IMG/VR virus record: IMGVR_UViG_2703718853_000004
Reading direction: 5' to 3' (one strand)
DNA from: a virus
Taxonomy: Duplodnaviria > Heunggongvirae > Uroviricota > Caudoviricetes
Length of the DNA stretch: 42,889 bases
How positions within the stretch are numbered: the first letter of the stretch is position 1; each line of letters opens with the position of its first letter. This document shows, piece after piece, positions 1-42,889 of the stretch. The position numbers and the translations under genes are program-made. Under the pieces are notes generated by a model that saw nothing but the letters and a program-made list of their open reading frames with translations, was not told the DNA's origin and did not search any database.

Positions 1-105
1 ATGATTTACATCGGTCTACCGCAATGGTCGCATCCTAAATGGGTGCGGTTGGGGATCACCAGCCTTGAAGAGTATGCCCGCCACTTTAACTGCGTGACGC
101 GGTAA
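1..105 (+). pseudogene. 5' fragment of a DUF72-family (YecE-like) host gene, truncated after 34 codons
   Basis: ATG at position 1; translation MIYIGLPQWSHPKWVRLGITSLEEYARHFNCVTR then stop. DUF72 proteins are normally ~270 aa, so this reads as a gene interrupted at the prophage boundary. Confidence 0.4.
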
Positions 106-192
106 ATTTAAAAATCGACAAATATCGTCCAGGAGCGCCATTTTTAATGGCTGGAGATAGCATCCAACATACGTTGTTTGCAATGTTTGGCG

Positions 193-228
193 AAATTCAC
201 TGATTTCTCATGCCCCACCCATGCCCCA
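193..228. repeat. Left copy of imperfect direct repeat containing tandem ATGCCCCA motifs (candidate integrase arm-type site)
   Basis: TGCCCCACCCATGCCCCA at 211..228 matches TGCCCCATCCATGCCCCA at 42852..42869 with one mismatch; weaker upstream similarity (GAAATT...TGCCCCA). Confidence 0.4.
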
Positions 229-268
229 AGACGCCTGCCACGCGAAATCTTCCATCAATTGACTGCAA

Positions 269-586
269 CTAAACAACCGCATTGTCCTGGCGCACATCGC
301 AGATAGTAAACGTCACTACACCGATGACAGTAACATCGTCCAGGGCCTCGCCCTCGATCGCTTCACCATCTTCGGTAATCAGCGACCTTCCTCTCAGCGT
401 GGCAAGCTCCGTCCCGCCGCCGTGCTGGATCAGAACCTGACTGGCCTGCTTTGGTTTCAGGGAGACATCCAGCACAACGTAACCGCCAGATTGCTCGAAG
501 AGGCGCGTATTTGGACCGACATTGCAGATCGAGTTAACCGTTAATCGCTGTTCCGTGTAATCCGTCGCGGGTGATGGAAAGCCCAT
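269..586 (-). CDS. Hypothetical cargo protein (105 aa) at the prophage left end
   Basis: ORF 269..619; ATG at 586 is preceded by GGGGAGGA at SD spacing, while the GTG at 619 has no SD. No recognisable motif. Confidence 0.4.
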   Translation of the reverse strand: MGFPSPATDYTEQRLTVNSICNVGPNTRLFEQSGGYVVLDVSLKPKQASQVLIQHGGGTELATLRGRSLITEDGEAIEGEALDDVTVIGVVTFTICDVRQDNAVV

Positions 587-699
587 TACAGAATCCTCCC
601 CATGTTGGCCATCATCCACAGGCGGTTTTCACTATGCTCTGCCGTTTTGTCGAAAATTATCAATACGTTACTCCCTGACATTTATTTTCGGTCGGTTAT

Positions 700-885
700 T
701 TAAAGAGCCATTCTTTTTATAAACGCATCTTCTGGTGTTAATCCTTCCGAAAAATAATCAACCCATTCCCCCTTATAGGCAACAATATCCATTGAATGTC
801 CGCCATTTTTAACCAGTTCAACCACGTCTCTGAACCAGGTTTCAAATGGCGGTTCGGTCAGTTCTGTTTCGTCTTCCATTTTCAC
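700..885 (-). CDS. Hypothetical small acidic protein (61 aa) downstream of tailspike
   Basis: ORF with AGGAG-type SD upstream; immediately follows the tailspike stop. Confidence 0.45.
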   Translation of the reverse strand: MKMEDETELTEPPFETWFRDVVELVKNGGHSMDIVAYKGEWVDYFSEGLTPEDAFIKRMAL

Positions 886-887
886 TC

Positions 888-2972
888 CTACATTGAGGGC
901 AACATTGATACATTAACGGTTCTTTCCAGACCATCAACATTTGTCAACTGAACAGTAACCAGACCGGTTGAGCTGTTAATGGACAATGATACCGTTACGC
1001 CAGTCCCTGAAAGCCCAATGCGTGCAGAGCTGGCAACAATTCCCGAGGTCAGGATATCCAGATAATAAAGATTCTCCCTTCTGAATCTGACGGGAATTTT
1101 AATATCGTCACCAAATGACTGGCTACCAATTCGACATTCAATTAGGATTGAACGGGTAATATATGTATCGAAAGAATTCTGGAATATGTTGGTCTTGGTC
1201 AGCGATAACGTTGCGCCCGCAGAGCCTGCTAACGTACCTGATGACTGTGAACCAATAATTCGCCTGCCTTTAACAACCTGGGTCATACCAATATTTACAT
1301 CGTCGTCCATACCAAGGTTGCCGGTTATCGACTTATTTAACGTGGTCGCCTTCTGGTTAATTGCTGAAGTAACAAAACCAGTCATGTCACTTCCGGAAAC
1401 CTGCAAGGTCCCCCCGCCAGAGCCAAGAGCCGATACGTTGTAGGATGGCGAGATTGTCCCTCCGTCACCGCTGTCATTCGCACCGACACCAGTTCTTACC
1501 CCTGAGAGTTCAATTTTACCGTCATCAATAATAATAAAGTTTGCGGAATAGTCATTACCCACGGGTTGATTAGCACCACTGCGCCGGACGTTAACGCCGT
1601 TTAAAATCCATGAGGATTTCGCCCCGGCGACCACACCTCCCCTTCCGGCCCTGTCGCACAGTTCGCCGAAAATCTGGTTCTCCACCGACTGGTACGCATA
1701 CCAGTTATCGCCGGTGTTCCATTCGTTCCGGCATCCTCCAAAAAAGTTATTGTTTGCCCCACCGGTAAGGGCCACTCCTCGATCATTAGCATTGATTGTG
1801 CAACCAAACATCATGGAGTCTATTAAATTCCTGACTCCATCCCCGTTTCCGGATATTGAGCAGAAATATGCTTTCATTGTTCCGATGTACCTGGCTGTTC
1901 CTCCTGAAGCCCAGCCAATCCCGATCGCAAACCGATAAAATCCGCACCCCTCAAGTCGGGTGCCGTTGAACTGGGTTGCAGTATTTGGCGAATAAAAAAG
2001 GTACGTTGTTTTATCTCGGCCATCAAAAACAATATCCCGGAATACATGCCTGCCTGTTGAATAAAATGGAAAACTTGCACCAGCTGCTACGCGGATGACG
2101 ACTCCGCAATTCAGAAAACTGTTATCGTCATCAATTGTATATGGGCGTCGGCAACCCCACCCTATAAATTGAAAACCTAATGGAAGCATTGCGGGGTCAA
2201 GCCCGAAATTTAACGCACCGACATTCCACGGAATATCCAGTACCATCACTCCATCAGCTATAGCTTTTTTTAACGCGTAGTCAGCGATAACATTAACGCC
2301 AGGAATTGTGAGCAACGCCTGCTGATCAGCTTCAGTAAGGTATTCAAAAATCGAGGAGCGAATGATTCTGGCCAGAGGTGAGGCGTTCCGGTAAACCTTC
2401 ATTGCTCCTTCGCCTGAACCCAGGTCTTGGCGAAGCGTATCACCATCCATCAGAACGAAGTGAGTAACGTCGTTCGCAAAGCTGGTCGCATCGGTTCCGG
2501 TGGTCGTAAAGCCGACGTCAGTAGCAGCATTCAGGCGGTAATACTCATTGTCGTAACGGATGTACTGGTTACGGGCACTAAACTGGAATGGGCCGTCCTG
2601 ATAATCGCCAAGGAACACGTATCCTGAAGTATTCAGGAACTGCTGAAAGCGGTTTTCTTTATCAGATTGAGATTCTGAAAATGTTGATTCCTGCGCCGAT
2701 AACTGAGAGGAGAAGCGCGATTCAAATTCATTTGATTTTTCTTCGAAAGAGGATTCCCTTTCGGATTGAGATAATTCAAAGGTATCTTGTTGTTCATTAA
2801 GTTGGTTATCAGACTTTACATTGATGCCATGCAGAGTGTCTAACTGCTTACCTGTACGCGTGGTAATAGTTTCATCACTACTATTAGCGAACCTGTCAAT
2901 AGACTGCATATTATCCCATGCATCAGGTATTGATGCAGACGGCACAGGATTGCCGGTATCGTATTCACTCAT
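888..2972 (-). CDS. Tailspike / tail fiber protein with putative beta-helix domain (possible polysaccharide depolymerase)
   Basis: 694 aa; conserved-looking N-terminal anchor region; Gly/Asn/Thr/Ser-rich repetitive central and C-terminal region typical of receptor-binding beta-helix proteins; last gene of the tail module. Confidence 0.7.
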   Translation of the reverse strand: MSEYDTGNPVPSASIPDAWDNMQSIDRFANSSDETITTRTGKQLDTLHGINVKSDNQLNEQQDTFELSQSERESSFEEKSNEFESRFSSQLSAQESTFSESQSDKENRFQQFLNTSGYVFLGDYQDGPFQFSARNQYIRYDNEYYRLNAATDVGFTTTGTDATSFANDVTHFVLMDGDTLRQDLGSGEGAMKVYRNASPLARIIRSSIFEYLTEADQQALLTIPGVNVIADYALKKAIADGVMVLDIPWNVGALNFGLDPAMLPLGFQFIGWGCRRPYTIDDDNSFLNCGVVIRVAAGASFPFYSTGRHVFRDIVFDGRDKTTYLFYSPNTATQFNGTRLEGCGFYRFAIGIGWASGGTARYIGTMKAYFCSISGNGDGVRNLIDSMMFGCTINANDRGVALTGGANNNFFGGCRNEWNTGDNWYAYQSVENQIFGELCDRAGRGGVVAGAKSSWILNGVNVRRSGANQPVGNDYSANFIIIDDGKIELSGVRTGVGANDSGDGGTISPSYNVSALGSGGGTLQVSGSDMTGFVTSAINQKATTLNKSITGNLGMDDDVNIGMTQVVKGRRIIGSQSSGTLAGSAGATLSLTKTNIFQNSFDTYITRSILIECRIGSQSFGDDIKIPVRFRRENLYYLDILTSGIVASSARIGLSGTGVTVSLSINSSTGLVTVQLTNVDGLERTVNVSMLPSM

Positions 2973-2980
2973 GGTCGCCC

Positions 2981-3005
2981 CAATAAAAAACCGGCATAAG
3001 CCGGT
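2981..3005 (-). terminator. Hairpin plus T-tract (terminator-like) upstream of the tailspike start
   Basis: Minus-strand AACCGGCttatGCCGGTT followed by TTTTTTATT. Confidence 0.4.
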
Positions 3006-3053
3006 TGATTGGTAATGTGTAGATATGTAGATAATGTTATTTATTCTTGATGA

Positions 3054-3224
3054 TTATTTATCATCATAAAATAAACCATCCTCTTTATTGTACAACATGC
3101 CTGGCTGGCAAAATGTTTCGTCGCTATATTTTACGACTTCGAAATCATCAGGAGAGTAATTATCATCAGCAACAATAATGTTTTCTACCACGCATTCTTT
3201 CAGGACTGCATACTTGCTTACCAT
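3054..3224 (-). CDS. Hypothetical small protein (56 aa), AT-rich
   Basis: ATG overlaps the stop of the upstream glycine-rich protein (TAATG); translation MVSKYAVLKECVVENIIVADDNYSPDDFEVVKYSDETFCQPGMLYNKEDGLFYDDK. Below the ORF-track size cutoff. Confidence 0.35.
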   Translation of the reverse strand: MVSKYAVLKECVVENIIVADDNYSPDDFEVVKYSDETFCQPGMLYNKEDGLFYDDK

Positions 3225-4105
3225 TAAGAATATTCCTCAATATATACAATCCCTGCTTTCCCCTGTCCGCCATTGTAGGAGTTGCCAGACATGGCAGCAT
3301 CATATGCGCCACCACCACCGGCACCATAACAATCCCCTGCCACGCCCCCGCGTGCGCCCCCACGACCACCGCCGCCCCAATATGACGAGCCGCCATTGCC
3401 GGGGATAATCAGGGAGCCATTTTGCCCATCAGTGCCGTAACCTCCGGGAAGGTTAACCGAGCCACCAATAGAAATACCGCCTTTCCCACCAGCCAGCGTA
3501 GTGATCCCTGATTTCTGACCACCATCTCCGCCCAATCCGCTAATGCCGTTAATGATTGAGGTTCCGCCTGTTCCACCCTGGACAGCACCAACGCCAGCAG
3601 AACCACCAGCACCTACAGTGACTGCATAGCTGGATTCAGTTACAGCAAAATAACCAATGGCCGTACCACCAGCACCGCCGCCGCCACCTGAAACTGATTC
3701 AGATCCTGAAGTTCCCTGACAACCACCACCACCGCCACCACCGCCAGTAACAATAACTTTTACATGTTTGGTTCCTGGCGATGGGGTGTAGGTCCCATTT
3801 GCGGTAAAGCTAACGATATTCTGTAACCGCCCAGGGGAGGACTTGAGGAGGGCGCTTTCGAGACTAGCCAGTAAGGTAGGTAAATTACCGTTATCAAGGG
3901 TGTCATCGCCGCTGTTATCAGAAATAAACTGCGCCACAACCGCCGCAATAGTTGATGCCTGCCTTAAAGCTTTGTTGACCTGGGCCGAAGACGCTTTGCC
4001 ACTTAAAAAGCCAGTTGTTCTGGCCGACAGTGCGTCATAATCAGCTTGTGATAATACGTTTGCCCCGCTACCAGTAGCGAAGGGTTTAAAATCGTTAGTC
4101 GCCAT
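3224..4105 (-). CDS. Glycine-rich tail fiber-like protein
   Basis: Start moved to the internal Met (MATNDFKPF) that overlaps the upstream stop by 1 nt; long Gly runs (GGGGGGGG, GGGGGAGG) encoded by GGN repeat DNA. Confidence 0.65.
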   Translation of the reverse strand: MATNDFKPFATGSGANVLSQADYDALSARTTGFLSGKASSAQVNKALRQASTIAAVVAQFISDNSGDDTLDNGNLPTLLASLESALLKSSPGRLQNIVSFTANGTYTPSPGTKHVKVIVTGGGGGGGGCQGTSGSESVSGGGGGAGGTAIGYFAVTESSYAVTVGAGGSAGVGAVQGGTGGTSIINGISGLGGDGGQKSGITTLAGGKGGISIGGSVNLPGGYGTDGQNGSLIIPGNGGSSYWGGGGRGGARGGVAGDCYGAGGGGAYDAAMSGNSYNGGQGKAGIVYIEEYS

Positions 4106-4878
4106 TAAAATCTCTCTCCCCATGACCCGCGGTCGAAGCCAGCGATATAGTCATTTTCGATATCGAAGCCAAAAAACTGATAACCATCACTGACGGTCTC
4201 TATTTCACGGACACGAACCCCTGCGGCTTTAACCGTCATATAACCGTTCTGAATCGCCCACCATAGCTCGCTGTTAACCTGGTCAATCGGGTTAATGTCA
4301 TAGCGCGATGGTACGTAACCTGCCGGTAATGCGATAAAGGGGCCTTTATTGACGGCGCTATCCAGAATTAACCGGTCTATTTCACTTAGAGCTACCGATG
4401 GGTCACCGAGTATCCAGATAGAAATCGACATATCCTGGTTGTCGACAATAGCCATGCGGATTCCAGACCCGGCAAGGGCGGCATCAAGAATTGAAGGCAG
4501 CGAATCGTTCTGACCATCCCAGTTGTTTATCGCCACTTTCACCTTCAGCATTAGCCGATATATTTCATCGCTTAGATCGATAAAACCGTCGTTTGGGTCA
4601 TATGGTCCCTGCCAAACCCCCTGATCCCAGCCAACCCGCTCGGTGTCCCACGAAAAATAAATCCCGGTTACCGGTGTAGCCACGCGACGGGAACGACCAA
4701 CCCATTCGCCCACAACGTCGAGTTGCACGCCTACGGCTGTATCAATATCAAAATCGGGTATTAGCCGTGACATTGCATCGGAAACATCACTCAGTGGCCT
4801 GGTGGACAGGTCAACGTGTGCAAAGAACTTTGGTTTACCGGCGTGGTAGTTTGTTATGCGGTCAGTGTATCTGCTCAT
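4105..4878 (-). CDS. Baseplate protein (DUF2612-like)
   Basis: 257 aa, ATGA-coupled to the upstream baseplate J-like gene; lies between baseplate J and the fiber. Confidence 0.6.
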   Translation of the reverse strand: MSRYTDRITNYHAGKPKFFAHVDLSTRPLSDVSDAMSRLIPDFDIDTAVGVQLDVVGEWVGRSRRVATPVTGIYFSWDTERVGWDQGVWQGPYDPNDGFIDLSDEIYRLMLKVKVAINNWDGQNDSLPSILDAALAGSGIRMAIVDNQDMSISIWILGDPSVALSEIDRLILDSAVNKGPFIALPAGYVPSRYDINPIDQVNSELWWAIQNGYMTVKAAGVRVREIETVSDGYQFFGFDIENDYIAGFDRGSWGERF

Positions 4879-6071
4879 GAGACCACCAGATTAATATTGC
4901 TGACGGCGCAGGATGCCGACTGGTCAAAGGCAATATCCACGTTTGCCGCGGCTACGCCACCGGCAGACGTCCCGATCAGCAACTCGGTAATGTCGTAATA
5001 CCTGGCATTACCTCCACTGACAACACCAAGGTTAGCCGGTGAGTAAACCCGACTGAGAAGAACGCTGGCGCCGATTGCCAGAGAGTTAATGTAGGCAGAT
5101 ACAGCCGCCTTTATCTCTTCGCCAACCTGGGATGTGTAGCCCGTAAGGGGTTCGATAGTGATTTTCACGTAAATGGGCACATCGACGGGCCTTGAAAAAC
5201 CTACCTGGTGAGGGTTTCCGTACTTATCAGGCACAACAATCACTGTACTACCGTAGGGTGTTACGCCCTGCCCTTTAACACCACGAATGCTGCTTGCAAT
5301 GACCGTCGCATCACCACCTTCGACAATGGCCGCGATTGAGTGCGGCGGCAGGCCATTTGCATCAGTGTTATCTGTATCGTTCTCATACAGCTTGTGTCGC
5401 GTTACGCCGCTGATATTTGCTACCGCGCCATCTACCGCCTCAAACGGCGTCAGAGACGGTAAAGCAACGCTCTGTGATTGCCGGACACGCAATTCAGCAT
5501 TTGTTTCGGCGGCAACGCCAACGGTAGCCGCTTGAGGGTTAGTTACTGATACCCAGCCACGTGTCGGGGTGTTTATCTTATTGACTGACCCGGCAGGGGC
5601 CGCCACAGCGCCAGCAACAGAACACGTCGCTGTAGCAATAACCTTCCCATCAATACCAATTGTCACCTGAGCAGGAAGATTCCAGATGATGCCGTTGGCA
5701 TCTTTCACAGAGCCGTTTGTGATTAACGTTCCGGCCTCACCTTCGATCAGCTCATCGACCGTAGAGTTTGTCGCAGCCCGGCGAGTGATGCCGTTAATTT
5801 TGACGTTACTGGTTAATGCATCGTCCAGCGCCGTCGACGGAGAAAATGACCGGTAAACAGAAATAGCCGTGTTGTTGGCATCGTGAATGGCCAGAGCCAC
5901 CAGAGCGACCATCTGGCCGTCTTTGCTGTCCGGGTCGAGATAGGCATCACTGCCATAAATCTGCTGAAAATAGCCGGTGATGGTGTCCAGAACGGTCTGA
6001 TAGTCGGGCGCACTTATCCCCTCAGCGGTTACCGTTGCCGATAAGCCGAGTGTGTCGAGGTCCAAAGACAT
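4875..6071 (-). CDS. Baseplate J-like protein
   Basis: 398 aa; size and position in the baseplate cluster; start overlaps the upstream gene. Confidence 0.7.
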   Translation of the reverse strand: MSLDLDTLGLSATVTAEGISAPDYQTVLDTITGYFQQIYGSDAYLDPDSKDGQMVALVALAIHDANNTAISVYRSFSPSTALDDALTSNVKINGITRRAATNSTVDELIEGEAGTLITNGSVKDANGIIWNLPAQVTIGIDGKVIATATCSVAGAVAAPAGSVNKINTPTRGWVSVTNPQAATVGVAAETNAELRVRQSQSVALPSLTPFEAVDGAVANISGVTRHKLYENDTDNTDANGLPPHSIAAIVEGGDATVIASSIRGVKGQGVTPYGSTVIVVPDKYGNPHQVGFSRPVDVPIYVKITIEPLTGYTSQVGEEIKAAVSAYINSLAIGASVLLSRVYSPANLGVVSGGNARYYDITELLIGTSAGGVAAANVDIAFDQSASCAVSNINLVVS

Positions 6072-6424
6072 TACGCCTCCGAAGTTACTGTTGTTGTCCC
6101 GTAGATGGTTTCCACCGTCGCTGTGAACGTTACACGGCGTGTGGTGCCGTCAACAGTGGTATTAAATGCAGTGATTGAGCTAACCCCTTGCGTTTCAAGG
6201 ATCCGCTTGCGGATAGCGAGGTTGTAGGTATCCGGCTTTTGCTTACCCAGAACGGACTGAATCCATGGAGTACCTTCTGTGGTGTCCAGAAACCACTGTC
6301 CGTACCAAAGCAGAAAGCGAGTTTTTATGGCCTGCGCGACAGCCTCGGGGGAGTTAACCAGCCAGGTATCATCACCCTGACCGAAGGTGTAATCCCCATC
6401 GTCATCTTCTCTACGGTATCGCAT
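6071..6424 (-). CDS. Baseplate protein (GP46-like)
   Basis: 117 aa ORF directly upstream of and overlapping the baseplate J-like gene. Confidence 0.6.
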   Translation of the reverse strand: MRYRREDDDGDYTFGQGDDTWLVNSPEAVAQAIKTRFLLWYGQWFLDTTEGTPWIQSVLGKQKPDTYNLAIRKRILETQGVSSITAFNTTVDGTTRRVTFTATVETIYGTTTVTSEA

Positions 6425-6427
6425 CCC

Positions 6428-6526
6428 TCACCACCAGCGCACTGCGCTAATTACGCTTGACAGGCCAAACAAGAAGAAAACAGCCCATATCAAAAGGAAT
6501 TTCCAGTTGGGTAATTTTTCGCCCAT
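6428..6526 (-). CDS. Possible small membrane peptide (32 aa)
   Basis: MGEKLPNWKFLLIWAVFFLFGLSSVISAVRWW; GGGAG about 11 nt upstream; stop 3 nt before the GP46-like start. Confidence 0.25.
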   Translation of the reverse strand: MGEKLPNWKFLLIWAVFFLFGLSSVISAVRWW

Positions 6527-6585
6527 GACTCGCAACTCCCGTATCAGTTTGCTAAAATCAATCACAGGTTCCTCGTTAGTAACGG

Positions 6586-6631
6586 TAACGTTGGACATAA
6601 AAAACCCCGCACTGCTTGCAACAGTCGGGGT
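6586..6631. terminator. Bidirectional intrinsic terminator-like hairpin inside the baseplate cluster
   Basis: A-run, CCCCG...CGGGG stem, then TTTTGTTTTTT. Confidence 0.5.
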
Positions 6632-6703
6632 TTTGTTTTTTCCCCCAGTGAAGGGAAATTATTTTGAATTGCCTTACTGGGCAAATTTACTTGTCAGCGG
6701 TAA

Positions 6704-7375
6704 CTACCCTCCAAGCGGTGCTGTGTTACTCCCGCCTGATTCAACGCCACCATGCGTATGCTTATCGACAATAGAGCCGTCCACCAGCTGCAGGCGTCCG
6801 TCAGGTAGAATTTGAAGGCCGTTCAGGTTAAAACCTCCCGGCGCCGTACCGTCGATAGCTCCGCTGGCAGGATTAAGGCTCAACTTTGTTTCCCCGTCAT
6901 CGCTGCGCAGCTCTACTGCGCTGGTGCTGATACCGCCGATTTTCTTGGCCTGAGACTGCGGGCCGACAATGCAGAAGGCATCGGATAAATCATGCATGCG
7001 CTCGTCTACCGGCTCCTGAATACCTCCGCTTTGCCACCAGAAATCAATACAGCGGTCTGCAAAGATAACAAGGCATTCATCACCATCCTTAACAGGAAAA
7101 GTCAGCGTGCAGCCTCCGCCGCGAGGGAATACAACAGGAACATCCACCAACAGTGGGAGGTTTACCGAGACCTCGGCGCCGGATTCGTCCTGCTCTGCGC
7201 CTTTAATGGCTGGCTGAACAACAGCGGTGACAGCATCCGGATCAAACGACTGAATGATGCCAGGCATGGAGACGCGCATTGCAGACATGATCGACTGCGC
7301 CAGCTGTGCGTCTGCCTGTTCTTTACTGCCGAGCTGGGAGTTTAGTGCTACGGGCATTTGGTTTACTCCGGGCAT
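6704..7375 (-). CDS. Baseplate assembly protein V / central spike-like protein
   Basis: 223 aa; position in baseplate cluster; Gly-rich C-terminus typical of spike proteins. Confidence 0.65.
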   Translation of the reverse strand: MPGVNQMPVALNSQLGSKEQADAQLAQSIMSAMRVSMPGIIQSFDPDAVTAVVQPAIKGAEQDESGAEVSVNLPLLVDVPVVFPRGGGCTLTFPVKDGDECLVIFADRCIDFWWQSGGIQEPVDERMHDLSDAFCIVGPQSQAKKIGGISTSAVELRSDDGETKLSLNPASGAIDGTAPGGFNLNGLQILPDGRLQLVDGSIVDKHTHGGVESGGSNTAPLGG

Positions 7376-7411
7376 TAAAAAACCCGCCGGAGCGGGCTTC
7401 TTAACTATAAG

Positions 7412-7978
7412 CTAATAAGAAGGGAGTCTTATCTTACTTTCTATGAACAAGGTTTTGAGAGTATCAGGAGTTATCTCTATAACATCACCGATGTTCAAAG
7501 CTTTATCTTTTGCATAATTTCCAACAGAATCAAGGAAGTCATGATGCATTCTGACTAACAATTTAACGTCGTTTACAATAGGATTAAATTCGTACTCCCA
7601 ATCACCTTTACTCTCAAGGCAATTATAATAAAAGAAATATATCTCTTCGGCTTTCCAGAAATCGGAATAAGCACCACCTGTGCGCCCCATCTCACGCCCT
7701 ATTCTTTCATAGTCAAAATTATTGCCATCATAACCATCAGCATATGCACCACAATAGAGCACCTTAACTCTGCCACGAGCGTAATCTCTGACATCACCTA
7801 TAGTCTCTAAATTTACTTTATAGGCGCATAACGCATAGCCATAATGACTATTTTCCGAGCTGGGAACTTTTAATTCAATTTTTTTTGGATCCCATCCCAA
7901 GATGTAGGCTGCAAGCCAATGACCAGCCTCATGCCTTGCTATCCGGTAAACTGCTTTCTTGTAGTCGTAAGCGTTCAT
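7412..7978 (-). CDS. HExxH zinc metallopeptidase-like protein (FtsH/M41-like signature HEAGH), AT-rich moron
   Basis: 188 aa; N-terminal RIARHEAGHWLAAY and downstream VLYCGAYADGY resemble the FtsH active-site region; strong SD (CAGGAGGGGAA) before the ATG; visibly AT-rich versus flanking tail genes. Confidence 0.6.
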   Translation of the reverse strand: MNAYDYKKAVYRIARHEAGHWLAAYILGWDPKKIELKVPSSENSHYGYALCAYKVNLETIGDVRDYARGRVKVLYCGAYADGYDGNNFDYERIGREMGRTGGAYSDFWKAEEIYFFYYNCLESKGDWEYEFNPIVNDVKLLVRMHHDFLDSVGNYAKDKALNIGDVIEITPDTLKTLFIESKIRLPSY

Positions 7979-8020
7979 TTCCCCTCCTGTTTTTGAAACA
8001 GATTAGGGGATTAAATGAGC

Positions 8021-8203
8021 TTAATCACTACCGCTTGGTGTTTTAACGTTAAATGCATTGTCGGCGGGATTTTCTGGGGAAAATCTTTCTCCATTAACGG
8101 GGTAATTAATAAAAATATCCCCCGTTCTCTCCTGTTCACATTTCAGGTCTTCGCAAGGGATAGGCGGATGATCAATTTTTACACCGGTGAGAAAATTTGA
8201 CAT
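8021..8203 (-). CDS. Hypothetical small acidic protein (60 aa), possible partner of the metallopeptidase
   Basis: Same strand, 42 nt upstream of the peptidase start; an alternative 61-aa ORF on the plus strand (8015..8200) cannot be excluded. Confidence 0.3.
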   Translation of the reverse strand: MSNFLTGVKIDHPPIPCEDLKCEQERTGDIFINYPVNGERFSPENPADNAFNVKTPSGSD

Positions 8204-8252
8204 AACGCTTACCTACCCTGCCTTTAAGCACATAAAATAGCGAGCAACCAGA

Positions 8253-8597
8253 TTACTTCACCTTCCGACAGTCGTACGTCCAGAACTCTCTGGGCTCGTC
8301 CATGTTCTTGCGGATCACTTCGACGTTGAGGATAGGCTTGCCGTTTCGGGCGACAAAATCCATTCCAAGCCAGCGTCCAGATCTGGCGTCAGGAAGCATC
8401 CACTGTATTTTCACATTGTTGTAATCATTTTTTACCTTTAGAAAGGTAATCTTCTGCGACTCTGGCTTAGCGCCGTTTATCCGCGCAAATCCATCCTGCG
8501 CCTTCCAGTTGATCCCAAACGGTCCGCAGGAAGTATCCGCAAAAGCAGGGGCAGAAAGGAAGAGGGAAAAAATACAAGCAGTAATGATTTTCTTCAT
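8253..8597 (-). CDS. Secreted/periplasmic protein with N-terminal signal peptide (114 aa)
   Basis: Start set at internal Met (MKKIITACIFSLFLSAPAFA, cleavage-like AFA-D), ATGA-coupled to the upstream hub-like gene. Confidence 0.5.
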   Translation of the reverse strand: MKKIITACIFSLFLSAPAFADTSCGPFGINWKAQDGFARINGAKPESQKITFLKVKNDYNNVKIQWMLPDARSGRWLGMDFVARNGKPILNVEVIRKNMDEPREFWTYDCRKVK

Positions 8598-9628
8598 GAG
8601 TATTGCGCCGCATCCAAACCTTTTGAGTTGAGCAAATCCCGAGCCCCTTTCGCCAGACACAGCAGGTCCATATACCACGCCTGCCCGCGAGTATCGCCAG
8701 TATAGTCAATGCTGCCGACAATGTAATCACCGTCGGTATTGATTGCCGCCAGCTGCGACCCGGGAAGCCCATCGACATAGATGTTACCGTCTGTGGTACT
8801 TTCGCCTAATAGACCTAGTGACTGACCAACCTGATCATTACCGAGAGCCTGACGATATACAGAGGCCTGATCCAGCCTGATAAGCCCCCCAAGCTTAATA
8901 TTCGGGTTTATCAGACAGCGTACATTCACCCCGGCGCCCATCGTCTGCTGAGGCATACCGATCAGGCCGGTATTGGCGTTCAGTACAATCGCTTCCTGTA
9001 TGTACTTATCATCAGGAACAATATGCACCTGGTTGTTTTCGTACCACCAGTTAGCCTTACATTGCCCTGCAAGGCTGTACATCAGGCGTCCAGTGTTCTG
9101 ATAAATAGTACGGCCGCGGGGGAATACAGTTGGACCAAAATCCGGCCTGCTTCCCTCTGTAATGCCATAAGGGCTAAGGGACTGCATACCCAAATCAAAC
9201 AGGTCAGCATGCTTCCAGCCTGCCGATACTGTCGTTTTCACGCTGGCGTTGAGATGCCCCTCCCAGCCATCAATACACTGGATGAGCACCCAACTATCGG
9301 TGACGTTATCTTTTCCGGTAACGGTAAAGCGAATATCACCGTTAAAGATGATCCCCACATTTTTATCAGGATAGTTGCCGCTGCTGTCTGCTGTGCCGTT
9401 ATACCCGGCAATAGCCCTTACACGAGTAAATTCTTTACCCATGATCCGGTTTTGAGTCTCCGGCGACAGATTGTAGATTTTGAAGTTACCCACGAATCCG
9501 TTAAAGATAGTCGCGGGCATCTTCTGGATATTAAACGTCACCTTAAAATCCGACAGCGAAATCCCATCACCCTTATCGTCAATAAGCTGCAGCTCAAAGT
9601 GCCGCATCCAGTTCTGAGACATAATCAC
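8594..9628 (-). CDS. Putative baseplate hub / tail protein
   Basis: 344 aa ORF between tape-measure-proximal tail genes and the baseplate cluster. Confidence 0.55.
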   Translation of the reverse strand: MIMSQNWMRHFELQLIDDKGDGISLSDFKVTFNIQKMPATIFNGFVGNFKIYNLSPETQNRIMGKEFTRVRAIAGYNGTADSSGNYPDKNVGIIFNGDIRFTVTGKDNVTDSWVLIQCIDGWEGHLNASVKTTVSAGWKHADLFDLGMQSLSPYGITEGSRPDFGPTVFPRGRTIYQNTGRLMYSLAGQCKANWWYENNQVHIVPDDKYIQEAIVLNANTGLIGMPQQTMGAGVNVRCLINPNIKLGGLIRLDQASVYRQALGNDQVGQSLGLLGESTTDGNIYVDGLPGSQLAAINTDGDYIVGSIDYTGDTRGQAWYMDLLCLAKGARDLLNSKGLDAAQYS

Positions 9629-9927
9629 TCCGTTACTGCGTAGAGATGGCTTTTAATGCCGAGGTCGGTTTGGGTTGGATTATCATTTGCCGGGTCGTCG
9701 CAATTGACATAGAGCGAAAAGCCAAGCCCGAGATAGCGATACTGCGCCAGCAGGTTGGCGCCGGTGATAAGCGGGATCCCCTTTATCAGGTCGGCCCCGG
9801 TACTGTCCATGATATCCAGACACCAGAAAGCACCACGCCAGGTAACAGCCATTTGCAGACTTTGACCTGCCACAGATATGGAGAATCGCTGGTTTTCTGG
9901 TGATAGAGGGATTTCTGAAACAGCCAT
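9625..9927 (-). CDS. Tail/baseplate-associated protein (100 aa)
   Basis: Overlaps neighbours by 4 nt on both sides; position in tail module. Confidence 0.5.
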   Translation of the reverse strand: MAVSEIPLSPENQRFSISVAGQSLQMAVTWRGAFWCLDIMDSTGADLIKGIPLITGANLLAQYRYLGLGFSLYVNCDDPANDNPTQTDLGIKSHLYAVTE

Positions 9928-10527
9928 TTAACCTCCCGAGATGAAACCGACAAACCGGCTTAGTAGCGACTCATCTTTCGGAGTCGGCGTCTTTACCCCT
10001 GAGTTTTGCACCGCTGACGTGTTCACCCCCTCTTTCATGTTTTCCTTCGCTGCCACGCTGACTGTCTGCGTCTGACTGGTGATTATTTCCCTGAGCGTAA
10101 CTGTCGCCATCAGTACGTTTTCGCTGGTACGTTCGGTCGTCACATCCAGAGAGCGGATCACCATATTGGTATAAAGACGTTTCCCGGTGGTCACATCAAG
10201 CAACTGCCTTTCCTGCTGCATTTTGAGCAGCTCAGCATAGACTTCCTTAGGCCCCATGTTGTTAAGGGGCGTAGACAGCCCGATGCCTGCTGTATCATAA
10301 AAATCCAGCAAGGAACCACCACCAGCAAAGCCTATCTCCATAACGACTTCTGACGGGCGCCGATATGCATGGTCTGCAATGAACCCTGTTCCTGCGCTTG
10401 TAGGCCTTTCAACTGGATGCTCTGTCACCTCCAGAGCATCGCTATGACGCTCTGAAACCACCACGTCGGGTATCATCAGACCAATACGGCGGCTCCGCTG
10501 CTGGAAAAGGGTTGAAAGAATATCCAT
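9928..10527 (-). CDS. Tail protein (199 aa)
   Basis: Immediately downstream of the tape measure gene. Confidence 0.5.
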   Translation of the reverse strand: MDILSTLFQQRSRRIGLMIPDVVVSERHSDALEVTEHPVERPTSAGTGFIADHAYRRPSEVVMEIGFAGGGSLLDFYDTAGIGLSTPLNNMGPKEVYAELLKMQQERQLLDVTTGKRLYTNMVIRSLDVTTERTSENVLMATVTLREIITSQTQTVSVAAKENMKEGVNTSAVQNSGVKTPTPKDESLLSRFVGFISGG

Positions 10528-12527
10528 CAGCTCGGCCCCCGGGTTAGTTGCTGGGTTGCGCGTGCATTAACGTTGCCCTGGCTTTCAGAGACGATTTTCC
10601 CCGCCTCTCTCGGATCGCTGATACCAGAAATGTTGATGACGGTATTCTGGTTCAATGTCGCGCCAGCCCCCGGCATATTGCTCAATACCTTGGGGATATA
10701 TTGCCTGGTTTCCTGCGGCATCAGCGCCATGCCGTACTTCTGCACGTTACCAATCCCCCAGTTATAGGAGGCCAGAGCTTTACCCAGATCGCCGCCGTTC
10801 TTCTGCAGGAGCATCGAAAGATATCGCGCCGCCGCTTCCGCTGACTTGATCGGGTCGAAGACATCATTCCCGTGTAGCCCCATATCCCGAGCGGTACCAG
10901 GCATAAACTGGAACATCCCTTGTGCGCCAGCACCGGATACAGCGAACTGATCCCCCCCTGATTCAGTGATAGCGACACTTCGCAGAAGACCAGAAGGCAG
11001 GTTATACATAGCCTCCAGTTTACCCATCATCGGAGCCATCCATCCAAGCAACTGAGCCCCTGCTTTTGAAGGTGACGGTCGTTTAACTGATTGCCCGTAC
11101 TGCGTGGCATCACCATTCCACCAGTCAACAGCCTTATCCCATAACCCCTGCCCGACAGAGGCGGCACCCTGAATAACTGGACTGTCACTCCACGCTGCGG
11201 CTGCGCCTTTAAGCGAATCCCATGCGCCGGAGAAATCACCACTAATAACCTTTCGCAGCGCATCCACCAGCGAACCAAGGATTTTGATTGAACTGCGGAC
11301 GCTTTCGATAATCTGGTCAAACAGCCATTTGCCATTAAATTTCGACGTGTCGATATTAATGAATTCAAGGAATCGCTTACCCAGATCGAGAATGGCAGAA
11401 CCTAGGTCTTTAACCTTCACATAGATGCCACCGAAGTCCTTACTCAGGCTGGCAAAAGCCTTTTGGGCATATTTGATACCCGGCTCCCATTTTCCCCAGT
11501 CTATAAGCGACTGGCCGCCTTCTTTCCATGTGCGGTAATCGTCGTAGAGACCTATCAGCGCAGCACCCAGCATAATGACGCGCCCAATAGGCGACATCGC
11601 AAAGGCACTATTCAGGAGACGCCAGGCAATCATTAGCGCCCCAAACACCTCGATAACCTGTCTGGTTTCGGTACCGAGTGATTTCCACCAGTTGATAATG
11701 TCCCCGGTGAGCTGTATCAACCGATAAACCACCCGGCCAATGATTTCACCAAACCACAGGACACCTTTGATACCAGCAGTGATAGCCCCTTCAATTTTCG
11801 GGAAATTCTCCATGATCTGACGGCGCAGCCTGTCGAGAGAGCCAGCAAGTCCATCAGCGAGACTGGAGCCGATTTTATCCCGTGCCATGCCTGCCATCAG
11901 CCCAAAGGAGCGCAGCGAGGTCATGAATTTATTGGAGCTGACGGCGGCCACATCGGCGTTATAGCCGATCGCCTTCGCCATCGCGGTGTATTCGCCACTA
12001 AACTGGCCGATACCGCGACGCATTGCCATCAGGGTGTTTTCATCCAGACCCAGCATCTGAGCGTACTGGTTCGCGCGGTAATACGGCATGCTGCTAAGAC
12101 GCTGGCCGACGCCGGTAAAGATCGTCGCCATATCCCGCATGTTGCCGCTGGCATCACGCGTTTGAACTCCCAGCCGGTTGAGGAAACCCTCAGCGCCGGG
12201 ATTGTTACGCATGAACCGGGCAAGATTTTCGAGAGAGCCGCGGGCCCCGTCGACACTGCCGCCAACCTGACTAACTGCATACCCTATCTGCTTAATACCC
12301 TCTACCGTCGCGCCTGTGCGCTGAGAGGCCCAGTACAGGTCGTCGAGACCGCTGGCAATTTTCGCGGTGAATGCAACGACGGAAAGCGCCGCCGCCTCAA
12401 CTTTGACGCCCAGCTCAATCGCTTTAAGCGTTGTCCCGGCAACGACGGCATCGAATTTTCTGGCGCCAGCCTCATCAACTTTGAACCCAAGCGAGATCAG
12501 AAAGTCCTTGAGCGTTTCAGCGTTCAT
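10527..12527 (-). CDS. Tail tape measure protein with C-terminal lytic transglycosylase (SLT) domain
   Basis: 666 aa; Ala/Gly-rich helical N-terminal part; C-terminal ITESGGDQFAVSGAGAQGMFQFMPGTARDMGL matches the SLT catalytic-region pattern; follows chaperone, tube and sheath genes. Confidence 0.75.
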   Translation of the reverse strand: MNAETLKDFLISLGFKVDEAGARKFDAVVAGTTLKAIELGVKVEAAALSVVAFTAKIASGLDDLYWASQRTGATVEGIKQIGYAVSQVGGSVDGARGSLENLARFMRNNPGAEGFLNRLGVQTRDASGNMRDMATIFTGVGQRLSSMPYYRANQYAQMLGLDENTLMAMRRGIGQFSGEYTAMAKAIGYNADVAAVSSNKFMTSLRSFGLMAGMARDKIGSSLADGLAGSLDRLRRQIMENFPKIEGAITAGIKGVLWFGEIIGRVVYRLIQLTGDIINWWKSLGTETRQVIEVFGALMIAWRLLNSAFAMSPIGRVIMLGAALIGLYDDYRTWKEGGQSLIDWGKWEPGIKYAQKAFASLSKDFGGIYVKVKDLGSAILDLGKRFLEFINIDTSKFNGKWLFDQIIESVRSSIKILGSLVDALRKVISGDFSGAWDSLKGAAAAWSDSPVIQGAASVGQGLWDKAVDWWNGDATQYGQSVKRPSPSKAGAQLLGWMAPMMGKLEAMYNLPSGLLRSVAITESGGDQFAVSGAGAQGMFQFMPGTARDMGLHGNDVFDPIKSAEAAARYLSMLLQKNGGDLGKALASYNWGIGNVQKYGMALMPQETRQYIPKVLSNMPGAGATLNQNTVINISGISDPREAGKIVSESQGNVNARATQQLTRGPS

Positions 12528-12762
12528 TAGCCTCTCTCCATTTCGCTATACGGTTTTCGTTATCGGCTTTCAGGTCCAGCCAGTCATTCATACGGGCAAT
12601 ATCAGCCAGGTCTACTGATCCATCTTTCAGGGCGGTGTAGGGGATGAGCCCGGCATCCACCGGGCGCATCAGGAAATCCTCGCCTTCTGGCATGGATTCC
12701 AGGGCTGGACCTATGGCTGGGTAGGCGTCTCGCTGGCGGGGAGTTCTTTCAAAAAATTTCCC
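12517..12762 (-). CDS. -1 frame extension ORF of the tail assembly chaperone (gpG/gpGT-like programmed frameshift product)
   Basis: Slippery heptamer G_GGA_AAT (forward 12756..12762) in the chaperone 0-frame; the -1 frame is open from there to a stop at 12517, overlapping the tape measure start. Confidence 0.4.
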   Translation of the reverse strand, partial: GKFFERTPRQRDAYPAIGPALESMPEGEDFLMRPVDAGLIPYTALKDGSVDLADIARMNDWLDLKADNENRIAKWREANER

Positions 12763-13130
12763 AGACTATCGGCGACCACCCGCGCCACCAGCTGCAGCAT
12801 AGTAAACAGGTCGATATCGTCGAACATAAGCACGCCCTGATCGAAGACTTTCGCCCAGCCCTTTTCGTGCTGGCGGGAAACGACACTCAGGCACGGATAA
12901 ATCACCGCGTTAACGTCGTCGTCCGGCAGCGCTGCCAGCGTATCGGCAATTTTCGGCAGTACGCTTTCCAGCACAGCGCCGGAGTTACCAGCGGCGACCT
13001 GAGCCTTCAGCGTAGAGAATTCACTGACCAGACCAGCCAGCACGGGCAGAAGCTTACGACTGACCTTCAGCTGCTGGAAAACGTCGAGTTTCGCTGTGCG
13101 GTAGTTAACGCCCTTAATTTCAAATTCCAT
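12711..13130 (-). CDS. Tail assembly chaperone
   Basis: 139 aa acidic protein between tail tube and tape measure genes, with a downstream -1 frame extension. Confidence 0.55.
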   Translation of the reverse strand: MEFEIKGVNYRTAKLDVFQQLKVSRKLLPVLAGLVSEFSTLKAQVAAGNSGAVLESVLPKIADTLAALPDDDVNAVIYPCLSVVSRQHEKGWAKVFDQGVLMFDDIDLFTMLQLVARVVADSLGNFLKELPASETPTQP

Positions 13131-13133
13131 CGA

Positions 13134-13577
13134 TTAAAACTCCCCCAGCAGTTGGTCAATCTTACCGGCGTCAAATACCCACGACACCGTATTGCCAACC
13201 TTGGCGTTAGCGTGATCCGGCTGCTTCTGGAATGCGCAGCTACGCGCGGTGGTGATATCGCCTGACACCTTGTTTCGGATGACAATCACGTTATTACCCC
13301 AGGTCGCCGAGGACTGGCTCTGCGCGTTATACATCAGGGACAGTTTTTTGTTCACCGGGGACGTTTTCAGCAGGGTAACTGTGATGGTGCCACTCTTACC
13401 GGCGTGCAGGCTGTGCATCACCTCACCATCGGCGCCGACGGTCATGGTGTTTTTTGCCTCGGTCATCGCAACCGTAATACCTTCTTCGGAGTTCGCCGAG
13501 CCGTAGCCCAGATCGATACTGCCGGTTGGGCCCGTCAGGGATGCCGAGACGTCAATAAAACTATAGGTTCCGCTCAT
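13134..13577 (-). CDS. Tail tube protein (DUF3277-like)
   Basis: 147 aa, directly downstream of the sheath-like gene. Confidence 0.6.
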   Translation of the reverse strand: MSGTYSFIDVSASLTGPTGSIDLGYGSANSEEGITVAMTEAKNTMTVGADGEVMHSLHAGKSGTITVTLLKTSPVNKKLSLMYNAQSQSSATWGNNVIVIRNKVSGDITTARSCAFQKQPDHANAKVGNTVSWVFDAGKIDQLLGEF

Positions 13578-13586
13578 GGTCGCTCC

Positions 13587-14732
13587 TTATCGCACCACAT
13601 TGATCTGCACGTCGGCATAGTGAATGGCACCCGCCAGTTTGATCGCCGCCTGAATCACCGGCGACTTACGCGCTTCCCTGTCGGACTGCGCCTGGTTATC
13701 TACTGAATCGGCGTAGACGTAGTAACCCTTGGTCAGTGTGTCACCTGATTCAATCTGGCCGATCGGGCCGCCATTCCATACACCCGGAGCAATAAGGCCG
13801 TTATTTACCGCCTGATCCAGTGAGGCTTCGACGTTGGTCATTAACCGGGTTACGCCCGCGTCGGTTTGCGGAATTTTGGTATTCGAGGTGTACAGCAGGT
13901 TGTAAAGGTTGGTCTGAACGTAGTTCTGCAGCCAGTCCAGCCCGTGGCGCTCATCAAAGAAATCACCGTTCGCCATGACACCCTGCTGGATAATCGCTGT
14001 ATCGTTGGCGTAGTAGACGTAGACGTTACCGTTAATGGCATCAATAGCGGACGCCTGCGCGGTCGTGAGCGTTTCGTACGTCACGCCAGGCTCGGTTTTG
14101 AATTTCAGGGTGATCGTGGTGTTGTTGCCGGTGAAATTCACCGTAAACGCACGGCCAAATGCCGAGATAGCGGCGTATTTGCTGCTGGAGCTGTACTGCC
14201 AGAACGTACGGCTGTAGCCGGCGGCTTTCAGCTTATAGCCGATGTTGTCGGTATTCCCCGAGACCAGCACATTCACATCATCAGTGGTAACGGCCAGAAT
14301 GCGACTCAGGCTGGATGCCTCGATCGCCGCAGCAACCGAAATCACGTCAGCCTCAACCAGATCGGCGCTATCGGCAATCGCCAGCCCGTACCAGTTGGTA
14401 TATTGCAGAGAGGCATTAACCGCCTGCAGCAGCGTTTCAACTGTGCCATCTTCACCTTCCGCCAGCGTCTTCGCCCAGCGGCCGATATAGACCAGCGTCG
14501 GTTTTGGTGATTGTGAAAAGAAGATGGTCGCTGCTTCGTATTCCGGGGAGTCAACGCCAAAATCATCGCCGATATCTTCAATGGCCGAATACTGGCGAAT
14601 GCGCTCGGTAACCGGAATAACGGTAGAGGTTCCCAGAATGAGGAGCGCACCGAAGTTTCGCCCCGTTGCCGCTACCGGTGACATGATGACGTCAACGTTA
14701 ACGACATTGGAAACAGGTAAGCCCTGTGCCAT
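13587..14732 (-). CDS. Tail sheath-like protein (DUF3383-like)
   Basis: 381 aa, upstream of tube and chaperone; implies a contractile tail. Confidence 0.6.
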
Positions 14733-14735
14733 GTT

Positions 14736-15276
14736 TTAATCTCCAAAAAATTGCACTGGCGCGTCGACCAGCGATTGAATGCCGTACTGGCGGATGATTT
14801 TGCGGCGCAGGTCAACGCTGATATCGTACCGGCGCACCCACTGGTTATTGATGAGTTCGGGCAGATTGAGGATCCGCCCATGCTGCAGAAATGTCAGGCC
14901 TGAGCGGTTGAGCTCGTCATTGTTCTGCGAGACCAGCAGACCGTCACGAAAGCGCGTGGCCATTGCCAGCCCCTGCGGGCCATAGAAGCACAAGATCAGG
15001 CTCACGGTCTCATGCGACCACTGTTCGGTGTTCTCTTCGCCCTGCACGTACGCCGGGTTGAAGTCCTCCTGAATGCCGGTGATACCGAACGCGCACCAGG
15101 TGGTGCCGTTTTTGGGTATCTGCTTTTGCGGGTCAGTCCAGCGTGGGTAAACCAGCGTGGCAGCCAGCCCTGTCACACCCCGTATCCAGCGGCTGATTAG
15201 CCGTTCCAGATCCTCATCGTAGGGCGGTGAATCACCGACGGGGGTCAGATATCCCGCCGTTGTGCTGTCGTTACTC
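14736..15276 (-). CDS. Structural protein (neck/tail completion candidate); start uncertain
   Basis: ORF 14736..15359 has no internal ATG near the upstream stop; a TTG at 15276 with GGGGGAA SD avoids an 89-nt overlap. Confidence 0.4.
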
Positions 15277-15656
15277 AATCGGCGTTCCCCCGTCAAATTC
15301 CAGCAGCTCGCAATGCGCCTGAACGAACCCGGCACCGTACGCTGTATACGGGTCGACAAACGTCACACGATAATCTCGCCCGCGGTAGGTTACGATATCG
15401 GCATCTAATCCGGGTTGCCCCTGAGTAAGCCTGAACTGCGTCACGATGAGAATGGCCCCGTTGATGTTCTGTCCGGCGGCCATACGCTTAGCCTCAAGCG
15501 AGCGATCGACGGTTACGACACCAGAGAACGGAATAGCCTGCGCGGTATTGGTCGGAAAATTATCTTCGTCCACCGTCTGCACCTGTCGATAACACACCAG
15601 GGACAGGTCGACAAAGTCCGGATCAAGCAGAACATCAGTCACATCGAGAAACGGCA

Positions 15657-15657
<1 letters not shown>
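15271..15657 (-). CDS. Head-tail joining protein candidate (128 aa)
   Basis: Tightly packed between adaptor-like genes. Confidence 0.45.
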
Positions 15658-16838
<1,181 letters not shown>

Positions 16839-16868
16839 TCATGAGCGGCCCTTTCGGGCCGCCGCAGG

Positions 16869-17810
16869 TTAGATGCCGTCGACGTAGGCCAGAGTTTCCG
16901 GATAAACCGGCTCTACTGCACCGAGCTTGCCGTAATAGGTTACGAGCTGATACAGGCCGCGATACTGGATCGGCACGCTCATCAGCGGAACCATCGGGAA
17001 GCGAACGTATTTCTTGTCGTTGGTGTAGAACATCATGCGATCAGAGTTCGACACGCCACGACCTTTCGCCCATTTCACCGGACGGATGTTCAGAGGACGC
17101 CCGTTCTGGTGGTATGCGATGGTGTTGGTTTCCAGATAGGTCAGCAGGGACTGGTTACCAGCGCTGGATACGATGGTGCTTGCCAGCAGAGAGAACTGCT
17201 CCGGCGGGATCAGCAGGTCCGTCGGTACCATGGAGTAAGCCGAGTTGGCCCACGCAGCACTCAACCCGGCATTAATGCTCGCCCGGATTTCGTCAGCGGT
17301 GGAGGTCGCCCAGGTCTTCGCGGCGTTGGTCGGCGTTACCTGCGTCAGGTTCAGCAGGCCTTTAACGTCCAGACCGGAATCGCCGATATAAACCTGCTCG
17401 TCTGTGTCCATGTTCCACTTCAGCTGCATGCCGTCGTACTTCTGTGTGTCGATCGGGCGACCAACCTGCGCAGCTGCCTGCAATTCGGGAACGGTCCATC
17501 CCAGCTCCATACCCCAAAGGGTAAGCGGGAAGCCAGTTTTTGCGATGTCGACGTTAACGCCAGCCAGCGCGGTAGGGATTTTGCTCAGCCAGTTTTTACC
17601 GTTGGCGTTCGGTGTACCGGCAGCGGCAAAGGTGGTGTTAGTGAAAGAGCTGATCTCGTCAGCAATAGACACGTCTTCACGCAACTGGATATCGCGCGAC
17701 CAGGTGAAATTCACCAGCGGCAGATTCAGTGTCTGATCGAGACGCTCCAGCTCATGGACAAGAAAGGCACCAGTGCCGTCGACTGTCGCCTGGTCAAATG
17801 TCATTGGCAT
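16869..17810 (-). CDS. Major capsid protein
   Basis: 313 aa, downstream of scaffold-like and decoration-like genes. Confidence 0.7.
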   Translation of the reverse strand: MPMTFDQATVDGTGAFLVHELERLDQTLNLPLVNFTWSRDIQLREDVSIADEISSFTNTTFAAAGTPNANGKNWLSKIPTALAGVNVDIAKTGFPLTLWGMELGWTVPELQAAAQVGRPIDTQKYDGMQLKWNMDTDEQVYIGDSGLDVKGLLNLTQVTPTNAAKTWATSTADEIRASINAGLSAAWANSAYSMVPTDLLIPPEQFSLLASTIVSSAGNQSLLTYLETNTIAYHQNGRPLNIRPVKWAKGRGVSNSDRMMFYTNDKKYVRFPMVPLMSVPIQYRGLYQLVTYYGKLGAVEPVYPETLAYVDGI

Positions 17811-17821
17811 TTGCGATTTCC

Positions 17822-18316
17822 TTAAATATTGAAGGCCAGCTCAATGTTGCCGCTGGTGTCGCCAGGGCCATTGAAGTAAGCGTTAGTGATCTGGACGGTA
17901 TTCGAGCCATCAGCGGCGGCAAGGAACGCGCCGAGAGGGCTTGAGGCGGATGGTGTGGCCACTCGCATGTAGACCGGGCCATGCAGCGCAACGCTGGATG
18001 CATCCGCGCCGATGTTTACCGTGACGTAACCACGGACCAGGCAATCGCCGGTGAAGTTTTTACCGCTGCCTACCTGCTGGACTTTATCCGGCTGGCTGGC
18101 GGTCGGATACGGACGAACGTAAATGCCCACCAGCACCGACGCTGTATCGCTCGCAGCGATTGGCACAAATTTCCCGGAGGAAATCTTGCCGCCAAGGCCG
18201 TAAGCGGGGAAAAGGTTGGAGGAGTCCAGCAGTTGAGGTTCAACCGTCAGATCCTGCGGACGAGAAATTGCCCCGGCGATGCCCGCTGGCATCCGGTAAA
18301 GAAATGTATTACCCAT
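17822..18316 (-). CDS. Capsid-associated structural protein (decoration/cement candidate)
   Basis: 164 aa between scaffold-like and major capsid genes. Confidence 0.5.
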   Translation of the reverse strand: MGNTFLYRMPAGIAGAISRPQDLTVEPQLLDSSNLFPAYGLGGKISSGKFVPIAASDTASVLVGIYVRPYPTASQPDKVQQVGSGKNFTGDCLVRGYVTVNIGADASSVALHGPVYMRVATPSASSPLGAFLAAADGSNTVQITNAYFNGPGDTSGNIELAFNI

Positions 18317-18319
18317 TGG

Positions 18320-19522
18320 TTAGCCTCGTTTAGACCAGAATTCCTGCGCGGCCTGATTCATACCGGCAATGGTTTTAACAGTGGTGGCAGTCTGCGTTTG
18401 CAGGCTGTCGACGGTTTTGGTATTGCGGTTTTTCGCCAGCTCAGAAACAGCCGTGAAAGCCATATCTACCGTGGCTTTTTTCAGCTTACTGATATCGGCA
18501 TCACCGACAATAGAGCGCACCAGAGATTGATCTGCAGAGGCGAGCACCTGACGCTTGAATGCTGTCGGCTTCGCCTTCTCTGGCAACTGGATGCCTGGCT
18601 GAATCAGATCGGCACGGTAAGCGGCGTCGCCGGTAACCTTACCCTCTTCTTCCTTTTTCTCCTCTTCATCCTCGGCATCGCCGGTACCAGGAGCAGTTGC
18701 CGCAGGCGTGAGTTTGGCAACCGCCTCAATCAGCGCCTTACCCCATGCAGGAATTTCTTCCTCACCATCGCCGGTACCAGGCAATGCCGGGCCGGGAAGC
18801 GGATTTTGCGGCGCAAGGTTAATGACTACGCCGCCGGGTGTCATAGAGGTCGATACATCGTTATCGCCCGTGACATCATCAGGCGGGTTATCAATGAGAC
18901 TTGCCATTTCGGCAGCGTCCCCGGTTTTACGGGCCTTCAGGAGCCGGGTAAACCAGTTTTTAGTAGTGCTTGGCATAGAATCCCCTATTGCACAACGGAA
19001 ACCGGCCCGCCCGTTAGGGACAAGGGCCAGATGGTTAGCGGTAATCGCAGATTGCTTTGCGAGACCAGGTGAAATCTGTTCGTAATCGGCGTCATATCCG
19101 CAGCTGACCTCATCATCACCATCATCAATGGCCTGCAGGGCTTCCGGGGTTTTGACGATGACATCAGCCAGCAGCAGATCGGTTTTATCATCTGTGCCGC
19201 GTCGTACGTTCTGGATGTGGCCGTGAGCCAGCTGGCGCCAGTTATCAGGGGTAACAAAGATGATCTGCCCGTCAAAATCTCGCGGATGTCCGATAGTGAC
19301 CGCCATTCCTTCGAATGACGCCATGGCTCGCTCGCTGAACACCTCTTCTGGCATCCGGCGTACGATGACCTTCCCTCTGTCGTTTGGGACAAGCTCAGGC
19401 CGCTCTGTGGCGTCGTACTCCTGCTCGCCAGTCCTTGCAATCGGGACGTCCTTAAACAGGACTGACCCATCAGCAAGTTGAAATCGAGTATTGCCCAGGC
19501 GGGTTTTAAAGAAATATTTCAT
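18320..19522 (-). CDS. Prohead scaffold / DUF2213-like protein
   Basis: 400 aa with acidic, Pro/Gly/Glu-rich C-terminal half typical of scaffolding proteins. Confidence 0.55.
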
Positions 19523-19544
19523 GGGTTACCTGCTGAATTGCGGG

Positions 19545-19580
19545 CATTGAAAAGGCCGCTCATTGGCGGCCTGTTATTTT
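19545..19580. terminator. Hairpin with flanking A/T runs (attenuator or terminator) after the head morphogenesis gene
   Basis: GGCCGC-tcattg-GCGGCC stem-loop flanked by AAAA and TGTTATTTT. Confidence 0.45.
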
Positions 19581-20356
19581 ACCTGGTCAGGTATTTGCAC
19601 TTCCGACCAACACTTGCAGTTAGGCAGGCACCCGGCGTGTCCGGTCATGCCATCGAGCGTTGGCGGGCTATCCCAGCGCACAAACTTATCTTTCATTTTT
19701 CGGTGTGATGGCCTGGTGCCTGCACCTTCAATGCGCCACCAGTACCCCTCAGAACCAACGGACAGCGCCCGAGCCTGAGTTAATGCTGTAGTGGCACGCC
19801 CTATCTCAGTGCGGGCTATCATCCGCGCCCTGCTGGCTGCCACGTCGCCGGACTGCATGATCATCTCGTAAAGCTGATCGGGGCGCTCACCATGAATGAC
19901 AGCCTGTATCGCACGCTCCTGAATTTCCCTGACTCGTCCGGCCGCCTCTAATGGCAGAGACTTCATGTAGCGAATCTGTCGGTAAACGATATCCTGCGCC
20001 ACCATGCCGACTGGTGTGTTACTAATCACGTCACGCAGACCAGCGGAAATTTCTTCCGAAACAGAGCGCCACTGATTCCACTCTTCACGCTCCACCTGGG
20101 CAAACATCTTTCGACCGACCATTTCGGCCCAGTCGTCGATCACCACGGAGTAGTCAACAAGCGATTTAGCAATGCTCTCAGCGCTTGCCTGTGAACCATC
20201 GTAGGAGCCCGTAACGATTTGGTTTATCTGGTCGACTATCGCCAGTAGGCTTTTCTGATACTGGACCTCCGATCGGCGGCGGAGGGCTGGTTTCAGATTC
20301 AGTCTCCTGCCACTGTTTCGCCGCATTCTGGATATCCTCATCGCTAATTGAAGCAC
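19574..20356 (-). CDS. Head morphogenesis protein (Mu gpF / SPP1 gp7-like minor capsid protein); start uncertain
   Basis: 260 aa ORF; its first Met overlaps the portal 3' end by 179 nt, so the true start may be downstream or non-ATG. Confidence 0.55.
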   Translation of the reverse strand: MLQLAMRISRMRRNSGRRLNLKPALRRRSEVQYQKSLLAIVDQINQIVTGSYDGSQASAESIAKSLVDYSVVIDDWAEMVGRKMFAQVEREEWNQWRSVSEEISAGLRDVISNTPVGMVAQDIVYRQIRYMKSLPLEAAGRVREIQERAIQAVIHGERPDQLYEMIMQSGDVAASRARMIARTEIGRATTALTQARALSVGSEGYWWRIEGAGTRPSHRKMKDKFVRWDSPPTLDGMTGHAGCLPNCKCWSEVQIPDQVK

Positions 20357-21629
20357 CGATGCCGGTAACGTCAGACAGCTCGCGCAAATCAGTCAGCGCA
20401 GCAGCCGGCGACATGCCCAAATCACGCACCGCGGTTGCAAGAGCGGTAGTTGTGTTGGTTGCCACCGTGGAGCGATCGGTGTCGCTCATCTGCCACAGGG
20501 GGTTAAACTCAAAGGTGAAATCTTGCGGCAACGGCTCGCCAAACTCTGAGCGATGCAGTACATCGAATAACAGGCGGATGTGAGGCCGTAAATCTCGCTC
20601 CTGAAGCGTTCCAACGTCGTCGTAGTAGTTCGCGAGGTCAGCGTCACCGGTTGAAAAACCCTTCGGTGACTGGCGGAACAGACGGACAAGAGGAATGCCA
20701 ACAGCACCCGCGATATCCTCTTTAAACTCGCTAAGCAGGTCAGACAGGCCCGCGAAAGAATAGGAATGTGTTTCAAATTCGTCCTCCGAATCAAACAGGG
20801 ACATACCCTCGTTCGTCTGGTACTGGCGGACCATTTCCATATTCTTGATAAGCGCTTCAAACGCCTTACCGCCGGTGGCGATAATTTCACGCAGCTTTTT
20901 AATCTTTGCCGTTCGCAGATGTGCCTTGTAGGCAAGCTGGGCGGCTCCGACGCTGGTGCTATCGTAGGAAGTCAGGCGATCGAAGATGCGCTCGACAATG
21001 GACATCCCCCATTCGTTTTCGGTGATTTTCTGCTGGTACGGCAGTTTCACACCATCCATGCGGATCAGGCGGCTGTGGTGAACAGTCCAAGGAGGAAGCC
21101 CCTGCGCCGTTGTCACGATTTCATAGAATTCAGGCTTGCCAAGGTTGGGGCCAAGCGCCTTAATGCGTCTGGTGAGCTGTGGGTTAATCATCCAGCGGTC
21201 AAGTACAGCCAGACCTTTAAAGCTGCCCTTACCAACCTTATCCAGCACCAGCGGCGTCAGCGGTGCCTGACCTTCAATCAGAATCAGCGCCACAGCCCCG
21301 CCATACAGCCGGGACCATTTCAGCGTCTCGTTGATGCAATCCCAAAGCTGAAGCTCATCGAACCGCGATTCAAGAATGCCACGGCGTTTCGGGTCTATCT
21401 CACTGGTGATCCGCACTCCTTTTTTGGTCATATCGTCCGCTTTCGAATCGACTGCGGCGCCAATAATCCAGGAGGAACGATAAGCCCACTCGATGAGCAG
21501 ACGGTTGCGGCTGGTATAGTTCGCCCTGTAGGTCGATGCGGCATGCTGGTTAGGCTGCTGCATACCGACACGGGCAACAAAGTTATCGTACGAATCCGCC
21601 GTGGCGACTCGTCCTGTTTTCTTCGCCAT
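20178..21629 (-). CDS. Portal protein
   Basis: 483 aa, next major gene after terminase large subunit; GGAGAA SD; acidic C-terminal tail. Confidence 0.7.
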   Translation of the reverse strand: MAKKTGRVATADSYDNFVARVGMQQPNQHAASTYRANYTSRNRLLIEWAYRSSWIIGAAVDSKADDMTKKGVRITSEIDPKRRGILESRFDELQLWDCINETLKWSRLYGGAVALILIEGQAPLTPLVLDKVGKGSFKGLAVLDRWMINPQLTRRIKALGPNLGKPEFYEIVTTAQGLPPWTVHHSRLIRMDGVKLPYQQKITENEWGMSIVERIFDRLTSYDSTSVGAAQLAYKAHLRTAKIKKLREIIATGGKAFEALIKNMEMVRQYQTNEGMSLFDSEDEFETHSYSFAGLSDLLSEFKEDIAGAVGIPLVRLFRQSPKGFSTGDADLANYYDDVGTLQERDLRPHIRLLFDVLHRSEFGEPLPQDFTFEFNPLWQMSDTDRSTVATNTTTALATAVRDLGMSPAAALTDLRELSDVTGIGASISDEDIQNAAKQWQETESETSPPPPIGGPVSEKPTGDSRPDKPNRYGLLRWFTGKR

Positions 21630-21851
21630 GGTGACTATTCTCCGGCTTTTTTGGTACTCGTGGCGGATAGGATAATTTGTTAAAAAATGACCCGATTTAA
21701 CTTATGTTGTGCGGAAATTCAGTTCATGAAATGTCCGCCAAAGGCTTATTTATCTGGGTTAAGTGGCTAAAAGCGCGTGAATAAAACATGCATAAACAGG
21801 GTCGAAAAATGAATAGCGTGAATTTTGCGTGAAACGGTTATTTCCAGGTAT

Positions 21852-23252
21852 TTAGCTGTTTCCCAGCGCTTCCCAGATATCCATTGCCGTATCGGTTGGA
21901 GCAAACGCCATGATGAACGCGTCGGCCACGTTCGGCGATGGTACGTCACGCTTGGCGAGGTCTTTCTTGCTTTCCACCATCACGCGACCGTTTTTGTCAA
22001 AATCACGGTGCGGGGTGGTAAGTTCCAGCTTGAGCTTTTCCAGCAGCGGACAAGATGAGTCGATGCTTATCAGCTCATCTACCGGGTACTGCTCGCCGTT
22101 CTTTACCGCGTTGAAGGTGTTACGGAAGCGATCCGCCACCAGCCACCAGGCTTGCGCTTTGAGGTTGGCGAAAAAATCCTTGTTCGGGATGCCAATATAT
22201 TCGTAGTCCGGCTCATTCACACCAGCGCCAGCATTGAATCGCTGATAATTGATGCGGGATGCATTCATGTTTTCGCGCTTACGATCCTCATTAATTTCTG
22301 AGAATTTCGCGCCAGCAGATGCCCCAACGCCGATTGAGTCGTAGACAATATCAGCATCACGCTCCAGTGCCGCCTGATACGTACGCTGGCAGCTCTTCAG
22401 CAATTCGTCTTCTTTCGCCTTCCACTCATCCGCCCAATACACGACGGAGCCGTGACGATAGACGTTAGCGCACTTATCGGCGCCGCTATCAGCAACGTCG
22501 AAGCCAATACGCTTGCGCCCGCTCGGCTCGAAATTAAGGACTTTATGGGCATCAACGGCCGCCTCAATCCATGACAGCTTGATAATGGCCGCATCATCAT
22601 CCGACTCTGGCACGCCTTCGTAGACATGCTTAAACCCATCCGGATCCCGGCGTTTAGCGGCGTCGATAACCTTCAGCATGGTGTCGGACAAAAAGGGGTT
22701 TTCATCGTAGTTGATTTTGCGTATCAGCGTATCTTCTGGCGGATCGACCACAAAGTTACGCCACACGAAATCAGTCACCAGCCCGGGGTTAAAGATAAAC
22801 CAGCACTCTGATCCCTCTTTACGGATGGTTGGCTCCAGTATCTTCCACTGGTATTCCGTCAGCGCGTGGGCCTCTTCAAGCCACAGAACGCTGATACCCT
22901 CCAGAGACTTAATCTCTTCAATGTTGCGCCAGAGCCCATAAAAGACGAATTCAGACCCGGTCACCCGGTTAATGATTTTGTTGTTCAGAATGCGGAAACG
23001 ATGCCGCAGGCCAAAGCGGTCAATCTGAATTTTGAGCAGGGTATATACCGACTCTTCAATTTTGTTCTGGATCTGACGTGCACAGCAAAAGCGCAGGCTG
23101 TATTTATTCGACAGAAATATGGCTATGCCAGCGGCATCCCACGATTTTGACGATGACCGGCCACCATAAAGCACTTTGTTACGCGCCTGCGTCGTCCAGA
23201 AGCTACGCAGGACCGGATTCAGCGTCGGTTTGGATGTCAGAGTAGAAGTCAT
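21852..23252 (-). CDS. Terminase large subunit
   Basis: Start set at MTSTLTSKP (GGAGAG SD upstream); ATPase-like N-terminal region (GGRSSSKSWD, WLEEAH) and acidic nuclease-like C-terminal region; follows terS. Confidence 0.8.
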   Translation of the reverse strand: MTSTLTSKPTLNPVLRSFWTTQARNKVLYGGRSSSKSWDAAGIAIFLSNKYSLRFCCARQIQNKIEESVYTLLKIQIDRFGLRHRFRILNNKIINRVTGSEFVFYGLWRNIEEIKSLEGISVLWLEEAHALTEYQWKILEPTIRKEGSECWFIFNPGLVTDFVWRNFVVDPPEDTLIRKINYDENPFLSDTMLKVIDAAKRRDPDGFKHVYEGVPESDDDAAIIKLSWIEAAVDAHKVLNFEPSGRKRIGFDVADSGADKCANVYRHGSVVYWADEWKAKEDELLKSCQRTYQAALERDADIVYDSIGVGASAGAKFSEINEDRKRENMNASRINYQRFNAGAGVNEPDYEYIGIPNKDFFANLKAQAWWLVADRFRNTFNAVKNGEQYPVDELISIDSSCPLLEKLKLELTTPHRDFDKNGRVMVESKKDLAKRDVPSPNVADAFIMAFAPTDTAMDIWEALGNS

Positions 23253-23979
23253 TGAGGTCACGCTCTCCGTTGCCATCATCAATACCTGCATCACGGCGAA
23301 GACGATCGGCCTCCAGCGACACCTTATCAGTAGCAGCCTTGCGATAGTCTGTATCAGCAAATATTTTGCCTACCGTCGCAAGCGTGCCGACGATAGACTC
23401 AATACGAACGGTATTGCGCATCATCGCCTTCTCGGCGGCGCTGATATTTTCCATCAACACCTTTCTTTCCTGGTCCCCTTCAGCATCATCCAGCTTGGTC
23501 AACCACCGGCCAATATTCTCTGCGGCGACAAGGTTGTTAGCCCGAAGGCGAAATAATTCGTCTTCGAGTGTCAACGCTTTCGCGTCTTCAATGACCTCAT
23601 CTTTAAGCAGAAGACGGCGGGCGTAACCACCATGCTTTAACGCCTGCTGGTTGCCGGGTTGGAATGGGTTGGTCGGCGGATCGGTACGCACCCCGCGTAT
23701 CGGTTTCGTATCTGGTGGAGGTTCGGCTTTTGCTTGCGTACTTTTTTGCGTACGGCCAGCGCTGGCAGGCTTTTCGCTGGTACGCACCTTGCTCTTTTGC
23801 GTACCACTTTGCGTACCATTTTTGCGTACCTGCGTACCGCTATTGCGTACCCAGTCAAATTTTTTAGCCCTCTTCCTGATAGCCCCTTCAGTAACGCCGT
23901 ATTTATCGCCTATATCACGGAGACTAAGGACTCCGGCCCGGTATGCCGATTCGATGGCCTCCCAGTCCGGTTTTGCCAT
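23203..23979 (-). CDS. Terminase small subunit
   Basis: 258 aa; N-terminal HTH-like LSLRDIGDKYGVTEGAIRKR; immediately upstream of terL. Confidence 0.65.
   Translation of the reverse strand: MAKPDWEAIESAYRAGVLSLRDIGDKYGVTEGAIRKRAKKFDWVRNSGTQVRKNGTQSGTQKSKVRTSEKPASAGRTQKSTQAKAEPPPDTKPIRGVRTDPPTNPFQPGNQQALKHGGYARRLLLKDEVIEDAKALTLEDELFRLRANNLVAAENIGRWLTKLDDAEGDQERKVLMENISAAEKAMMRNTVRIESIVGTLATVGKIFADTDYRKAATDKVSLEADRLRRDAGIDDGNGERDLNDFYSDIQTDAESGPA
23733..23850. repeat. Cluster of at least 7 TGCGTAC direct repeats inside terS (pac-site candidate)
   Basis: TTGCGTAC recurs at about 23733, 23746, 23797, 23808, 23821, 23831 and 23843, plus one inverted copy near 23780. Confidence 0.45.
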
Positions 23980-24037
23980 AATTTTGTCCTCGCCTTGACA
24001 TTATCGAGCCACCTCTTGAAGTGGCTCTGTAATGCCA

Positions 24038-24466
24038 TCAAGCTAAAACGCCGACCGTCTGTTTTTCTACTTTGTCTCTGGCCAGAGAAATGCAGAACCG
24101 CACAAACAGGGATGAAAGCGCATAACACACTGCGGTAAATACCCAGCCGCCGTAGGCAAGTAGAGCGATGGTCGCCATCATGCAGAACCAGCCCCACCAT
24201 CGAGCAATGACGTTCTTACGCCGGACAATCTTCCTCAGCGACTCCAGCACAGACTGACGTGATTTCTCATCAGTTATATGCTCTGCACCATGTGCGAGAA
24301 ATATTGTGATAATGCCAACCACCCCACCAAGAAATACCACCACCCAAAACGCAGCAGCAGCCACGTTAAGGACGTTGCTTTGCCCTGTGACCGACCCAAA
24401 AGCCAGCGCCGCAAGCAACGCGTAATAGAGGCCCTTATCAATCATGTCGATTAAAAACTTTTTCAT
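24038..24466 (-). CDS. Integral membrane protein (about 4 TM segments), function unknown
   Basis: 142 aa with four hydrophobic stretches; sits between the AT-rich cassette and terS. Confidence 0.45.
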   Translation of the reverse strand: MKKFLIDMIDKGLYYALLAALAFGSVTGQSNVLNVAAAAFWVVVFLGGVVGIITIFLAHGAEHITDEKSRQSVLESLRKIVRRKNVIARWWGWFCMMATIALLAYGGWVFTAVCYALSSLFVRFCISLARDKVEKQTVGVLA

Positions 24467-24575
24467 GCTGTTTTCCTTTTAGATGTGAGCCTGTCGCACG
24501 GCAGAGCCGCCGAAAGTTAACGGTTTGCCCAAGCTCACCGCTGAAATACTTTCTTTGATGTGCGCGAGCGATGCG

Positions 24576-24602
24576 CATAAAAAAGCCCCGCGATTGCAGG
24601 GC
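24576..24602 (-). terminator. Intrinsic terminator-like hairpin downstream of the AT-rich cassette
   Basis: Minus-strand GCCCTGC-aatc-GCGGGGC followed by TTTTTTA. Confidence 0.5.
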
Positions 24603-24635
24603 TGTATCTCATAAACTGAAAGTAAATGGATGAAA

Positions 24636-24902
24636 CTATTTTTTTATGTTTTCGAAAGTGGCTTCTACCATTTTCTTTCCAAACTCACCCATATCTTTAT
24701 ACATAACCTTTAAAAAGTTAATTGTGTTTGACGCTGCACCTTCCAATTTCCATTTACATGCAATAAAATTACAATTAATTAAATTAAAAGGCTGCAATCC
24801 TTTATATACAATTTCGCAATTTTCAAAAACGCACTTTTCGAAATGGTTGCCATCCAGTTCGACGACAGTATTATTAAAAGTGCTTGAAATAAATTTATTC
24901 AT
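24636..24902 (-). CDS. Small Cys-containing protein with period-5 (pentapeptide-repeat-like) hydrophobic pattern, AT-rich moron
   Basis: 88 aa; in VELDG/NHFEK/CVFEN/CEIVY/KGLQP/FNLIN/CNFIA/CKWKL every third pentad residue is hydrophobic; ATGA-coupled to the upstream membrane protein. Confidence 0.5.
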   Translation of the reverse strand: MNKFISSTFNNTVVELDGNHFEKCVFENCEIVYKGLQPFNLINCNFIACKWKLEGAASNTINFLKVMYKDMGEFGKKMVEATFENIKK

Positions 24903-25207
24903 ATTAATTCAAAGCCTTGCGTTGCATCAGTATCCTTGACATCATTACCGATCATTTTACCATTGGCCTGCATGAATCCTTTATCGTTGCTATAATCGCT
25001 TGGAGCATAAAGTGCAACATGATTAAAATTCAGCGTCAAAAAAAACACTATTACAAGCCCTGCCGGGAAAAACATTAAAAACCAAAGATATGTACTTTGT
25101 TGGGAATCATTAAGAAAAGGTAATACGAGGTTTGCAGAGACCTCTACTATCCCCGCAAAAATACCGATAATCGTTAACGGGTTTTTTATGTGGTTTATCG
25201 CGGACAA
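24899..25207 (-). CDS. Small 2-TM membrane protein, AT-rich moron
   Basis: 102 aa; hydrophobic segments about residues 10-32 and 38-60, then a polar C-terminal tail; very AT-rich codon usage. Confidence 0.5.
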   Translation of the reverse strand: MSAINHIKNPLTIIGIFAGIVEVSANLVLPFLNDSQQSTYLWFLMFFPAGLVIVFFLTLNFNHVALYAPSDYSNDKGFMQANGKMIGNDVKDTDATQGFELI

Positions 25208-25304
25208 CGCAGAACCCTCCTGAAATCATTTAGGGGGATTATATCAGCAACTAAATCAAAGAGCATCATCATAGGCAATAATTGAATGCCAGTTGTCATG
25301 CTTA

Positions 25305-25538
25305 TCATTTTGGAATGGTGACGGCTGTTGGTTTCTGGCAGTTCGCCTGCCAAGCTTTGTTATGCGCCAGGATGTCGCGCTTGGTCTGCTTATCCAGCAC
25401 GTCGATGTCGTGGTCGGTCAGGTAGATGATCCGCACCCAGCTGCAGGCCGTATCAACGACTACCGGGGCGGGTAAACTTTTCGCGCAGCTCCCGATCAAC
25501 ATCGTCATCAGGCATATGGCTAACGGTTTGCTGTACAT
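25305..25538 (-). CDS. Putative outer-membrane spanin lipoprotein (Rz1-like)
   Basis: Start at MYSKPLAICLMTMLIGSC (lipobox LIGSC) in an alternate frame overlapping the 3' end of the i-spanin-like gene. Confidence 0.4.
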   Translation of the reverse strand: MYSKPLAICLMTMLIGSCAKSLPAPVVVDTACSWVRIIYLTDHDIDVLDKQTKRDILAHNKAWQANCQKPTAVTIPK

Positions 25539-25728
25539 CGCTTGCCTCCTTCGTGACTTCTGCCTTACGTTCTGCTGCGGCGACGGTGGCGGCGGCATTC
25601 TCTTCGGTACGCTGCTGAACGGCTTTGGCTTGCGCCTTACTGGTCCCGCGAGCATGACCAATGCCGAACGCGCCAGCTATAGCGCCCAGGATGACGACCA
25701 CCAGACCAGAAATAATTTCGAAGCTCAC
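25453..25728 (-). CDS. Putative inner-membrane spanin (Rz-like)
   Basis: 91 aa; N-terminal TM segment then charged helical region; embedded lipoprotein ORF. Confidence 0.4.
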   Translation of the reverse strand: MSFEIISGLVVVILGAIAGAFGIGHARGTSKAQAKAVQQRTEENAAATVAAAERKAEVTKEASDVQQTVSHMPDDDVDRELREKFTRPGSR

Positions 25729-26072
25729 TGCTGCGGCTCCTTCAGTTCTTCGGCCTTAGCTTTCAATGCTGGCTGGCGTACGTATTGCGAAAGCACCGCC
25801 AGCACCACCAGCGCAGGGCTAATCAACGCAACAATGTTTGGAGGCAGAATGTTTTTGATATCCGGCGGCAGCATCGCCCAGGCGTGCAGCGCAGCATCCG
25901 GGAACGACTGCGCCCACATGCCAACCAGCGCACCGATAGCCCCCAGCTTTACAGACCACGTTTTCAGCAGCAGGCTGGCATGGGCAACGAACTCCAGCCG
26001 GGTATATTTGCGCAGCAGTAACAGAACGAGCACAGCCACCACCACGAGCAAAGCGAAGATGATCATCTTCAT
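25725..26072 (-). CDS. Lysis-associated membrane protein
   Basis: 115 aa hydrophobic protein ATGA-coupled to the endolysin gene. Confidence 0.4.
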   Translation of the reverse strand: MKMIIFALLVVVAVLVLLLLRKYTRLEFVAHASLLLKTWSVKLGAIGALVGMWAQSFPDAALHAWAMLPPDIKNILPPNIVALISPALVVLAVLSQYVRQPALKAKAEELKEPQQ

Positions 26073-26608
26073 AGCACGCGCTCCTTAACCCAGCCGTAGA
26101 GGAAATCCTCGTTGGCTTCGCGGCCCTCCGCCAGTTCGAGGTATCTGGCGCCCTGGCTGCAGTTCAGCGCACGTAACAGAACCTGTTCCCCCTCTTTCCC
26201 GCGGGCTGAAAGATATCCCTTAAGCGCAGTGATGGTTCGGGGGCCAATGGCGCCATCCGGGATCAGATCGGGATACAACTTCCCACGCATGTTAAGGGCA
26301 GTGAGCCAGCGCTGGAAAAACTTAATTGCAACCGATGGCCCCATGTTCACGCCAGTGTCGCAAAGCTCATCTGCCAGTAACGTAGATAAACTTGCCACCT
26401 GATCGAATCGGGGGCCGGTCCAGTAATCGCTGAGCAGAATTTGCTTTGCTGTTTCCCTGGGCAGGCTTCTCATATCACCGGTGTAACCATGTGCTCGAGC
26501 TGTGGTCTGCGTGATGCCCCAGCGGGTCGGCCCGCCTTTATCCGACGGATGATCGACATAACCGCCCTCTTTGCCGAGGATCCCCTCGATAGTCTGGTCT
26601 GCTTTCAT
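26069..26608 (-). CDS. Endolysin (GH108-type lysozyme with peptidoglycan-binding domain)
   Basis: EGGYVDHPSDKGGPTRWGIT matches the GH108 N-terminal signature; sits between holin and spanin genes. Confidence 0.75.
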   Translation of the reverse strand: MKADQTIEGILGKEGGYVDHPSDKGGPTRWGITQTTARAHGYTGDMRSLPRETAKQILLSDYWTGPRFDQVASLSTLLADELCDTGVNMGPSVAIKFFQRWLTALNMRGKLYPDLIPDGAIGPRTITALKGYLSARGKEGEQVLLRALNCSQGARYLELAEGREANEDFLYGWVKERVL

Positions 26609-26916
26609 TGTGCTTTCACTCCGGTGATTCGTTCCCAGAAATACGTGAGCGCTACGGAACCCATAGCACCACTGATACCGGCAGTGGCCAGTATCATGTA
26701 AATACTCAGGCCACCTTCAATGCTGATGAGCCCACCAATAACCCCGGTAAAAGCCGAAACCACAATCTGCGCAAAAGCATTTATCCAGCTCCATTTTGCT
26801 TTGCCCTGCTTTACATCCATCAGGAATCGGACAAGGCCGCCCCAACCAGCAATGATCAGCAGAACCAGCCAGGACATCCCGGCAATGCTCTCTTTGTCTT
26901 GCATACGCTTAGCCAT
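26605..26916 (-). CDS. Holin
   Basis: 103 aa with about three TM segments, GGAGG SD, first gene after the late terminators and overlapping the endolysin start. Confidence 0.6.
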   Translation of the reverse strand: MAKRMQDKESIAGMSWLVLLIIAGWGGLVRFLMDVKQGKAKWSWINAFAQIVVSAFTGVIGGLISIEGGLSIYMILATAGISGAMGSVALTYFWERITGVKAQ

Positions 26917-27020
26917 AGTTACCGCCTCCGATGAAAGATCGGGAAGCTGTGTGTGAGAAGGTCAGGGCCGTCGGGCTGATTTACCAACAAAGCGTCGAGG
27001 GTGATTCCCGCGACCCTGAA

Positions 27021-27047
27021 AATAAAAAAGCCTGCGGTTAGGCAGGC
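27021..27047 (-). terminator. Intrinsic terminator between the tRNA-like gene and holin
   Basis: Minus-strand GCCTGC-ctaacc-GCAGGC followed by TTTTTTATT. Confidence 0.55.
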
Positions 27048-27181
27048 AATAAGCATGAGGGTAATAGCAATGTCGGTGATGACCGAAAATACCCAGGCTT
27101 GGTCTGGCGGCCTGTGACGCTGTTGCAGCAGCGCCCCTGATGGATTGGATTATGAGCCCGTCATCAGGTCAGGCCATTATT

Positions 27182-27256
27182 TGGCGGGACAGGAAGGATT
27201 CGAACCTTCTACCATTCGGTTAACAGCCGAACGCACAACCGCTGTGCTTCTGACCC
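27182..27256 (-). tRNA. tRNA-like gene, anticodon GTT (Asn), atypical
   Basis: Hand-folded 75-nt cloverleaf: acceptor GGGTCAG/CTGTCCC (one T-T mismatch), anticodon arm TTCGG-CTGTTAA-CCGAA, T-arm GAAGG-TTCGAAT-CCTTC, 3' GCCA; position 8 is A rather than U. Confidence 0.5.
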
Positions 27257-27260
27257 TGAA

Positions 27261-27292
27261 ATGAAAAAGCCCAAGGCGTTAACCTCGGGCTT
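27261..27292 (-). terminator. Terminator-like hairpin just downstream of the Q gene (tR'-like)
   Basis: Minus-strand imperfect stem (GCCCGAGG/CCTTGGGC) followed by TTTTTCAT. Confidence 0.4.
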
Positions 27293-27359
27293 GAATTCTT
27301 TATGTGTCGACAATCGAAGCTATGGCGACGATATCAGATTTACATGAAATATATGCCTT

Positions 27360-28049
27360 TCAGTTCGGTTTTGCAAGACTTACATCTAAATTTGACGCCT
27401 TTTGTTGTGAACGTGATCGCGTTACCGCCATGAGAGCGTCGCTATCAAGCTTCACAAAACTGCTGCGCAGCGCCAGCCAATGAGGGAGGTAGGTTTCTGT
27501 CCATGTGGACTTTGCTACACCAACCAGCTCCGCCAGCGACTGGTATTCATACGTCTCCCGTCCTGCCAGCTCGGCTTTGACGTCCTGTGCGGCCAGCCAG
27601 ATAAGTTGACGGAGGCGATCGACTGTTTTCTTTGCAATGCGCACACCGGCCAGCTTGTCGCTGAATTGCTCCCATGCCCAGCGGGTTATCGTCTCCTGGT
27701 GCTCCCAGCGGATATTGTCGCTGTAGTTCCACAGCAACCAGGATTTCTGGTGGTCTTCCAGCGACAGGAGGGCGCGACGCCAGCTGGCTGTCGAGTATTC
27801 AACGGGCAGAACGAGAGCGATTGAGGAACCCTTAGCGCGGGACTGGCTGCCGCTCATCGGCGGTCCATCCGGGTTAACCATTTTTTGCTTCACCTCGCTA
27901 TATACCTTCTTCCGGCCACGGCTGCGCGCCGTAGCGGTAAATTGCGCGTTCTCTGCAAGAGCTACCAGTTGCCCTTTCGTCGCACCACTCAGATCGGCGG
28001 TGGCCACTATCAGCTGCTGGCGAACAAATTCCAAGTATTGAGCTGTCAT
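27360..28049 (-). CDS. Late-gene antitermination protein Q-like
   Basis: 229 aa; occupies the conserved position between the Nin region and the late terminator/tRNA/lysis region; family assignment is positional. Confidence 0.5.
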   Translation of the reverse strand: MTAQYLEFVRQQLIVATADLSGATKGQLVALAENAQFTATARSRGRKKVYSEVKQKMVNPDGPPMSGSQSRAKGSSIALVLPVEYSTASWRRALLSLEDHQKSWLLWNYSDNIRWEHQETITRWAWEQFSDKLAGVRIAKKTVDRLRQLIWLAAQDVKAELAGRETYEYQSLAELVGVAKSTWTETYLPHWLALRSSFVKLDSDALMAVTRSRSQQKASNLDVSLAKPN

Positions 28050-28186
28050 GCTGCTTCTCCCAGGCGCTTATAGATACGGACGAAATTGCGTAATATTTTG
28101 TAGTCGACCAGCACGGTGCCGCGGCTACGCAGGAGGCGAAGCTTTTGCCAGCGGTCGCGGATGCGTTCGATAACGTCACGGCTCAT
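28046..28186 (-). CDS. NinH-like small protein (46 aa)
   Basis: [46 protein letters not shown]; ATGA-coupled to both rusA stop and Q start; SRGTV resembles lambda NinH. Confidence 0.4.
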
Positions 28187-28545
28187 GCGGACTCCATTTC
28201 GGTAATGGTTAGCTCAAGCCGCCCACCTTTGACGACAGGCATTCTCTTTACGCTGTAGTAGTCAACCTGCTGGTCATCGAGCCAGAAACCCGATTTCGTC
28301 AGGGCGTCGAATGCTGCCTTTTGCAGATTGTCCAGGTCACGGCGCCGGCGATCCGGCATGTGACACTCAATACGGATTTTCAATGGCGTGGCCAGGCCGA
28401 TATCAAGCATCGAGTCTTTGATGATTCTGGCGACGCTGTCGCGGTATGCCTGCCCTTCCGCGCTGATGTGTGTGCGTCCCCGGTTGTGCCGGTAGTAGCG
28501 GTTGTTGCTTGGCGGCCAGGGTAATGAAATGCGATATTGGTTCAT
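28183..28545 (-). CDS. rusA: Holliday junction resolvase RusA
   Basis: Start at [18 protein letters not shown]; [16 protein letters not shown] motif typical of RusA; ATGA overlap with upstream gene. Confidence 0.75.
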
Positions 28546-28832
28546 GCTTTTATCAACCCCTCTTTCATCCAGATAACCTGCGTTCTGGCCATTCCCTCCA
28601 GCGCGCACTCCTTCGCATACTCCGCATCTACCAGGCGCGTGCGGCGGTCTATTTCATCGTGACAGGATGAACAGGCGATAGCGGCGAGCAGATCAGGCGG
28701 CTTAATCCCCGTCCCGCACAATCCAGCAATGCGGATATGGGCCAATACCGTGGTTTCAGGGTTGCCGTTGCAGACGCCCGGGATACGAACCTGGCATTCA
28801 CGACCGCGAGCTGCTTTACGAAGATTGGCCAT
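28542..28832 (-). CDS. Nin-region protein, Cys-rich (DUF1364-like)
   Basis: Start at [14 protein letters not shown]; ORF-track N-terminal extension discarded because the upstream gene ends at 28835. Confidence 0.45.
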
Positions 28833-28834
28833 GC

Positions 28835-29044
28835 TCACCCCCATATACGTTGACGAAGTGATCGCGGAGTATGCTCCGGGCGAACACAAACCGGCAGCCG
28901 GGCGCTGACCGTCCAACTCAGATAATCCGCGTTAAGGCTTTTCTCTGTGACAATGCCTCGCGCCTGATATCTGGACACTAACTGTTCGGCCTGCTCGGTT
29001 GTGCAGTCGGGATGCTGGAACCATGAGTATTTCATCGCCATCAC
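28835..29044 (-). CDS. Hypothetical Nin-region protein (69 aa)
   Basis: ATGA-coupled to the upstream gene. Confidence 0.4.
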   Translation of the reverse strand: MMAMKYSWFQHPDCTTEQAEQLVSRYQARGIVTEKSLNADYLSWTVSARLPVCVRPEHTPRSLRQRIWG

Positions 29045-29637
29045 CCCGCAAAGCTCAGCAGCTGACTGGCGGCGTTTTCAGCCTCAGACGGCGAGTGGAA
29101 CTTGCGACGCAGAATGTAGTTCCAAAGCACATTCAGCACTGATTTGTAGACGCCGTTAAACTGGCTGTCGTCCATGCTGGCGAAGGAGATCGACTTTGCG
29201 ACACGACGACGGCTGCCGTCAGGCATCTGGTATTCGTCATAAAAGCCAGCCTGAATGGTTGCCCACTCGCGGAAGGATTCGAAGTGTTTCAGCAGCGCCA
29301 TATCGCGGGAACGGGATATACCGACCGAGGAGAGATACATCTCCGCGGCGTTCTGGAGTGCAGCGCGCTGATCGAGGTCGGATGAGAGAAAGTCGATAAA
29401 ACCGGATATGAGGGTACGCTCCGCGGGCTCAATGAGACCACCGGAAGGCGTCCAGTAGTGATACCCGAGAGTCAGAAGTTTGAAGAACTTCTTGTGGAAT
29501 GCGTAATTCCTGGGCTTGCGGAACTCACCGCAAAGCAGTTGCCCTACGGGGATAAGTTGCAGGTATTCGCTGGTTCCCGGCTCTGCGGGAATCAGTACGT
29601 TTTGATAACTTTTCTCAAATTGCAGTGTTTGCGCCAT
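29041..29637 (-). CDS. Hypothetical Nin-region protein (DUF1367-like, 198 aa)
   Basis: Position in Nin region between replication genes and rusA. Confidence 0.45.
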   Translation of the reverse strand: MAQTLQFEKSYQNVLIPAEPGTSEYLQLIPVGQLLCGEFRKPRNYAFHKKFFKLLTLGYHYWTPSGGLIEPAERTLISGFIDFLSSDLDQRAALQNAAEMYLSSVGISRSRDMALLKHFESFREWATIQAGFYDEYQMPDGSRRRVAKSISFASMDDSQFNGVYKSVLNVLWNYILRRKFHSPSEAENAASQLLSFAG

Positions 29638-29743
29638 GTGTCCCCACTTGGCGCCGGGGTAAAGTTGTCAGTTGTCCAGACTGACTAAGTAATTATCGCC
29701 CCTCCCGGGGATAAAAGCAAAATGAGCATAGGCGAGGAAATCG

Positions 29744-30007
29744 CTATTTCTTGGCGTTCTGCTCAGCCATTTCCAGATAGCGCGGATCGGATGCGCGGGG
29801 AAGCTGGATGCTCTGCTCGCGGTAGTAGCGGACGCGCTCCATGAAGTAGTCCCGCAGGTGTTCAGGCTGTTGTCTGGCCACCACTTCGGCGACAACCGGC
29901 ATGTTCAGGCGTTCTTTGTAAGCGACGCCGGACGCGGCGAGGTCAACGTTGACTTTGTCCTGCTCGTCTTTCGATTTGGCTGCTATGTTCCAGGATGATG
30001 TTGTCAA
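29744..30007 (-). CDS. Hypothetical protein (87 aa)
   Basis: ORF coupled to the next gene. Confidence 0.4.
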
Positions 30008-30186
30008 TCTGCTGTCCTCCCTCTTTTCTTGCGCGTTTCATAGGGCGATCTGTAGGTGTCAACGGAAAGCACTTCTTTCTCGCCAAATCGCTTGGCGTTA
30101 GCGATATCCAGTTGAAGCCAGATTTTTTTATACCGCTTCCGCGAAGCTTTGAGCTTTTCGGCAGGTGTCATTTTTTTGTTTGTCAT
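30004..30186 (-). CDS. Hypothetical basic protein (60 aa)
   Basis: Lys/Arg-rich ORF overlapping the downstream gene by 4 nt. Confidence 0.35.
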
Positions 30187-30222
30187 AAAAATCCCCTCTG
30201 CTGTGGAGGGGATTATACATTA

Positions 30223-30426
30223 TTATTTCTGAGCTTTTTTTACCCGGATTATTGATGGGACACAGGTATTGCCAATGATAGGACCGCCTACTGTCATCAC
30301 CGTGTAGTCATCTTTCACGCCATCGAGCGTTAATGACAGCAAATCACCCGCCCTGACATCCGCGCTAAGTTCAATATCTTCCTTCCGCTCTGTCTCATTG
30401 AACGTCACTGTATACAGCATTTTCAC
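30223..30426 (-). CDS. Hypothetical protein (67 aa)
   Basis: ORF with AGGTGG SD upstream. Confidence 0.35.
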   Translation of the reverse strand: MKMLYTVTFNETERKEDIELSADVRAGDLLSLTLDGVKDDYTVMTVGGPIIGNTCVPSIIRVKKAQK

Positions 30427-30618
30427 GCCACCTAAGCAAATGAAGAATAGGTAAACACATTACCACGCCCTCACTTCCAGCCAAACAGATCTTTGCCTCC
30501 TGCGCGGCTTTGCGTTCGGCGGGGGATTTAGCCACGAATCGCACTCCACGCCAGATTGATTAATGACTCCCAGGCAATATAAACCCGGATATTCGCTCTC
30601 TGGTTATGGTTGATTTGG

Positions 30619-30816
30619 TCATTGGTTGGCTCCGTTCGCTCGCTTGGGGTCGAAAACTTTTGAGTACCCATAAGAGTGGGGTTCAATTTTGTAGCACTCA
30701 TCACCTTCTGGATGGCGCTCGCATTCACGCATGAACAGGAATACAGAATTTTCCGGCATAATCACTACCTCACCGGCACGCAGCTTTGCTCGAATTTCTG
30801 TTACGGTAGCCATCAC
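30619..30816 (-). CDS. Hypothetical protein (65 aa)
   Basis: ATGA-coupled to the upstream coiled-coil protein gene. Confidence 0.35.
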   Translation of the reverse strand: MMATVTEIRAKLRAGEVVIMPENSVFLFMRECERHPEGDECYKIEPHSYGYSKVFDPKRANGANQ

Positions 30817-31196
30817 TCATCCTCCACCTTGATGCCAGCGTCGGGGCTATAAGCGGCCATGCTCTGCTCATAACCTTTTTGGTCATCTGTCTGTCCGAGA
30901 CTAAACCCGTGTTGCAATCCGCTACGGAATGCACTGTCCTGCAGTTTGTCAGCAGACTCTAGGTGGGACTCCAGCTCGGCGATATGGTCTGCATTTTCAG
31001 CGCGCTCAACAGCCCATCGCTGAGTAAGCGAATCAAGCTCGCAGTTTTTTCTATCCAGTTCGGCGATGCGCTTCTGCGCCTTCTCCAGCGCCTCTACCAG
31101 CGCGAGGGCTTCCCACTCTTTCAGCACTACAGTGTCAAAGTTTTCGGTCTGTTTTTTGATTTTGGCAATCAGCGCCAGTTCGGTGATATCAGTCAT
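30813..31196 (-). CDS. Hypothetical coiled-coil protein (127 aa)
   Basis: Helical, Glu/Leu/Ala-rich sequence; coupled on both sides. Confidence 0.45.
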   Translation of the reverse strand: MTDITELALIAKIKKQTENFDTVVLKEWEALALVEALEKAQKRIAELDRKNCELDSLTQRWAVERAENADHIAELESHLESADKLQDSAFRSGLQHGFSLGQTDDQKGYEQSMAAYSPDAGIKVEDE

Positions 31197-31306
31197 GCTG
31201 CATCCTCACATTCGTGACTTTCCGGATCGTCGGCTTTGTAATAACCGCCGCACAAATTGCAGCGGACTTCTGCCACATCGTCATAGTTAGCAGTCCCGGT
31301 AATCAT
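31193..31306 (-). CDS. Small Cys-containing protein (37 aa), zinc-ribbon-like
   Basis: MITGTANYDDVAEVRCNLCGGYYKADDPESHECEDAA; ATGA overlaps with both neighbours; below ORF-track cutoff. Confidence 0.3.
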   Translation of the reverse strand: MITGTANYDDVAEVRCNLCGGYYKADDPESHECEDAA

Positions 31307-31563
31307 TTGTCGGCCTCCTCGCTGCGGAACATCATGATTGTCAGGTCGCCTTTAGTAGCCAGGCGAACGGTAGAGCCAGGTTCCAGGCTGTTAAGCTCAA
31401 AGGCGTCATAAAACTCATTCACAGCTTTCTGGCGGCGAGATTCCTTACGACGCTTGTCCCACTGCCTCAGAGCATTTTTGGTAATCCACTGGCCTGTTTT
31501 AACCATGATGTATGCCCATCCCAGAATGGCTAAACCGGTATTGAGATAAGTAGCGAGGCTCAT
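31303..31563 (-). CDS. Small membrane protein (86 aa)
   Basis: One N-terminal hydrophobic segment then a basic region; coupled to neighbours. Confidence 0.4.
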   Translation of the reverse strand: MSLATYLNTGLAILGWAYIMVKTGQWITKNALRQWDKRRKESRRQKAVNEFYDAFELNSLEPGSTVRLATKGDLTIMMFRSEEADK

Positions 31564-32129
31564 TTGTCTGCCCCCTCGCGCAGCTGCTTGGCGAAGTCGT
31601 CAGCAGCAAGTGCAACCCCTTTTGCTAAAGCGTCAAAAAAATGGTCATCACCAGGAATTCGAAGTTTTGCCGCGAACTCCTCCACCCCATCAGCCTTAAT
31701 CCCGGCCAGGTAGGCGTCGGTGACGGGGGTTTCTACCGAGTCAACCAACCGGTAATTGCATGTTTGATAGGTGTGCCGGCTATCGGAGGTATGCAGCCCT
31801 TGAGCATCGAAGCCTTGAGCCTGTTGAATCACGATACCCCATGACACGCGCTGAACATCTTCGCTCCAGCCGTCGTCTGCGTCCTCACGGTATGCGTCAA
31901 TCTCAGCCTGCGCTGTGTCGATAGCGCTCTGCTTGTCTTTGAAATAATCAAAACCGTATTCAGGCGAGTAAGCGAAGTAAGTTACGCCAGCCTTCAGCGC
32001 CACATTCTCCGCAGCCAGCTGCTGGTACGCTTTCGCCAGCTTCAGGAACTTCTGCTCTTTGATCGAAAGCTCGCCAGCGCTCTCCAGAGCGGCGATGAGC
32101 TCGTTTACTGCCTGTAATGTGATAGTCAT
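31560..32129 (-). CDS. Hypothetical protein (189 aa)
   Basis: Start at MTITLQAVNELIAALE, ATGA-coupled to the upstream gene. Confidence 0.45.
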   Translation of the reverse strand: MTITLQAVNELIAALESAGELSIKEQKFLKLAKAYQQLAAENVALKAGVTYFAYSPEYGFDYFKDKQSAIDTAQAEIDAYREDADDGWSEDVQRVSWGIVIQQAQGFDAQGLHTSDSRHTYQTCNYRLVDSVETPVTDAYLAGIKADGVEEFAAKLRIPGDDHFFDALAKGVALAADDFAKQLREGADK

Positions 32130-32419
32130 GCTGATGTTCTCCCGTAAACAGCCAGTACCCGCTTCATCGCCGGGCTTTGCCGACACTCGTTGAAAATCTG
32201 GTTAGTACTCTTTCTGCCTGCAATCTCTTCTTCGGTGGCCAACCGGTAGTAAACCGTCCGCCACACCCGAGCTTCAGCTACCAGCAACCCCTGCTTTGCC
32301 AGGATATTTGCAGCCTGGTTGATGCAGGTATGCGTCATCCCGGAAGCCGCAGCCACATCTGGAGAGCTGCAGGTTTTATGCGTTTTCAGGTAGTTCAGAA
32401 TTGCGTCTTTTCCTGTCAT
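32126..32419 (-). CDS. Putative DNA-binding protein (97 aa)
   Basis: Small ORF directly downstream of the DnaC-like gene; possible winged-helix-like region. Confidence 0.4.
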   Translation of the reverse strand: MTGKDAILNYLKTHKTCSSPDVAAASGMTHTCINQAANILAKQGLLVAEARVWRTVYYRLATEEEIAGRKSTNQIFNECRQSPAMKRVLAVYGRTSA

Positions 32420-33264
32420 GACCGGTTCTCCCGATAGCTGTCCCAGGTAAACGAAATCGTGCAGCCGCCGCCGTCGTTCATGCGGTCGATGACGCGCTCG
32501 CCGATAAACTGCGTCAGCTCATCCTTCGGCAGGTTGCTGATCAGGATCGTCGGCTTCAGGCGCTCGTAGCGGGTGTTGATGATTTCAAACATGATCATCT
32601 TCTCGGCTTCGCTACCAAACTGAATGCCTACCTCGTCGATAATCAGCAGGTCCGGCTTGGTGAAGAAGCGGATCACATCTTCCTCGGAGCGGGTCGCCGT
32701 CTTTGACCAGGTGGATTTAAACTCTCGGGCGATTTTCAGCGCAGTGGTGAACACGACCGGGCTCTGGTGCTCTGCGATAACGCTTTTCGCAATTGCATAG
32801 GCCAGGTGGTTTTTCCCCGTGCCGGGTTTTCCGCACATAACCAGGCCGCCACCGTTCTTCCGGCGATCTGGCCAGCGGCTGGCGTACGCTCGGCAGACTT
32901 TCAGCGCCCGCGCCGCTTCTTCGCTTACCGGATGGTAGTTATCCAGAGTGCAGGCTTCGAACCGGGCCGGGACCTTGAGCTCCAGCATCAGGCGCTCAAC
33001 ATTCGCAGTGCGATTTCTGTCATCCGATTTGGCCTTCTCGTTTCGCAGGAAAACGAGCTCATCTTTCAGGCATCCAGGGCAGCTTGTCGGCGCCCCTGGC
33101 AGACGGACAAGGCCAGTTGATACGCGCTGGCGTTGCTCATAGTCGCCGTGCTTTTCGCAGACCACTAACTGCTTAATGACTTCAGTGTTTGGGATGTCCA
33201 GTGCTGGCTGTGAAAGCTCCTGCAGCTGTTTTTCAACCAGGGTGATTCGTTCGTCCAGGTTCAT
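32416..33264 (-). CDS. DnaC-like replicative helicase loader (AAA+ ATPase)
   Basis: Walker A CGKPGTGKNHLAYAIA and Walker B LLIIDEVG; follows the O-like initiator gene. Confidence 0.75.
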   Translation of the reverse strand: MNLDERITLVEKQLQELSQPALDIPNTEVIKQLVVCEKHGDYEQRQRVSTGLVRLPGAPTSCPGCLKDELVFLRNEKAKSDDRNRTANVERLMLELKVPARFEACTLDNYHPVSEEAARALKVCRAYASRWPDRRKNGGGLVMCGKPGTGKNHLAYAIAKSVIAEHQSPVVFTTALKIAREFKSTWSKTATRSEEDVIRFFTKPDLLIIDEVGIQFGSEAEKMIMFEIINTRYERLKPTILISNLPKDELTQFIGERVIDRMNDGGGCTISFTWDSYRENRS

Positions 33265-34121
33265 TGTTGATCCCTCATCCAGTCCGGAAGTTCGGTTTTT
33301 CCGTAGTCTTTGTCAGCGAATCGCTCGGTGACACGTGACTCCTGTCGGCGTTGCGGTCTGGCGCCTTTTGGCTCAAATAGGCCCTGCCAGCCATTCGCGA
33401 TGCTCTGGTTAATAATTTCTTCAGGGGAGTAACCGTTCAGCCGGCAGCGGTCCAGCAGGTTGATAGCCTGGGTGACCGTCTGCTGAGACTTGATCGGCTT
33501 TTTCAGGTCGCGACGATATGCCACCCATGACGACCAGATTTCTGCAGAAAGCCAGTCAGGCAACTGAACAGCTAACGCATCGAACGAAACCGCCCGGGGG
33601 GATTTAGGGGGGTTATTAATATTGTCTTTATTGTCTTTTGTATGTTTGTCTTTTGTGTTTACCTGATTCGGGTAATAGGCGTTACCTGATTCGGGTAAAC
33701 TTTTCTTACCTGATTCGGGTAATGTTACCTTTTTCAGGTAAGGTCTCTTTTCTGTACCTTTTACGGGTAAAGATGACCATTCGCTGACCGTTTTATTAAT
33801 CCCGATAACACGACCGGTTTGAGTTAATATCCCCCGCTTAACCAGGACGCTTTTTGCAGCTGAGCACTTATGCGGGAGAATGCCGGTCAGCTCCGAAAGC
33901 TGCTCGTTACTGACCCAGTCAGATTTCTTGTTGAAGCCGTATGTTTTGCGCATGACAGCCATGAACACCAAAAGCTGATGCTGCGACAAACCCGCACGCA
34001 TGACAGCTTCAAGGAGCTCATTGGCGATGCGCGTAAACCCATCGTCGAGATCTGCCACGCGCAGCTCCTGTAGTGCCACGACAGGCACAGGGAAATTGAT
34101 TACCTCGGCAGTATTTGCCAT
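33261..34121 (-). CDS. Replication initiator (lambda O-like replisome organizer)
   Basis: 286 aa; contains the iteron array within its coding sequence; directly upstream of the helicase loader. Confidence 0.65.
   Translation of the reverse strand: MANTAEVINFPVPVVALQELRVADLDDGFTRIANELLEAVMRAGLSQHQLLVFMAVMRKTYGFNKKSDWVSNEQLSELTGILPHKCSAAKSVLVKRGILTQTGRVIGINKTVSEWSSLPVKGTEKRPYLKKVTLPESGKKSLPESGNAYYPNQVNTKDKHTKDNKDNINNPPKSPRAVSFDALAVQLPDWLSAEIWSSWVAYRRDLKKPIKSQQTVTQAINLLDRCRLNGYSPEEIINQSIANGWQGLFEPKGARPQRRQESRVTERFADKDYGKTELPDWMRDQQ
33659..33770. repeat. Iteron array (candidate replication origin) inside the O-like gene
   Basis: TTACCTGATTCGGGTAA at 33659, 33682 and 33706, degenerate copies at 33725 and 33755; AT-rich TTGTCTTTT repeats just before. 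Confidence 0.6.
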
Positions 34122-34206
34122 AATTACTCCTGTGAATTTGTTCAGTTAATTCGCTTAGAAAGCCGTTAGTGTTCCCGCACTGCGGCTTTCGCCCTTCTGT
34201 TTCCAC

Positions 34207-34428
34207 TCATGCTTCAAAGTCACCTTTCTCTCCCGGCCTGTTAGAAATCAGGATGGCCAGCAGTAGCGACATGTTCGGCAGCAGACTTTCCCGCCAGCGA
34301 CTCACCGTCGACTTATTCACTCCGGCCACTTTGGCGATATTCGTGGTTCCCAGTTCAGCTATCTGGCTGTGTAACCAGCTTTCTATCCTGCGAGCCTCCA
34401 CTTTGTTGCGTGTCGTTGAACTCTCCAT
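34207..34428 (-). CDS. cII: Transcriptional activator CII
   Basis: RRIESWLHSQIAELGTTNIAKVAGVNKSTVSRWRESLLPNMSLLLAIL parallels lambda CII; located between the cro-like and O-like genes. Confidence 0.7.
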   Translation of the reverse strand: MESSTTRNKVEARRIESWLHSQIAELGTTNIAKVAGVNKSTVSRWRESLLPNMSLLLAILISNRPGEKGDFEA

Positions 34429-34467
34429 CTGTGATACTTCCTCTGGTGTTGATTGAAAGGCCGCCGG

Positions 34468-34698
<231 letters not shown>

Positions 34699-34711
34699 CT
34701 AAACAGTTTTA

Positions 34712-34785
34712 ATATACATATTGTATTCTTTTCTTGCAAGGTAAATATACAAATTGTGACTCGAAGAAAGATATACAACTTGTAT
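34712..34785. promoter_or_regulatory. OR-like operator region with three TATACA-NN-TTGTAT palindromes between the cro-like gene and cI
   Basis: ATATACAtaTTGTAT (34712..34726), ATATACAaaTTGT (34745..34757), ATATACAacTTGTAT (34771..34785). Confidence 0.55.
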
Positions 34786-34794
34786 CATTTGGGT

Positions 34795-35454
34795 ATGAGC
34801 ATGAAATGGTATGACCTAGCAAAGTCCCTCATGAAAACGAAGGGCATAAACCAGGAAGAGCTGGCAGAGCATCTCGGGATCACCAAAGGTGCCGTTAGTC
34901 ATTGGCTAAACGCAAGGAGAGAGCCCAGCCTGGAGGACATAGCTAAAATTCTTCGCTTCCTCGGCAAGAATAATTTTTCTGTGGGTGCTGGCGGCATGAT
35001 AATTGATGAAAACATCAAGGGTGATGTTGAGTACGTTGGGCCCTATAAGCGCGGCAACGAATATCCAGTGCTTAGTAGTGTTCAGGCTGGATCGTGGCGA
35101 GAGGCTATAGAACCTTATTCCATCAAAGATGTTGATCTGTGGCTTGAGTCGAATGCACATATCCAAGGGGAAGCGTTCTGGCTGCTTGTTGAAGGCGATT
35201 CCATGACGTCACCAGTCGGGCTAAGCATTCCAGAGGGTACCTACGTTTTGTTTGATACCGGCCGAGAGCCAGTAAATGGCAGCCTTGTGATCGCAAAGCT
35301 ATCCGAATCAAACGAAGCGACATTCAAAAAGCTGATTATTGATGGGGGCCAAAAGTACCTGAAGGGCTTAAACCCTCAATGGCCATTGGTTCCCATCAAC
35401 GGAAACTGTCGAATCATTGGTGTGGCCGTAGAAACTAAGTTAAGGCTTGTGTGA
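34795..35454 (+). CDS. cI: CI-type prophage repressor (N-terminal HTH, C-terminal LexA-like S24 peptidase domain)
   Basis: HTH (EELAEHLGITKGAVSHWLN); C-terminal LVEGDSMTSP and a downstream Lys consistent with a Ser-Lys autocleavage dyad. Start at ATG 34795 (or 34801), not the ORF-track GTG that overlaps the third operator. Confidence 0.75.
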   Translation: MSMKWYDLAKSLMKTKGINQEELAEHLGITKGAVSHWLNARREPSLEDIAKILRFLGKNNFSVGAGGMIIDENIKGDVEYVGPYKRGNEYPVLSSVQAGSWREAIEPYSIKDVDLWLESNAHIQGEAFWLLVEGDSMTSPVGLSIPEGTYVLFDTGREPVNGSLVIAKLSESNEATFKKLIIDGGQKYLKGLNPQWPLVPINGNCRIIGVAVETKLRLV

Positions 35455-35462
35455 TCGGCAGC

Positions 35463-35491
35463 ATGCCGCAGACGTACAGGAAGCATGGGTA
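35463..35491. repeat. 29-bp direct repeat, left copy
   Basis: ATGCCGCAGACGTACAGGAAGCATGGGTA matches 35665..35693 with one mismatch. Confidence 0.5.
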
Positions 35492-35514
35492 AAGCTTTAG
35501 CACGCAGAGGAAGC

Positions 35515-35634
35515 ATGTCTGATCTGATTATCCCAATACTCATTACTTTACTGATTATCGGACTGGTTGGGATAGTGCTCAGGCTGGATAAGATTTTCTT
35601 CAAGCGAAGGGATGAGCGGGATGACTTTGAGTGA
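35515..35634 (+). CDS. Small hydrophobic peptide (39 aa; 49 aa if started at 35485)
   Basis: MSDLIIPILITLLIIGLVGIVLRLDKIFFKRRDERDDFE: one TM helix plus charged tail; AGGAAG SD before the ATG; flanked by the 29-bp direct repeats. Confidence 0.35.
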   Translation: MSDLIIPILITLLIIGLVGIVLRLDKIFFKRRDERDDFE

Positions 35635-35664
35635 GCCAGACCGGTAGTTCGATGTGTTTTTGGT

Positions 35665-35693
35665 AATGCCGAAGACGTACAGGAAGCATGGGT
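35665..35693. repeat. 29-bp direct repeat, right copy
   Basis: ATGCCGAAGACGTACAGGAAGCATGGGTA. Confidence 0.5.
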
Positions 35694-35853
35694 AGCCATC
35701 AGCCTATCGAAGCGATTAAGTAATTTTTATGACCACTATCTTTCAAAGGTTGATGCTTAGTGTATGATGAGTTTAAAGCCGTATATGCTTAATTACGTGT
35801 CAGCATATTTTTGTAAGATCCGGTCAGATTGTTCCTTTTTTGAGCAACTCTGG

Positions 35854-35882
35854 TTGAAAACCTCTTTGAGGGATCCTATATA
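35854..35882 (+). promoter_or_regulatory. Sigma70-like promoter for the immunity-region moron
   Basis: TTGAAA, 17-nt spacer, TATATA, followed by AAGGAG SD and a GTG start. Confidence 0.45.
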
Positions 35883-35895
35883 AGGAGTATAGTTA

Positions 35896-36261
35896 GTGAC
35901 CCGAAACCCTGGAGATGAATCCGTTGAAGTTTTGCATAAAAGAGCAGTAGCGCGGTTTAACTCTCTTACTTATGCAATCATCGGTGAAATCAGTTCTATG
36001 CTCAGCAAGGCCAAATTATTGCCAATTCCTGAGCTACAGTTGAACAACCCTACATTCGAAGAGGTTGTTTCACAGTTAAGACTTTATCGCGCCCTATCCG
36101 AAAAAGTCGCTGAGTTGTTAAAAATTGATAGGAAAGATGAACTAGCTGAGCTTGACGCGTACATCGAGCTCGCAGATGACTTGGCTCAAGCCATTGTAGC
36201 TGACAATCCTGAAGGGTTGTGCGCCGCCATAGCTGCTTTGGATGAGAAGCCATACGTATAA
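35896..36261 (+). CDS. Hypothetical helical protein (121 aa), moron gene 1
   Basis: GTG start 8 nt after AAGGAG; AT-rich; no recognisable motif. Confidence 0.45.
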   Translation: MTRNPGDESVEVLHKRAVARFNSLTYAIIGEISSMLSKAKLLPIPELQLNNPTFEEVVSQLRLYRALSEKVAELLKIDRKDELAELDAYIELADDLAQAIVADNPEGLCAAIAALDEKPYV

Positions 36262-36278
36262 CAAACGAGGAGCACACG

Positions 36279-36407
36279 ATGGAAAACCGTTACGACTTTG
36301 AGACCGTATTCGCACTGCTGAACGAAATGGAAGCATGCCTGAATAACGTTCGCCGACTGAATGCCCAGTTGGATGAAAGTCTGCGAGCTATTCCACTGGC
36401 AGCTTAA
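36279..36407 (+). CDS. Hypothetical small protein (42 aa), moron gene 2
   Basis: MENRYDFETVFALLNEMEACLNNVRRLNAQLDESLRAIPLAA; GAGGAG SD 6 nt upstream; followed by a terminator. Confidence 0.35.
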   Translation: MENRYDFETVFALLNEMEACLNNVRRLNAQLDESLRAIPLAA

Positions 36408-36438
36408 CATATCAGCAGCTATTAGAAATTCATCCAGA

Positions 36439-36467
36439 CCCGGCGCGGCCCCCGCGCCGGGTTTTTA
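36439..36467 (+). terminator. Rho-independent terminator ending the immunity-region moron
   Basis: CCCGGCGCGG-ccc-CCGCGCCGGG perfect GC stem followed by TTTTT. Confidence 0.7.
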
Positions 36468-36626
36468 CTGCCTTCCGATCCATATCGGACAGCACCCGAC
36501 CACCAACACAAGCAATTGATTATTTAGAAAATATCTACTTTTTATCTTCATTTGCCCACTATTTGAACATCGCCCCGATCCCCATGGTTAACGGCATCAC
36601 TGCTGGCTAGCTGTTGACTACCGGCC

Positions 36627-36830
36627 CTACTCTTCCCTCAGCATCAGCACGTCCAGTGCCAGCTCCACAGTCAGTTCTACCCTGTTTCCCTGCCACAGCA
36701 CCTGAATCATCTCTATCAGCGCCTCTCTTGATGGCTCGCGCTTCTCAACCAGCAGTTGCATAACCGCTATCCCGATAACCTGCGCTATCTGTGGGTGCAT
36801 CTCTGCGAAAAACTCATCCTCATTCGACAT
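36627..36830 (-). CDS. Hypothetical protein (67 aa) transcribed divergently from the OL-like region
   Basis: AGAGGG SD 9 nt upstream; plausible composition; convergent with the cI operon. Confidence 0.4.
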   Translation of the reverse strand: MSNEDEFFAEMHPQIAQVIGIAVMQLLVEKREPSREALIEMIQVLWQGNRVELTVELALDVLMLREE

Positions 36831-36928
36831 GGCGCTACCCTCTTTGGCGTTTTTTTGAGCTTACCAGCACGCTTTACAAAAATAAACCTCCATAAAATAC
36901 AAAATGTTATCTTGAGAAGCAAAAATAA

Positions 36929-36970
36929 GTATACGTATTGTATTGCAAGTAATGAATACGTTTTGTATAT
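36929..36970. promoter_or_regulatory. OL-like operator region
   Basis: GTATACGTATTGTAT and AATACGTTTTGTATAT resemble the OR half-site consensus; AT-rich intergenic region before the early-left operon. Confidence 0.45.
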
Positions 36971-37050
36971 TCACCTCATCCAAACAACACCGGCAACGCC
37001 GGGGTGAAGTCAAAACGTCCCGTTAGCCGCGATAAGGCAAAGGTGAAGAG

Positions 37051-37167
37051 ATGATCCGCGAAGAAGATAAAACTGAGTGGTTTAAGTTTCTGGCACACGC
37101 ATTCGCCATCGTCGTATGCGTACTGATAGCAAGCGCGTTCTGCCTGATGCCTGGTGGTTCAGCATGA
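37051..37167 (+). CDS. Small hydrophobic peptide (38 aa)
   Basis: MIREEDKTEWFKFLAHAFAIVVCVLIASAFCLMPGGSA; ATGA-coupled to the next peptide. Confidence 0.3.
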   Translation: MIREEDKTEWFKFLAHAFAIVVCVLIASAFCLMPGGSA

Positions 37168-37274
37168 GCAGAAATGGCATTCGTTCACTGATTTACTGCC
37201 TGCTGATCTGCGGCGTTATCTGGACAGCGTTGATTATCAAAATTCTGCACGTTACGGGGGTGTTCAATGGTTAG
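37164..37274 (+). CDS. Small hydrophobic peptide (36 aa)
   Basis: MSRNGIRSLIYCLLICGVIWTALIIKILHVTGVFNG; stop overlaps the next ATG. Confidence 0.3.
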   Translation: MSRNGIRSLIYCLLICGVIWTALIIKILHVTGVFNG

Positions 37275-37473
37275 TCATCATTACGGGACACAGACCGTTA
37301 ACCGCGGCGCCGTTCTCCCAGGGATGCTCGTTAAGCATCGGGAAAGCACCTGGACAGCATCAGCAAATAAACGCGGCCGCCTGTACCTGCATCGCGGGAT
37401 TGAGCGGACTTACACAACCGACTTGCTGGTTGAAGTTTATCTGAACGGGTTGGGACAAGGTCTCAGCCGGTAA
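37267..37473 (+). CDS. Hypothetical basic protein (68 aa)
   Basis: GGGGGTG SD upstream; coupled to the preceding peptide. Confidence 0.3.
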   Translation: MVSHHYGTQTVNRGAVLPGMLVKHRESTWTASANKRGRLYLHRGIERTYTTDLLVEVYLNGLGQGLSR

Positions 37474-37554
37474 TCGAAACGAAGAATTTAACTGAACTAT
37501 CAGGCGGCTTTCATCGCGCCGGGGATTCTTACAACCAAATTTCAGGAGCGAGAT

Positions 37555-37839
37555 ATGAACGCATACCGCGCATACGACGCTATCGAAGAACGGAAATGGG
37601 CTGAGCAGTCGCTCACCGAAGAGAAGCAAAAGTGGATTGACGATCGGGCGCAGGAAATTATCGACGCCCTGCCGAAAGAGCCGTCAGGCCTGTTCCGCTT
37701 CTCTGTGCCGATGGACAAAAGCCCATACGAAGGCCTCCGCAGCGATGCAGCTGGCGAGGCATATAACGATCTCATCTCGGCAGTAGCTTACGCCCAGGCG
37801 GAATACGACTGGGATCACCGCACCGGCTGCCCGTTTTAA
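37555..37839 (+). CDS. Hypothetical protein (94 aa)
   Basis: AGGAGCGAGAT then ATG; immediately upstream of recT. Confidence 0.45.
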   Translation: MNAYRAYDAIEERKWAEQSLTEEKQKWIDDRAQEIIDALPKEPSGLFRFSVPMDKSPYEGLRSDAAGEAYNDLISAVAYAQAEYDWDHRTGCPF

Positions 37840-37854
37840 CTTTGGGGAATAGCA

Positions 37855-38700
37855 ATGGCTAACGAACTTGTGATTACAGCCAGCTCTCTTTCTGAGCGAG
37901 GCATTGACGGCGCTACCTGGAGCGCCCTCAAGAACAGTATTTATCCTGGCGCCAAGGATGAGTCGGTGATGATGGCGCTGGACTACTGCCGGGCCAGAAA
38001 CCTTGATCCTCTTCTGAAGCCCGTTCATCTGGTGCCAATGAGCGTTAAGGACTCGAAGTCGGGTAAAAGCGAGTGGCGCGATGTGGTTATGCCGGGCATC
38101 GGGCTTTATCGGATTCAGGCCGATCGCTCCGGTTCTTACGCTGGCGCAAAAGAACCAGAGTTCGGCCCGGACGTCACTCTGACGCTTACCGGTATTGAGG
38201 TGACCGTACCTCAATGGTGCAAGTACACAGTCAGCAAGCGCATGCCGAGCGGGGAGATCGTCGAATTCAGCGCGAAAGAATACTGGGTTGAGAACTATGC
38301 CACCGCCGGCCGCGACACTACCGCGCCAAACGCAATGTGGAAAAAGCGCCCTTACGGCCAGCTGGCGAAGTGTGCCGAGGCTCAGGCTCTGCGTAAGGCG
38401 TGGCCTGAAATTGGCCAGCAGCCCACTGCCGAAGAGATGGAAGGTAAAACACTGGAAGTTGATGCGCGTGACGTAACGCCGCGCAGCACTACCGAGGCGC
38501 TCCCCCTGGTGGCCAGTGAGGAAACGTTGCAGGCAATTACCGACCTCCTGACGTCCCTGAATAAGGACTGGGAGCAGGACTTCCTGCCTCTGTGCAGCAA
38601 CATCTTCAAGCGTGACATTTTCCAGGCATCACAGCTCACCGAAGAAGAAGCGCAGAAAGGCTTTAGCTTCCTCCAGAAAAAAGCGCAGGTGGCAGCATGA
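37855..38700 (+). CDS. recT: RecT-family single-strand annealing recombinase
   Basis: 281 aa; overall sequence character and pairing with a downstream, overlapping exonuclease gene, as in lambdoid recombination modules. Confidence 0.75.
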
Positions 38701-39377
38701 CACCAGAAATTATCCTTGCACGCACTGGCATTGACGTTACCCGCATTGAACAGGGGGATGAATCCTGGCACCGCTTACGCCTCGGCGTGATCACTGCCTC
38801 GGAAGTTCACAACGTCATTTCTAAGCCCAAGTCAGGCAAGAAATGGACTGATATGAAGATGTCCTACTTCCTTACGCTCCTTGCCGAAGTGTGCACCGGC
38901 GTGGCGCCGGAAGTTAACGCCAAGGCGCTGGCCTGGGGGAAACAGTATGAGGCCGACGCTCGCACCCTGTTTGAGTTCACCACCGACGTGCAGGTAACCG
39001 AGTCGCCGATCCTTTTCCGTGACGAAGGTATGCGCACCGCCTGCTCACCAGACGGCCTGTGCAGTGATGGCCGAGGCCTTGAGCTGAAGTGCCCTTTCAC
39101 CTCTCGCGACTTCATGAAATTTCGGCTTGGCGGCTTCGAGGCTATCAAATCCGCCTACATGGCCCAGGTGCAATTCAGCATGTGGGTAACCGGTAAGGAT
39201 GCATGGTATTTCGCGAATTATGACCCTCGCATGAAGCGAGAAGGCATTCACCACGTGGTTGTTGAGCGCGACGACAAATACATGTCCGACTTCAACGAAA
39301 TGGTGCCGGAGTTCATCAGCAAGATGGATGAATCGCTGTCGGAGATCGGTTTCACCTTCGGGGAGCAGTGGAAATGA
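38697..39377 (+). CDS. Phage 5'-3' exonuclease (YqaJ / lambda Exo-like)
   Basis: 226 aa; ATGA-coupled downstream of recT; acidic residues and ELKCP region consistent with PD-(D/E)xK-type nuclease. Confidence 0.7.
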
Positions 39378-39532
39378 AACATTACCGCGACGCCATAACC
39401 GTAGGAAAAGTGAAGTGCATGTACTCCGTCCTTCATCGTGGCTGGCTAATGCCATCTGGTGAAGTGGTAAGAAACCCGTTAAAGGCTCAGCGGATGGCTG
39501 AAGAGCTGGCCACGAAAAGAGGTGCGCAATGA
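39374..39532 (+). CDS. Hypothetical small protein (52 aa)
   Basis: ATGA-coupled between exonuclease and methyltransferase genes. Confidence 0.35.
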
Positions 39533-40056
39533 CTGATTACGGCGGATCGAAAACTCCAAAAAATGAACGTGACTACTGGCAAACACCGATTGAAATTTTC
39601 AATGCGCTCGACCGCGAGTTTGGCTTCTGGCTGGATGCTGCAGCCTCTGAGAGTAATGCGCTATGTGCTCACTACCTCACTGAGCTGGATGACTCGCTGA
39701 ACAGTGAATGGACGTCATACGGGGCAATATGGTGTAACCCGCCCTATTCCGATATTGGGCCGTGGGTGGAAAAGGCAGCCGAGCAATCCCGGGCGCAGTC
39801 TCAGGCCGTCGTGATGTTGTTACCGGCTGACATTTCTACCGGCTGGTTTATTTCAGCCATGCAATCAGCTGATGAACTCAGACTCATAACCGGCGGCCGT
39901 GTTCAGTTTGTTCCGGCATCCGTTACAGGAAAGCGCCGGAGCAACCCCAAAGGCTCGCTTCTGTTTATCTGGCGTCCGTACATCACCCCGCGACACATCA
40001 TCACGACTGTATCGCTGGCTGAGTTAAAGCGGATCGGGAATCTGGAGGCTGCATGA
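39529..40056 (+). CDS. DNA N6-adenine methyltransferase (phage Dam-like, orphan)
   Basis: 175 aa; NPPY catalytic motif in IWCNPPYSD; no adjacent restriction endonuclease gene. Confidence 0.75.
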   Translation: MTDYGGSKTPKNERDYWQTPIEIFNALDREFGFWLDAAASESNALCAHYLTELDDSLNSEWTSYGAIWCNPPYSDIGPWVEKAAEQSRAQSQAVVMLLPADISTGWFISAMQSADELRLITGGRVQFVPASVTGKRRSNPKGSLLFIWRPYITPRHIITTVSLAELKRIGNLEAA

Positions 40057-40196
40057 CGCCAGAAGAAAAAGAAAACGCTCTCCGCGCCCAGGCTCGTCGC
40101 TGCGCAGAAGAGATAACCAAAGCGATGAGCGTAAAGCCTAAACCGAAGTGGAACGCTGTATGCCCCCCATCCTTCGCAAGCACTACGAGAAGGTAA
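40053..40196 (+). CDS. Hypothetical small protein (47 aa), possibly the 5' part of a frameshifted gene
   Basis: ATGA-coupled to the methyltransferase; overlaps the next ORF by 37 nt at a C6 homopolymer (40163..40168). Confidence 0.3.
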   Translation: MTPEEKENALRAQARRCAEEITKAMSVKPKPKWNAVCPPSFASTTRR

Positions 40197-40273
40197 AGCC
40201 GATGGGTGTCAGCCTGGTGAAATTTGTCAGTGTTATTGGCCGCATGAATGGGCGGTATGGAGTGGAATCATGA
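40160..40273 (+). CDS. Hypothetical small protein (37 aa), possibly the 3' part of a frameshifted gene
   Basis: Starts at the C6 tract; ATGA-coupled to the downstream gene. Confidence 0.25.
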   Translation: MPPILRKHYEKVKPMGVSLVKFVSVIGRMNGRYGVES

Positions 40274-40470
40274 GCAAGTATCCAAGAGTCGGCAGTGTTG
40301 CTGCCAAAAGCAAAAATACCTCTGCCAGATGCAAATGCGGTGCAGTTGCGAAGTTTAAAACCACGGTTGAAGTAAATGTTTTCCGTGGTGATGACGAAGT
40401 GGTCTGGACTTGTAACGAGCACAAAAAAGACTGCTCATTTTTAGTCGGCGGGCAAGGCGGTGCTGTATGA
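40270..40470 (+). CDS. Hypothetical Cys-containing small protein (66 aa)
   Basis: CKCG...CNEH pattern suggests a metal-binding ribbon; coupled to neighbours. Confidence 0.4.
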   Translation: MSKYPRVGSVAAKSKNTSARCKCGAVAKFKTTVEVNVFRGDDEVVWTCNEHKKDCSFLVGGQGGAV

Positions 40471-41123
40471 AAGAACGCGGAATGATTTTTAACGGGGAGA
40501 TGGTGCGGGCCATTCTCGACGGACGGAAGACGCAGACGCGGCGCCCGGTAAAGTTTCCGGTTTTAGATAAAAACCTTGGGTGCGAGCTGGCTGGCAATGA
40601 ACTGGCTGGGGAGCTGTCGGCAGGCAACTATCTGAACAGCGCATTTGGTAAACCAGGCGATCGAGTTTGGGTGCGCGAGACGTGGGGAGTCGTCAGTCAC
40701 GAACTTGATGAGTATGGTCGAATCCAACCATGGACGCCAAACCGACCTGCTACAGCCATTCACGAAATGCCGTTTGGCAATGGCTATTACTCTGGCCACG
40801 CCATTTATGCAGCTGATGGTGATTTTACCTGGGGTGATGACGATGGTTATGAAGATGGCCGTTCGTGCTGGAGGCCATCCATTCATATGCCGAAAGCAGC
40901 CAGCCGCATTCTGCTGGAAATCACCGACGTGCGCGTTGAGCGCCTACGCAGCATGAGCCAGGACGATGCACGCGCCGAGGGTGTTATTGCCGCATCTGGC
41001 CCTATGGAAGCCGGTTTAGCATTCCGCGAGCTGTGGGACTCAATCTACGGCGAGGAGAGCTGGAAAGCCAACCCCTGGGTTTGGGTTATCGAGTTCAAGC
41101 GAGTTGAAGGCGGTGCAGCATGA
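40467..41123 (+). CDS. ASCH/PUA-like domain phage protein (218 aa)
   Basis: N-terminal MIFNGEMVRAILDGRKTQTRRP resembles the conserved start of ASCH-domain prophage proteins (recalled, not searched). Confidence 0.45.
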   Translation: MKERGMIFNGEMVRAILDGRKTQTRRPVKFPVLDKNLGCELAGNELAGELSAGNYLNSAFGKPGDRVWVRETWGVVSHELDEYGRIQPWTPNRPATAIHEMPFGNGYYSGHAIYAADGDFTWGDDDGYEDGRSCWRPSIHMPKAASRILLEITDVRVERLRSMSQDDARAEGVIAASGPMEAGLAFRELWDSIYGEESWKANPWVWVIEFKRVEGGAA

Positions 41124-41338
41124 GCGCAAAACTCATCGATCAGGCTAACGAGCTGGCAGAGCGCCGGCTGGAAATGACCATCCATAACATGCGCATCAAC
41201 CATGCTGCAGTTTCAGCTACCCACTGCCGCGACTGCGGGGAAGAGATACCCGAGCGGCGCCGGGAACTGGTGGCGGGCTGCCAGCGCTGCGCTGACTGTC
41301 AGGAAGAGTTTGAAGAACGTGGCAAGCACCAGAGGTGA
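41120..41338 (+). CDS. TraR/DksA-family C4 zinc-finger protein
   Basis: 72 aa with CRDCGEEIP...CQRCADCQ four-Cys motif. Confidence 0.65.
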   Translation: MSAKLIDQANELAERRLEMTIHNMRINHAAVSATHCRDCGEEIPERRRELVAGCQRCADCQEEFEERGKHQR

Positions 41339-41341
41339 TGC

Positions 41342-41587
41342 ATGCAGACAATAATCCAGATCGAGCCAAACGAATGGGTTTCAGAGGACTTGCTGATGGC
41401 AGTCACAGGTATGAAGCGCGGTACCATTACACGGGCCCGCAAATCATCCTGGCTGCTTGGGCGTGAGTATAAGCACGTTTCCCCTGAAGGTGACCCAAAG
41501 CCAACCAGCGAATGCATGTACAACCGCAAAGCGGTAGACGCATGGATTCAGGCTCAAAAGCAACCATTGGGTGATCGGGCGGTATGA
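41342..41587 (+). CDS. Excisionase-like DNA-binding protein
   Basis: 81 aa ORF immediately upstream of the integrase gene. Confidence 0.5.
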   Translation: MQTIIQIEPNEWVSEDLLMAVTGMKRGTITRARKSSWLLGREYKHVSPEGDPKPTSECMYNRKAVDAWIQAQKQPLGDRAV

Positions 41588-41629
41588 AACAGGTAAGCTT
41601 ACACCGCTCCTGGACGTCGGGAGGGAACA

Positions 41630-42889
41630 ATGAGTAAAGAATCATACCCAACGGGCGTTGAGAACCACGGAAAATCACTCCGCATATGGTTCATTTTTAA
41701 AGGCAAGCGTGTCAGGGAAAATCTCGGTGTCCCTGACACCGCTAAAAACAGGAAGGTGGCCGGGGAACTGCGAACGTCAGTTTGTTTCGCTATCCGCATG
41801 GGGACCTTTGACTATGCTGCGCAATTCCCCAATTCGCCAAACCTGAAAACTTTCGGCATCTGCAAGAAAGAGATCACCGTGAAATTTCTGTCTGAAAAAT
41901 GGCTGGAGCTGAAACGGATGGAGATCTGCGCTAATGCCATAAACCGGTATGAATCGGTTGTCAGAAGCATGCTGCCGAGGATCGGCGCGAAAAAGCTGGT
42001 TTCGTGTGTGACAAGGGAAGAACTGCTGTATATCAGGAAGGATATGCTGTCGGGGGAGAAAGGGTTGAGCGTGGTAACGGTAAACTACTACATGTCCACG
42101 ATAGCGGGGATGTTTCAGTTTGCTGTTGATAATGGCTATGTGAGTGAAAACCCGTTTAACGGCATCAAGCCGCTAAAGAGGGCCAGGATAGAACCAGATC
42201 CGCTCACACGTGATGAATTCGTTCGCTTCATTGATGCCTGCAAGCATCAGCAAACGAAAAACCTGTGGTCAATTGCGGTATACACAGGATTACGTCACGG
42301 TGAGCTGGTCTCCCTCGCATGGGAAGATATAGATCTGAAAGCTGGAACGATGACCATACGCCGGAATTATACGAAACTCGGTGATTTCACTCTACCAAAA
42401 ACCGAAGCTGGTACCGACAGGGTCGTGCACCTGATCAAGCCTGCCATCGACGCTTTGAGGAACCAGGCAGAAATGACCAGGCTGGGAAGGCAGTATCAGA
42501 TTGAGGTGGCATTGCGGGAGTATGGCCGAACGGTTATTCACGACTGTACATTTGTGTTCAATCCTCAGTTGGTTAAAAAAAGTGGCAGCGTGGGTTACCT
42601 GTACAAAGCCGATTCAGTGGGTGACTCATGGGATGCGGCGCTTAAACGGTCAGGTTTAAGGCACCGGAAGGCGTATCAGTCGAGACACACTTACGCCTGC
42701 TGGTCGCTGTCTGCCGGGGCCAATCCGAGTTTCATTGCCAGCCAGATGGGACACGCCAGCGCCCAGATGGTTTTCAATGTTTACGGCGCCTGGATGGCCG
42801 ACAGCAGCAGCGATCAGATTGCCATGTTGAACCAGAAATTATCGGACTTTGCCCCATCCATGCCCCATGGCATGGTGATAGGAATATGA
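41630..42889 (+). CDS. int: Tyrosine integrase (phage integrase family)
   Basis: 419 aa; C-terminal catalytic-domain features (TGLRHGEL, HxxR-like SRHTYAC, terminal Tyr region); last gene at the prophage end, downstream of the excisionase-like gene. Confidence 0.85.
   Translation: MSKESYPTGVENHGKSLRIWFIFKGKRVRENLGVPDTAKNRKVAGELRTSVCFAIRMGTFDYAAQFPNSPNLKTFGICKKEITVKFLSEKWLELKRMEICANAINRYESVVRSMLPRIGAKKLVSCVTREELLYIRKDMLSGEKGLSVVTVNYYMSTIAGMFQFAVDNGYVSENPFNGIKPLKRARIEPDPLTRDEFVRFIDACKHQQTKNLWSIAVYTGLRHGELVSLAWEDIDLKAGTMTIRRNYTKLGDFTLPKTEAGTDRVVHLIKPAIDALRNQAEMTRLGRQYQIEVALREYGRTVIHDCTFVFNPQLVKKSGSVGYLYKADSVGDSWDAALKRSGLRHRKAYQSRHTYACWSLSAGANPSFIASQMGHASAQMVFNVYGAWMADSSSDQIAMLNQKLSDFAPSMPHGMVIGI
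42836..42869. repeat. Right copy of imperfect direct repeat with tandem ATGCCCCA motifs, inside the int 3' end
   Basis: TGCCCCATCCATGCCCCA at 42852..42869 versus 211..228. Confidence 0.4.

Follow-up and report, generated by a model that had tools for sequence, protein, structure and literature searches.

In phage lambda, the slot behind the repressor gene is occupied by the exclusion operon rexAB, two genes that lie between cI and OL/PL in the same orientation as cI. BstA of BTP1-like prophages is likewise encoded downstream of the repressor, in lambdoid and P22-like prophages of Enterobacterales including Klebsiella, and the bstA study is said to have identified a defence gene in this slot. 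With rexAB and bstA both found there, the post-repressor slot continues to be searched for immunity genes. Here we describe a two-gene cassette located just downstream of the repressor gene in a Klebsiella lambda-like (lambdoid) prophage, within a stretch of 42,889 nucleotides that was analysed as a whole (the window). This compact cassette is conserved across families and has never been characterised; our literature search found no paper on its gene pair, and its small size of about 610 bp makes cloning simple.

The cassette (35854-36466, plus strand) is composed of a promoter-like element, two small genes and a terminator. It is flanked by cI (34756-35454, plus strand) plus a small membrane ORF on one side and by OL/PL (about 36930-36971) on the other, and is co-oriented with cI, which is the rexAB-equivalent position, as the initial annotation had recognised. 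Around it, cI-type operators ATAC(A/G)TATTGTAT are present at 34713-34725 and 36930-36942, OL-type operators span 36930-36969, and a PL-like promoter is located at 36943-36971. Besides its position and orientation, the cassette resembles rexA-rexB in its presumed expression in the lysogen and in that its promoter would favour gene 2, just as an internal promoter of lambda drives rexB alone. However, neither sequence nor fold similarity to RexAB was detected (Pfam, PADLOC and NCBIfam; fold matches were generic). RexA has 279 aa and RexB spans the membrane several times, whereas the cassette proteins are small, apparently soluble and helical, and sequence inspection makes a membrane segment unlikely in either of them (mean hydropathy -0.03 and -0.14). 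Unlike rexAB, the cassette also carries a putative promoter of its own upstream of both genes and moves between unrelated elements. BstA, by contrast, consists of one protein only, which is far larger, has a DNA-binding domain and is matched by a cognate anti-BstA element in the DNA; the cassette proteins have no similarity to it (PADLOC negative).

Gene 1 (35896-36261, plus strand) starts with GTG and encodes a protein of 121 aa, and gene 2 (36279-36407, plus strand), which follows after a gap of 17 nt in the window, encodes a protein of 42 aa. Each gene has its own Shine-Dalgarno sequence, AAGGAG (35882-35887, plus strand) 8 nt upstream of the GTG and GAGGAG (36267-36272, plus strand) 6 nt upstream of the ATG. 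The unit is closed by an intrinsic terminator (36436-36466, plus strand), in which a 13-bp stem with a 10-bp GC core and a 3-nt loop is followed by TTTTT; its hairpin (36436-36464) folds at -26 kcal/mol with a z of -5.1, and none of 200 shuffled sequences folded as well. Both ORFs with their ribosome-binding sites and this strong GC-stem terminator had been described in the initial annotation and were recovered here as described. An AT-stem hairpin claimed at 35783-35813 fared differently: with a z of -0.11 it folds no better than shuffles, and its stem is broken without compensation in the sister loci L012, L014 and L015. A role as a terminator that shields the cassette from cI was therefore rejected, and no significant terminator was found in the interval between cI and the cassette. 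A search against Rfam returned no RNA family, the single match (PAGEV) scoring 16.7 bits where the gathering score is 61.

The left mosaic junction lies at 35666-35694 (plus strand), where a 29-nt direct repeat (family D2 of the repeat search) occurs for the second time, its first copy being at 35463-35491; the two copies are identical at 28 of 29 positions and are 203 nt apart. The repeat corresponds to the 3' end of a different repressor allele (ending ...MPQTYRKHG and a stop codon), and the same sequence terminates the repressor genes of phages RAH1 and 2 LV-2017. Cassette-specific sequence starts directly 3' of the second copy. The GC content over 35700-36300 is 0.38-0.46, compared with about 0.50-0.57 in the flanking genes, in line with the AT-rich character noted at first reading. 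Klebsiella phages 2 LV-2017 and Kp4856-1 lack the cassette while their flanks are 97% identical, and in the sister phage 2 LV-2017 the small membrane ORF is followed directly by the terminator. The cassette resembles the morons of the Hendrix type (HK97 gp15, lambda bor/lom), being a putatively autonomous transcription unit between conserved modules that is present or absent among close relatives and has a GC content below that of its flanks. It differs from them in comprising two genes, in its unusually fixed preference for the post-repressor slot across 16 immunity types, and in a 5' regulatory block whose conservation exceeds that of the coding sequence.

In all 38 loci checked, the window included, a gene of about 120 aa is followed by an ORF of 41-44 aa and then by a terminator hairpin, and the two genes are either separated by 10-50 nt or overlap by 4 nt. 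Distant relatives (20-34% identity) have an identical layout, and a GC hairpin is found 3' of gene 2 in nearly all loci with downstream sequence, in most of them with a T run. The cassette lies 200-440 nt downstream of an S24 repressor gene and co-oriented with it in 31 of the 38 loci, and the repressors at these 31 loci represent 23 distinct proteins in 16 clusters (types). Elsewhere, in slots that are likewise lysogen-expressed or variable, it is situated between the C repressor and int in a P2-like prophage, after the primase in a P4-like satellite (L007), next to an S24 repressor in Vibrio PM2-like prophages, and beside tail-fibre genes or an Arc/antirepressor module. No repressor adjoins it in the satellite L007, at the tail-fibre-adjacent loci L008, L018, L020 and L048, or in Pseudomonas phage Meadow. 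Taken across loci, the comparison indicates that the cassette is a conserved unit that moves in one piece between prophages of lambdoid, P2-like and PM2-like type and a P4-like satellite, and that its preferred site lies immediately behind the lysogeny repressor gene. The claim of a self-contained, insulated moron is strongly supported by this recurrence behind 16 repressor types and in unrelated mobile elements, together with its absence from the sister phage. As is usual for accessory genes, the family is rare and patchily distributed, with 68 representatives among 1.84 billion proteins and occurrence in 6 of 185,579 species genomes.

Judged from substitution patterns, both cassette ORFs are under purifying selection. 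Across the cassette coding sequences pN is 0.09-0.46 and pS is 0.45-0.98; for gene 1, pN is 0.15-0.34 against a saturated pS, and for gene 2, pN is likewise below pS. Although promoter-like sites are no commoner in the window than in shuffled sequences (5 versus 5.2), the view that the ORFs and signals arose by chance in an AT-rich spacer is almost certainly wrong. It is refuted by the two-ORF and terminator layout, which persists in over 40 loci even where protein identity drops to about 20-34%, by the family representatives, by pN values well below pS and by the conservation of the promoter, and it is further opposed by the AlphaFold2 pLDDT of 89.9 for the gene 1 protein and by PHROG matches for both proteins.

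Two overlapping promoter-like elements precede gene 1. The first, P1 (plus strand), consists of TTGAAA at 35854-35859, a 17-nt spacer and TATATA at 35877-35882, with a predicted transcription start near 35889. It had been called near-consensus; the hexamers and spacing are indeed present, but the term is overstated, since the -10 matches TATAAT at four of six positions and lacks the T at position 6. Because of this missing T, P1 was not listed by the promoter scan of the window, and with the scan count equal to that of shuffles, it is conservation among loci, and not the window sequence by itself, that argues for a promoter. Among 13 distinct cassettes the -35 and the -10 each reach a mean column conservation of 0.94, against 0.64 in the spacer, and the spacing is always 17; P1 is also found in the non-lambdoid contexts L007 and L018. 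The hexamers and the next 30 nt are conserved far above the spacer or synonymous sites, and the core from -20 to +11 is 77-97% identical in cassettes whose coding sequences share just 54-71% identity and have saturated synonymous sites. The second element, P2 (35866-35893, plus strand; TTGAGG, 16 nt, TATAGT), was found by the scan; transcription from it is predicted to begin within codons 2-3 of gene 1. Counterparts of the form TTGATC-16-TATAGT/TATGAT/TATAAT are present in 10 of 13 clade members, including the cassette of the sister phage RAH1, while more distant cassettes have sigma-70-like promoters of their own, placed differently. A direct repeat, TTGA-N7/8-TTGA, across the -35 region was considered as a CII-type activator site and is read here as two overlapping -35 hexamers; the CII reading was dropped because the cassette also occurs in elements without CII.

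The overlap of this promoter with the ribosome-binding site presents a regulatory puzzle. The -10 of P1 ends at 35882 and abuts the Shine-Dalgarno sequence of gene 1, and column conservation reaches 0.95 in the block from -13 to -1 of gene 1. Since the P1 transcript would start near 35889, past the Shine-Dalgarno sequence, P1 and this sequence cannot serve one mRNA. The leader of such a transcript before the GTG would be only about 7 nt, a length that normally gives poor translation; this, like the missing T of the -10, counts against the explanation favoured below. The putative cassette promoter carries no cI operator. From the co-orientation with cI, the lack of a significant intervening terminator and the conserved operator-free promoter, it is reasonable to infer that the cassette is expressed in the lysogen.

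The gene 1 protein is an acidic helical bundle (pI 4.6; family range 4.4-5.1, net charge -5 to -10), modelled by AlphaFold2 with helices at residues 10-41, 44-48, 54-74, 80-101 and 105-116, and the description of a helical protein given at first reading is in accordance with this. It matches PHROG 13858 (function unknown) over its full length with an E of 1.2e-38, and has 46 homologue clusters. Scans of Pfam, NCBIfam and PADLOC gave nothing meaningful for both cassette proteins, their distant relatives and the RAH1 variants. The initial annotation had proposed a candidate defence or conversion system; PADLOC-DB v2.0 contained no defence-system family matching either protein or the RAH1 variants at E values up to 1. 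The statement that neither protein has a recognisable motif thus holds for these databases, but both proteins do belong to PHROG families. The homologues are not annotated as ordinary regulators: those that carry a name are all called hypothetical protein, except for one outlier cluster named prephenate dehydrogenase (JGI). Fold searches yielded generic matches only, none of them informative, and sequence-profile searches of the PDB yielded only compositional matches to designed coiled coils. Kinship with TomB-Hha (YmoB-YmoA) was considered and rejected, as the fold match was no better than those to dozens of unrelated or designed bundles; Pfam YbaJ/Hha gave no match at cutoffs up to E = 1, and Hha differs in having 72 aa and a C-terminus that is not Ala-Ala. 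A HEPN-type toxin was also rejected, since the alignment conserves neither an Rx4-6H motif nor any Arg or His; a stray AbiU2 HEPN match was seen in 1 of 35 distant members (E 0.003). An Ocr-type DNA mimic is unlikely with a net charge of only -5 to -10. The invariant residues are mostly hydrophobic, so that no catalytic site is apparent from the alignment, which also counts against the favoured explanation. The protein ends in an invariant tail, ...LCAAIAALDEKPY(I/V), which in the family takes the form of a conserved flexible C-terminus, L-D-x-x-[PS]-[FY]-[ILV]-COOH. In L016 and L017 the gene 1 start codon is swapped between GTG and ATG.

The gene 2 protein is predicted to form one helix plus a tail; it contains the motif YDFxxVFxLLxEMEAC and terminates in ...IPLAA. 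By profile match it is a member of PHROG 12503 (function unknown; E 2.5e-5, its homologues up to E 3.9e-26), and an ORF of 38-49 aa follows gene 1 in every locus examined. All of the approximately 22 distinct small proteins end in Ala-Ala, encoded by varying Ala codons. Recognition by ClpXP depends above all on a terminal Ala-Ala-COO- (PMC7652416), and Ala-Ala ends are found in 91% of the top 100 C-terminal degrons of E. coli, where they are necessary but not sufficient for degradation and Leu is the optimal antepenultimate residue (PMC10862746). The end of the small protein is thus a candidate ClpX degron. The window allele ends in LAA, while the antepenultimate residue in the family is usually Lys or Gln rather than the optimal Leu, another point against the favoured explanation. 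The invariant Ala-Ala end of the small protein and the invariant tail of the large one provide handles for biochemistry.

The strong linkage to repressors (the 31 of 38 S24 loci, the S24 repressors of Vibrio PM2-like prophages and the P2-like C repressor) and the universal Ala-Ala end could also mean that the cassette regulates lysogeny or induction, either through the small protein as a ClpXP decoy or competitor or through the two proteins as a ClpXP adaptor/anti-adaptor pair, so that the turnover of repressor fragments or other substrates would be tuned. Self-cleaving repressors such as LexA leave N-terminal fragments with -A or -AA ends, which ClpXP clears, and lambda CIII, which competes for FtsH, offers an analogy. 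If the cassette does tune ClpXP or prophage induction, it would represent a new kind of small-protein regulator. Nevertheless, we regard this as unlikely. The cassette is also carried where no repressor adjoins it, the C repressor of P2 is not a self-cleaving S24 protein, and most lambdoid phages, close relatives included, lack the cassette, which is therefore not part of the core switch.

The reading we favour, with a probability of roughly 0.4, is that this mobile moron is a lysogen-expressed, proteolysis-gated, toxin-antitoxin-like module for exclusion or element stabilisation. Transcription in the lysogen would come from PRM read-through past cI and from the cassette's own operator-free promoter; read-through transcripts, which contain the gene 1 Shine-Dalgarno sequence, would give both proteins, and own-promoter transcripts, which start past it, mainly the small one. 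The two proteins may form a complex, with ClpXP keeping the small protein short-lived through its ssrA-like Ala-Ala end. When the supply of this labile partner drops, for example through loss of the element or a shut-off of host transcription by an infecting phage, the stable bundle protein would be released, and its C-terminal tail could then engage a conserved target of the cell or of a phage, resulting in exclusion or abortive infection of superinfecting phages, or in stabilisation of the element. If the cassette does exclude phages in Klebsiella pneumoniae lysogens, this would bear on the host range of therapeutic phages.

Type II and type VI toxin-antitoxin systems (HigBA-type gene order, and SocAB with ClpXP) share with the cassette small adjacent or overlapping genes with the larger one first, a small partner with a candidate ClpXP degron, and carriage on mobile elements. 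In contrast to them, the cassette has no family homology in Pfam or NCBIfam and its large protein has no catalytic motif; the 42-aa partner has no DNA-binding domain, which is atypical for a type II antitoxin and counts against the reading we favour. The paired genes, the labile-looking small partner and the carriage on many mobile elements would equally suit a toxin-antitoxin pair serving as a plain addiction or stabilisation module that penalises element loss and has no anti-phage role. We consider this very unlikely, as integrated prophages need little post-segregational killing and none of 72,556 plasmids searched carried a match to the cassette, although addiction modules are commonest there. 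A more specific form of the proteolysis-gated module, possible if doubtful, is an undescribed class of two-protein switch in prophages and satellites, in which a 38-49-aa helix, marked by an encoded ssrA-like Ala-Ala end and continuously destroyed by ClpXP, gates a bundle effector with a conserved C-terminal docking peptide. Such a switch might sense phage interference with host transcription or proteolysis and bring about abortive infection or exclusion by a new mechanism, with a dual-transcript design in which its own promoter skips the Shine-Dalgarno sequence of the effector gene.

Phage RAH1 carries, at the same site and inside the same promoter shell, a different and unrelated-looking cargo. 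This suggests rapid diversification, which would suit a function in anti-defence or host takeover, with a constitutive promoter that fires on DNA entry, a bundle protein that inhibits a host defence or hub protein by way of its tail, and the small protein as chaperone or timer. The operator-free promoter, the acidity of the large protein (pI and charge as above), its lack of enzymatic motifs and the conserved peptide at its end, of a kind common among docking motifs, are all compatible with such a role. However, the preferred site is the lysogenic operon between repressor and PL and not the early lytic operons usual for anti-defence genes, known DNA mimics are more strongly charged, and the P4-like satellite and prophage ends where the cassette also resides are sites known for defence cargo; this function is therefore decidedly unlikely. 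When the large protein of the window was compared with the RAH1 cargo, hhalign gave probabilities of 0.4% and 2.4%, which are not significant. As a separate observation, the two coincide in the order of their predicted helices and in the motifs (N/D)P(S/T)xEE and NPE(x)LC.

The prophage in the window is a Klebsiella lambdoid element whose orientation is reversed relative to the lambda map. The genes for the replication protein O (33261-34121), cII (34207-34428) and cro (34468-34686) lie on the minus strand, while the plus strand carries the cI repressor of the S24/HTH type (34756-35454), a small single-pass membrane ORF (35485/35515-35634, the start at 35515 being more likely) and the cassette; further along are a minus-strand 67-aa ORF (36627-36830; PHROG 3946, a family of unknown function) and, from 37555 onward, gam-like and recT genes. 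Putative cI operators were found on the OR side between cro and cI (ATAC(A/G)TATTGTAT, 34713-34725) and on the OL side (ATAC(A/G)TATTGTAT / AATACGTTTTGTATA, 36930-36942 and 36955-36969), where a PL-like promoter (36943-36971) adjoins them. As these predicted operators are the limits of the immunity region and flank the cassette on both sides, the cassette lies within this region, co-oriented with cI, and occupies the slot equivalent to that of rexAB in lambda, as the initial annotation proposed. Gene 1 (121 aa, 35896-36261), gene 2 (42 aa, 36279-36407), both Shine-Dalgarno sequences (that of gene 2 at 36267-36272) and the terminator (36436-36466) were likewise recovered where they had been placed; the terminator is strong (13-bp stem, -26 kcal/mol, z -5.1), and GC content falls to 0.38-0.46 across the unit, in agreement with its AT-rich description.

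Homologs of the 121-aa protein are rare, with only 46 clusters among 5.8 billion proteins, 68 representatives in a profile search of 1.84 billion proteins, and occurrence in 6 of 185,579 species genomes. With the window protein as query, Proteus phage Pm34 was the only match in a set of 50,697 deposited phage genomes; a distant relative as query added Pseudomonas phage Meadow. The gene layout was the same in all 38 loci (window counted), with a 41-44-aa ORF about 10-25 nt after the gene of about 120 codons, followed by a GC hairpin that has a T run in most loci. Relatives at 20-34% identity in Pseudomonas-like, P2-like and other elements share this layout, with a 4-nt ORF overlap in some. Purifying selection acts on both ORFs (pN 0.09-0.46 vs pS 0.45-0.98, synonymous sites being largely saturated), and gene 1 starts with GTG in some loci and with ATG in others. 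A chance origin of the cassette features is excluded.

A co-oriented S24-type repressor lies 200-440 nt upstream in 31 of the 38 loci, and these repressors are diverse (23 distinct, 16 clusters at 70% identity); near-identical cassettes follow three or more distinct repressor alleles, with the small membrane ORF present or absent. The other sites are a Serratia P4-like satellite (after the primase), Vibrio PM2-like (corticovirus-type) prophages (adjoining an S24 repressor), a P2-like prophage (between the C repressor and int), prophage ends beside tail-fibre genes, and the side of an Arc/antirepressor module; all of these are places where lysogen-expressed or variable cargo is classically found. 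In the sister Klebsiella phage 2 LV-2017, the flanks are 97% identical and the cassette is absent, the small membrane ORF standing directly before the terminator. Judged by sequence, the cassette fits a moron by every criterion, as first read, with a candidate promoter of its own; these comparisons show that the two-gene transcription unit is conserved and mobile and that it strongly prefers the lysogenic operon.

The proposed near-consensus sigma70 promoter held up in part: TTGAAA-17-TATATA (P1, 35854-35882) is present, but only 9 of 12 positions match and position 6 of the -10 hexamer is not the critical T. A promoter scan of the window did not list it, and promoter-like sites were no commoner there than in shuffles. 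Across 13 distinct Enterobacterales cassettes anchored at the start codon, mean conservation per column was 0.94 in both the -35 and the -10 hexamers, 0.64 in the 17-nt spacer, 0.95 in the block -13 to -1, 0.90 in the block +1 to +11 and 0.56 in the flank further upstream; the core from -20 to +11 is 77-97% identical between cassettes, whereas the coding sequences reach only 54-71%. Conserved hexamers at fixed spacing around a variable spacer are the pattern expected of a sigma-70 promoter, making P1 a candidate promoter, and since this pattern is kept in satellite and tail-fibre contexts, the promoter appears to move with the cassette. In cassettes that are more distantly related, ordinary promoter-like sites lie 34-59 nt upstream of the start. 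The conservation of AGGAGTATAGTTAGTGACCCAAAA exceeds what the Shine-Dalgarno sequence and start codon alone account for, and may come from a second promoter that overlaps P1, from the initial transcribed sequence or from a regulator binding site. The scan did find a second promoter-like site overlapping P1 (P2, TTGAGG-16-TATAGT, 35866-35893), which recurs in 10 of the 13 cassettes of the clade, counting Klebsiella phage vB_Kpn_RAH1, a sister phage with other cargo in the same slot. With its predicted start within codons 2-3 of gene 1, a P2 transcript would encode the small protein alone. The TTGA motifs of the two -35-like elements are directly repeated at a distance of one helical turn.

Promoter and Shine-Dalgarno sequence had been listed as parts of one unit. 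The -10 hexamer of P1 (35877-35882) adjoins the Shine-Dalgarno sequence (35883-35887), and transcription would start near 35889, past it, so P1 and this sequence cannot share one mRNA. The AT hairpin with T-tract annotated at 35783-35813 was rejected as a terminator: it folds like shuffled sequence (z -0.11) and its stem is disrupted in sister loci, hence cI transcripts can probably read through into the cassette. PRM read-through transcripts would carry the gene 1 Shine-Dalgarno sequence and yield both proteins, and mRNAs begun at the promoter(s) of the cassette itself would translate gene 1 poorly and yield mainly the small protein. The cassette would thus be expressed in the lysogen.

The cassette encodes two small, soluble, helical proteins. 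Searches of Pfam, NCBIfam and PADLOC gave no match to either, in keeping with the reported lack of a recognisable motif, although both fall into PHROG families of unknown function (13858 and 12503). Named homologs of the 121-aa protein, which might have been ordinary regulators, are all called "hypothetical protein" except for one outlier cluster labelled "prephenate dehydrogenase" by JGI. The gene 1 protein family is moderately acidic (pI 4.4-5.1), and its invariant residues are mostly hydrophobic, apart from E31, Y89, K118, Y120 and the tail ...LCAAIAALDEKPY(I/V), which in distant relatives reads L-D-x-x-[PS]-[FY]-[ILV]-COOH. Given that no catalytic constellation is visible among these residues, binding to a partner is the most likely mode of action of the protein.

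The gene 2 protein consists of one predicted amphipathic helix and bears the motif [FY]D[FY]xxVxxLLxxMEAC. All of the approximately 22 distinct small proteins, including the most distant relatives and the unrelated-looking RAH1 version, end in Ala-Ala (mostly KAA; LAA in the window allele), with varying Ala codons. Terminal Ala-Ala-COO- is the dominant determinant for ClpXP recognition of ssrA-like degrons (PMC7652416), and an Ala-Ala end, alone not sufficient, occurs in 91% of the strongest E. coli C-terminal degrons (PMC10862746). The cassette could then be a ClpXP decoy or an induction regulator, a reading favoured by the linkage to repressors and weakened by the repressor-free contexts. 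We instead tentatively prefer that the two proteins form a complex whose small partner is unstable through ClpXP; with expression in the lysogen, this would amount to a proteolysis-gated, toxin-antitoxin-like switch. Its likeliest benefit would be to exclude superinfecting phages or abort their infection, or to stabilise the element, and we give this combined reading a probability of about 0.4, with an early anti-defence factor and a pure addiction module as competing explanations. Exclusion or stabilisation is supported by the rarity of the cassette, by its patchy spread over mobile elements that are unrelated, by the replacement of alleles at one locus and by its place in slots of the kind occupied by rexAB, bstA (PMC8585504) and similar genes. 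An immunity-region moron, possibly toxin-antitoxin-like, is an already known kind of element; no description of the protein pair, the invariant termini or the promoter/Shine-Dalgarno overlap was found in the libraries and literature searched. The element is easy to test experimentally.

In RAH1 (2890-3520), the promoter/Shine-Dalgarno/GTG shell matches that of the window cassette almost exactly for about 45 nt, and the terminator is similar. The cargo differs, comprising a 125-aa protein and a 40-aa protein with a KAA end. Comparison of the two large proteins by hhalign gave no significant homology; they do agree in the predicted order of helices and in the motifs (N/D)P(S/T)xEE and NPE(x)LC. 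The RAH1 cargo is either a very remote allele or the result of cargo exchange at a conserved promoter.

The small membrane ORF (MSDLIIPILITLLIIGLVGIVLRLDKIFFKRRDERDDFE), directly 3' of cI, recurs in several Klebsiella phages with about 97% conservation and corresponds to ORF10 in the RAH1 annotation; no family match was found for it, and it is a second candidate for a lysogen-expressed gene, possibly encoding an exclusion protein. It is flanked by a 29-nt direct repeat (35463-35491 and 35666-35694; 28/29 identical, 203 nt apart), whose sequence is that of the 3' terminus of another repressor allele (...MPQTYRKHG*), present in RAH1 and 2 LV-2017, and which looks like a recombination linker that would allow module swaps behind different repressors. 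The 67-aa ORF, convergent with the cassette and located between its terminator and OL/PL, is kept in RAH1 and in locus L043, and only a remnant of 14 codons is left in 2 LV-2017; nothing corresponds to it at this position in lambda. Just 3' of the PL-like promoter, a short GC hairpin (CCGGCAACGCCGG, 36990-37002), kept in RAH1 and 2 LV-2017, may be a boxB/nutL-like element; no obvious N-like ORF was identified after PL in the window.

In Vibrio cholerae and V. lentus (loci L004/L010, 6001-6530), the gene pair lies at the edge of PM2-like (corticovirus-type) prophages encoding an S24 repressor, a PrtN-like activator, a gpA-type replication protein and a P2-type double jelly-roll capsid protein, and no integrase gene was called in the interval from the pair to the host fur gene next to it. 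A distant pair (loci L048-L050, 3369-12315) lies between very large ORFs (826, 663 and >687 aa), which had no match in Pfam or PADLOC, and an 821-aa collagen-repeat protein. This block occupies different chromosomal insertion sites in different genomes and is probably a prophage tail-fibre region.

Follow-up and report, generated by a model that had tools for sequence, protein, structure and literature searches.

Kil-type proteins serve as the standard case of phages interfering with cytokinesis, and work on them so far has treated them as cytoplasmic peptides that stand alone. Rac KilR inhibits FtsZ and blocks FtsZ-ring formation, and its expression leads to filamentation and Z-ring loss that are suppressed by extra FtsZ; at higher dose it blocks MreB-dependent elongation, with rounding and MreB mislocalisation (PMC12482147). 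Upstream of its gene lie a long 5'UTR and the kilS sRNA. In phage lambda, the genes are ordered cIII-kil-gam-bet-exo, cIII lies immediately 5' of kil with a 32-nt overlap, and N, ral, sieB and ea10 intervene between PL and cIII.

A region of the Klebsiella phage Mulock (MN098327) matches the window, by which we mean the whole 42,889-nucleotide stretch of DNA analysed, at about 96% nucleotide identity. After its repressor/PL region, Mulock carries the same three genes with the same overlaps, CPT_Mulock_044, 043 and 042, annotated as ‘putative membrane protein’ (the counterpart of our ORF1), ‘hypothetical protein’ and ‘cell division inhibitor protein’. Mulock differs in its immunity region and in a 323-aa gene that separates kil from gamL.

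The start of the leftward operon

The gene order in the window is PL-ORF1-ORF2-kil-gamL-recT-exo. This is the lambda order of a small gene overlapping kil, then gam, an annealing protein and an exonuclease, but the three small genes directly follow PL, and kil is preceded by membrane peptides rather than by the long leader of Rac kilR. The features are:

36931-36943 and 36956-36968, + strand: candidate OL operators, two 13-bp sites (ATACGTATTGTAT and ATACGTTTTGTAT) found as motif matches
36943-36971, + strand: predicted PL promoter, TTGCAA-17 nt-TATATT, from a promoter scan
36978-37050, + strand: leader of the PL transcript, ~73 nt, with a conserved element, CCGTTAGCCGCGATAAGGC (37020-37038), and the Shine-Dalgarno sequence of ORF1
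37051-37167, + strand: ORF1, single-pass membrane peptide of 38 aa (MIREEDKTEWFKFLAHAFAIVVCVLIASAFCLMPGGSA), predicted transmembrane (TM) segment at about residues 13-33
37164-37274, + strand: ORF2, single-pass membrane peptide of 36 aa (MSRNGIRSLIYCLLICGVIWTALIIKILHVTGVFNG), predicted TM segment at about residues 9-29
37267-37473, + strand: kil (ORF3), 68-aa KilR/P22-type cell-division inhibitor by homology, starting 8 nt inside ORF2
37555-37839, + strand: gamL (NF033500 GamL, E 6e-42)
37855-38700, + strand: recT/bet-like annealing protein (PF03837 RecT)
38697-39377, + strand: exonuclease (PF09588 YqaJ)

The operator motif ATACNNNTTGTAT has exact matches in the 42.9-kb window only at 34714 and 34773, which make up the OR region, and at 36931 and 36956, which make up the OL region. 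With up to one mismatch, there are 10 matches compared with 1.5 expected by chance. Repeat families D2, I1 and I10 are also common to the two regions. The PL -10 hexamer overlaps the second OL operator, and the presumed PR (34739-34711, - strand), which adjoins cI/cro, has hexamers identical to those of PL. In related phages with other immunity regions, similarity to the window starts at ~36971. The three overlapping small ORFs of the initial annotation are present on the + strand and are supported as genes by comparative data, and the position of PL and the match of the operators to OR agree with its placement of them directly downstream of OL, as the first genes of the early-left operon.

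The leader is conserved across Klebsiella and Raoultella phages, and its 3' part directly precedes kil in the E. coli phage HK225 too. Its predicted RNA fold is not significant (z = -0.01) and an Rfam search gave no match. These results, together with the lack of a protein match, led us to reject a nut/put RNA or N-like antiterminator in the leader. No N family match was found in PHROGs among the scanned leftward-operon ORFs from PL to xis (integrase gene left out), and no N-like protein was found between PL and the recombination genes, as had been noted initially. There is no convincing + strand intrinsic terminator between 36900 and 42889. A structured leader of about 150 nt is common to Rac kilR and lambda-Kil-type relatives; it is absent from the window and does not match HK022. 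In HK225, the leader element GCCGCGATAAGG can pair over a long range with the kil codons CCGCGGCG (z = -2.3), but we rejected this pairing as the reason for the element’s conservation because the element is also kept where the downstream gene is not KilR-type.

ORF3 and the KilR/P22-type Kil family

By homology, ORF3 is a member of the KilR/P22-type Kil family that falls outside the Rac subfamily. Its residues 1-67 align with positions 13-79 of the 83-position phrog_294 profile (E 5.2e-34), and BLASTP aligns it to Rac KilR with 39% identity over 61 residues (E 7e-16). The placement outside the Rac subfamily follows from the NCBIfam Rac-subfamily model NF008465, against which ORF3 scores 67.8 bits (E 6e-19), under the 92-bit cut-off, despite the full-length phrog_294 match. 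All 113 database homologues of ORF3 carry PF27398, and a Pfam search of ORF3 itself, including the helix-turn-helix core of lambda Kil (PF06301), returned no match at E ≤ 0.1. Lambda Kil, of 47 aa, is unrelated.

ORF3 has the profile of the family, whose members are soluble basic proteins of about 66-73 aa with genes in the early-left operon, ahead of gam and recombination genes, and shares with Rac KilR and P22-type Kil the N-terminal HH(Y/F)GT motif, size, basic charge and early-left position before recombination genes. It has a pI of 10.3 and no hydrophobic segment. Proteins of this family are expected to have a folded core and a flexible C-terminal tail needed for toxicity. The AF2 model of ORF3 is a six-strand beta-barrel (pLDDT 90-94) whose last 8 residues average pLDDT 67, and the tail is shorter than that of Rac KilR. 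GenBank/RefSeq already list a sequence identical to ORF3 under the name ‘cell division inhibitor protein’.

The initial annotation had described this protein merely as basic, which understates it given the phrog_294, NF008465 and Rac KilR matches. It had also expected a kil-like function at this locus, which holds, but had assigned it to the two hydrophobic peptides, whereas homology assigns it to ORF3.

Two membrane peptides ahead of kil

ORF1 and ORF2 each have one 19-residue window with a mean Kyte-Doolittle hydropathy above 2.4, in line with their first description as hydrophobic single-TM peptides followed by a basic 68-aa protein. The N-terminus is acidic in ORF1 (MIREEDK; pI 5.5) and basic in ORF2 (MSRNGIRSL; pI 9.5). 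Shine-Dalgarno-like sequences lie 4-6 nt 5' of each ATG: AAGGTGA (37040-37046) for ORF1, GGTGG (37153-37157) for ORF2 and GGGGGTG (37256-37262) for kil. The ORF2 frame is open from the ATG at 37116 (52 aa) and the conserved start is the ATG at 37164, which overlaps the ORF1 stop by 4 nt (ATGA). ORF2 and ORF3 in turn overlap by 8 nt (ATGGTTAG).

The coding evidence for the three ORFs comes from comparative data, not from the ORFs themselves. ORF1 is represented in related loci by 48 different protein alleles (35, 36 or 38 aa), with a pN/pS of 0.11-0.48 in frame versus 0.58-3.2 in the other frames. At 181 of 183 loci ORF2 has 36 codons, in 92 distinct nucleotide alleles that are all open; the other 2 loci carry a 33-codon allele. 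Its codons 2-9 have a pN/pS of 0.18, compared with 2.9 and 1.1 off-frame. The TM core is fast-evolving and near-neutral (pN/pS 0.79), and the allele classes are only 36-50% identical to each other, yet all 92 alleles are hydrophobic (mean hydropathy of the core ≥ 1.98 in all alleles versus 0.2 and -0.5 in the other frames). Conservation of the ORF2 C-terminus is confounded by the downstream ribosome-binding site, that is, the Shine-Dalgarno sequence and ATG of the next gene.

Because purifying selection is accompanied by hydrophobicity that is preserved in every allele, these comparisons identify ORF1 and ORF2 as genuine genes under purifying selection. It is highly improbable that they are chance open frames in a conserved untranslated kil leader. 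The ORFs are indeed short, PGAP misses ORF1 in some genomes, and both are absent from profile databases, but the selection is frame-specific, the 48 and 92 alleles lack stops and frameshifts, Shine-Dalgarno spacing is correct, and hydrophobicity is retained. The sole other open frame, a 96-aa third-frame ORF at 37154-37444, was rejected as a gene: it stays open only because hydrophobic NTN codons give no stops in the +2 frame, and the off-frame pN/pS of kil is 5-29.

Searches of Pfam-A, PHROGs, NCBIfam, PADLOC and the PDB found no family match for ORF1 or ORF2, only sub-threshold chance matches (LptF_LptG at 14 bits, UL2 at 16 bits, phrog_32729 at E 0.0045). Relatives were sought by concatenating or aligning the short sequences as queries. 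Among 1.84 billion representatives, a full HMMER scan for remote homologues yielded 30 clusters, all of them obvious close variants. No homologue with a known function and no paper on the peptides was found, so the earlier suggestion that small membrane peptides here kill the host or inhibit its division has no direct support for ORF1/ORF2.

The exact ORF1 sequence occurs on 57 contigs and that of ORF2 (WP_032429701.1 in PGAP) on at least 999. Among 185,579 species genomes there are five ORF1/ORF2 loci, all in Klebsiella or Raoultella, and 58 of 5,426 complete E. coli genomes (about 1%) carry the pair. In the genomes searched, ORF1/ORF2 occur almost only in lambdoid prophages of the Klebsiella/Raoultella type, plus those E. 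coli genomes. The phage database has 30 records with ORF2, every one a Klebsiella phage.

An allele in which ORF1 and ORF2 are fused in frame occurs naturally on at least 24 contigs; the fusion arises in a G8A4 homopolymer. Its AF2 model is a two-helix hairpin (helices at residues 6-33 and 38-65; pLDDT 70). The allele could represent one lineage only, or a defect.

The gene downstream of ORF2 and the role of the peptides

In 156 distinct neighbourhoods (135 with ORF1), the ATG 8 nt before the ORF2 stop always opens one of three unrelated genes and no others: KilR-type (83), lambda-Kil-type PF06301 (56) or phrog_3722 (17). In relatives of the window phage, ORF1-ORF2 precede lambda-type Kil, with 97-aa genes replacing ORF3 that match PF06301 at 30-40.5 bits, above the 27.6-bit cut-off. 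The phrog_3722 protein has 64 aa and no assigned function, and was rejected as a distant KilR relative (hhalign probability 2.4%). All 15 Klebsiella records with phrog_3722 and all 6 with lambda-type Kil in the phage database carry ORF2. ORF2 allele classes are common to different downstream types, and the VIALAIG class occurs with all three, so ORF2 is the constant element and what follows it is exchangeable.

The invariance of the overlaps (ATGA, then -8 nt) in all 156 neighbourhoods raises the question of whether ORF1 and ORF2 are leader cistrons, whose translation brings ribosomes to the kil start and sets the toxic dose while the peptides have little function of their own. Consistent with this, the conserved C-terminal end of ORF2 falls on the Shine-Dalgarno sequence and ATG of the next gene, the TM core is near-neutral, and in the window the kil Shine-Dalgarno sequence and AUG are paired in a local hairpin whose loop contains the ORF2 stop. 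However, this hairpin lacks significance (z = -1.3) and the lambda-Kil and phrog_3722 versions do not have it, kil has a good Shine-Dalgarno sequence of its own, and homologous kil genes elsewhere work without such leaders. A pure spacer also needs neither protein-level purifying selection, which is seen on the ORF2 N-terminus and on the whole of ORF1, nor preserved hydrophobicity. We regard this explanation as distinctly unlikely.

KilR-type, lambda-type and phrog_3722 genes occur without ORF1/ORF2 in phages of E. coli, Salmonella, Enterobacter, Cronobacter, Citrobacter and Serratia, so Kil does not need these peptides. A search for recurrent membrane proteins beside KilR-type kil in other genera found none, phi80 excepted. 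In phi80, an unannotated 69-aa ORF with two TM segments lies next to a KilR-type kil.

So, what do ORF1 and ORF2 do? The locus opens the PL operon of a Klebsiella-type lambdoid prophage, and we lean, with less than even confidence, towards reading its first three genes as a translationally coupled host-takeover cassette. Once CI repression is lifted, the PL transcript has ORF1, ORF2 and kil as its first three cistrons. Each start overlaps the preceding stop, and each cistron has its own Shine-Dalgarno sequence. The kil product is a soluble, basic and predicted small beta-barrel protein of the KilR/P22-Kil family; by extrapolation from its homologue Rac KilR, it would block the FtsZ ring and, at higher dose, MreB-dependent elongation. 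ORF1 and ORF2 would insert antiparallel in the inner membrane, where they would probably form a helical hairpin together, as suggested by their charge distribution (acidic N-terminus in ORF1, basic in ORF2) and by the natural in-frame fusion allele.

The least certain step is that ORF1/ORF2 would form the membrane arm of the same takeover function, where they would act on membrane-embedded components of division, elongation or the envelope. Within the same scheme, their coupled translation might alternatively serve to locate Kil synthesis at the membrane and set its dose. We infer a membrane arm of a host division/envelope takeover cassette as their most likely function because ORF2 always overlaps one of three interchangeable genes, two of which belong to known FtsZ-inhibitor families, and this invariant coupling to Kil-type genes makes a division or envelope role plausible. 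Caulobacter SidA and DidA and Bacillus YneA are very small inner-membrane proteins, produced when needed, that arrest division via membrane-embedded late division proteins, and phage SPO1 gp56 is reportedly grouped with such small single-pass membrane divisome inhibitors. These proteins would be analogous in role should the membrane-arm reading be right. They have no sequence relationship to ORF1/ORF2, and they act alone, uncoupled from a cytoplasmic FtsZ inhibitor.

Several observations count against a takeover arm. No homologue ties ORF1/ORF2 to any function, the occurrence of Kil-type genes without them and the near-neutral ORF2 TM core both appear at odds with it, and a gene's place in a mosaic operon says little, given that recombination between lambdoid modules happens at gene boundaries; the conservation of the ORF2 3' end might reflect no more than a recombination joint. 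ORF2 alleles also show no co-variation with the family of the gene that follows, an argument against a specific physical complex with Kil. A stronger version, which we consider doubtful, is that ORF2, usually with ORF1, would be a dedicated membrane partner of division inhibitors. In such a two-compartment arrangement in Klebsiella-type lambdoid phages, the antiparallel TM pair would target division or elongation proteins embedded in the membrane (or localise Kil synthesis there), and an exchangeable cytoplasmic inhibitor would target FtsZ. If so, phrog_3722 would be a previously unrecognised Kil-type inhibitor.

The peptides could instead be independent membrane-active early proteins unrelated to Kil, such as weak depolarising or toxin-like proteins, superinfection exclusion proteins or inhibitors of an envelope function specific to Klebsiella. 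Many small membrane toxins and exclusion proteins are of similar size, with a single TM segment and a charged N-terminus; the narrow host range suggests a host-specific target, and a fast-evolving TM core fits an arms race. We nevertheless find this unlikely. Under a repressed PL, ORF1/ORF2 would be silent in the lysogen, unlike usual exclusion proteins, and no PADLOC, Pfam or PHROG match links them to a known toxin or exclusion family. Independence also leaves unexplained that ORF2 never occurs without an overlapping Kil-type gene.

The lambda gene order suggests a further possibility, that ORF1/ORF2 are CIII analogues that modulate FtsH/HflKC, stabilise CII and tune the lysis-lysogeny decision, their link to kil being the inherited cIII-kil order. 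ORF2 holds the place of cIII, and the phage has a CII-like activator (34207-34428; phrog_3638, E 1.5e-48) and no cIII family match among the scanned leftward-operon ORFs. CIII itself is a small FtsH inhibitor, soluble or amphipathic and of 54 aa, but it works via an amphipathic helix, not a TM segment, and ORF1/ORF2 have no sequence similarity to it (Pfam, PHROG and NCBIfam, E ≤ 0.1). HK225, an E. coli relative with the same Kil, lacks ORF1/ORF2 (the comparison covers these two ORFs only), and a hypervariable TM core is unexpected for a specific protease-binding peptide. MgtR and MgtS, hydrophobic peptides of 30-31 aa that act on membrane proteins and alter FtsH-dependent degradation (PMC12648545), offer a precedent for such activity, but they are chromosomal stress regulators that are not phage-borne and have no similarity to ORF1/ORF2. 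On balance, a CIII-like role seems improbable.

The Kil gene itself was already known and annotated, and what is modestly new is the association of ORF1/ORF2 with Kil-type genes. Were the peptides only leader cistrons or cIII-like modulators, the locus would be ordinary. Among Klebsiella prophages, a large group of clinical relevance has kil always as the third cistron of a coupled unit headed by one or two conserved membrane peptides, and these peptides also stand ahead of each of two unrelated FtsZ-inhibitor families and a third gene. If they contribute to division or envelope arrest, phage host takeover would prove to have a membrane arm, Klebsiella would offer new targets for small peptides, and phrog_3722 would become a candidate for a new inhibitor family.

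The first genes of the early-left operon

Database comparison places the window, a lambdoid prophage, closest to Klebsiella phages (Mulock, RCIP0114 and both LV-2017 and ST-series prophages). Around ORF1-ORF3, nucleotide identity to these Klebsiella phages is 84-97%, and 441 bases are identical (100%) in five complete E. coli chromosomes. ORF1 and ORF2 overlap by ATGA, ORF2 and ORF3 by 8 nt, and a Shine-Dalgarno-like purine run lies 4-6 nt 5' of every start. The conserved position 37164 was taken as the start of ORF2, which the ORF caller extends to an upstream ATG at 37116. ORF1 and ORF2 have one strongly hydrophobic 19-residue stretch apiece (Kyte-Doolittle means of 2.56 and 2.42), and ORF3 is hydrophilic, with a pI of 10.3.

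Features from the CII-like gene to int
34207-34428, strand opposite to the cI-type repressor: CII-like gene
34468-34686, strand opposite to the cI-type repressor: cro-like gene
34756-35454: cI-type repressor gene (S24 peptidase and HTH)
36943-36971, +: early-left promoter PL, TTGCAA-17-TATATT
37020-37038, 5' of ORF1: conserved leader element CCGTT(A/C)GCCGCGATAAGGC, window form CCGTTAGCCGCGATAAGGC
37051-37167: ORF1, 38 aa
37164-37274: ORF2, 36 aa
37267-37473: ORF3 (kil), 68 aa
3' of kil, in order: gamL, RecT-family annealing protein, YqaJ exonuclease, methylase, small unknown genes, DksA-like zinc-finger protein, xis, int

Exact matches to the 13-bp motif ATACNNNTTGTAT occur at only four sites in the 42.9-kb window, two in the cI/cro intergenic region and two overlapping PL; allowing up to one mismatch gives 10 matches against a chance expectation of 1.5. 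These sites are OR on the cI/cro side and OL on the PL side, and the TTGCAA/TATATT hexamers are repeated in reverse orientation at 34739-34711. Because ~73 nt without a plausible start codon separate the -10 hexamer from ORF1, ORF1-ORF3 are the first early-left genes. The initial annotation, which had three overlapping ORFs (two hydrophobic, one encoding a 68-aa basic protein) opening this operon, is thus borne out in coordinates, overlaps, hydropathy, pI, promoter and operators. It had also seen no obvious N gene, and a PHROG scan of the ORFs from ORF1 through xis likewise gives no match to the N or cIII families. The leader RNA fold is without significance (z = -0.01), an Rfam search of the leader found no match, and no convincing + strand intrinsic terminator was seen up to the window end. 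That ORF1 and ORF2 are cIII-like modulators of FtsH is suggested by the position of ORF2, the same as that of lambda cIII, and by the presence of CII in a phage where cIII was not found. However, the peptides have no similarity to cIII and are transmembrane (TM) rather than amphipathic, which makes such a role quite unlikely.

Several other features were noted. Just 3' of cI lies a 49-aa ORF (39 aa from its second ATG; 35485-35634, +) with a single TM segment (MSDLIIPILITLLIIGLVGIVLRLDK...), possibly encoding a small membrane protein expressed in the lysogen. Direct repeats of 29 nt (35463-35491 and 35666-35694, 97% identical), which contain a Shine-Dalgarno-plus-ATG-like motif (AGGAAGCATGG), flank the ORF. 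Between cI and PL (35896-36462, +) are genes for a 121-aa phrog_13858 and a 42-aa phrog_12503 protein, also found in E. coli strain Ec1117, followed by a terminator with a perfect 11-bp stem (36438-36462). The pair sits where lambda has rexAB, and is therefore possibly a moron transcribed with cI. A 67-aa phrog_3946 gene (36627-36830, -) is divergent from PL; HK225_042, beside PL in phage HK225, is a gene of similar size and orientation. In the late region, adjacent tRNA (27185-27256) and isrJ-like Hfq-binding RNA (27266-27344) matches exceed the Rfam gathering score (27185-27344, -).

Coding status and membrane character of ORF1 and ORF2

Neither peptide matches anything in Pfam, PHROG, NCBIfam, PADLOC or PDB, and GenBank already holds both as hypothetical or membrane proteins. 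Related loci were drawn from IMG/VR, the phage database and GTDB species genomes, and allele comparison across them identifies ORF1 and ORF2 as real genes. The 48 distinct ORF1 proteins fall into three length classes (35, 36 and 38 aa) that conserve an N-terminal MIRE(E/H)(D/E) and a tryptophan; the TM segment varies but is hydrophobic in all of them, with pN/pS of 0.11-0.48 in frame in all classes and segments versus 0.58-3.2 in the two other frames. ORF2 is represented by 92 distinct 36-codon nucleotide alleles without a single stop, and these cover 181 of 183 loci, a 33-codon allele accounting for the remaining two. Its codons 2-9 (S-K/R-N/Q-G-I-R-S-L) have a pN/pS of 0.18 versus 2.9 and 1.1 off frame, and the GIRSL codons contain synonymous changes. 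At the residue level the TM core is nearly neutral (pN/pS 0.79), but its mean hydropathy is at least 1.98 in all alleles, versus 0.2 and -0.5 in the other frames, and variability is lowest at the second codon position. The C-terminus (G-V-F-N/H-G) is also conserved, which is uninformative on the peptide since the same bases form the Shine-Dalgarno and ATG of the next gene. It is highly improbable that ORF1 and ORF2 are not genes. The sole other open frame, a 96-aa ORF at 37154-37444, was rejected as a by-product, as NTN codons cannot give stops in the +2 frame.

A natural in-frame ORF1-ORF2 fusion, caused by one added base in a G8A4 run, occurs in one related locus (L193 801-1016, protein P0001) and on at least 24 other contigs. 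Its model is a two-helix hairpin, which fits the antiparallel pair that we infer, with the acidic ORF1 N-terminus outside and the basic ORF2 N-terminus inside. Other database entries that look like fusions (62-76 aa) are in many cases frameshifts or over-extended gene calls. With this membrane character, the peptides might also be independent membrane-active early proteins, although we regard this as unlikely.

Kil and its exchangeable counterparts

ORF3 is Kil, a gene already known and named before this analysis. Along its full length it matches PHROG 294 ('Kil protein for bacterial septation inhibition'; E 5e-34), and its match to the NCBIfam model of Rac KilR, with E 6e-19, is under the cut-off of that subfamily. 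Identity to Rac KilR is 39%, and both proteins share an MxxHH(Y/F)GT start. The same sequence, found on 1,000 or more public contigs, is named 'cell division inhibitor protein' there, a label also used in phage Mulock and RefSeq E. coli genomes, and PF27398 is the precomputed Pfam domain of its homologues. Purifying selection is strong (pN/pS 0.02 in frame versus 5-29 off frame). Low doses of Rac KilR disrupt Z-rings and high doses disrupt the organisation of MreB, and KilR is suppressed by extra FtsZ (PMC12482147); by homology, ORF3 would act likewise.

In all 156 distinct 0.9-kb neighbourhoods, an ATG positioned 8 nt ahead of the ORF2 stop codon opens a gene for a KilR-type Kil (83), for a 92-97-aa protein carrying the lambda Kil domain PF06301 over its gathering score (56) or for a 64-aa phrog_3722 protein (17), proportions that carry little meaning given query-biased sampling. 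The all-or-none coupling is independent of that bias: in the phage database, all 15 Klebsiella phrog_3722 records and all six with the lambda-type gene fall within the 30 ORF2 records. ORF2 allele classes are common to all three downstream types, and ORF1 is present in 135 of the 156 neighbourhoods. A relationship between the KilR-type and phrog_3722 profiles was ruled out (hhalign probability 2.4%).

The phrog_3722 protein (MA(K/N)xIPNNGRAVMMRN...NLVPAGTH) takes the place of kil directly 3' of ORF2 in many Klebsiella phages (L095 2604-2798, L193 1009-1203 and 15 Klebsiella phage records), and occurs without ORF2 in one Citrobacter and one Salmonella phage.

ORF1 and ORF2 could also be leader cistrons that do no more than dose Kil, a reading favoured by the gene overlaps and by a weak hairpin covering the kil start, but selection acts on both at the protein level and the hairpin is missing from the other two downstream versions, leaving this explanation distinctly unlikely.

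The leader element at 37020-37038 is kept 5' of ORF1 across phages of differing immunity regions, including loci with a gene other than the KilR type downstream. The E. coli phage HK225 has the same element directly 5' of kil; from this arrangement, ORF1-ORF2 look like an insertion between leader and kil, or else their absence from the coliphage is a deletion. In HK225 the element can base-pair with codons 11-14 of kil (z = -2.3). Relatives with lambda-type Kil have a ~150-nt leader 5' of the ORF1-ORF2-kil region (L085 1715-1885, L094 1975-2160), a homologue of the kilR 5'UTR of Rac, which lies between kilS and kilR (L086 3231-3400, - strand), with apparently compensatory stem changes (CCTGG/CCAGG vs CCGGG/CCCGG). 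It matches no Rfam family, has no match in HK022 and is absent from the window; in L094, a 74-aa ORF lies between it and ORF1.

Distribution and proposed role

Searched as a profile against 1.84 billion representative proteins, the peptides recovered only 30 clusters, all evident close variants. Only five loci, all Klebsiella or Raoultella, were found among 185,579 species-representative genomes, and all 30 ORF2-bearing phage-database records are Klebsiella phages. Of 5,426 complete E. coli genomes, 58 carry the ORF1-ORF3 cassette in part and seven carry it whole. The peptides are missing from phages with KilR-type Kil in E. coli (HK225, phi80, Stx phages, Rac), Salmonella, Enterobacter and Cronobacter; in several of these, kil is instead coupled to phrog_6396, a soluble protein. 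Between N and kil, phi80 (JX871397) has an unannotated 69-aa ORF (positions 1629-1838 of locus L084; phrog_25975, E 1e-50) with two TM segments; the ORF overlaps tL1B, annotated as a rho-dependent terminator.

In the literature searched, ORF1/ORF2 are described neither as a narrow, selected family nor as one invariably coupled to interchangeable Kil-type genes; phrog_3722, by its position in this coupling, is therefore a candidate Kil-like gene and a candidate third inhibitor, likewise undescribed. The promoter, operators, gene order, overlaps, Kil homology, coding status, membrane character and linkage are established by the data above. Our reading of the whole, tentative and somewhat short of even probability, is that upon induction Kil and the two inner-membrane peptides would be made by coupled translation under PL. 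Kil would arrest division, possibly elongation too, like KilR, and the peptides may act at the membrane as part of this takeover function.

Follow-up and report, generated by a model that had tools for sequence, protein, structure and literature searches.

Two small open reading frames (ORFs) follow a methyltransferase gene in the viral DNA analysed here, a stretch of 42,889 nt called the window in what follows, and they overlap by 37 nt exactly at a run of six cytosines. Are they two genes, two frames connected by recoding or by a variable tract, or the two parts of one damaged gene? Re-reading of the DNA confirmed the 37-nt overlap and the C6 coordinates that had been given in the first-pass annotation (Table 1). 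Relative to ORF A, ORF B is read in the -1 frame (equivalent to +2); the mechanical ORF list starts it at a GTG at 40148, which gives 41 aa and an overlap of 49 nt. The C6 run is unremarkable by itself, the window containing 8 C6/G6 runs on both strands together versus 21.6 ± 6 expected from shuffles. The non-random feature is that both ORFs correspond to the same conserved protein family, each to one half of it. In ORF A, the first 39 residues are the N-terminus of the family protein; eight out-of-frame residues (SFASTTRR) and a TAA codon come next. ORF B is the C-terminal half of that protein, its best conserved section. In our assessment, the stretch 40053..40273 is quite probably a single lambdoid prophage gene broken by a frameshift, with a heritable C6 allele and a tract that is a slippage hot spot.

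Table 1. Features of the locus and of its surroundings, in window coordinates
Feature	Position	Strand	Description
RecT/Bet-like recombinase	37855	+	Upstream gene order
Lambda-type exonuclease	38697	+	After the recombinase
DUF1317	39368	+	After the exonuclease
Dam-type N6-adenine methyltransferase	39529..40056	+	PF05869, E = 1e-67; directly upstream of the 40053..40273 gene
Gene start region	40044..40056	+	Shine-Dalgarno GGAGG 40044-40048, ATG 40053, ATGA overlap with methyltransferase TGA 40054-40056
Frameshifted allele	40053..40273	+	221 nt; intact form 222 nt, 73 aa, PHROG 303 family
ORF A	40053..40196	+	47 aa; TAA stop 40194-40196
ORF B	40160..40273	+	37 aa from ATG; 37-nt overlap with ORF A; TGA stop 40271-40273
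C6 homopolymer	40163..40168	+	Exactly six bases, immediately 3' of the ORF B ATG
Heptamer C_CCC_CCA	40163..40169	+	Frame A; fits X_XXY_YYZ
Gene end	40259..40273	+	GGAG 40259-40262; ATGA, in which stop 40271-40273 overlaps the next gene's ATG 40270
Genes downstream of 40053..40273		+	In order: 66-aa gene, 218-aa PHROG 874 gene, TraR/DksA zinc-finger gene, excisionase, integrase

At the lesion, the sole difference between intact alleles and the window is one extra tract base, so that the tract reads C7 or C6T. The intact codons for Cys-Pro-Pro, TGC CCC CCC, create a run of seven C, whereas the window tract is C6. Intact copies with C7 are present in E. coli fM51a (WP_017898877.1) and in the Klebsiella phages KO-TP1 and 2 LV-2017, and E. 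coli DY612 (WP_021312740.1) has an intact copy with C6T. Adding one C to the window yields a gene of 222 nt for a 73-residue product, MTPEEKENALRAQARRCAEEITKAMSVKPKPKWNAVCPPILRKHYEKVKPMGVSLVKFVSVIGRMNGRYGVES. This corrects the size of about 84 aa that had been proposed for the fused protein. It also narrows the proposal that a single-C indel would fuse the ORFs: an insertion does so, C7 joining frames A and B, whereas a deletion to C5 leads into the third frame. A mutational frameshift, one of the options put forward in the first-pass annotation, is supported both by these alleles, which are one base longer, and by the label "frameshifted" assigned by PGAP in the five annotated E. coli records in which the pseudogene label was checked. 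Specifically, "hypothetical protein, frameshifted" is attached to the 221-nt copy in E. coli ST540, JNQH498, and ES2, and a second 221-nt background with the same lesion bears the same label in E. coli EC5 and strain 361. The lesion is already public, as identical sequence carries the "frameshifted" annotation in RefSeq E. coli. As a course of events, slippage during replication presumably removed one C from an intact TGC CCC CCC tract; ribosomes beginning at the usual start codon would then exit the frame at residue 40 and end after 47 residues, and the conserved C-terminal half would be left in the -1 frame as ORF B. The broken allele is probably non-functional or nearly so. The arrangement resembles other PGAP-flagged homopolymer frameshift pseudogenes, in which a one-base indel in a mononucleotide run has split a conserved ORF into two overlapping ORFs; there is no essential difference, apart from the repeated length changes of the same run across related prophages described below.

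The family to which the repaired protein belongs is PHROG 303 (unknown function), matched by residues 2-72 in one stretch (E = 4.5e-26). About 60 clusters of homologues of 71-76 aa, with identities down to approximately 60% and full-length alignment, were found in a large protein collection. A search with one genome per species returned eight loci, and those of 60-68% identity, from Trabulsiella guamensis, two Enterobacter, Silvania, and a Citrobacter, are uninterrupted ORFs. Their Val-Pro-Pro-Ile codons are GTG CCG CCG ATC, GTG CCT CCG, GTG CCA CCG, or GTT CCT CCA, and a homopolymer at the tract site was absent from the homologues examined in this identity range. Homologues show one ORF, and not the pair of separately conserved ORFs around a stable C6 tract by which the first-pass annotation would have been refuted. 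Note that a 63%-identical homologue is located on JBKEAL010000209.1, a 3.4-kb contig binned as a Parachlamydiaceae metagenome-assembled genome, which is probably a mis-binned contig.

The distribution of substitutions among 99 distinct alleles points in the same direction. Before the tract, 21 of the 36 third positions of frame A are variable, compared with 8 first positions and 4 second ones; 3' of the tract, 21 of the 35 third positions of frame B are variable, compared with 10 first and 10 second positions. A third-position bias in frame A before and in frame B after the tract is the mark of a single protein encoded continuously across it. As judged from these alleles and homologues, the single ORF is the ancestral, selected state. 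Two minus-strand ORFs, 40001..40183 and 40183..40422, were rejected as coding candidates; the third-position substitutions fit the plus-strand frames.

An AlphaFold model of the 73-aa protein, calculated with 15 homologues (pLDDT 84), features one three-helix unit with helices at residues 3-25, 33-51, and 55-65. The frameshift is positioned just inside helix 2 of the model, which suggests that the break would fall inside a single domain. The protein had no match in Pfam and only a sub-threshold match in NCBIfam; a profile search of PDB sequences found nothing, and Foldseek found nothing below E = 3 among PDB folds. Matches in BFVD were to uncharacterised phage proteins of approximately 70 aa only, for example of Xanthomonas phage DIBBI, with TM-scores of 0.7-0.8.

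The predicted fold bears on the possibility that the locus is now a split gene, with ORF B translated from its own ATG at 40160 and supplying the conserved C-terminal module alone. With the C6 tract, this ATG falls precisely into the frame of the conserved half, which then begins MPPIL, and this half is the part in which the family is best conserved. Moreover, shorter homologues of 48-63 aa exist that are devoid of the usual N-terminal half (P0076, P0083, and P0069), and in at least 14 E. coli genomes the 5' half has been swapped for unrelated sequence, which leaves just the 3' half with ATG and C6. An example of the latter is E. coli WCHEC035148 (approximately 901..1033 of the stretch examined), where the ATG-C6 and the whole 3' half are followed by the 66-aa gene of the window. 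PGAP, however, calls no gene at the remnant loci, and ORF B would be missing helix 1 of what is predicted to be a three-helix unit. The ATG at 40160 is preceded 8-10 nt upstream by a weak GGA only; it is in frame by a one-in-three chance and is out of frame in the intact majority. A use of ORF B in its own right is therefore very unlikely in our view, and one broken gene remains the preferred interpretation. A separate transcription unit for ORF B was considered as well and rejected: a promoter/terminator scan of 39300-41700 revealed no promoter-like site, and the terminator-like matches in this region lay on the opposite strand and had weak stems.

E. coli prophages commonly carry the C6 allele, which is inherited. 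The identical 221 nt are present in 27 complete E. coli genomes, with ES2 as one more that differs by a single base, and the second 221-nt background (approximately 95% identity) is found in 15 further E. coli genomes, whereas only 3 of 46 full-length E. coli copies have 222 nt. The exact 47-aa product of ORF A occurs on at least 1000 contigs (NCBI, JGI, ENA, and Logan) with E. coli names, and gene calls with the exact 37-aa product of ORF B exist on 477 contigs. The intact protein of 73 aa likewise occurs, in its exact form, on at least 1000 contigs, mostly of Klebsiella. These counts also speak against the suggestion that the window tract is truly C7 and was misread in sequencing or assembly. 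Homopolymers are typical error sites of several sequencing platforms, and the lesion does lie in such a tract. But a one-off error is excluded for an allele shared by 27 identical complete genomes from many laboratories and by the at least 1000 contigs with the exact 47-aa product, and we regard an error in the window as next to negligible.

Tract length was then compared across related prophages, a check proposed in the first-pass annotation, by scanning IMG/VR with exact flanks and any 4-14 nt as tract, which retrieved at least 120 loci. It varies from C5 to C11 among the matches listed. Among these matches, C7 was observed 78 times, C6 15 times, C8 8 times, CCCCACCCC 5 times, and C6T 4 times; rarer states were CCCACCC and C11 (2 each) and C5, C9, C7T, C6A, CCCTCCC, and CCCCTCT (1 each). 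Including the window, 86 of the 119 full-length copies among the matches listed are in frame and 33 (approximately 28%) are out of frame, the latter in six states (C5, C6, C8, C9, C11, and CCCCACCCC). All copies taken together, including those in annotated E. coli and phage records, represent 101 distinct haplotypes when the tract is masked, and identical masked haplotypes bear C6 and C7, C7 and C8, or C6 and C8. Parsimony on a neighbour-joining tree requires at least 21 changes between in-frame and out-of-frame states, compared with a mean of 29 and a minimum of 22 for random placement, indicating that the events are many and scattered. The protein collection additionally contains C10 alleles (VCPPPIL, 74 aa), their -1 derivatives C9 (VCPPPSFASTTRR*), and C8 products (VCPPHPSQALREG...), and several of these variants have tens of member sequences.

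Judging from these alleles, the tract is an indel hot spot in Klebsiella, Raoultella, and E. coli prophages. The recurrent tract changes observed here agree with a rule established for E. coli (PMC8510543), where the indel rate grows exponentially as a homopolymer becomes longer and G:C runs of 7-8 bp stand out as outlier hot spots. Some singleton tract variants in draft assemblies may be sequencing errors that inflate the hot-spot estimate. The out-of-frame share is alike in isolate contigs (approximately 28%) and metagenome contigs (approximately 24%), and several out-of-frame states recur on independent contigs. As a control for sequencing error, a C7 run at 10952..10958 of the window (plus strand, within the minus-strand 666-aa ORF 10527..12527) was compared and had 7 nt in all eight IMG/VR relatives with exact flanks, a result in the expected direction from a small sample. 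Elsewhere in the window, two G6 runs 5 nt apart (ggggggatttagggggg, 33596..33612) are located inside the minus-strand 286-aa ORF 33261..34121 in the replication-gene region.

Out-of-frame alleles displayed no sign of decay. Among the matches listed, further stop codons were absent from either half in 33 of 33 out-of-frame alleles. Synonymous and non-synonymous differences between out-of-frame alleles and their nearest in-frame relatives numbered 48:16, compared with 141:60 among in-frame alleles, a comparison of low power in which most differences predate the frameshifts; relaxed selection was not apparent from it. Given the lack of further stops and the undiminished synonymous bias, we read the out-of-frame events as recent, although the absence of decay would also fit halves, or a slipped product, that are still in use. 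Two observations argue that loss of the intact protein may be tolerated, at least in the lysogenic state. One is the lineage with the CCCCACCCC allele, which has 224 nt, is out of frame, and is identical in Klebsiella phage ST16-OXA48phi5.2, a sequenced phage, and five IMG/VR contigs; in the phage record (1721..1944 of the stretch examined), CCCCACCCC takes the place of C7 and the locus is annotated as a 147-nt ORF only. The other is the set of 3'-half remnants described above. The gene would accordingly seem dispensable for prophage maintenance.

A tract that changes length so often could be a contingency switch, a poly-C run kept because reversible slippage would alternate the gene between on and off states among the prophages; the first-pass annotation had considered a phase-variable switch. 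The range from C5 to C11, the out-of-frame share and the number of changes given above, the identical haplotypes with different tracts, the longer in-frame C10 alleles with their C9 derivatives, and the out-of-frame alleles without further decay are all in line with such a switch. As in the poly-G/C contingency loci of Neisseria, Haemophilus, and Campylobacter, the run is an intragenic poly-C tract whose changes flip the frame; here its length differs between prophage lineages and on identical gene haplotypes. The differences from these loci are nonetheless considerable. Classical contingency tracts usually have 8 or more G/C, whereas the run described here mostly has 6-7 and rarely 9-11, and the hosts are ordinarily mismatch-repair proficient. 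Within clones the tract is stable, being invariant in each clonal group of the complete E. coli genomes (27 identical ones and 15 of the second type), and distant homologues are without the run. Furthermore, the two variable synonymous sites of the tract have minor-allele frequencies of 0.04 and 0.08, like the other 31 fourfold sites (median 0.04, mean 0.09), so nothing indicates selection keeping the run. With clonal stability, absence from distant homologues, and no extra synonymous conservation, a phase-variable switch is unlikely, and the findings are better described by a broken gene with a slippage-prone tract.

The third proposal, a recoding site, concerns the heptamer C_CCC_CCA. In a programmed -1 frameshift, ribosomes would produce ORF A and the A-B fusion in a set ratio. 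The heptamer is a perfect X_XXY_YYZ in frame A, a -1 slip on it gives exactly the protein of the C7 allele, and the C6 allele is widespread. In the list of Sharma et al. 2014 (PMC4066793), C_CC.C_CC.A is under-represented in E. coli genes and frameshift-prone, its frameshifting exceeding 0.10% even when no stimulator is present. The locus thereby shares a zero-frame slippery heptamer and an overlapping -1 ORF with the programmed sites of dnaX, the IS3/IS911 transposases, and the phage tail chaperones G/GT, but it differs from them in having no stimulator and a layout of two ORFs that is not conserved and goes back to a single ancestral ORF. In detail, no frameshift is needed in 72% of the sampled copies or in any of the distant homologues, where a single frame encodes the protein. 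The 101 nt from the site (40160-40260) fold no better than shuffles (z = +0.98), and upstream of it the sequence offers nothing strong that resembles a stimulatory Shine-Dalgarno element, only GGA. No conserved counterpart exists for the eight out-of-frame residues at the end of ORF A, and the arrangement with the heptamer in frame is not common to the other broken alleles (CCCCACCCC, C8, and C11). Programmed frameshifting was consequently judged highly improbable.

Low-level adventitious slippage is a different matter. Since C_CC.C_CC.A is frameshift-prone even without stimulators (PMC4066793), -1 slippage on C_CCC_CCA could plausibly supply a trace of the 73-aa protein from the C6 allele, and as the motif is a measured frameshift-prone one, that allele may retain some function. 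Nothing points to such slippage being designed. Adventitious compensation of this kind has been reviewed for the G7 run of the herpes simplex virus thymidine kinase gene (Atkins et al. 2016, PMC5009743). That "savior indel" case likewise involves a viral gene disrupted by a ±1 indel within seven consecutive G/C, a run that is also slippery for ribosomes; there, however, rescue and benefit were demonstrated experimentally, whereas here slippage is predicted from sequence.

As a prophage, the window is lambdoid and of the Klebsiella/E. coli type, and the locus sits in its early-left operon, within a chain of genes linked by ATGA overlaps (Table 1; the names TraR/DksA zinc-finger, excisionase, and integrase were taken from annotated E. 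coli relatives). The upstream ATGA junction was found in 119 of 119 full-length copies among the matches listed. At the other end of the gene, GGAG 40259-40262 can serve as a Shine-Dalgarno sequence for the next gene; TCATGA is kept in all copies, and the string ...TATGGAGT.GA.TCATGA is retained in most homologues of 60-68% identity. The last codons, Tyr-Gly-Val-Glu-Ser (TATGGAGTGGAATCATGA, 40255..40273 of the window), hold both the GGAG and the ATGA of the next gene. As the same string is almost unchanged in most of these homologues, the C-terminus may be conserved through dual coding, its codons also serving translational coupling. At the downstream junction at 40270, different prophages continue from the same ATGA site with unrelated genes, at least a dozen in all, among them the 66-aa gene, an ASCH-like 218-aa gene, a phiTE_072 family gene, and an HNH endonuclease gene, which gives the junction the appearance of a mosaic recombination joint. 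The exact 218-aa PHROG 874 protein of the window (40467..41123), which has a weak ASCH-like match, is rare: it forms a one-member cluster of its own and occurs on 28 contigs, all of them E. coli-named. This suggests an E. coli origin of the window, although the 40053..40273 gene belongs mostly to Klebsiella prophages.

A slower form of switching may be envisaged for temperate Klebsiella/E. coli phages: reversible slippage between C6, C7, and C8 would toggle a small early-left protein, and in the off state ribosomes slipping by -1 on C_CCC_CCA, or by +1 on CCC_C where the allele is C8 or C11, would still produce traces of it. We consider such a true contingency switch distinctly unlikely. If it existed, it would explain why approximately 28% of the natural copies are out of frame without further decay, and a temperate enterobacterial phage would thereby join the examples of simple-sequence phase variation; the present evidence points otherwise. 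For annotation, the consequence is that the locus should be described as one frameshifted gene instead of two hypothetical proteins. Beyond that, the tract represents a well-sampled natural G:C homopolymer indel hot spot in prophages, with approximately 28% of the copies out of frame and at least 21 events, and it may be of use as a marker of prophage lineages or for testing how far ribosomes slip adventitiously on C_CCC_CCA.
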